Shown one piece after another: positions 1-32,000 of a stretch of DNA of 32,000 bases. The notes under the pieces were generated by a model. It had not been told where the DNA came from, made no database searches, and was given only the letters and a program-made list of their open reading frames with translations. Position 1 is the stretch's first letter. Every line of letters begins with the position of its first letter. Source of the DNA: Microcystis aeruginosa NIES-2549 (lineage in GTDB: Bacteria > Cyanobacteriota > Cyanobacteriia > Cyanobacteriales > Microcystaceae); contig NZ_CP011304.1 of the NCBI RefSeq assembly GCF_000981785.2, forward strand, positions 4,020,001-4,052,000. Reading direction: 5' to 3'. A program made the translations under genes and the position numbers.

Positions 1-206
1 CCGTGATCCCGGAGAATATCTTTATGATCGTAGAGACTATTATCGGATAACTCGGAAAAACCGACCATTTCCAGGGATTCTCGCGGAGAACGACTCGATT
101 TATCCCCAGCTAGGATAGCAATTTGCCGGCTGAGGCTTTCGACAATATCCTGTAGGTGATCGACTTTCCGATCAAGACTGATAATCTGTTGTTGTAGTCC
201 ATTCAT
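1..206 (-). CDS. hypothetical protein, N-terminal part only (gene runs off the left edge)
   Basis: ATG at 206-204 on the minus strand, followed by 68 stop-free codons to the window edge (MNGLQQQIISLDRKVDHLQDIVESLSRQIAIL...). The N-terminus looks coiled-coil. It is absent from the ORF track because it is edge-truncated. No family recognised. Confidence 0.35.
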   Translation of the reverse strand, partial: MNGLQQQIISLDRKVDHLQDIVESLSRQIAILAGDKSSRSPRESLEMVGFSELSDNSLYDHKDILRDH

Positions 207-417
207 GCAATTACCTAGTAATTAAGGAGGTTTCCCCTCTATGCTAGGCTCTAGAAGAGATGGACTATAACAATTTATGATTGATTTAACGATCCCTTTA
301 CTGCCCTTAACTCATCTTAATATATTGCCCCGGTCAACCGGCTGCCCGCGATAGCACTTCTATCAGGAATTAAGGTAAGCTGTTGAGCAGTAAGCCTCGA
401 TTTTAAGGAACTAAATT

Positions 418-510
418 ATGTTTAAAAATTGGTCTTTCGATGATTGGATGAATCATATCCTTTTTCTGGCTACAATTGTGGCTTTGCTGACGATTTGGCT
501 GGGTAGATAA
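418..510 (+). CDS. possible 30-aa single-TM micropeptide (MFKNWSFDDWMNHILFLATIVALLTIWLGR)
   Basis: ATG..TAA ORF read by hand, with a hydrophobic helix in its C-terminal half. No recognisable family and no clear RBS. Confidence 0.2.
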   Translation: MFKNWSFDDWMNHILFLATIVALLTIWLGR

Positions 511-772
511 TTAAAAACTATTTTTCTTTCCTTGCTTTACCGAAAATTTGGGGTTAAGGTTCCCCGTCCATTTTACGGCTCTCTTAGGTTTGGTGGGTAA
601 AATGTACTCTAAGATACAGTCCTGCTGGCGAGGGAGTGGAACGAACCACAAAGGCACAAAGGACACAAAGATTGATCGCTCCTATATCAGTTAAACTGAT
701 CACACAAAGAAGAAGAGAGCCATTTTACGGCAGGGAGTGTCAAAATAAGAAACAAAACCTTCAGCGATTAAT

Positions 773-1966
773 ATGACTGACTCAAGCCCAAAAATTTGTA
801 TTCTCGGTGGTGGTTTTGGTGGACTCTATACTGCTTTACGTTTGAGTCAATTGCCTTGGCAAGATCAACACCCCCCCCAAATTACCTTAATTGATAAAAA
901 CGATCGCTTTTTATTTTCTCCCCTTCTCTACGAATTAGTCACCTCAGAACTACAATCTTGGGAAATTGCTCCCCCTTTCAGCGAATTACTCGCTAATACC
1001 CCCGTTGACTTCCAACAGGGAACCGTCACGGCGATCGATGTTAATAATCATAAAATAACCCTTGACAATCAAAACGATATATGCTATGACCGCCTCGTCA
1101 TCGCCCTCGGTGGTCAATCTTCCCTTGACTTCCTACCCGGGGCCAGAACCCACGCTATCCCCTTTCGTAGTCTAGAGGATGCCTATCGTCTTCGGGATCG
1201 ACTCAAAACCCTAGAACAATCCGATCGCGATAAAATTCGGGTCGCCATTATCGGGGGCGGTTATAGCGGCGTAGAATTAGCCTGTAAGCTGGCCGATCGT
1301 CTCGGAGAAAGGGGAAGAATTCGTCTGATCGAAAGAAATAGCGATATACTTGGCCCTTCAACCCAATTTAACCGCGACACCGCCAAAAAAGCCCTAGAAA
1401 AACGTCTGGTTTGGTTAGACCTCGAAACCACCGTCGCCGACATCCAAGCGGATCGCCTCTCCCTTGACTACAAGGGACAGATAGACAATATCCCCGTTGA
1501 TCTAATTCTCTGGACCGTTAGTCCGATCGCCTCTCCACTGATCGCTAATTTGCCACTAGCACATAATGAGCGCAAATTACTAAAAGTTAATCAATATTTA
1601 CAAACTGTCGAAAACCCCAGCATCTACGCGATTGGCGATGCGGCCGATGGTCGCGACCAAGAGGATAAACCCTACGCTGCCACGGCCCAGGTCGCCCTTC
1701 AACAGTCCGACTACTGCGCTTGGAATATTTGGGCGAGTTTCCACGATAAACCGGCTTTGCCCTTCCGTTATCAACCTTTAGGCGAAATGTTGACCCTCGG
1801 AGTCGATGAAGCTACCATTAGCGGTTTAGGACTAGAATTAGCCGGTCCCCTTGCCCATCTTACCCGTCGCTTAGTCTATCTCTACCGTCTGCCCACCCTT
1901 AACCATCAAATCGCCGTAGCATTCAACTGGATTACCCAACCCCTTCTATCCCTCATTTCTGAGTAG
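773..1966 (+). CDS. ndbB: type II NADH dehydrogenase (NDH-2) family FAD/NAD(P)-dependent oxidoreductase
   Basis: N-terminal ICILGGGFGGLYTA and second IIGGGYSGVELA dinucleotide-binding GxGxxG motifs, plus a C-terminal IYAIGDAA motif. The 397-aa length matches cyanobacterial NdbB-type enzymes; the symbol is tentative. Confidence 0.8.
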   Translation: MTDSSPKICILGGGFGGLYTALRLSQLPWQDQHPPQITLIDKNDRFLFSPLLYELVTSELQSWEIAPPFSELLANTPVDFQQGTVTAIDVNNHKITLDNQNDICYDRLVIALGGQSSLDFLPGARTHAIPFRSLEDAYRLRDRLKTLEQSDRDKIRVAIIGGGYSGVELACKLADRLGERGRIRLIERNSDILGPSTQFNRDTAKKALEKRLVWLDLETTVADIQADRLSLDYKGQIDNIPVDLILWTVSPIASPLIANLPLAHNERKLLKVNQYLQTVENPSIYAIGDAADGRDQEDKPYAATAQVALQQSDYCAWNIWASFHDKPALPFRYQPLGEMLTLGVDEATISGLGLELAGPLAHLTRRLVYLYRLPTLNHQIAVAFNWITQPLLSLISE

Positions 1967-2365
1967 CGAGTTCAGATATTCCTCCACTAACAAACTATCT
2001 CGATCGGTCAATTCCTGACCATCGAGACGATTTAAAAGCATTACTGCGCCAAATAACTGATTATTAACCCTAATTGGCACAGCTAAAGCCGTTTTTATCC
2101 CCAAAGCGACCGCTATATCCTGACGGATGCGATTATCTCCGAGAGTTTGTCCCACCACCACCGGACAACTATCCCGGTAAACCACCGTACACAATCCCGA
2201 CGTGGCAATATCACCCCTTTTGCCCACAATTGCCCCGGTGTTTTTACCCGCACCCGCCCGATAATAAATACTATCACCGTCAAATTCGGCAATGATAACC
2301 GTTTCTGTTGGAATTAAACCTAAAATTTCTTCAGCAATGCGATCGAGATTAGTTAATTTTTCCAT
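1946..2365 (-). CDS. small GAF-domain-like protein
   Basis: 139-aa ORF with coding-like composition, convergent with ndbB and overlapping it by 21 nt. The single-domain GAF-like pattern (..YYRAGAGK..SGLC..VAVPI..GAVMLLN) is recognised only weakly. Confidence 0.5.
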   Translation of the reverse strand: MEKLTNLDRIAEEILGLIPTETVIIAEFDGDSIYYRAGAGKNTGAIVGKRGDIATSGLCTVVYRDSCPVVVGQTLGDNRIRQDIAVALGIKTALAVPIRVNNQLFGAVMLLNRLDGQELTDRDSLLVEEYLNSLLRNEG

Positions 2366-2399
2366 AATGGGTTAGGGGTTGAGGAAATAGAGTGTTATA

Positions 2400-2680
2400 C
2401 TCAAAAAAACAGCGATTCATTAACTTTAGTCTATAGTTTGTGAACTGAAGTCACTAACCCCGCCCTAAAAGGGACGGGGTTTGCCTAAACCAATTTAGGC
2501 GACGCAAGTAGAGACTACCGCATCGAGACACAATCTGGCACAGACTTCCGAATACTTCCCTAGTTCGGATTACCTCTCAGCTTTATTGGTAAAGCGTTGT
2601 TAGACAAGACATCTTGATTGTGTTGCGGTAAGGGACTTTAACTTCACTCTTAAGGATTATCTCCATGGCAAGAGTTCCTG
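2400..2680 (+). ncRNA. candidate omega-RNA (HEARO-like) scaffold of the IsrB gene; 5' boundary approximate
   Basis: About 265 nt of non-coding leader lies directly 5' of the IsrB ORF and runs into it, which is the known IscB/IsrB omega-RNA position. Hand-checked pairings: hairpin 2458-2479 (CCCCGCCC/GGGACGGGG), hairpin 2483-2500 (GCCTAAA/TTTAGGC), hairpin 2547-2569 (TCCGAA/TTCGGA) and long-range 2528-2535 (ACACAATC) with 2616-2623 (GATTGTGT). Confidence 0.55.
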
Positions 2681-3762
2681 TTATCTCAAAAGACGGAAAA
2701 CCGTTAATGCCCACCAAACCCAGTCGGGCTAGACGGTGGATTAAGGAAGGAAAAGCTATCGGTAAATTCAACGACTTAGGTATTTTCTATGTCCAGCTAA
2801 CCGATGAACCTTCCGATAGTAAAACCCAACCGATTGCCATTGGTATTGACCCGGGTAAATTATTTTCGGGAATTGGCGTTCAATCCTCTCTTTTTACTCT
2901 TTGGAAGGCTCACTTAGAACTTCCTTTTAAACGAGTAAAAGAGCGGATGGACAATCGGTGCTTAATGCGAAGAGGACGTAGAGGAAGACGGATTAACCGC
3001 CAACTTCCTTTTAATCTAAGAGCGCATCGACAAAAACGATTTTCAAATAGAAGAACAGGAAAATTAGCTCCCTCAATCAGAGCTAATCGTCAACTTGAAC
3101 TTCGAGTCGTTTCCGAACTAACCAAAATCTATCCAATTACCGATATTTATTTTGAGTACATCAAAGCCGATATTGATATAACTTCTGGTAGAAAAGGAGC
3201 TAAGTCTGGAAAAGGTTTCTCGTCGGTTATGGTCGGACAAAAATGGGCTATTGAGCAACTGTCTCAATTGGCAACAGTCCATACTCGCTTTGGTTGGCAA
3301 ACCTCTAATCTCAGAAAGTATTTGCGACTAGAAAAGTCCAAAAATAAAGCAGAACAATCACCCGAAAGTCATGCTAACGATGGAATTGCTCTTGCCTGTT
3401 TTCAGTTTTTAGATTATTGGCCATTTCACAATTCTAATGGTCATGGATATGATTGGAAGGGTTCTGTTAAAGTAACAAACGCTCCCTTTGCTGTCATCAA
3501 ACGTCCTCCTGTTAGTCGTCGTCAACTTCACCTGATGGTTTTTTCTAAGGGTGGTAAACGACGTAAATATGGTGGCTCTACCACAAGACATGGGTTCCGT
3601 AAAGGAGATTTAGTTTCTTCTCCCAAAGGGATTGGTTATGTAAGTGGAGATACCGAAAAACAGCTATCTGTAAGCGATACCAGTTGGAAACGATTGGGAC
3701 AGATAGCTGTTAGTAAGATTCAGTTAATTCGTCGTTCTAACGGTTTAATTGTTTCTCGCTAA
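2665..3762 (+). CDS. isrB: IsrB-type OMEGA RNA-guided nickase (IscB homologue lacking the HNH insert)
   Basis: N-terminal PLMP domain (VISKDGKPLMPTKPSRARRWIKEGKA), RuvC-I IGID62PG and an Arg-rich bridge helix (RRGRRGRRINRQ..RAHRQKRFSNRR..LAPSIRANR). RuvC-II is YFE164YIK and RuvC-III is SH236AND239GIA. The C-terminal GFRKGDLV..GIGYVSG resembles a TAM/target-interaction domain. There is no CxxC/HNH zinc motif, and the 365-aa size fits IsrB. Confidence 0.8.
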   Translation: MARVPVISKDGKPLMPTKPSRARRWIKEGKAIGKFNDLGIFYVQLTDEPSDSKTQPIAIGIDPGKLFSGIGVQSSLFTLWKAHLELPFKRVKERMDNRCLMRRGRRGRRINRQLPFNLRAHRQKRFSNRRTGKLAPSIRANRQLELRVVSELTKIYPITDIYFEYIKADIDITSGRKGAKSGKGFSSVMVGQKWAIEQLSQLATVHTRFGWQTSNLRKYLRLEKSKNKAEQSPESHANDGIALACFQFLDYWPFHNSNGHGYDWKGSVKVTNAPFAVIKRPPVSRRQLHLMVFSKGGKRRKYGGSTTRHGFRKGDLVSSPKGIGYVSGDTEKQLSVSDTSWKRLGQIAVSKIQLIRRSNGLIVSR

Positions 3763-3821
3763 CTCATATAAAGCTGCCCTCCGCTATCGCTAAAGGGCGG
3801 GGTTTCAGACCCATTTTTTCG

Positions 3822-5156
3822 ATGAAAGATAACACCCCCAGAGTAACAAGTCTCAAATCTTATCTTCAGCATTTGCCTCAAGATGCGTCGGAAGCGATCG
3901 TTAGCACCAACTTTGCACCTTACCTGATATCATATTTAGGATTTTCAACCACGGAGATAATTCCACAGTACGACACGGGAGGCGGTGGGATTACCGACTT
4001 TGCCACTCGGAGAAACCTAGAAAACGATATTTTTTTGCAGACAAAGAGTAATCCTTTTCTGCTAATAGAGTTAAAAGGTAGAGATATTAACCTAACTGAA
4101 AATAGTCCAAGTTATAAGGCAACTGTCAATCAGTTAAAGCGTCAGTTATTAGGGAATAACTGTAAAGCAGCCCAATGGGGAATTATCACTAACGGTTCAC
4201 ACATCCAGTTATTTAGAAAACATGGTAAAATCATTTTTCCTGCCACTACTTGCATAGCAATAACTCCTGAGAACATTGATGAGACCGTAGCTCGGATCAA
4301 GACAAAAATTGACAATACTCCCAAAGCATTAACGGTTACTGTTTACAATAATAAAGGCGGTGTAGGCAAAACCACCACAACCGTAAATCTTGCCGCTTTC
4401 CTTGCCTTTTTAGGTAAAAAAGTTTTAGTTTTAGACTTTGATTTTAATCAACGAGATTTAACTAAATCTATCCTAAATATAAACCCAGAAGATGGCCTAC
4501 TAGAAAAGGCTTTAACTGATCGCAATATTGATCTAAAATCAGTGATTATTCCCTATACTTTTAAGAATCCAAAACGACAAATTACCTTCGACGTTGTTCC
4601 TGCTGATCCTAAAATGGCAGACTATCCGGACTTTCAGTATAATTCTCAAATGAAAATATTCACTCTCCATAGAAAATTAGACTTAGCTAGATATGAATAT
4701 GATTACATCTTTATAGATGCAGCTCCCAATTGGCGATTTCCTAGCCAGCTGGCTGTTTATGCTGCTGATGTTGTCCTCTTACCCACAAAACATAACAATT
4801 CATTCTCCCTTCATAATGCAGCTATTGCCATCAAGGAGTTTCTGCCGCCAATGCAAAAATTAAAAAAAGATGGGACTCCCATAGCCTTACCAATTTTTTT
4901 CAACGGTGAGAAGATTACTCAACCACAGTTAGAGATTGCCCAAAAAGAAATTAATCAAATACTAAAAAATGACAAAAACCTTGTACACTATTTTTATCCC
5001 AAATACACTCCTGCCAGTAAAAATTCACATATTCATCACCTGCCAGAATACGCTATTATAGCCAGTGCTGCTTTCGCTCGCGTGCCGGCCGTTTATAAAC
5101 ATATTTCCGTTTATGAGTATTACAAAGACTTAGCAAAGGAGTATTTTTTACAATGA
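3822..5156 (+). CDS. fusion protein: N-terminal HsdR-N-like PD-(D/E)xK nuclease-fold domain plus C-terminal ParA/Soj-type deviant Walker ATPase
   Basis: Residues 1-165 carry D59 (GITDFATR), E83-x-K85 (LLIELKGRD) and the QWGIITNGSHIQLF (TNG) motif. Residues 168-444 carry K178GGVGK183TTT (signature lysine present), VLVLDFDFNQRD and YIFIDAAPN (Walker B). There is a 4-nt ATGA overlap with the next gene. Confidence 0.8.
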   Translation: MKDNTPRVTSLKSYLQHLPQDASEAIVSTNFAPYLISYLGFSTTEIIPQYDTGGGGITDFATRRNLENDIFLQTKSNPFLLIELKGRDINLTENSPSYKATVNQLKRQLLGNNCKAAQWGIITNGSHIQLFRKHGKIIFPATTCIAITPENIDETVARIKTKIDNTPKALTVTVYNNKGGVGKTTTTVNLAAFLAFLGKKVLVLDFDFNQRDLTKSILNINPEDGLLEKALTDRNIDLKSVIIPYTFKNPKRQITFDVVPADPKMADYPDFQYNSQMKIFTLHRKLDLARYEYDYIFIDAAPNWRFPSQLAVYAADVVLLPTKHNNSFSLHNAAIAIKEFLPPMQKLKKDGTPIALPIFFNGEKITQPQLEIAQKEINQILKNDKNLVHYFYPKYTPASKNSHIHHLPEYAIIASAAFARVPAVYKHISVYEYYKDLAKEYFLQ

Positions 5157-5845
5157 TGGAATATACCGATATTGGTACTTTGAAGTATCTCTACTTAGAT
5201 GAAATAGAAATTACCAATGGGACCGATGCTGATAGTTTTTTAATTGAAGTTGCTGCCAAACTATTACAGCAGACAGGTGGACGCAATTGGCTGCCTGTAA
5301 TCGTCAAAGAACTATCAGAGGATCGCTATGAAGTTATCGGCAACTCATTTGTTTATGCTGTGGCTGAAAGGGCTGGACTAGAAAGAATTTGGTGTATTAT
5401 TGCCGATGGAACAGAAGATGCTAGGAATATATCCAGAGTTTTGGCAAGAGAAGAAACCCCAAAACTAAATCTTTCAACAGCTTCAAGAGAAGAAATTAAA
5501 TCTGCTTTACAGTTCTTAATTGAACAACCGAATAGCCCCCTAAAAACAGTTAAATTAGCTACTGCTACTGCTAGGATTGATGAAGCTCCCCGTCAATTCT
5601 GGAAGAGTTTAGATTCAATTGTTGCCCTCAAGTGTGGAATTACAAAAGGGAAGGGATTAGATTTACTCAAAACTGTCTTTTATCTCACTCCTGAATCTCA
5701 ACAAGATGCAGTGATTGAGGAATTTTCAGAAGAAACTCTCAAACTCAAGACTGTTTCCGAATTAAAGACTCTAGCCAAAGAAAAAGGAATCGTTGGTTTA
5801 AGCAAGATGAAGAAAGCAGAGCTAGTCAGAATATTAGCGCAATAA
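5153..5845 (+). CDS. ParB-N-terminal-like (ParB/Srx fold, arginine box degenerate) protein with C-terminal Rho_N/SAP-like motif
   Basis: WLPVIVKELSEDRYEVIGNSFVYAVAERAGLERIWCII resembles the ParB N-domain core, but GERRxR is replaced by GNSFVY. The C-terminus VSELKTLAKEKGIVGLSKMKKAELVRIL matches the Rho_N/SAP helix-extended-helix pattern. Translationally coupled to the upstream ATPase gene. Confidence 0.65.
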   Translation: MMEYTDIGTLKYLYLDEIEITNGTDADSFLIEVAAKLLQQTGGRNWLPVIVKELSEDRYEVIGNSFVYAVAERAGLERIWCIIADGTEDARNISRVLAREETPKLNLSTASREEIKSALQFLIEQPNSPLKTVKLATATARIDEAPRQFWKSLDSIVALKCGITKGKGLDLLKTVFYLTPESQQDAVIEEFSEETLKLKTVSELKTLAKEKGIVGLSKMKKAELVRILAQ

Positions 5846-5871
5846 GAAAAAGGAGTATGAATTATCAATTA

Positions 5872-5899
5872 GGAAGTGGGGAAGTGGGGAAGTGGGGAG
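5872..5899. repeat. tandem GAAGTGGGG x3 purine-rich repeat
   Basis: Read directly. Related GGAAGTGG runs occur at 6150-6162 and 17527-17575. Confidence 0.9.
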
Positions 5900-5927
5900 T
5901 ATTTTCAGTGAACAGTAAACAGTCGGG

Positions 5928-6019
5928 GTAGGGTTGATTCATGAATCAACCCTACCTTGAATCAACCCTACCTTGAATCAACCCTACCTTGAATCAACCC
6001 TACCTTGAATCAACCCTAG
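5928..6019. repeat. 28-bp perfect palindrome (5928-5955) continuing into 4.8 tandem copies of the 16-mer GAATCAACCCTACCTT (5943-6019)
   Basis: GTAGGGTTGATTCATGAATCAACCCTAC is self-complementary, and the 16-nt units were counted by hand. A related hairpin GTTGGGTT..AACCCAAC follows at about 6028-6052. Confidence 0.9.
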
Positions 6020-6125
6020 AACGTAGGTTGGGTTGAAGCATGAAACCCAACGCCCGATCATGTTAGGCTACCGCTAACCCATCCTACAAATAATTGTGCC
6101 TCCCTACTTATAACAAATCACTCCA

Positions 6126-6243
6126 GTATCAATTATGAATTATGAGTTAGGAAGTGGGAAGTATTTTCAGTGAACAGTAAACAGTAATCAGTGAACTGAA
6201 AACTCACATCTGATAACTGATAACTGATAACTGATAACTGATT
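6126..6243. repeat. composite dispersed repeat: GGAAGTGG block, then ATTTTCAGTGAACAGTAAACAGTAATCAGTGAACTGAAAACTCAC core, then (CTGATAA)n
   Basis: Near-identical composite at 17525-17650 and a truncated copy at 5855-5923. The heptamer array is at 6210-6243. Confidence 0.85.
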
Positions 6244-6268
6244 CAAGGCTGTCTCGGAGTCTCATGAC

Positions 6269-6985
6269 CTACCCTTTCAGCAATAAATCGCTAATTTCCG
6301 ACTGACAATGACCAATTAAACGATTAAGGGCTTTTTTTCCTTGTTTACCTTGATAATCTGAGCGATCGCTCTCAGTAATTCCATAGGGACGACCGATCGC
6401 CACCTTGACACGATGATAAAATACAACGGGATGCCAACCATCTTGATCGAATAAAGGTTCCGTGGTATCTAACCAGCGCAGCAAACGCACGGGAAAAGGA
6501 CTAATAACAGTTTCCGACTCGGAGAGAATAGCCACAGGTAAGACAAATAAATTCTCCACGGGACAACGCAGGGCTAAATGGGCAAATCCGCTCTGAAAAC
6601 GGCTAATTTGACGAGGAGCAGTCAAATTTAACATCGGCGATCCACCTTCTGGAAATAAACCGATCCATCGTCCGGACTGTAAAAAATCCGTTGCTTGCCG
6701 AAAAAAAGTCCGGTGGCGTTTTTCAGGGGTATCAAAGGGAAAACAGCCCAATTCTCCGATTAATTCCCGCAAAAGCGGCGTTTTTCCCATGTAGTGATGA
6801 CAGGCGATCGGGAGAGTTTTGCCCAAAGCTTGAATTAAGATCGGCGCGTCCAAAAAGCTGCGATGGTTACTTACCACGATCGCCACTCCTTGGCCGGGTA
6901 GATTTTCTTGACCGACGGTAAACAGACTCGTGCGCGTGGTATCAAGAATTAAACGAGAGGTGGATAGGGGGGTAAGCAGCTTCAT
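6269..6985 (-). CDS. 1-acyl-sn-glycerol-3-phosphate acyltransferase family (PlsC-like)
   Basis: NHRSFLD (HX4D acyltransferase motif) and FPEGG motif; 238 aa. Confidence 0.8.
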   Translation of the reverse strand: MKLLTPLSTSRLILDTTRTSLFTVGQENLPGQGVAIVVSNHRSFLDAPILIQALGKTLPIACHHYMGKTPLLRELIGELGCFPFDTPEKRHRTFFRQATDFLQSGRWIGLFPEGGSPMLNLTAPRQISRFQSGFAHLALRCPVENLFVLPVAILSESETVISPFPVRLLRWLDTTEPLFDQDGWHPVVFYHRVKVAIGRPYGITESDRSDYQGKQGKKALNRLIGHCQSEISDLLLKG

Positions 6986-7141
6986 GGAAAAAAAAAATCG
7001 GCCTTAAGATTGTTTTTATTGACTTAGACTACAACTAAAGGATAAAACAGAATTAGAGGATCATAAAATATAAGGGATTATGTCCCAATCATCTACGGAC
7101 CAGCCTCGGGGCAGCCTCGTCTATTTAAAAAAATAAATTTC

Positions 7142-8755
7142 ATGAATGATTTAAATGAGCGAAAAACATTTGCTTTAACAACACCTCTTTATTATGTCAA
7201 CGATGTCCCTCACATCGGTAGTGCTTACACAACGATCGTAGCGGATGTTATGGCACGATGGAAGCGGTTACAGGGGAATTCTGTCCTCCTAATTACAGGA
7301 ACCGACGAACACGGACAGAAAATCGAACGGACTGCGGCAGCCAAAGGACTCAATCCCCAGGAACACTGCGATCGCATCGCCACCAGTTTTGCCAATCTCT
7401 GGGCCAAGCTACACATCCAGTATGATCGCTTTAGTCGCACCACCGCCCCCCGTCATCAGACAATTGTTAACGAATTTTTTGAAAGAGTCTGGGAAAAAGG
7501 CGATATCTATCTAGATCGCCAACAGGGTTGGTATTGCGTCGCCTGTGAAGAATTTAAGGAAAAAAGAGAACTGTTAGATAATGGCTGTTGTCCCATTCAT
7601 ACTAATCTGGCCGCCGAATGGCGCGACGAGGAAAACTATTTTTTCCGTCTCTCTAAATATCAGACGCAACTAGAACAACTTTACCAAGAGCAACCCGATT
7701 TTATTCAACCGGAAAGCCGACGTAATGAGGTCCTCAACTTCGTCAACCAAGGACTACAGGACTTCTCCATCTCTAGGGTTAATGTGGCTTGGGGGTTTCC
7801 CATTCCCCACGATGGCAAGCATACCATCTACGTTTGGTTTGATGCCCTTCTTGGCTATGTTACCGCCCTTCTCGACCCCGAAGACGAACCCACCCTAGAA
7901 AATGCCTTGGCCAAATGGTGGCCGATCGATCTGCATCTGATCGGTAAAGATATATTAAGATTCCATGCCATTTATTGGCCGGCTATGCTAATGTCGGCGG
8001 GTTTACCCTTGCCTAAAAGAGTCTTCGGCCATGGCTTTTTGACCAAAGACGGGCGGAAAATGGGCAAAAGTCTCGGTAATACCCTCGATCCCTTCGATTT
8101 AGTTGAGCGCTACGGGGCCGATGCCGTCCGTTACTATTTCGTCAAAGAGATTGAATTAGGACAGGATGGCGATTTTCAGGAAACCAGATTTGTTAATATT
8201 CTTAACGCAGATTTAGCCAACGATTTAGGCAACCTCCTCAATCGCACCCTAGGCATGGTTAAAAAATACTGCCAAAATAACCCCCCCCAGTTGACCGGTG
8301 TAGATATCCCCAACGATAATCACCTTAAGAATATGGGGATCAATTTAGGGGGCATTGTTGAACAGAAGTACGATGCGCTACAATTTAATCAAGCCTGTGA
8401 GGAAATATTGGCGTTAATTCGTGCTAGTAATAAGTTTATCGATGAGAGTGCGCCCTGGAGTTTATTTAAACAGAAACAACAAGCAGCGGTAGAACAAGTC
8501 CTCTACGCAGTTTTGGAATCAGTAAGACTCTCTGCCTACCTACTTTCACCGATAATACCGACCTTGAGCAGTAAAATTTATCAACAACTGGGTTTTGTTA
8601 TTGATTTTAATACTTTCAGGTCGGAGGACGGAGAAAACTCCCCTGATGGTGTCTCTTTTTCCCAACACTGTCAATGGGGATTACCCACAAATCCACAACT
8701 AGGAACACCTGAACCGATCTTTTCTAAACTAGAACTGCCGTTAAACGATTCCTAA
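7142..8755 (+). CDS. metG: methionine--tRNA ligase
   Basis: Class I HIGH motif (PHIGSAYT), KMSKS-type motif (KMGKSLGN), Zn knuckle (CVACEEF..CCPIH) and the WFDALLGY signature. Confidence 0.95.
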   Translation: MNDLNERKTFALTTPLYYVNDVPHIGSAYTTIVADVMARWKRLQGNSVLLITGTDEHGQKIERTAAAKGLNPQEHCDRIATSFANLWAKLHIQYDRFSRTTAPRHQTIVNEFFERVWEKGDIYLDRQQGWYCVACEEFKEKRELLDNGCCPIHTNLAAEWRDEENYFFRLSKYQTQLEQLYQEQPDFIQPESRRNEVLNFVNQGLQDFSISRVNVAWGFPIPHDGKHTIYVWFDALLGYVTALLDPEDEPTLENALAKWWPIDLHLIGKDILRFHAIYWPAMLMSAGLPLPKRVFGHGFLTKDGRKMGKSLGNTLDPFDLVERYGADAVRYYFVKEIELGQDGDFQETRFVNILNADLANDLGNLLNRTLGMVKKYCQNNPPQLTGVDIPNDNHLKNMGINLGGIVEQKYDALQFNQACEEILALIRASNKFIDESAPWSLFKQKQQAAVEQVLYAVLESVRLSAYLLSPIIPTLSSKIYQQLGFVIDFNTFRSEDGENSPDGVSFSQHCQWGLPTNPQLGTPEPIFSKLELPLNDS

Positions 8756-8855
8756 GGGAATTTTTTGATAACTCTATTTTTTAAGGTCTGTTGTCCTTTC
8801 GGACACAACTGGCAAACACCCAACACTAAACTTTTAACAAACGAGGAAAAATAAA

Positions 8856-9461
8856 ATGTTTGATGATTATGACACAGCCCCAGTCTTTACCCCCGAACAA
8901 GTGCTAGAAAATCGCGGTCGTGTGGCGATTTTCATCGATGGTTCTAATTTATTTTATGCAGCTCTGCAATTAGGTATCGAAATTGACTACACCAAATTAC
9001 TTTGTCGTTTAACTGCCGGTTCTCGTCTCTTGCGGGCCTTCTTTTATACTGGAGTTGATCGCACTAACGAAAAACAGCAGGGATTCCTCCTCTGGATGCG
9101 TCGCAACGGCTATCGAGTCATCGCTAAAGATCTAGTACAATTGCCCGATGGTTCCAAAAAAGCCAATCTCGACGTGGAAATCGCCGTGGATTTAATGGCT
9201 CTAGTGGGTTCCTATGATACCGCAGTCATTGTCAGTGGTGATGGGGATTTAGCCTATGCTGCCGATTCCGTTAGTTACCGTGGTGCGCGAGTGGAAGTGG
9301 TTAGTTTGCGATCGATGACCAGTGATAGTTTAATTAATGTGGCTGATCGCTATGTTGATTTAGATCAAATCAAAGAAGAAATTCAAAAAACCAGCAAACA
9401 TCACGTTAGTTATAATAATTTCCCCGTCAGCGTCTTGGACCAAGATCGTAGCAGTCGCTAG
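8856..9461 (+). CDS. NYN/LabA-like PIN-fold domain protein
   Basis: VAIFIDGSNLFYA .. FFYTG .. KKANLDVEIAVD .. VIVSGDGDLAYA, the typical NYN (LabA-like) acidic motifs. Confidence 0.75.
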   Translation: MFDDYDTAPVFTPEQVLENRGRVAIFIDGSNLFYAALQLGIEIDYTKLLCRLTAGSRLLRAFFYTGVDRTNEKQQGFLLWMRRNGYRVIAKDLVQLPDGSKKANLDVEIAVDLMALVGSYDTAVIVSGDGDLAYAADSVSYRGARVEVVSLRSMTSDSLINVADRYVDLDQIKEEIQKTSKHHVSYNNFPVSVLDQDRSSR

Positions 9462-9485
9462 AACAATTCAGCAAAAATCAAGTTT

Positions 9486-9510
9486 AAGGTGGGTAATTCC
9501 CACCTTTTTC
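9486..9510 (+). terminator. Rho-independent terminator after the NYN gene
   Basis: AAGGTGGG (9486-9493) / CCCACCTT (9499-9506), an 8-bp stem with a 5-nt loop, followed by a T run. Confidence 0.6.
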
Positions 9511-9584
9511 AGTTATCAGTTATCAGTTATCAGTTATCAGTTAGCAGTTATCAGTTATCAGTTATCAGTTAGCAGTTATCAGTG
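9510..9584. repeat. (CAGTTAT)n heptamer tandem array, about 10 units with CAGTTAG variants
   Basis: Read directly. The same heptamer (or its complement CTGATAA) forms arrays at 6210-6243, 17625-17650 and 30471-30523. Confidence 0.9.
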
Positions 9585-9632
9585 ATACTAAATCCGCTGA
9601 GTATAGGCTACATATCAGGAGAGGCACTCATG
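9585..9632. mobile_element. 5' half-copy of the ATACTAAATCC-TIR MITE
   Basis: ATACTAAATCCGCTGAGTATAGGCTACATATCAGGAGAGGCACTCATG is nearly identical to the 5' halves of the copies at 9800 and 27016, but the right TIR is missing. Confidence 0.7.
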
Positions 9633-9799
9633 GAAGTGGAGTGACTCTTAAATTATTACAGATGTGTCAGCAGCTGCGTGTAAGCATCCCACCGAAAAAC
9701 TAATGCGCGGGGGGTTTGGGGGCGGCGCCACGCCCCCAACGGGGGGTTTGGGGGGTTCTACCCCCCAAAAGCTTGGATTGAGCGATAAAATCGGAAGTA

Positions 9800-9866
9800 A
9801 TACTAAATCCCTTGAGTATAGGCTACATATCAGGAGAGGCACTCATGCAATAACTGGATTTAGTAT
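9800..9866. mobile_element. MITE, short form (67 bp), TIR ATACTAAATCC / GGATTTAGTAT
   Basis: 11-bp terminal inverted repeats read directly. Family members at 27016-27109 and 16455-16545. Confidence 0.75.
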
Positions 9867-9894
9867 AACCACTCCCCATCTGCTGCCTCCTCAA

Positions 9895-11091
9895 TTAAGC
9901 AATACTACTGCGTTTTCTCGCTTCCTTATAAGATGTTCCCACATCCTGTAAACCGACTTTAATCATTTGTTGTTCCAAAAGGGCAAAAAAACGCAGGCGA
10001 TCACCACCTTTAATCACCGCTAAATTGTGCGCTTCCGCTAAGGCGATCGGATAACCATAACCTTTTAACACCTGGGCCAGTAAAATACTCAAAGAGCGAT
10101 CGAGTAATTCTCGATCCTCCACCACCCAAGCAGGAACCTCTACCCTAGCGATTTCCGTCCCCACATGGAGATAACAGAAGTAAATACGATGCTCATCCCC
10201 ATAAAGATCGAGGATTTTCAAAGAACTGCGCCAAAAAGGACTTCTTTGCCCCGGTTCCAATAAATAACCCCAGACAGAGGCATCCCGGAGAGGATCGACA
10301 ACGCGACAAGGGGTTTTGTCTGGCTCTAAATCACCGCAATTGATCAAGCAATTGGGAGTATCATGGGGACAAGATTGTAAACGCAGGAAATTTAAGCCTT
10401 CCGTGCTACGAGAAGCACTAATATAACCTATAAGCGGGATTCTAGCTGATTTTAAATCGTCCCAAGACTGAAAAATCGGTGGCAAAATTAAATCTTTTGC
10501 TTCCGGGGGGAGACTATCGATAAACCAATAGATCAAAGAACCATCCACGAGGGCTAAATTTGGTTCATAATGGGCGCCGGGGGGTTTTACCCAACGAGTA
10601 GCCATTTCCGCTAACATTTGGCTTTCTAATACCGTCCGACGATAACTCATCCACTCATCCACGCGAATACCCCACTGTTTAGAAATGTAGAGGTCTTCTG
10701 ATTTGTAATAGACTTCGGGAATGCTATCGAGGAGAGGGTGTAAATTTTGACCATAGTGCAACATGATCCTACCGATATTAATTAGATAACAGTAGGCGAT
10801 TTCGTGGTGGGAAGGGGCAATCTGGGAACCATCCGTGGCAAAAACGCTATGACTTTCGGGAGGGGGAAGGATAGTAATGCGGGTGTCGAGAGGTTCGATC
10901 GGTAGCGCTACGGAGAAAATTAGGCGATCGTGCCAGTTATCATAGAGTTCTAGCAGTTTTTCCTGTTGCTGTTGAGCCTGTTCTAAAAGAATTTTAGCCC
11001 TTTGCACTCGCTCACGACTAGCTGCCACTTCCTGTTGAAAATGTTGACTAATCCCTGGCATTTTTGCCGCTAATTTCGCAAGATCGAGCAT
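9895..11091 (-). CDS. NurA-domain-like nuclease family protein (conserved cyanobacterial hypothetical)
   Basis: 398-aa ORF with FATDGSQI and LVDGSLIYW motifs spaced as in NurA-type RNase H-like nucleases. The assignment is from memory of the domain pattern only. Confidence 0.5.
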   Translation of the reverse strand: MLDLAKLAAKMPGISQHFQQEVAASRERVQRAKILLEQAQQQQEKLLELYDNWHDRLIFSVALPIEPLDTRITILPPPESHSVFATDGSQIAPSHHEIAYCYLINIGRIMLHYGQNLHPLLDSIPEVYYKSEDLYISKQWGIRVDEWMSYRRTVLESQMLAEMATRWVKPPGAHYEPNLALVDGSLIYWFIDSLPPEAKDLILPPIFQSWDDLKSARIPLIGYISASRSTEGLNFLRLQSCPHDTPNCLINCGDLEPDKTPCRVVDPLRDASVWGYLLEPGQRSPFWRSSLKILDLYGDEHRIYFCYLHVGTEIARVEVPAWVVEDRELLDRSLSILLAQVLKGYGYPIALAEAHNLAVIKGGDRLRFFALLEQQMIKVGLQDVGTSYKEARKRSSIA

Positions 11092-11283
11092 AGCTATCCT
11101 CTCCCTGACTTTTTTTGATTTTATCGCAATTTCCTGTCTCTAAGGATAATTTTGTCAATTATTGCCAAATTTATCCATAATACCTGCGGTTGCCGCCTTT
11201 CCTTCCACAGCCACCCAGATTTTGCTATCTAGCCAAAAAGACAATCTCTAACCTCTAAACCGGAGAAAAGCACAATCGCTGAC

Positions 11284-11313
11284 TTGACAACAAGAGCGAC
11301 AATTTGCTATAAT
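11284..11313 (+). promoter_or_regulatory. sigma70-type promoter of the str operon
   Basis: TTGACA (11284-11289), an 18-bp spacer, then TATAAT (11308-11313), about 66 nt upstream of the rpsL ATG. Confidence 0.55.
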
Positions 11314-11379
11314 GACCTTTTGTCAACGATTTGACCTTCGGTAATAGGAGTTCAGAGTAACCTTAGATACAGCCCTATC

Positions 11380-11763
11380 ATGCCCACCATTCAGCAATTA
11401 ATACGCGACGAAAGATCCAAAGCGAAAAGAAAAACCAAATCTCCCGCCCTCAAACAATGCCCCCAACGCCGGGGAGTTTGTACAAGAGTATATACCACCA
11501 CACCGAAAAAACCCAACTCAGCCCTACGGAAAGTGGCTAGGGTACGTTTGACCTCTGGATTTGAGGTGACAGCCTACATCCCGGGCATCGGTCATAACCT
11601 ACAAGAACACTCGGTCGTCCTCATTCGCGGCGGTCGGGTCAAAGATTTACCCGGAGTCAGATATCACATCATTCGCGGCACCCTCGATGCCACCGGGGTG
11701 AAAAACCGTCAAAAGGCGCGCTCTAAGTACGGAACCAAACGCCCCAAACCCGCCGCTAAATAA
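11380..11763 (+). CDS. rpsL: 30S ribosomal protein S12
   Basis: [25 protein letters not shown], the canonical S12 sequence. Confidence 0.97.
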
Positions 11764-11918
11764 ACAGGAAATTGATTAACCAAAAAAATACTCCCACCGA
11801 GTCGGTCAAAGTTAACCCAAGAGACTTAAGACTCGCAGGAGAGGGTTTGAGATGGGCTGTAATCATCCGACTGTCAAGCAAAAGTTAAAGTTAACCTAAA
11901 AAATCAAGGAATATTCCG

Positions 11919-12389
11919 ATGTCTCGCCGTAAAAACGTCAAAAAACGTCCTATTCCCCCAGATCCCGTTTACAATAGCTGTTTAGTCAGCATGACCATCC
12001 GCCGGATCATGCGATCGGGCAAAAAATCCCTGGCCGCTAACATCGTCTACGATGCCCTAAAAACCGTCGGCGAACGTACCGGTCAAGAACCCCTAGAAGT
12101 ATTTGAAAAAGCCGTTAAAAACGCCACCCCCCTAGTGGAAGTGAAAGCCCGTCGGGTCGGTGGAGCCACCTATCAAGTACCGATGGAAGTACGGAGCAAC
12201 CGTGGTAGTACATTAGCACTACGCTGGTTAGTCCATTATGCTCGGACTAGAGGCGGCAAAACCATGGCTGGTAAACTAGCTAACGAGATCATGGATGCGG
12301 CCAATGAAACGGGCGGCACGATCAAAAAACGGGAAGAAACCCACCGGATGGCAGAGGCAAACAAAGCCTTTGCCCACTATCGTTACTAA
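11919..12389 (+). CDS. rpsG: 30S ribosomal protein S7
   Basis: [33 protein letters not shown], canonical S7. Confidence 0.97.
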
Positions 12390-12532
12390 GAAAGATACTT
12401 TAAAGATACTTTAAGGGCGGTAGACCACACCGCTGCCGCCAAAAAACTGTCAAGAAAAGTATAGAATTGTAAATAGTGTAAAAAATCCTAGAACAAAACC
12501 CCATCACTGGCAAGCAAAGCAAGGAGGTTGCT

Positions 12533-14608
12533 GTGGCACGGACTATCCCGCTAGAGAGAGTGCGAAACATCGGAATCGCCGCTCACATAGACGCGGGCAA
12601 AACAACGACAACAGAAAGAATCCTGTTCTATACGGGAGTCGCTCATAAACTGGGCGAAGTCCACGACGGAACGGCAATTACCGACTGGATGGAACAGGAA
12701 CGGGAGCGAGGAATCACGATCACCGCCGCCGCCATCAGTACCAGTTGGCAAGATCATCGCATCAACATCATTGACACCCCCGGCCACGTCGATTTCACCA
12801 TTGAAGTGGAACGTTCCATGCGGGTACTCGATGGCGTGGTGGCAGTTTTCTGCTCTGTTGGTGGTGTACAACCCCAATCAGAAACCGTCTGGAGACAAGC
12901 CGATCGGTACAAAGTACCCCGGATTGCCTTTGTCAACAAAATGGACAGAACGGGAGCGAACTTCTTCAAAGTTTACGAACAATTAAGAGATCGCCTCAGA
13001 ACTAACGCCGTTCCCATCCAAATGCCGATCGGCGCGGAAAGCGAACTGAGCGGGATCATCGATCTCGTCAAGATGCGCGCCTATATATATAAGGACGATC
13101 TGGGCAAAGACATAGAAGAAACCGACATTCCCGAAGACTTATTGAAAAAGGCCGAAGAATTCCGCCTGCAGCTGGTGGAGGCTGTAGCGGAAGCCGATGA
13201 AGAACTCCTAGAAAAATATCTAGAAGGTGAAGAACTCACCGAAGCCGAAATCAAACGCGGTCTCAGAGAAGGGACGATTGCAGGTACAATTGTTCCCGTC
13301 CTCTGCGGCTCGGCTTTCAAAAACAAAGGGGTACAACTGCTCCTCGATGCCGTCGTCGATTATCTGCCCTCACCCTCGGAAGTAGCCGCCGTTAAAGGGA
13401 TTCTTCCCGATGGTAGCGAGGCAATCCGGGAGGCTAAGGACGATGCGCCCTTCTCGGCCCTGGCCTTCAAAATCATGGCCGATCCCTTCGGTCGTTTAAC
13501 CTTCCTGCGGGTCTATTCCGGTGTGTTAGCCAAAGGCAGCTACGCCTACAACTCCACCAAAGGAACCAAAGAACGGATCGCTCGCCTGATCGTCCTCAAA
13601 TCCAACGAACGGATCGAAGTGGATGAACTGCGCGCCGGTGATCTAGGAGCAGCGATCGGACTGAAAAACACCATTACCGGGGATACCCTATGTGATGAGA
13701 AAAACCCGGTTATCCTAGAATCCCTCTTTATCCCCGAACCGGTGATCTCCGTGGCGGTGGAACCGAAAACCAAACAGGACATCGAGAAACTCAGCAAAGC
13801 TCTGCAAGCTCTCTCCGATGAGGATCCCACCTTCCGGGTCAAAGTTGATCCCGAAACCAATCAAACGGTAATCGCCGGGATGGGAGAACTGCACCTGGAA
13901 ATCCTCGTCGATCGGATGCTGCGGGAATACAAAGTCGAAGCGACGGTGGGCGCTCCCCAAGTTGCCTATCGGGAAACTGTGCGGAAACCCGTACGGGCCG
14001 AGGGTAAATTTATCCGTCAAAGTGGCGGTAAAGGGCAGTACGGCCACGTCGTCATCGAACTCGAACCGGGTGAACCGGGGTCAGGCTTTGTCTTCGTCTC
14101 CAAAATTGTCGGTGGTGCTATCCCCAAAGAATACATCAACCCGTCAGAACAAGGGATGAAAGAAGCTTGCGAATCGGGGATCGTTGCGGGTTATCCCGTC
14201 ATCGACCTGAAAGCAACCCTGGTAGATGGTTCTTTCCACGATGTGGACTCCTCCGAGATGGCCTTTAAGATTGCCGGTTCCATGGCGATCAAGGAAGCGG
14301 TGATGAAAGCTACCCCCGTTCTCCTCGAACCGATGATGAAGGTCGAGGTGGAAGTACCCGAAGACTTCATCGGTAACGTCATCGGTGATCTTAACTCCCG
14401 TCGGGGACAAATCGAAGGCCAAGAAACCGAGGCCGGCATCGCCAAAGTCTCCGCTAAAGTTCCCTTAGCGGAAATGTTTGGTTACGCCACTGATATTCGC
14501 TCCAAAACCCAAGGACGGGGCATCTTCACCATGGAATTTAGCCATTACGAAGAAGTCCCCCGCAACGTGGCCGAGGCGATTATCGCCAAAAGTAAAGGGA
14601 ACGGATAA
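12533..14608 (+). CDS. fusA: translation elongation factor G
   Basis: GTG start 6 nt after the AAGGAGG at 12521-12527. G-domain motifs [14 protein letters not shown] and NKMD; full-length 691 aa. Confidence 0.97.
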
Positions 14609-14761
14609 TCAGTGACCAGTGACCGGTGAGCAGTGAAGACAAACCGATCATTTAAATTTGATCGGTCAACCCTAATAACTGCTAACTTAAAACTGATCTC
14701 TGGTGACTGATTAATGTTCACCCAGCTGAAGAAGAAAAAAAAACAAAGGAACAGAAAGTAA

Positions 14762-15991
14762 ATGGCACGCGCTAAATTTGAACGGACGAAACCCCACGTT
14801 AACATCGGTACGATCGGTCACGTTGACCACGGCAAAACTACCCTCACCGCCGCTATCACTATGACCCTAGCGGCTCTGGGTAATGCCCAAGCTAAAAAAT
14901 ACGATGAAATCGATGCCGCTCCCGAAGAAAAGGCTCGCGGGATCACCATCAACACCGCTCACGTTGAGTACGAAACTGCTGATCGCCACTATGCACACGT
15001 GGACTGCCCCGGCCACGCGGACTATGTAAAAAACATGATCACCGGTGCGGCACAGATGGACGGTGGTATTCTCGTGGTCTCGGCTGCCGATGGCCCGATG
15101 CCCCAAACCAGGGAACATATCCTGCTGGCTCGTCAGGTGGGTGTACCTAACCTGGTGGTCTTCCTCAACAAAAAAGATATGGTGGACGATGAGGAGTTAC
15201 TGGAACTCGTAGAACTGGAAGTGCGCGAACTTCTCACCAGTTACGACTTTGCTGGCGACGATATCCCCATTATTGCCGGTTCTGCGAAAGAAGCCCTCGA
15301 CTACATGGCCAAAAATCCCAAGGCCCAAAAAGGCGATAACGAGTGGGTGGACGCAATTTATGAATTAATGGACGCGGTGGATAGCTATATCCCCACCCCC
15401 GAACGGGATATCGATAAACCCTTCCTGATGGCGGTAGAAGACGTATTCTCGATTACCGGTCGGGGGACGGTGGCTACCGGTCGGATCGAACGCGGTATTG
15501 TGAAAGTGGGTGATAACGTGGAATTGGTCGGGATCAGAGAAACTCGCCCCACCACCGTCACCGGGATCGAAATGTTCAAGAAAAGTCTTGACCAAGGGAT
15601 GGCCGGTGACAACGCTGGTATCCTCCTGCGTGGTATCCAAAAAACCGACATCGAGCGCGGCATGGTGATCGCTAAACCGAATACAATCAAACCCCACACC
15701 CAGTTTGAAGGTGAGGTGTATGTGTTAACTGCAGGAGAAGGTGGTCGTCACACTCCTTTCTTTAAAAACTATCGTCCTCAGTTTTATGTACGCACAACCG
15801 ACGTAACTGGCACTATCAAAGACTACACCGCCGATGATGGCAGCACTGTAGAAATGGTCATGCCGGGAGACCGGATCAAAATGACCGTGGAACTGATCAA
15901 CCCGATCGCTATTGAACAGGGTATGCGCTTCGCTATTCGCGAGGGTGGTCGCACCATCGGTTCTGGCGTTATCTCGAAAATTATCAAGTAG
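14762..15991 (+). CDS. tuf: translation elongation factor Tu
   Basis: [40 protein letters not shown]; canonical EF-Tu, 409 aa. Confidence 0.98.
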
Positions 15992-16081
15992 GCTAATCTA
16001 CTAATTAACGGGGCAGTGAATTTAAAAGCTGCTCCGTTACTGTCTTTATCTCGTACCTTGACAACTGCAATAGGTGAAATT

Positions 16082-16399
16082 ATGGCTACGTTACAACAAC
16101 AGAAAATTCGCATTCGTTTGAAAGCTTTTGACCGCCGCCTACTCGATACTTCCTGTGAGAAGATTGTCGATACTGCCAATAGAACTAACGCCACAGCGAT
16201 CGGACCGATTCCCCTACCGACCAAAAGAAAGATTTATTGTGTCCTGCGTTCCCCTCACGTTGACAAGGACTCCCGTGAACATTTTGAAACCCGCACCCAT
16301 CGCCGCATTATTGATATTTACCAACCTTCTTCTAAGACAATCGATGCTTTGATGAAATTGGATTTACCCGCAGGGGTTGATATTGAAGTTAAGTTGTAA
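16082..16399 (+). CDS. rpsJ: 30S ribosomal protein S10
   Basis: [17 protein letters not shown].. is the conserved S10 N-terminus. I chose the ATG at 16082 over the GTG at 16016 in the ORF track. Confidence 0.93.
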
Positions 16400-16407
16400 A
16401 AAATGCC

Positions 16408-16440
16408 AAAAAGATGTTATCGCTAACATCTTTTTTTCTT
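16408..16440 (+). terminator. Rho-independent terminator of the str/rpsJ transcript
   Basis: GATGTTA (16413-16419) / TAACATC (16424-16430) with a 4-nt loop, A-tract before and T7 after. Confidence 0.75.
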
Positions 16441-16454
16441 AGAAACTCTTTGTG

Positions 16455-16545
16455 ATACCAAATCCCTTTTTAATAGTCTGATTAACTCCCAAGTTAGGGA
16501 TTTTTTCTCCCCACTCTCCCATAACTTTTAGATAGGATTTAGTAT
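16455..16545. mobile_element. MITE of the ATACTAAATCC family (variant TIR ATACCAAATCC / GGATTTAGTAT)
   Basis: Terminal inverted repeats with 1 mismatch, about 91 bp, in the convergent rpsJ/glyQ spacer. Confidence 0.6.
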
Positions 16546-16618
16546 AAAAAGAAGTTATTAAAAGCAGGCCAGTACACTTGTTAAGGGTGCATCGCCACAA
16601 TTGAGATGCCACCGATCG

Positions 16619-17494
16619 CTAAACCGTTTGTAGGGGAAAACCTAAAGCTTCTCGTTGCTGTAAATACAATTGAGCAACCTGTCGGGCTAAATGGCGAATT
16701 CTGCCGATATAACGGGTTCTTTCAGCTACAGCAATCACACCTCTAGCATCGAGTAAATTAAAAGTATGGGAACATTTGAGAACATAATCTAGACTGGGAA
16801 TCACCAGAGAACGCTCGATGAGTTGTTTAGCTTCCTGTTCGTATAAACTGAATAAACTAAATAATAACTCAGGATTAGAAGCCTCAAAATTGTAGGTACA
16901 TTGTTCGATTTCATTTTGTAGAAAAATATCACCGTAGAGGATATTTTCATTCCATTGAATTTTATTAATTGCCTCCACATCTTGCAGATACATGGCTAAT
17001 CTTTCTAAACCGTAGGTAATTTCGATCGCCACGGGACGACAATCGATACCCCCACACTGTTGAAAGTAGGTAAATTGGGTGATTTCCATCCCATCTAACC
17101 ACACTTCCCAACCCACACCCCAAGCACCGAGGGTGGGAGATTCCCAGTTATCTTCCACGAAGCGAATATCATGATCTTCTGGGTTAATTCCTAACACCCG
17201 CAGGGAGTCTAAATAGATTTCCTGAATATTATCGGGAGAGGGTTTAATTAGGACTTGATATTGATAGTAATGCTGAAAACGATTGGGATTTTCGCCATAA
17301 CGGCCATCCGTAGGACGACGACAGGGTTCCACATAGGCAACGGCCCAAGGTTCCGGACCAATTGCCCTTAAAAAAGTGTGGGGACTCATGGTTCCCGCAC
17401 CTTTTTCGGTATCATAGGGTTGAGCCACTAAACAACCGCGAGCAGCCCAAAATTCATTTAATTTAGCGATAACAGCTTGGAAAGTTAAAGACAT
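16619..17494 (-). CDS. glyQ: glycine--tRNA ligase alpha subunit
   Basis: [34 protein letters not shown].. is the conserved GlyQ sequence; 291 aa. Confidence 0.95.
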
Positions 17495-17524
17495 GGGAAA
17501 AAGTAAAAAAGCAGATTAGGGGTT

Positions 17525-17650
17525 GGGGAAGTGGGAAATGGAGAAGTGAGGAAGTGGAGAAGTGGGGAGATTTTATCAGTGAACAGTGAACGGTAAACAG
17601 TAATCAGTGAACTGAAAACTCACCTCTGATAACTGATAACTTATAACTGA
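17525..17650. repeat. composite dispersed repeat (GGAAGTGG-type block, CAGTGAAC core, (CTGATAA)n), a copy of 6126-6243
   Basis: Direct comparison by eye. The core ...CAGTGAACAGT(G/A)AAC(GGT)AAACAGTAATCAGTGAACTGAAAACTCAC(C/A)TCTGATAACTGATAAC is shared. Confidence 0.85.
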
Positions 17651-17659
17651 AAAGGCTGA

Positions 17660-17920
17660 CAGTTAAAGTCATTGACTTACTTTTAACTGTAAGTGAAAGT
17701 GAACCAGGGTAGAAGACTGGGGAAGAATAACTAATTCATAAAATCCGTTCTGTTAAACTTACTCAAATCTACTCATGAGCAAATTTGACGTTAACTTCCT
17801 GCTTCACTGTAGTAGTGTCGGCACTATCTATTCCACAAGCTGACACGGTGGAACTCACCGCCAAAGAAGCTAGATTTAGACTAGCGTTCCAGTCTCGACC
17901 GCAAACTACATGGCATTGCT
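17660..17920 (-). ncRNA. expected TnpB omega-RNA (reRNA) overlapping the tnpB 3' end and right end; boundaries not determined
   Basis: The position follows established TnpB biology. An inverted repeat CAGTTAAAG / CTTTTAACTG lies at about 17659-17689, downstream of the tnpB stop. Confidence 0.35.
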
Positions 17921-18944
17921 CACACTCAAAAACTCTTTCAGTTAAAGATAGAGACTCTTTTTTGTACCCACAATTGGAACAGGTTTTACTGCTAGGAAAC
18001 CACCTATCAGCTATGATTAATTCCGAACCATACAACTGAGTTTTATAATCAAGTTGTATGGTTCGGAACTCGTAAAAACCCATATCCTGAACGGCTTTAG
18101 CTAATTTGTGATTAGTCATCATCCCAGACACGTTTAAATCCTCAATTACTATCTGGCCGTGGTTCTTGGCTAAATAAGTGGTGAGTTTATGTAACGTATC
18201 TTTACGGATATTAGCTATTTTAAAATGAAGTTTAGCTATTTGCCGTTGGGCTTTATTCCAATTATTTGAACCTTTTACCTTATGTCGGTTCAAGTATTGA
18301 AGTCTGGCTAATTGTTTTTCGTATTTACGATAACTTTTAGAGCCTTCAAACGTCTCACCTGTCGATAAAGTAGCCAAAGATTTAATTCCCAGATCACAAC
18401 CAACTACATCATGAGTTTTATTGGTTGTTTGCTGTTCAACTTCCATCTTAAAACTAATAAACCACCTATTAGCTTTTTTACTAATAGTAACAGATTTTGG
18501 CTGGTATCCATCAGGTAGCCGCTCGTAAGTTTTTAACCAACCAATCACAGGAACTTTTATCTTTTGATGGGCAATTTTAATGCTCCCATCTAAAGTGAAA
18601 CTATCCTGTTTACCTTTCTTCTTGAAATTTGGTGGTTTAGCTATCTTCTTGAAGCATCTTTTCCAAGCATCAGATAAAGCTCTTAACGCCCATTGGGGAG
18701 CGCATTTAGACACTTGGTAATACCAATCATGCTCTGATTTTACCAATGCTACCAACCATTCAGGTCGGTCAATAGCCGTAGGAAACTTGATTTTTTCATC
18801 AGGGTTAGCTTGATTATGGTCTAAAATTTGCTTGGTTAAAGCCAAACCCCAATTCCAAGCATGACGTGCGGTTCCTGCGTGTTGGGCTAATAATGAGCGT
18901 TGTTGATTATTTAGTTTTAACTCAGTCTTGAATCCTAGTAGCAA
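17769..18944 (-). CDS. tnpB: RNA-guided endonuclease TnpB (OrfB_IS605 family)
   Basis: RuvC D (VGCDLGIK), E (IVIEDLNVSGM), Zn finger (CSNCGY..CEQCHVVCGRD) and RuvC-III D (RDWNASLNLA) are all present. The N-terminus GFKTELKLNNQQRSLL is typical. The start is a TTG and is uncertain. Confidence 0.88.
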   Translation of the reverse strand: MLLGFKTELKLNNQQRSLLAQHAGTARHAWNWGLALTKQILDHNQANPDEKIKFPTAIDRPEWLVALVKSEHDWYYQVSKCAPQWALRALSDAWKRCFKKIAKPPNFKKKGKQDSFTLDGSIKIAHQKIKVPVIGWLKTYERLPDGYQPKSVTISKKANRWFISFKMEVEQQTTNKTHDVVGCDLGIKSLATLSTGETFEGSKSYRKYEKQLARLQYLNRHKVKGSNNWNKAQRQIAKLHFKIANIRKDTLHKLTTYLAKNHGQIVIEDLNVSGMMTNHKLAKAVQDMGFYEFRTIQLDYKTQLYGSELIIADRWFPSSKTCSNCGYKKESLSLTERVFECEQCHVVCGRDWNASLNLASLAVSSTVSACGIDSADTTTVKQEVNVKFAHE

Positions 18945-19530
18945 CGTCTCTTAACTCCTCTACGATTTTTCTATTTTTATGGCTTCTAGAGCCATACAAT
19001 CTAGCGGAAAATACCGTAATAATTTCTAAGACATCTGGCGCTAAATCCTCCTCAAATGTACTGTCTTCAGTTCGATTGATAATGACAACTTCAGTTCCGA
19101 ATTGCTCACACAGACTAAAGATTAGTTCACTACCAAATCTAAGTAATCTATCCTTATGAGTTAAGACCAATCTCTCTACTTTACTATCAACAATCAATCG
19201 AATTAATCGCTTTAATCCTTTTTTGTTGTAGTTAAGTCCTGAACCTAAGTCGTCTATAATTTCAACTTGCCAACCGTTTTGAGCGCAAAACAGTTCGACA
19301 ACTTCTTTTTGACGTTCTAAATCTTTCTTTTGATCATGACTAGAAACGCGACAATAGCCAACAGTATAGGAAAGATTCTCTTTTACTCCAAGCAACTGAG
19401 AGACGGTATAACGTCGATGCCCGTTAGCAGTTCTTTCTGGTATTAGTTTACCTTCAGACTCCCAACGTCTTAATGTCGATACGCTTACACCTTTTAATTT
19501 AGCCGCTTCTGATATGGTCAACTTACTCAT
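18922..19530 (-). CDS. tnpA: IS607-family serine recombinase TnpA (MerR-like HTH plus resolvase catalytic domain)
   Basis: LTISEAAKLKGVSVSTLRRWESEGKL (MerR-type HTH) followed by GYCRVSSHDQ (catalytic Ser motif); 202 aa. Confidence 0.88.
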   Translation of the reverse strand: MSKLTISEAAKLKGVSVSTLRRWESEGKLIPERTANGHRRYTVSQLLGVKENLSYTVGYCRVSSHDQKKDLERQKEVVELFCAQNGWQVEIIDDLGSGLNYNKKGLKRLIRLIVDSKVERLVLTHKDRLLRFGSELIFSLCEQFGTEVVIINRTEDSTFEEDLAPDVLEIITVFSARLYGSRSHKNRKIVEELRDVATRIQD

Positions 19531-19596
19531 AAAACTATTATAGCATAAGTCATGAGTAATTTTGGATAGTATTAGTTAGGTTTTTGGTTCCTGTGA

Positions 19597-20337
19597 TTAA
19601 CCCTCTTCGGATAATTGACCAGACCATTGCCGATCGCTAGACTTGTCTAAAAGGGTAATATTACCCGTGGGAAAGTAGAAAGATAGTAAAACTTCGCCTT
19701 CCGTCTCTAAATTTAAGTTTAACCGATCACTGGAACGCAATTTTATCCCATAGGCTTTTCCTTGTCCCTGGCTGAAAATTGCCTCGATAATCTCTTCTCC
19801 TCCCGCGTCTAAACTTTTGATCGCTTGTTAGGATAGGCCAGACTGTAAAGATTCTAACTGATTCCAGGCCAAACCACTCCACAATTGCCCTAGACTCTTA
19901 TCAAAATTTGGTCTTTCTGTCAATTCTGGAAATAGCTGAAAAAAGGCATTATCAGTGAGTAAATTAAGGACTATACTGCTTAATCGTAACTGATTCACTT
20001 GTTCTCGCCATTTTTGTCGCTGTTGCTCGTTTTAGCTACCTAATGCTTCCCTAGGTTCAAAATCGAGACGTTCTAAGCGATACCGAGGATTTCTGCTGCT
20101 AAAATATCTCTTTGTTCCTGTTTCTGTTTTTCCTCTTTGATATCCCCGTAGCAGAGGCTAAACAATTCCTTGACGAGATTTTTAAAAAACTTACCATCAA
20201 TTCCCAACTCTAGAAGACGCTTTCTCATCTCGGCTTTCCGTTGCCATGCCCTATCTGTGGCAGAATTTAAATTATTTTCCTCCGTGGCAAAAACGGGTTT
20301 AACGGTTTCGGGTTGATTACTGTGTTTAACCCAAATT
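19597..20337 (-). pseudogene. decayed gene remnant (several in-frame stops/frameshifts); 3' end with a natural TAA at 19597-19599
   Basis: Hand translation of the minus strand gives long protein-like stretches (..RKRLLELGIDGKFFKNLVKELF.. and ..FPELTERPNFDKSLGQLWSGLAWNQLESLQSGLS*QAIKSLDAGGEEIIEAIFSQGQGKAYGIKLRSSDRLNLNLETEGEVLLSFYFPTGN..) broken by stops and a frame change. No ORF of 60 aa or more survives. Family uncertain; it resembles C-terminal regions of cyanobacterial Ser/Thr-kinase-associated proteins. Confidence 0.5.
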
Positions 20338-20340
20338 TTC

Positions 20341-20520
20341 GATAAATTGCGTTATTTTAGTCCTAAGGGACAGTTAATCCCAACACCGGTCGAAGCCGCT
20401 ATTCTGGAGAGACAGTCCAAAAAATCTGAACGTCGGCAAAAAGAACTGGCTTCACCAAAAGTCGAGCAGTTAACGGCAAGATTAAGGGAATTAGGCATCA
20501 ATCCCGATGAAACCCTGTAG
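20341..20520 (+). pseudogene. 3' fragment of a Uma2 (DUF820) family endonuclease gene
   Basis: It encodes DKLRYFSPKGQLIPTPVEAAILE..QLTARLRELGINPDETL*. The DNA is clearly homologous to 22125-22346, and the shared flank continues to about 20575 and about 22395. It lacks the entire N-terminal catalytic part. Confidence 0.65.
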
Positions 20521-20587
20521 GGGTACAAGGTGTTCAGTGAGTTTATCGAACTGCTTGCAATCCCAACCCTCATCGGGAAAACCAAAA

Positions 20588-21172
20588 TTAACCTTTTTTG
20601 ATAACTTTAGAAGCCAAGGCACCCAACCCTAACCCCAATAAGGCAACAACGCTACCCGGTTCCGGGACGAGTTGTAACTGCCACGTTAGAGCAGTAGGCA
20701 CAAATGGGGTATCTTCAGCGTCTGTGTCAAGAGCATCAAGTGGCGCAGCAGCAAACAAAGAATTAAAAACCAAGCCATTCGCAGGGTCGATAGCACTAGG
20801 GCCAAAGCCAAAATACTCAGACCAACCAGTGTCAGAACCAAAGACAATATCCATCACTGAACCATCGAAACTAACCTTAGCAGGGGCACCGCTACTAGAA
20901 AACGCATTACTGTAGGAATCGAAATCAGTCCAGTTAAGCGTAGTTTCGGCATAGGAGAGCGATAGCGGGGTTACTTGAGTGACATCCACAATATTCCCTG
21001 TAGCTGTTCCTGTCAGTGTTCCCGTGACAGTTACTGGAGTATCAGCTGTTGGTGATGAGAATGGGTTATTGAAAGTGTAGGAGAAAGAGAACAGGGCAGC
21101 TTGGGCAGGAGAAGCCAAGATGGTTAAGCCGATGGCGGTAGTGGCAACGGCTAAAGAGGTTTTTAAGGACAT
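20588..21172 (-). CDS. PEP-CTERM sorting-domain secreted protein
   Basis: N-terminal signal peptide (MSLKTSLAVATTAIGLTILASPAQA) and C-terminal VPEPGSVVALLGLGLGALASKVIKKG (PEP motif, TM helix, basic tail). Confidence 0.85.
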   Translation of the reverse strand: MSLKTSLAVATTAIGLTILASPAQAALFSFSYTFNNPFSSPTADTPVTVTGTLTGTATGNIVDVTQVTPLSLSYAETTLNWTDFDSYSNAFSSSGAPAKVSFDGSVMDIVFGSDTGWSEYFGFGPSAIDPANGLVFNSLFAAAPLDALDTDAEDTPFVPTALTWQLQLVPEPGSVVALLGLGLGALASKVIKKG

Positions 21173-21707
21173 AATTGTTTTCTAAGGAAAAAATACCATT
21201 AGCTACACGGTCGATGCTAACACGGGGTGGGTGGGTAGTCAAGTATTTTCAGAAAGTTAATATAAATTCAGGGAATAATTCCCAAACCAACTGCAACAGC
21301 CAAAGCTTTTTTTTAGCTAAAGCTATTTTTTGCTCGGTATTGGGGCAGATCTTAAATTTGTCTGCTTTGTTCATCAAGTTATCAGGACACTGTGTTTATG
21401 ATCACACAGCTTTCGGGAGTTGTATATATACAAAGTCAGCATTCATGAGGGGAAACCTGGGGCGAATTAATTCGCTCCTTTAAAAGGCCCGTCCCATCGC
21501 ACTAAGCGCGAGGGACGAATGCTGACACTAAGTTAAACTTTAACCCCTTCCCAAAAACCCCATTTCCCCAAAAATAAGCTAAGAGGCATTCAAACCGCTT
21601 ATTTTTAGATTGGTGGCATCTCTCCCAATCCCTTTACTGTTGTCCCTTGTCCCATCACAACCAGCAGTTTAAATACACAGGCAGCTTATTATTCCTAGCA
21701 GATAACC

Positions 21708-22346
21708 ATGACTACGACTCAACCCCTATCCCCTGGCCAAACCGCCCGAAAAGATGAGATAATCTTCCCAAAAGGCGAATTTTGGAGTGATGAACCAACC
21801 TGGGAAAGTAATTTACATCTAACTCAGATTATTTTATTGATCAAATGCCTAGAATGGTTATGGCAAGATAGAGAAGATTACTTTGCAACCTGGAATTTAA
21901 CCATCTACTACAGCCCAAATCAGAAAAAATCAGAATACTTTAGAGAACCTGACTTTTTTGTAGTATTAGGGACAACTAGAAACCAAAACCGGAAAAGTTG
22001 GGTAATATGGCAAGAAGAGGGAAAATATCAACCGATTGAACCCAATCAGCAAGGCTTGCCCTGAGCCAGGCCGAAGGGTTGGTTATGAAGTGAAGAATTG
22101 GGCTTATATTTAGGTATCTACGCCGATAAATTCCGTTATTTTAGTCCTAAAGGTCAATTAATCCCAACACCGGTCGAAGCCGCTCTTCTGGAGAAACACG
22201 CGAAAGAATCTGAACGTCAACAAAAAGAACTGGTTTTACAGCAAAAGGAATATGAAAGACAACAAAAAGAACTGGCTTTACAAAAAATTGAGCAGTTAAC
22301 GGCAAGATTAAGAGAATTAGGCATTAATCCCGATGAAACCCTCTAG
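21708..22346 (+). pseudogene. Uma2 (DUF820) family putative endonuclease, disrupted (internal deletion plus in-frame stops)
   Basis: The N-terminal part ends ..EPDFFVVLG..SWVIWQEEGKY then jumps to late-domain sequence and stops at 22064. The C-terminal part (SEELGLYLGIYADKFRYFSPKGQLIPTPVEAA..RLRELGINPDETL) is in another frame, so the ORF track splits it into 21708-22064 and 22098-22346 (TTG start). Confidence 0.65.
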
Positions 22347-22397
22347 GGGTGCAAGGTGGTCAGTGAGTTTATCGAACTGCTTGCAACCCCAACCCTG

Positions 22398-22434
22398 ATT
22401 AACCCTTGCAGGGTTTGTAGTGGGTTAATTTTTT
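22398..22434 (+). terminator. possible terminator after the Uma2 remnant
   Basis: ATTAACCC (22398-22405) / GGGTTAAT (22422-22429) followed by a T run. The loop is long and contains an alternative inner hairpin AACCCT/AGGGTT. Confidence 0.4.
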
Positions 22435-22634
22435 AGATAGCAGCGCAGCAACCGAACCACTGAGCTTAAAACTTTGTCCCCTTCCCGAAAACCCCATCAC
22501 CCTATTTGTCTAAAAATATTAAGAGATGTAACTATTTATGCCTAACCTAGAAAGTGATTACTCAACAGGGGTGAGATCAGGATAGTCTAGATCGAGCAGT
22601 CAGATAGATGTTTACTTAAATTCCTACTTCAGAT

Positions 22635-23594
22635 ATGTCCGTTTCTAGTCCTCCTCGTTCCCTGCGTATCGGTTCGCGTAAAAGTCAGTTAGCCCTAGTA
22701 CAAACCTATTGGGTACAGGCAGAATTGAGTAAACACCACCCCCATCGACAGTTTGAGGTGGAGACGATGAGTACCCAAGGCGATAAAATTCTCGATGTGG
22801 CCCTGGCGAAAATCGGTGATAAGGGTTTATTTACCAAAGAATTAGAAGTGGGAATGTTGGATAGATCGATCGATCTTGCTGTCCATTCTCTCAAGGATCT
22901 GCCCACTAATTTGCCCGAAGGTTTAATCTTGGGTTGCGTCACGGAAAGAGTTAATCCGGCCGATGCTTTGGTGGTAAATAGCCAAAACCAAGACTATCAA
23001 TTAGATACTTTACCGGCAGGTGCGGTGGTGGGGACTTCTTCCCTGCGGCGATTAGCCCAGTTGCGTTATCATTATCCCCATCTGACTTTTAAAGATGTGC
23101 GCGGCAATGTTAACACCCGTCTGGCAAAACTGGACGCGGGAGAATACGATGCGATTATTCTGGCAGTAGCGGGACTAGAAAGGTTAGGATTAGGCGATCG
23201 AGTTCATCAGGTTATTCCGGCAGCAATTTCTCTCCATGCGGTGGGACAGGGGGCTTTAGGGATAGAATGCCGCGATGGGGATGCGGAGGTTTTGCAAGTC
23301 CTAAAAGTGTTGGAACACGCCCCTAGCCGCGATAGATGCTATGCTGAACGCGCTTTTTTACGCGAGTTGCAGGGGGGCTGTCAAGTTCCCATCGGAGTGA
23401 ATACGGCGATCGAGGATGGTATTCTAACTTTAACGGGTATGGTGGCTAGTCTCGACGGTAAGCGCCTGATTAAGGACTCGGTTAGCGGCGATCCTAGCCA
23501 TGGGGAAGTCTTAGGACGAGATTTAGCCCATAAAGTGCGCGAGGCTGGTGCTGGAGAGATTTTAGCCGAGATTTTCGCTGAAGTGGGCCGATAA
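22635..23594 (+). CDS. hemC: hydroxymethylbilane synthase (porphobilinogen deaminase)
   Basis: [13 protein letters not shown].., [41 protein letters not shown]; canonical HemC. Confidence 0.96.
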
Positions 23595-23684
23595 TCAGTG
23601 ATCAGCGCCCATTAACCCTACACCCCACACCCTGCCGCTGCAGGATTAATTTTTGGGCTTTATCTCATTGTCGAGTCAAGAGGT

Positions 23685-23728
23685 AAAAATACAAATAAAG
23701 CGAGAACTGTCGCCCTTGCAGTTCCCGC
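23685..23728 (-). terminator. Rho-independent terminator of petF
   Basis: On the minus strand, GCGGGAACTG / CAGTTCTCGC (10-bp stem, 1 mismatch, 23700-23728) is followed by TTTATTTGTATTTTT. Confidence 0.6.
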
Positions 23729-23779
23729 TCTATTATTGTTGTATTGTTGGAGTATCTAACCCCCAAATATTGAGTTAAA

Positions 23780-24085
<306 letters not shown>

Positions 24086-24661
24086 TTAATCAATCTAGTG
24101 AAAACGGCAGTGTCAAAATTACCTTTTATCGCCGTTTAGACTGAACGGTTCGAATGAGTTTCCTTTTTGATACTACGCGAAAATTTACTCAGCTTAACTT
24201 AGCATTAGTAATCACAGCCTTAAATAAATTAAAATAATATTTACTTATCACTTTAGCAGATTAGCTGTTTAATTAAAAATAGCCTAGTCTCGTAAAACAA
24301 AAATCTGCATAGCCCATCCTTCCCTAATGCCTTAAAAAGGGTTTATTCGGTCAAATAGTGCCAAAAGCGTCAGCAAACAACTGAGAGCGCACCAAACCGA
24401 AAAAAATCTAGTAGAAGCGATTTGGCTACAGTTAACAACTCTTTTGAGCAGATTTTATGGGATGGCGAAAGGTTTTTCTGTGGTTAAACGACTGTTCGAG
24501 TTTTTGGCTAAATTTCAATCATTTAATTTTCCTAACCTTAAAAAATACGATACCTTTTCACATTTCATTTAGGGATGCTATAGCTAACAAAGTTAATCCG
24601 ACTGGGGATTGGAAATTGTACTCGTCACTATTTAAGTAGGTAGGGGTTAAAAGCTGTCAGA

Positions 24662-24739
24662 CACCCCCCTTATCAAGGGGAGCAGGGGGGATCCCCCCGC
24701 CTATCGGCACCCCCCTTATTAAGGGGGGCAGGGGGGATC
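24662..24739. repeat. two copies of a GC-rich palindromic unit CACCCCCCTTAT(C/T)AAGGGG(A/G)GCAGGGGGGATC
   Basis: Units at 24662-24692 and 24709-24739, each containing a C6..G6 hairpin. A related G/C-run element lies at 9705-9775. Confidence 0.85.
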
Positions 24740-25283
24740 AGAGGCAATAACTACTTACTTAAATTGTAATCGTTATAATCTAATCAGTCTTATTTTAAGA
24801 CATAAACAAGCTATTAAGAGATTTAGCAAAATTCTAGGGGGTCAGTTTTAGTAACTGCATAATGATATATTGTCTTAAGCGATCGCGGCTTTGAGCCTGT
24901 GCATTAACAAACAAACTATAATCCGCTGGACAGCATTTCTCATAATTTACACTGCCTAGGAAAAATTTTAGTACAAATGCTCGAACTGACAACACCGGTA
25001 CTCATTGAGATAGTCAACAGCTGATCGCAGCCACCTCTGTTTTACCATATTTGGCTACACTTGGCTTCTCATAGGGATTTTAGGCTTTTTCGTCACCCCG
25101 TCAGAGCAAGAGCAAAACAGAGACAGAAGCGAAGCTCAACCCAATGATTAGCTAATGCTATCGATAAACATCTTCAGTACTGCTTTTGAGAAGGAGAGGG
25201 GTTGCTAAAGCCTCTATAATAAGTAGCCATAGAGATGCCGACAACTTCCCCTGTCGATAGCGAATAAGGAGAAAAAAAACCCA

Positions 25284-25646
25284 GTGTTTGTCCTCAAAGG
25301 TTACGAGTATTTTCTAGGATTTCTGCTCGCTTGCAGTTTAGTACCAATCCTATCCCTAACTGCCTCCAAAGTCCTACGGCCTAGTGGTGGCGGTCCGGAA
25401 AGACGCACTACCTATGAATCGGGGATGGAACCGATCGGCGGTGCTTGGATTCAGTTTAACATTCGTTATTATATGTTTGCCCTCGTTTTCGTGGTTTTTG
25501 ACGTGGAAACCGTCTTTCTCTACCCTTGGGCAGTGGCTTTCAATCAATTGGGCCTATTAGCTTTTGTAGAAGCACTGATCTTTATTGCTATCCTTGTGGT
25601 TGCTCTCGTCTATGCTTGGCGGAAAGGAGCCTTAGAATGGTCATAA
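25284..25646 (+). CDS. ndhC: NAD(P)H-quinone oxidoreductase subunit 3 (NDH-1 NdhC)
   Basis: GTG start. [47 protein letters not shown]; canonical NdhC, 120 aa. Confidence 0.95.
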
Positions 25647-25693
25647 CGGCCATAATTTTCCTTATTTTTGACTTTTCATGAGAGGATAACCCG

Positions 25694-26437
25694 ATGAGTC
25701 CCAACCCTACCAGCGAATTTAAGCAAATTATCGCACAACAAAGCGAAAAAATCCTCAATCCCATCGAACGCACCAAAGTTACCCAGGATTTATCGGAAAA
25801 TGTCATCCTGACTACCGTTGATGACCTGTATAACTGGGCGCGTTTGTCAAGTCTTTGGCCGATGCTATACGGTACAGCTTGCTGTTTTATCGAGTTCGCG
25901 GCCTTGATTGGTTCCCGTTTTGATTTCGATCGCTTTGGTTTAGTTCCCCGTTCTAGTCCCCGGCAAGCCGATTTAATCATCACTGCCGGTACAATCACCA
26001 TGAAAATGGCCCCCGCTTTGGTGCGTCTGTACGAAGAAATGCCGGAACCTAAATACGTTATCGCCATGGGTGCCTGTACGATTACGGGGGGAATGTTCAG
26101 CAGTGACTCCACCACCGCAGTTAGAGGGGTAGATAAACTTATCCCCGTGGATGTCTATATACCCGGTTGTCCCCCCCGTCCGGAAGCGATTATCGACGCG
26201 ATTATTAAACTGCGGAAAAAAGTCGCTAACGAATCTATTCAAGAACGCGGGACTGTCCTCCAACAAACCAATCGTTATTACAGCACCACCCACAAAATGC
26301 AGGCCACGGAACCGATTCTTACGGGTAAATATCTGCAATCGGCCACCCGTCAAGCACCTCCGAAAGAGTTACTAGAAGCCACCGGGATGCCTGTTCCTCC
26401 CGCTCTTTTGACCACGAAACAAAAGGAAGAAATCTAA
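25694..26437 (+). CDS. ndhK: NAD(P)H-quinone oxidoreductase subunit K (NdhK)
   Basis: [15 protein letters not shown].. and [22 protein letters not shown], the Fe-S ligand motifs of the NuoB/NdhK family. Confidence 0.95.
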
Positions 26438-26941
26438 ATGACTGAAGAAACGACAGCTATTGTGCAAGCTGGCCCCACTTCGATTTGGTTAAGCGAAAAT
26501 GGTTTTGATCATCAAGCTTTAGAAGCTGACCATAGTGGTGTGGAATTGATTAAAGTAGAAGCAGAATTTTTAATTCCTCTGGCCACTGCTTTATTCGCTT
26601 ATGGCTTTAATTATCTCCAATGTCAGGGCGCTTACGATTTGGGACCAGGGAAAGAATTAGTTAGTTTCTATCATCTGGTCAAAGTAACCGATAATGTCGA
26701 TAGTCCCGTGGAAGTGCGCTTAAAAGTCTTTCTTCCTAGAGATAATCCCCGGGTTGCCTCGGTTTACTGGATTTGGAAAGCTGCTGACTGGCAAGAACGA
26801 GAAAGTTATGATATGTTCGGCATTATTTATGAAGGACATCCCCACCTGAAACGGATTTTAATGCCGGAAGATTGGGTCGGTTGGCCCCTACGCAAAGATT
26901 ACGTTTCTCCCGAATTCTACGAACTACAGGACGCTTACTAA
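26438..26941 (+). CDS. ndhJ: NAD(P)H-quinone oxidoreductase subunit J (NdhJ)
   Basis: TAAATG junction with ndhK. ..[36 protein letters not shown] is the NuoC/NdhJ signature. Confidence 0.95.
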
Positions 26942-27015
26942 GTCGAGAATTTAATCACTAATTAGGTTATTGATCCTATGGGGTTGGAAGCTATTTCTAG
27001 CCCGATTTTTTTTTG

Positions 27016-27109
27016 ATACTAAATCCGCTGAGTATGGACTACATATCAGGAGAGGCACTCCTGCAAAACGGAGAATAAATAATCAGTTTTTAATAACTGG
27101 ATTTAGTAT
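27016..27109. mobile_element. MITE, long form (94 bp), TIR ATACTAAATCC / GGATTTAGTAT
   Basis: Perfect 11-bp TIRs. The 5' half is nearly identical to 9585-9632 and 9800-9845. It lies between the convergent ndhJ and hydrolase genes. Confidence 0.75.
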
Positions 27110-27112
27110 TAC

Positions 27113-27982
27113 TTAGCCAAGAAAATCCTCGATCGCCTGTGCCGTCTCTTCCGGTGCTTCTTCCGGTAAAAAATGACCACTGGCGATCGCCTGTCCCGTG
27201 ACTTGATTAGCTCGCTGCTGCCAAAGAGCGATCACATCGTATTGACGTGCAATGAAACCTTTTTTTCCCCAAAGAACCAAGAGAGGAGAGGAAATTTTCT
27301 GGTCTAAATCCTGACGATCATGCTCTAAATCGATGGTAGCGGCGGCCCGATAATCGGCACAGGTGGCGGTTATCGTGCTTAAATCTCGAAAACAACGCCG
27401 ATATTCCCCCAAAGCTTCCTCTGTAAAAGCGCTAAAATCTCGCCCCCAACTTTGCAAGCAATGTTGTAGATAATAATCGGGATTAGCGGCGATCAGGGTT
27501 TCGGGAAAAGGAGAAGGCTGAATCAAGAAAAACCAATGATAGTAGGCAGTGGCAAAAGTTTTATCAGTCGCCTCGTACATCGCCAGCGTCGGTGCTATAT
27601 CGAGTAAAACGAGTTTTTTGACCTTTTCGGGAAAATCAAGGGCGATACGGTGGGAAACTCGCGCCCCTCGATCGTGGCCGATCAGATAAAACTCCTGATA
27701 ACCCAATTTTTCCATCAGCAACACCTGATCGAGGGCCATCACCCGCTTGCAATAATTGCTAGAATCCTCTAGGGGTAAGGGTTTATCGCTATCCCCGTAG
27801 CCGCGCAGATCCGTGGCGATTACCGTAAAATTAGCCGCTAATCGGGGGGCGATTTTATGCCACATTTGATGGGTTTGGGGATAACCATGCAGCAAAAGCA
27901 GCGGAAAACCGCGCCCACCTTTGACACCATTGATAGTAATGCCATTAACTTCTAGCTGAAATTTCTGAAAATTTGTCAGCAT
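27113..27982 (-). CDS. alpha/beta-fold hydrolase (haloacetate dehalogenase / epoxide hydrolase-like subfamily)
   Basis: HGYPQTHQMW..DLRGYGDS..GHDRGARV (Asp nucleophile elbow), with a C-terminal SGHFLPEE (catalytic His). Confidence 0.8.
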   Translation of the reverse strand: MLTNFQKFQLEVNGITINGVKGGRGFPLLLLHGYPQTHQMWHKIAPRLAANFTVIATDLRGYGDSDKPLPLEDSSNYCKRVMALDQVLLMEKLGYQEFYLIGHDRGARVSHRIALDFPEKVKKLVLLDIAPTLAMYEATDKTFATAYYHWFFLIQPSPFPETLIAANPDYYLQHCLQSWGRDFSAFTEEALGEYRRCFRDLSTITATCADYRAAATIDLEHDRQDLDQKISSPLLVLWGKKGFIARQYDVIALWQQRANQVTGQAIASGHFLPEEAPEETAQAIEDFLG

Positions 27983-28142
27983 TTTTGCCTCCTGTCACCT
28001 TAAGGGGAGATAATTGCATCATCCGGCAAAAGTGGCCCAATCAGTAAAGTTTTTTCACTATAGTTCCTCAATCCCCTGTTTTTCTGGTAGATTAAAACCA
28101 TTGGGTTGCTCAAAAATCAACGAGTTAAGCAGTAATTTGATT

Positions 28143-29060
28143 ATGATCTCGATTATCTATTCCGATGAATTTCTCGATCACGATACAGGTATTTACCATC
28201 CCGAACAAGCGGCGCGTTTAACGGCAATTGTCGAGGCTTTAAAACAAACAGAATGGCAGTCAAAATTAACATGGCATTTACCCACACCGCTCGAAATTCG
28301 CGACGAAGTAATTCCTTTGATTAAACAAGTTCATAATCAAGATTATGTTGATAGATTGCGGCGAATTTGTCAACAGGGCGGAGGAAGATTGGATGCCGAT
28401 ACTCCCGTTTCTGCGCGTAGTTACGATGTGGCGTTACTAGCGGTTAGTGGCTGGTTAGATGGGGTAGATCGAGTTTTATCTACTGGCGATCCTGTCTTTA
28501 TTTTAGCCCGTCCACCCGGACATCATGCCACTTCTAATTATGGCATGGGTTTCTGTCTGTTTTCTAATGCTGCTATTGCCGCTTATTATGCTTTGGAAAA
28601 CAAAAGAGTGCAAAAAGTAGCGATTCTTGATTGGGACGTACATCACGGCAATGGCACCCAGGATATAGTCGAAAATCATCCCCAGATTGCCTATTGTTCC
28701 CTTCATCAATTCCCCTTTTATCCAGGCACGGGAGAAGCGAGAGAAAAAGGGGAGTTTAATAATGTTTTGAATATTCCCTTATCGGCGGGAAGTACGATTA
28801 AAGATTATCAAGAACATTTTGAGGGGCAAGTCATACCTTTTCTGAAAAATTTTCAACCGGATTTAGTGATTGTTAGTGCTGGATATGATGCCAATCAAGC
28901 GGATCCTCTGGCGGGAATTTGTTTACACCCACAAGATTATGGAATTTTAACCAAATACCTCTTAACTCTCAATAAACCGCTGCTTTTCGGCTTAGAAGGC
29001 GGTTATGATTTAGAAACTTTAGCGGCTTCCGTCGTCGCCACCTTAGAAGCTTTGCTCTGA
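28143..29060 (+). CDS. histone deacetylase-family (acetoin utilisation/acetylpolyamine amidohydrolase-like) deacetylase
   Basis: RPPGHHA, DWDVHHGNGTQ, SAGYD and EGGY motifs. I prefer the ATG at 28143 (MISIIYSDEFLDH) to the TTG at 28014 given in the ORF track. Confidence 0.85.
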   Translation: MISIIYSDEFLDHDTGIYHPEQAARLTAIVEALKQTEWQSKLTWHLPTPLEIRDEVIPLIKQVHNQDYVDRLRRICQQGGGRLDADTPVSARSYDVALLAVSGWLDGVDRVLSTGDPVFILARPPGHHATSNYGMGFCLFSNAAIAAYYALENKRVQKVAILDWDVHHGNGTQDIVENHPQIAYCSLHQFPFYPGTGEAREKGEFNNVLNIPLSAGSTIKDYQEHFEGQVIPFLKNFQPDLVIVSAGYDANQADPLAGICLHPQDYGILTKYLLTLNKPLLFGLEGGYDLETLAASVVATLEALL

Positions 29061-29175
29061 TCCTATTCCGGGTAATCGTTACATTTCTTTAAAAAGATTG
29101 GTAACAAAGTGATCTAATGCGGTAAGGTAAACGATCAATAGAAAAAAACCCTTGACCTAGTTGCTTTTTAAGATT

Positions 29176-30369
29176 ATGAACTCCCTTGCACCACACCTAA
29201 AAGCCAAAGCCCTCAAGTCCAATAGTCGTCGTCCTGCCAAAGAATTGTGCAGCGAGTGCGGACTTTGTGACACTTATTACATTCACTATGTTAAAGAAGC
29301 TTGTGCTTTTCTCAATCAACAAATCGCCGATTTAGAAGCAGCAGCACACGGCAAAAGTCGCGACTTAAATCAGGAAAATGATCTCTATTTTGGTGTTCAT
29401 CAAGATATGATGGCTGCCAAGAAAAAACAAGCTATTCCGGGGGCGCAATGGACAGGAATTGTCAGTACAATTGCCTGTGAAATGCTCAATCGTGGTTTAG
29501 TAGAAGGGGTGGTTTGTGTGCAGAATACCGCCGAGGATCGCTTTCAACCGCAGCCGATTCTCGCCCGTACCACTGAAGAAATTCTCGCCGCTAAAGTTAA
29601 TAAACCGACTCTTTCTCCCAATTTATCAGTCCTAGAAGAAATTGAAAAATCGGGCATGAAACGGTTATTAGTTATCGGAGTTGGTTGTCAAATTCAAGCC
29701 CTAAGAGCAGTAGAAAAAAAATTAGGCTTAGAAAAGTTATATGTCTTAGGAACTCCCTGCGTCGATAATGTTACCCGCTCAGGGCTGCAAAAGTTTCTAG
29801 AAACTACCAGTCGTTCCCCAGAAACTGTGGTTCACTACGAATTTATGCAGGATTTTCGGGTACACTTTAAACACGAAGACGGCTCGATGGAAATGGTTCC
29901 CTTTTTTGGCTTAAAAACTAATAAATTAAAAGATGTTTTTGCCCCTTCCTGTATGACTTGTTTTGATTATGTTAACTCCCTTGCTGATTTAGTTGTGGGC
30001 TATATGGGCGCACCTTTTGGCTGGCAATGGATTATGGTTCGTAATGATACGGGCAAGGAAATGTTAGAGTTAGTTAAAGATCAATTAGACACCCAAGATG
30101 TTATGTCTAGTGGTGATAGAAAACAGGCGGTACAAAATAGTATTCCTGCCTACGATAAAGGTGTAACCTTGCCGATGTGGGCGGCAAAAATGATGGGAGT
30201 AGTAATTGAAAAAATCGGGCCTAAAGGTTTAGAATATGCTCGCTTTTCTATCGATTCTCACTTTACCCGTAATTACCTTTATGTTAAACGTAATTATCCT
30301 GAAAAATTAGCGGCTCATGTTCCTGAATATGCTAAAAAGATTGTGGAACAGTATAAATTGCCCGATTAA
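29176..30369 (+). CDS. FrhB-family (coenzyme F420 hydrogenase beta-like) Fe-S flavoprotein; BciB-type 8-vinyl reductase / HCAR-like
   Basis: N-terminal Cys cluster (CSECGLCDTYYIHYVKEAC), GVGCQIQALR, GTPCVDN and PSCMTCFDY motifs typical of this family. The size is like cyanobacterial Slr1923-type proteins. The specific function is an inference. The ATG at 29176 is preferred to the TTG at 29161. Confidence 0.75.
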   Translation: MNSLAPHLKAKALKSNSRRPAKELCSECGLCDTYYIHYVKEACAFLNQQIADLEAAAHGKSRDLNQENDLYFGVHQDMMAAKKKQAIPGAQWTGIVSTIACEMLNRGLVEGVVCVQNTAEDRFQPQPILARTTEEILAAKVNKPTLSPNLSVLEEIEKSGMKRLLVIGVGCQIQALRAVEKKLGLEKLYVLGTPCVDNVTRSGLQKFLETTSRSPETVVHYEFMQDFRVHFKHEDGSMEMVPFFGLKTNKLKDVFAPSCMTCFDYVNSLADLVVGYMGAPFGWQWIMVRNDTGKEMLELVKDQLDTQDVMSSGDRKQAVQNSIPAYDKGVTLPMWAAKMMGVVIEKIGPKGLEYARFSIDSHFTRNYLYVKRNYPEKLAAHVPEYAKKIVEQYKLPD

Positions 30370-30470
30370 TTAGGGTATGCTGAAAAAGTAGGGGCGCAAC
30401 ATTCGGATAGGAAATCTACGGTTTCAGCGATGGGTTATCCCCCGAATGTTCACCCCTTCTTCGACAATCT

Positions 30471-30523
30471 CTTATCAGTTATCAGTTATCAGCTATCAGT
30501 TATCAGTGAGCAGTGAGCAGTGA
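30471..30523. repeat. (CAGTTAT)n / CAGTGAG heptamer array
   Basis: Read directly; same family as 9510-9584. Confidence 0.9.
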
Positions 30524-30573
30524 TTAATTCAATCATAGTCGATGGTGGTGGGTTACTGGACTAGGTAATAGGT

Positions 30574-30601
30574 GTAGGGGTAATTCATGAATTACCCCTA
30601 C
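30574..30601. repeat. 28-bp perfect palindrome GTAGGGGTAATTCATGAATTACCCCTAC
   Basis: Self-complementary. Same architecture as the palindrome at 5928-5955 (GTAGGG-N-ATTCATGAAT-N-CCCTAC). Confidence 0.9.
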
Positions 30602-30710
30602 AATAACGTTTGTCTGGATGTTGCTAAATTTTCTCTTGACAAAGGCGACTTGACATGATACTATATTCATAATGGAAAATCCCTGCGCCTACAGACCCTC
30701 TTTTCCAACG

Positions 30711-30871
30711 GTCTTAACTATGATTGATGTGATTATGTGATTGACTATGATTCGTTCATTCAATCAATCTTCATCTCTAATCCACTAGGGTTAGGCATTT
30801 ACTTTTCAGAAACTCTTAACTAGCTCCCTAGTCATAGTCCATCATTCAATCATTCCAATCATAGTTAAGAC
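30711..30871. mobile_element. MITE-like 161-bp element with perfect 16-bp terminal inverted repeats
   Basis: GTCTTAACTATGATTG (30711-30726) and CAATCATAGTTAAGAC (30856-30871) are exact reverse complements. The interior is rich in GATTG/CAATC-type short repeats. Confidence 0.65.
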
Positions 30872-32000
30872 AGCATCCTCAGATAATTATGATAAACGGT
30901 TTGGGTATGGGGATGATTTTCCCCTAATCTTTCCCTGACAATATTAATCGCTTCTAGAAGGAGAGGTTCCGCTTCTGTGTACCTGCCTTGGAAATAGTAC
31001 AAGTGTGCTAAATTGTTGAGGGAAAGTGCCACATGGGGATGATTGTCTCCTAAGTGGGTTCGAGTTGCGGTTAAACAATCTTGACAGTAAGGTTCAGCAG
31101 TAGCATACAATCCTTGTCCTTCATAATAACGAGCTAAACCCGTATAGGACCAAGCTAAATCCTCATCAGCGATATATTGGGGATATTCCCCGACAGATGC
31201 TTGTAGATGGAGAAGGAAAGGTTTAAATTCTTCAACGATTTCTATAGTGGGATTCTGTGGCATTTCTGCCGATTTTTTGGCCATAATCCCACAATAACGG
31301 CGTTTTGCTGGTTCTGCGTGGGGTGATGCTTCTAACTTATCCCGAAAATAGCGACGCAACAGGGGATGAATTTCATACCAACCATCACCCTTATCCTGAA
31401 CTAAACTCAGGTGAACTAAACTATCGGTTAACCATTCCTCCACTGTATCCCCATCCTCATCGGGAAATAAATCCAGAATCATCTCCTTGGGAAAGGGCGC
31501 AAGAGCGAATAAACTGAGATAAAGTGCCAAAATTTGCGCTTCTGGTTCGCTATGCAACTCCTCCCAACTGAGATTAAAGGCAGCTTTTAACCCTCTTTCC
31601 GCAGTCATTTCCCCATGAAACTTGGGATTTTTGTCTAAACTTGGCTCATCTAAGCCGTTTTCGGCTAATTTCTGCCGTATTTTGCTGATTTTCCAATCCT
31701 GTCGTCGTACCAGCAACCTTGCCACCAATTCTAACGCCAAGGGTAAATAACCTAAGTCCTGACATAATAATTTAGCTGCCTCGATTTGTGTGTCAATTCT
31801 GTTGTCTTTAAGGTAGGAACGCAATAAATCAAGTGCATCTTTTTCTTTTAAAACTTCTACCCGAAAAGTTGCAATTGTCGCTGATAAATATTCCTTGCGA
31901 GTGGTAATTAAAACCTGAAAGCGTTTCTCTTCTTGCGGTGGTAAATAATCCCTAATTTGCTGATAATCCCGCACATCATCAAAGATAATTAAGACATTTC
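30865..32000 (-). CDS. STAND NTPase, NB-ARC-like domain plus C-terminal TPR repeats (5' part beyond the right edge)
   Basis: The frame stays open upstream of the track's GTG to the window edge (..NVLIIFDDVRDYQQI, an hhhhDD Walker B). It continues through LITTR (RNBS-B-like), GLPLALELVA (GLPL motif), a winged-helix region, then TPR units (YYEGQGLYATAEPY.., LYYFQGRYTEAEPLL). Confidence 0.8.
   Translation of the reverse strand, partial: NVLIIFDDVRDYQQIRDYLPPQEEKRFQVLITTRKEYLSATIATFRVEVLKEKDALDLLRSYLKDNRIDTQIEAAKLLCQDLGYLPLALELVARLLVRRQDWKISKIRQKLAENGLDEPSLDKNPKFHGEMTAERGLKAAFNLSWEELHSEPEAQILALYLSLFALAPFPKEMILDLFPDEDGDTVEEWLTDSLVHLSLVQDKGDGWYEIHPLLRRYFRDKLEASPHAEPAKRRYCGIMAKKSAEMPQNPTIEIVEEFKPFLLHLQASVGEYPQYIADEDLAWSYTGLARYYEGQGLYATAEPYCQDCLTATRTHLGDNHPHVALSLNNLAHLYYFQGRYTEAEPLLLEAINIVRERLGENHPHTQTVYHNYLRMLS

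What the first reader, a model, noticed from the sequence alone, without database searches (positions are those of the whole stretch)
3822..5845. Unrecognised two-gene module: PD-(D/E)xK nuclease-ParA ATPase fusion plus degenerate ParB-like/Rho_N protein
The two genes are translationally coupled by an ATGA overlap at 5153-5156.

Gene 1 (444 aa) has two parts. Residues 1-165 show the hallmarks of an HsdR-N-type PD-(D/E)xK restriction-endonuclease fold: D59 in GITDFATR, E83-x-K85 in LLIELKGRD, then QWGIITNGSHIQLF. The rest is a complete ParA/Soj deviant-Walker ATPase: K178GGVGK183TT with the signature lysine, a VLVLDFDFNQRD A' box and a YIFIDAAPN Walker B.

Gene 2 (230 aa) opens with a ParB-N/Srx-like core (WLPVIVKELSEDRYEVIGNSFVYAVAERAGLERIWCII). 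The CTP-binding GERRxR arginine box is replaced by GNSFVY. It ends in a Rho_N/SAP-like nucleic-acid-binding motif (VSELKTLAKEKGIVGLSKMKKAELVRIL).

Canonical chromosome or plasmid ParA proteins carry no nuclease-fold domain, and canonical ParB keeps the arginine box and a central HTH. The architecture therefore reads as an ATPase-gated nuclease with a ParB-derived sensor or adaptor, that is, a candidate defence, exclusion or addiction module rather than a segregation system.

The context supports accessory status. The pair sits 59 nt downstream of an IsrB element. Spot counts show it is AT-rich: 18/60 GC at 4441-4500 and 17/60 at 4921-4980, against 35/60 at 7321-7380 in metG. It is wedged between conserved housekeeping genes. 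I cannot match it to any named defence or partition system from memory.
Basis: partly seen in the sequence, partly recalled or inferred. Interest (0 to 1): 0.82.

Follow-up and report, generated by a model that had tools for sequence, protein, structure and literature searches.

The report
Nuclease-fused ParA with ParB-like partner
This Microcystis gene pair belongs to an undescribed family found widely in cyanobacteria, in which a DNA-partition-type ATPase is fused to a restriction-type nuclease domain and paired with a stripped-down ParB-like DNA-binding protein; what it does is still unknown.

Summary
Gene 1 (3822-5156) is an HsdR-N-type PD-(D/E)xK domain fused to a complete ParA/Soj ATPase. 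Gene 2 (5153-5845), joined by an ATGA overlap, has a ParB/Srx fold without the arginine box, a ParB-like helical module and a Rho_N tail.

The pair is not a Microcystis oddity. The same operon was found in 156 cyanobacterial species, with gene 1 directly upstream in 76 of 80 loci inspected. It also sits on 8 cyanobacterial plasmids, and in divergent form in the Candidatus Synechococcus spongiarum clade. The fused ATPase occurs alone in Leptospira.

D59, E83, K85, Q129 and the Walker motifs survive below 30% identity. No third gene is linked. Neighbours are not defence islands, PADLOC has no match, and no shared centromere site was found. The pair is AT-richer than its flanks in 67 of 67 loci, by up to 19 points.

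The IsrB adjacency is a strain-specific insertion at gene 1's start codon.

Best reading (about 0.4): a self-contained, partly mobile ParAB-derived cassette in which the ATP switch gates a nuclease and the ParB-like protein is its DNA-bound regulator, serving replicon maintenance or conflict. A true type-Ia-like partition system (about 0.3) is not excluded.

The parts
3822..5156 (+). Gene 1, 444 aa: PD-(D/E)xK domain fused to a ParA/Soj ATPase
   Evidence: ORF. Pfam AAA_31 8.5e-29 and HSDR_N_2 1.5e-4. AlphaFold2 model with pLDDT 90.5 and pTM 0.91.
3822..4316 (+). N-terminal HsdR-N-type PD-(D/E)xK domain (residues 1-165) with D59, E83-x-K85, G120, N124 and Q129
   Evidence: 17 of 19 family members hit HSDR_N_2, best 5.9e-8. 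The motif residues are near-invariant in 58 representatives at <=50% identity, and kept in the plasmid, Ca. Synechococcus spongiarum-clade and Leptospira subfamilies. The predicted alpha-beta-beta-beta-alpha-beta order places D59 on strand 57-62 and E83/K85 on strand 80-84.
4317..5153 (+). ParA/Soj deviant-Walker ATPase domain (residues 166-444): K178GGVGK183TT, D205/D207 A' box, D299 Walker B
   Evidence: Foldseek top hits are H. pylori Soj at 1.3e-15, T. thermophilus Soj, Cyanothece McdA and pNOB8 ParA. The Walker-box columns G179, G180, K183, T184, D205, D207 and D299 are invariant; K178 is kept in 56 of 59 sequences.
4602..4661 (+). Hypervariable surface patch of gene 1 (residues 261-280) among Microcystis alleles
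   Evidence: Mean column entropy is 0.81, against 0.03-0.39 in the other 20-residue windows. 28 variants of residues 256-285 occur among 114 sequences, dominated by a few recurring types.
5153..5156 (+). ATGA stop/start overlap (translational coupling)
   Evidence: Sequence. The same end-to-start overlap is seen in 60 of the 80 scan loci.
5153..5845 (+). Gene 2, 230 aa: ParB-like protein
   Evidence: ORF. AlphaFold2 pLDDT 84.9. Foldseek hits to Noc, ParB and KorB at 5e-6 to 6e-4, then PadC and sulfiredoxin.
5174..5446 (+). ParB/Srx-like N-terminal domain (about residues 8-98); GNSFVY stands where the GERRxR arginine box would be
   Evidence: Pfam ParB_N 0.0072 over residues 48-90. Invariant N45, W46, P48, K52, N64, F66, W80, C81 and D85. 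Fold match to Srx and ParB N-domains.
5462..5692 (+). Central helical module (about residues 104-180; 'LKCGITKG' turn), aligned by Foldseek with the ParB DNA-binding region. It is duplicated or triplicated in some homologues.
   Evidence: 2-3 profile matches per protein in Trichodesmium, Dapis, Okeania, pREB8 and Ca. Synechococcus spongiarum-clade partners.
5738..5836 (+). C-terminal Rho_N / SAP / HeH-like helix-extended-helix motif (residues 196-228)
   Evidence: Pfam Rho_N 2.6e-6, with weak SAP and HeH hits. Profile hit to Rho N-termini in the PDB.

Best explanation
The pair is one member of an undescribed two-gene cassette derived from ParA-ParB.

Shown:
- Gene 1 joins an HsdR-N-type PD-(D/E)xK domain, with a conserved D...ExK...Q motif, to a complete ParA ATP switch.
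- Gene 2 is a ParB-fold protein with a helical ParB-like module and a Rho_N/SAP tail, but without the CTP-binding arginine box.
- The two genes are always adjacent, usually overlapping, and co-evolve.
- No other gene is linked.
- The cassette sits at different chromosomal sites in different genera and on some plasmids, and keeps its own AT-rich composition whatever the host.

Inferred:
- ATP binding dimerises the ParA domains on DNA, as in Soj/ParA, and brings two nuclease domains together, so that DNA cleavage (or tight DNA engagement) is gated by the nucleotide state.
- The ParB-like protein is bound to DNA through its helical modules and tail. It is the partner that turns the ATPase over and so restrains or directs the nuclease.
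- The cassette would then serve its own replicon (maintenance, addiction or exclusion of competing DNA). It would be neither an ordinary host chromosome segregation system nor an island-borne anti-phage system.
For: - Architecture and folds.
- The putative catalytic and Walker residues are kept in every subfamily, down to under 30% identity. That argues for a working active site, not a relic.
- Strict pairing: gene 1 lies directly upstream of gene 2 in 76 of 80 loci. Pairwise identities of the two genes correlate, r=0.84.
- Self-contained: only the two families recur among 992 flanking ORFs.
- Mobile-like behaviour: there is no shared synteny between genera. The pair is AT-richer than its flanks in 67 of 67 loci (mean -6.7 points), and -18 to -20 points in 62-63% GC flanks. 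GC3 of genes 1 and 2 is 33% and 28%, against 46% for metG.
- Identity clusters only partly follow taxonomy.
- The pair is carried on 8 plasmids, and on one IMG/VR contig with Rad52 and ImmA genes.
- Most of the larger plasmids carrying it also have canonical ParA/ParB or ParM systems, so it is not needed there as the sole partition system.
- Gene 1 is frameshifted, truncated or absent beside an intact gene 2 in 6 of 80 loci. This is the decay order expected of a harmful effector and its restrainer, but the scan was seeded on gene 2.
Against: - Nuclease activity, ATP gating and a gene 1-gene 2 interaction are all untested.
- I could not run a fold search on the N-domain alone. The window protein scores 22-24 bits on HSDR_N_2, just under Pfam's cut-off.
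- The pair is fixed at one locus in all Microcystis species scanned. Gene 2 is 96-99% identical within the genus and 53-61% identical in most other cyanobacterial lineages, which looks more like a host function than a selfish element.
- On the 12.5-kb Pseudanabaena plasmid it is the only par-like system annotated.
- No integrase or transposase travels with the chromosomal copies, so the means of movement is unknown.
Confidence: 0.4

Rival explanations
1. It is a genuine partition or DNA-positioning system of type-Ia-like design. The large ParA binds the nucleoid in the ATP form, and the ParB-like protein binds a centromere-like site and stimulates the ATPase. The PD-(D/E)xK domain replaces the N-terminal winged-helix domain of P1 ParA/SopA as a sequence-specific DNA-binding or autoregulatory module, and may not cut DNA.
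For: - Both proteins are ParA and ParB homologues, in parA-parB order with coupling.
- P1 ParA and V. cholerae ParA2 align over more columns than Soj does (357 and 336 against about 280), which is consistent with an N-terminal extension.
- The pair lies on 8 cyanobacterial plasmids.
- Three plasmids of one Nostoc strain each carry their own divergent copy, as incompatibility would favour.
- It is the only par-like genes on the 12.5-kb CyRepA1 plasmid.
- 8-bp-phased repeat arrays lie just downstream of the pair on that plasmid and on A. marina pREB8.
- 21-bp tandem arrays lie upstream of gene 1 in two chromosomal loci.
Against: - The strictly conserved D/ExK/Q set is not explained by mere DNA binding.
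- The ParB arginine box is absent.
- No shared palindrome or repeat was found within 500 bp of the pair across about 60 chromosomal loci.
- The Microcystis downstream repeats vary between strains, and the GGAAGTGG unit recurs elsewhere in the window.
- Most carrier plasmids have other par systems. The pREB8 array also sits upstream of a small type-Ib-like ParA, to which it may belong.
- Only 8 of 72,556 PLSDB plasmids carry it.
Confidence: 0.3
2. It is a conventional anti-phage or anti-plasmid defence system. The ParB-like protein senses invading DNA and the ATPase-nuclease destroys it or the host genome.
For: - A nuclease plus an ATPase switch is a common defence design. ParB/Srx-fold sensors occur in GmrSD, SspE and DndB (my own knowledge).
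- The AT-rich composition.
- A hypervariable patch in gene 1 among Microcystis alleles.
Against: - No PADLOC model matches beyond the P-loop.
- Among 115 immediate neighbours no PADLOC model matched more than three proteins; the best-scoring, DndA/SspA, came with two Aminotran_5 hits and I read them as ordinary aminotransferases. 139 different Pfam families are present, none in more than 3 neighbours.
- In the 9 Microcystis species genomes recovered by the gene-2 scan the pair sits at a shared locus; gene 2 is 96-99% identical among them.
- It is absent from phage genomes.
Confidence: 0.12
3. It is a host DNA-metabolism function of cyanobacteria, such as processing, repair, recombination or turnover of the multi-copy chromosomes. 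A nucleoid-bound ParA would deliver a nuclease to sites set by the ParB-like protein.
For: - Broad distribution in cyanobacteria, including 2.1-Mb Ca. Synechococcus spongiarum-clade genomes where housekeeping genes flank it.
- A fixed locus in Microcystis.
- The literature states that cyanobacteria lack a classical ParABS segregation mechanism, and that chromosome spacing in polyploid strains is unexplained (PMC7766704; bioRxiv 10.1101/661256).
Against: - The strong compositional mismatch with every host, variable loci and plasmid carriage are unusual for an ancient host function.
- The pair is disrupted in some genomes.
- No link to repair or replication genes was seen in the neighbourhoods.
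Confidence: 0.13

Closest known systems
Type Ia plasmid partition systems (P1 ParA/ParB, F SopA/SopB)
   Same: A large ParA with an N-terminal extension ahead of the Walker domain. The partner has a ParB/Srx N-domain followed by a helical DNA-binding region. The order is parA-parB in one operon. The ParA region aligns with models for SopA, RepA and PrgP. P1 ParA (3ez2) aligns over 357 columns.
   Different: The N-terminal extension is a PD-(D/E)xK domain with an intact catalytic motif, not a winged helix. The partner lacks the GERRxR CTP-binding box and carries a Rho_N/SAP tail where ParB has its C-terminal dimerisation domain (my own knowledge for the ParB side). No centromere was identified. 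NCBIfam scores are far below every family cut-off.
Chromosomal Soj/Spo0J and Noc
   Same: These are the best structural matches of both proteins: H. pylori and T. thermophilus Soj at 1e-15 to 1e-12, and Noc and ParB at about 5e-6.
   Different: Sequence identity is only 15-25%. Soj has no nuclease domain. Spo0J and Noc are CTP-dependent clamps with the arginine box.
HsdR nuclease domain of type I restriction enzymes (Pfam HSDR_N, HSDR_N_2)
   Same: The same motif layout, D...ExK then G..TNG..Q. In both cases a nuclease domain is fused to an ATPase.
   Different: The ATPase here is a ParA dimerisation switch, not an SF2 translocase. No methyltransferase or specificity subunit is nearby.
McdA/McdB carboxysome positioning system of cyanobacteria
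   Same: A cyanobacterial ParA-type ATPase with an adjacent dedicated partner. Cyanothece McdA is among the top fold matches.
   Different: McdB is a small disordered protein unrelated to ParB (PMC7182216). McdA has no nuclease domain. No carboxysome gene neighbours the pair.
PADLOC candidate PDC-M28B
   Same: It is the only defence-library hit. It is a ParA-like P-loop protein whose model also has about 120 positions ahead of the P-loop.
   Different: The match covers only residues 163-230, the P-loop region. There is no match to the nuclease domain or to gene 2.

Membership tests
ParA/Soj (deviant Walker A) ATPases | KGGxxK[ST] with the signature lysine, an A' box aspartate and a Walker B aspartate | tested here: met
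   K178GGVGK183TT, D205/D207 and D299. G179, G180, K183, T184, D205, D207 and D299 are invariant across the alignments; K178 is kept in 56 of 59.
ParA/Soj (deviant Walker A) ATPases | Soj-like fold | tested here: met
   Foldseek hit to 6iub at E 1.3e-15 with target TM 0.78; many Soj, ParA, McdA and MinD hits.
ParA/Soj (deviant Walker A) ATPases | ATP-dependent dimerisation and non-specific DNA binding | not testable with these tools
   Needs biochemistry.
ParABS partition locus | ParB with the CTP-binding arginine box (GERRxR / GxxRxxA) | tested here: not met
   GNSF(V/I)Y at that position in all 20-52 aligned homologues.
ParABS partition locus | ParB N-domain fold followed by a DNA-binding helical domain | tested here: met
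   Foldseek hits to Noc, ParB and KorB over 177-246 columns, probability 1.0. Pfam ParB_N is only 0.0072.
ParABS partition locus | Centromere-like repeats or palindromes next to the operon | tested here: inconclusive
   No motif is shared across about 60 chromosomal loci. Octamer arrays lie downstream on 2 of 8 plasmids. Sites could lie elsewhere in the genome.
ParABS partition locus | Linkage to replication functions on plasmids | tested here: inconclusive
   8 plasmids carry it. On one small CyRepA1 plasmid it is the sole par-like system. On others it sits with ParA/ParB or ParM systems. Most copies are chromosomal.
PD-(D/E)xK nucleases, HsdR-N type | Profile match to HSDR_N / HSDR_N_2 | tested here: met
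   The window protein scores 22.3-24.1 bits (cut-off 25). 17 of 19 homologues match HSDR_N_2 (best 5.9e-8) and 8 of 19 match HSDR_N.
PD-(D/E)xK nucleases, HsdR-N type | Conserved D...(D/E)xK catalytic motif on the second and third core strands | tested here: met
   D59 in 58 of 59 sequences, E83 in 56 of 59, K85 in 57 of 59, Q129 in 53 of 59. The motif is kept in all subfamilies. Strand positions are from the AlphaFold2 model.
PD-(D/E)xK nucleases, HsdR-N type | Fold match of the isolated domain to solved nucleases; nuclease activity | not tested
Activity needs an assay.
Known anti-phage defence systems (PADLOC-DB 2.0) | Match of the system's proteins to a defence model | tested here: not met
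   Gene 1 matches only the P-loop part of PDC-M28B. Gene 2 has no match.
Known anti-phage defence systems (PADLOC-DB 2.0) | Enrichment next to defence genes | tested here: not met
   Among 115 flanking proteins from 33 loci, hits are few and not recurrent. Pfam content is heterogeneous.
Toxin-antitoxin / addiction modules | Toxicity of one product neutralised by the other | not testable with these tools
   There are only indirect hints: a two-gene coupled cassette, variable loci, and gene 1 decayed beside an intact gene 2 in 6 of 80 loci (the scan was seeded on gene 2).

The most novel reading that the evidence does not exclude
A new class of DNA-targeting conflict or addiction module built from partition parts. 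A ParA ATP-dimerisation switch gates a restriction-type nuclease on DNA. A CTP-less ParB-like protein, loaded on the cassette's own replicon, keeps the nuclease off. DNA or cells that lack the partner are then cut. The module is widespread in cyanobacteria and spreads as a free-standing AT-rich two-gene cassette.
Probability: 0.25. Interest if true: 0.85.

Novelty: new variant of a known kind. Interest (0 to 1): 0.62.

Why it matters
ParA/ParB systems are known as machines that position DNA and other cargo. A family in which the ParA is fused to a nuclease with a conserved catalytic motif, and the ParB has lost its CTP switch, would extend that machinery to DNA cutting or to a new kind of replicon maintenance.

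The family is widespread in cyanobacteria, including the bloom-forming Microcystis and the model strain Nostoc punctiforme PCC 73102. [quoted passage not shown] The library papers I read say that cyanobacteria lack a classical ParABS segregation mechanism and that the basis of chromosome spacing is unknown. This pair is therefore a concrete, testable candidate whichever explanation holds. Its constant AT-rich composition in hosts with flanks of 30 to 63% GC is an unexplained puzzle in its own right.

Tried and rejected
- PDB sequence-profile searches with the N-domain (A5) and gene 2 (A4) gave only chance hits, apart from Rho N-termini.
- The whole-protein Foldseek search of gene 1 returned only ParA-type hits, so the N-domain fold could not be compared on its own. 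The BFVD viral library held no two-domain analogue.
- Phage genomes have no homologue of either the N-domain or gene 2. IMG/VR gave one plasmid-like contig.
- The k-mer, palindrome, tandem-repeat and GTAAC-pattern searches found no shared cis site near the chromosomal pairs. I rejected the repeats downstream of gene 2 in the window as a centromere. Their units differ between Microcystis strains, and the GGAAGTGG unit recurs at 17524-17568.
- The conserved block upstream of gene 1 in Nostocales reads as a lineage-specific promoter and 5' region, not as a repeat.
- Literature searches found no description of the pair. A reported parA/parB pair of Synechococcus PCC 7002 (A0432/A0433; deleting parA gave no phenotype) could not be checked for membership.
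- I first took the low-GC Tara contigs to be Prochlorococcus.
Full report
**Observation.** The window is from Microcystis: gene 1 is 87-98% identical to Microcystis proteins. ORFs 3822..5156 (444 aa) and 5153..5845 (230 aa) lie on the + strand and overlap in ATGA at 5153-5156.

Pfam gives gene 1 AAA_31 at 8.5e-29 (residues 171-331) and HSDR_N_2 at 1.5e-4 (residues 30-133; 22.3 bits against a cut-off of 25). It gives gene 2 Rho_N at 2.6e-6 (residues 196-228) and ParB_N at 0.0072. NCBIfam offers only far sub-threshold ParA-type matches. PADLOC matches only the P-loop region to PDC-M28B and gives nothing for gene 2.

**The nuclease-like domain.** I aligned 58 full-length representatives taken from clusters at 50% identity. 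D59 is kept in 58 of 59 sequences, E83 in 56, K85 in 57, G120 in 59, N124 in 56 and Q129 in 53. The Walker A residues G179, G180, K183 and T184 are kept in all 59, and K178 in 56.

- Of 19 diverse N-domains scanned alone, 17 hit HSDR_N_2 (best 5.9e-8) and 8 hit HSDR_N.
- The same D...ExK...G..N..Q set and the Walker boxes survive in the most distant subfamilies: plasmid-borne, Ca. Synechococcus spongiarum-clade and Leptospira.
- The AlphaFold2 model is confident (pLDDT 90.5, pTM 0.91). It shows the helix, three strands, helix, strand order of the PD-(D/E)xK core, with D59 on strand 57-62 and E83/K85 on strand 80-84.
- I could not run a fold search on this domain alone. The whole-protein search returned only ParA-type hits.

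**The ATPase.** The top Foldseek matches are H. pylori Soj (1.3e-15), T. thermophilus Soj, Cyanothece McdA and pNOB8 ParA. The type Ia proteins P1 ParA and V. cholerae ParA2 align over more columns, 357 and 336.

**The partner.** The gene 2 model (pLDDT 84.9) matches Noc, ParB and KorB at 5e-6 to 6e-4 over 177-246 columns, then PadC and sulfiredoxin. It therefore has both the ParB/Srx N-domain and a helical region aligned with the ParB DNA-binding region.

- The arginine box is GNSF(V/I)Y in every homologue.
- The central module (about residues 104-180, with an invariant 'KCGITKG'-type turn) is duplicated in Trichodesmium, Dapis, Okeania and pREB8. It is present in two or three copies in Ca. 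Synechococcus spongiarum-clade partners.

**Distribution.**
- Gene 2 homologues are 53-61% identical in most other cyanobacterial lineages scanned, including Nostocales, Leptolyngbya, Microcoleus, Lyngbya and Pleurocapsales, up to 71% in the closest relatives, on multi-megabase contigs.
- A scan of one genome per species found 156 species, all cyanobacteria.
- In the 80 loci kept, gene 1 lies directly upstream in 76, with the same overlap in 60.
- Nostoc punctiforme PCC 73102 and Anabaena PCC 7108 have the pair.
- Clustering 992 flanking ORFs shows that only these two families recur. There is no third linked gene.
- Pairwise identities of the two genes correlate, r=0.84.
- Divergent pairs, with an ATPase of 474-503 aa and a partner of 313-408 aa, occur in Ca. 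Synechococcus spongiarum-clade genomes among housekeeping genes, and on unidentified low-GC marine contigs.
- Leptospira species carry the fused ATPase without a ParB-like neighbour.

**Context in Microcystis.** Most of the other Microcystis species genomes recovered (5-6 of the 9) show the same flanking genes (NDH-2-like, GAF, pair, acyltransferase-like, metG). In the three aligned (L003, L004, L007) gene 1's ATG directly follows the native 5' region. In this window an element of about 1.4 kb is inserted between that 5' region and the ATG. The element consists of a HEARO-type RNA at 2450-2642 (E 3.7e-5, below the gathering score) and the RRXRR ORF at 2665-3762. The IsrB adjacency is therefore incidental and may disturb expression of the pair in this strain.

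**Is it a defence-island gene?** I scanned 115 immediate neighbours from 33 diverse loci. They hold 139 Pfam families, none in more than three proteins. PADLOC hits are few and not recurrent; the highest-scoring, DndA/SspA, coincide with two Aminotran_5 hits and I take them to be ordinary aminotransferases. Phage genomes lack both parts.

**Is it a partition locus?** PLSDB holds the pair on eight cyanobacterial plasmids:
- three plasmids of Nostoc sp. UHCC 0870;
- A. marina pREB8;
- L. boryana pLBA, in two strains;
- Pseudanabaena pPg_01;
- the 12.5-kb Pseudanabaena plasmid ABRG53g.

On ABRG53g it is the only par-like system annotated, beside a CyRepA1 replication gene. An array of 8-bp GTAACAG repeats lies downstream. 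pREB8 has a 750-bp array of GTAAG/GTAAC octamers after the pair, but that array also precedes a small ParA operon. Five of the plasmids (pREB8, pPg_01 and the three Nostoc UHCC 0870 plasmids) carry additional ParA, ParB or ParM systems.

Around the chromosomal copies I found no shared k-mer, palindrome or repeat. The repeats after gene 2 in the window (5872-6242) differ in unit between Microcystis strains, and the GGAAGTGG unit recurs at 17524-17568.

**Composition.** Genes 1 and 2 are 37.3% and 38.0% GC, with GC3 of 33% and 28%. The window is 43.8% GC, and metG is 45.2% with GC3 of 46%. This is general:
- The pair is AT-richer than its flanks in 67 of 67 loci, mean -6.7 points.
- It is 18-20 points lower in flanks of 62-63% GC.
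- It is 2-5 points higher in flanks of about 30-33% GC.

The cassette thus stays at roughly 32-46% GC whatever the host. Identity clusters follow taxonomy only in part. For example, a Leptolyngbya MAG groups with Nostoc at over 75% identity, Nostocales split into two groups, and Microcystis groups with Microcoleus.

Gene 1 is split, truncated or missing next to an intact gene 2 in 6 of 80 loci. The scan was seeded on gene 2, and some of these loci are MAGs.

Within Microcystis, gene 1 is 87-96% identical to the window protein in the species genomes scanned (87-98% across database clusters) and gene 2 is 96-99% identical. Gene 1 has a hypervariable patch at residues 261-280 dominated by a few recurring variants.

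**Interpretation.** The anatomy is established. The function is not. The conserved catalytic motif, the free-standing two-gene structure, the foreign-like composition in every host, the varying insertion sites and the occasional plasmid carriage together favour a ParAB-derived cassette. In that reading the ATP switch gates a nuclease, the ParB-like protein regulates it, and the cassette acts for its own replicon (maintenance, addiction or exclusion). I put this at about 0.4.

A real type-Ia-like partition or positioning system, with the PD-(D/E)xK domain as a DNA-binding module, remains a serious rival at about 0.3. The plasmid data are the reason. A classical anti-phage system (about 0.12) fits the context data poorly. 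A host DNA-metabolism role (about 0.13) fits the composition and mobility data poorly.

**Literature and novelty.** Full-text searches found no description of this pair. The library papers state that cyanobacteria lack a classical ParABS mechanism (PMC7766704). A PCC 7002 parA deletion had no phenotype (bioRxiv 10.1101/661256), but I could not test whether those genes belong to this family.

I rate the pair as a new variant of a known kind: ParA/ParB-type systems with a fused restriction-type nuclease and a CTP-less ParB.

Noticed in passing
window 2445-3821: An IscB/IsrB-type (OMEGA) element: a HEARO-like RNA at 2450-2642 (E 3.7e-5, full model length, below the gathering score) followed by the RRXRR ORF at 2665-3762 and a terminator-like hairpin at 3800-3812. 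It is inserted between gene 1's native 5' region and its ATG, and is absent at this site in the three other Microcystis genomes aligned.
   Followed up: partly
window 5872-6242; also 9509-9583, 17524-17650, 30472-30524: Intergenic short tandem repeat arrays with 7-, 8- and 16-bp units. The array after gene 2 changes its unit between Microcystis strains (TATGAAT, AATTATC, GGAAGTGG, CAGTAAA, AACTGAT). The GGAAGTGG unit recurs at 17524-17568.
   Followed up: partly
67 related loci; L092, L095: The pair keeps about 32-46% GC in hosts whose flanks range from 30 to 63% GC. It is AT-richer than its flanks in 67 of 67 loci, and 18-20 points lower in Ca. Synechococcus spongiarum-clade genomes. No explanation has been established.
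   Followed up: partly
window 4602-4661 and 4962-5027: Gene 1 has variable patches (residues 261-280 and 381-402) dominated by a few recurring variants among Microcystis strains, while gene 2 is nearly invariant in the genus.
   Followed up: partly
L098 411-713; L085 7073-7822: 8-bp-phased repeat arrays (GTAACAG/GTAACGG units; GTAAGT/GTAACT units) lie downstream of the pair on Pseudanabaena plasmid ABRG53g and on A. marina pREB8. They may be centromeres or operators. In pREB8 the array may instead belong to the next, small ParA operon.
   Followed up: partly
L017 and L051, within 600 bp upstream of gene 1: 21-bp tandem arrays (5.7 and 7.1 copies, different units) lie upstream of the gene 1 homologue in two unrelated cyanobacterial genomes.
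   Followed up: no
L045, L056, L057, L071, L073, L078: The gene 1 homologue is split by a frameshift, truncated or missing while gene 2 is intact. This may be assembly error in MAGs, or decay of the effector first.
   Followed up: partly
L090 5001-6987 (Leptospira bandrabouensis): A fused HSDR_N-ParA ATPase (438 aa, about 30% identical) occurs without a ParB-like partner. It is followed by a LOR-domain gene and lies near a Fic-domain gene.
   Followed up: no
L001, L025-L027, L032-L035, L041, L044 (Nostocales), -50 to -1 of gene 1: A conserved upstream block, ATAATTGTC..GGGAACACTAGACT..GCTGGAAG, lies directly before the start codon. It is probably a lineage-specific promoter and 5' leader.
   Followed up: partly
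L096 (IMG/VR contig) and L086 (L. boryana pLBA): On mobile-element copies the pair lies near a Rad52/Rad22-family gene and HTH or ImmA/IrrE-type regulators.
   Followed up: no
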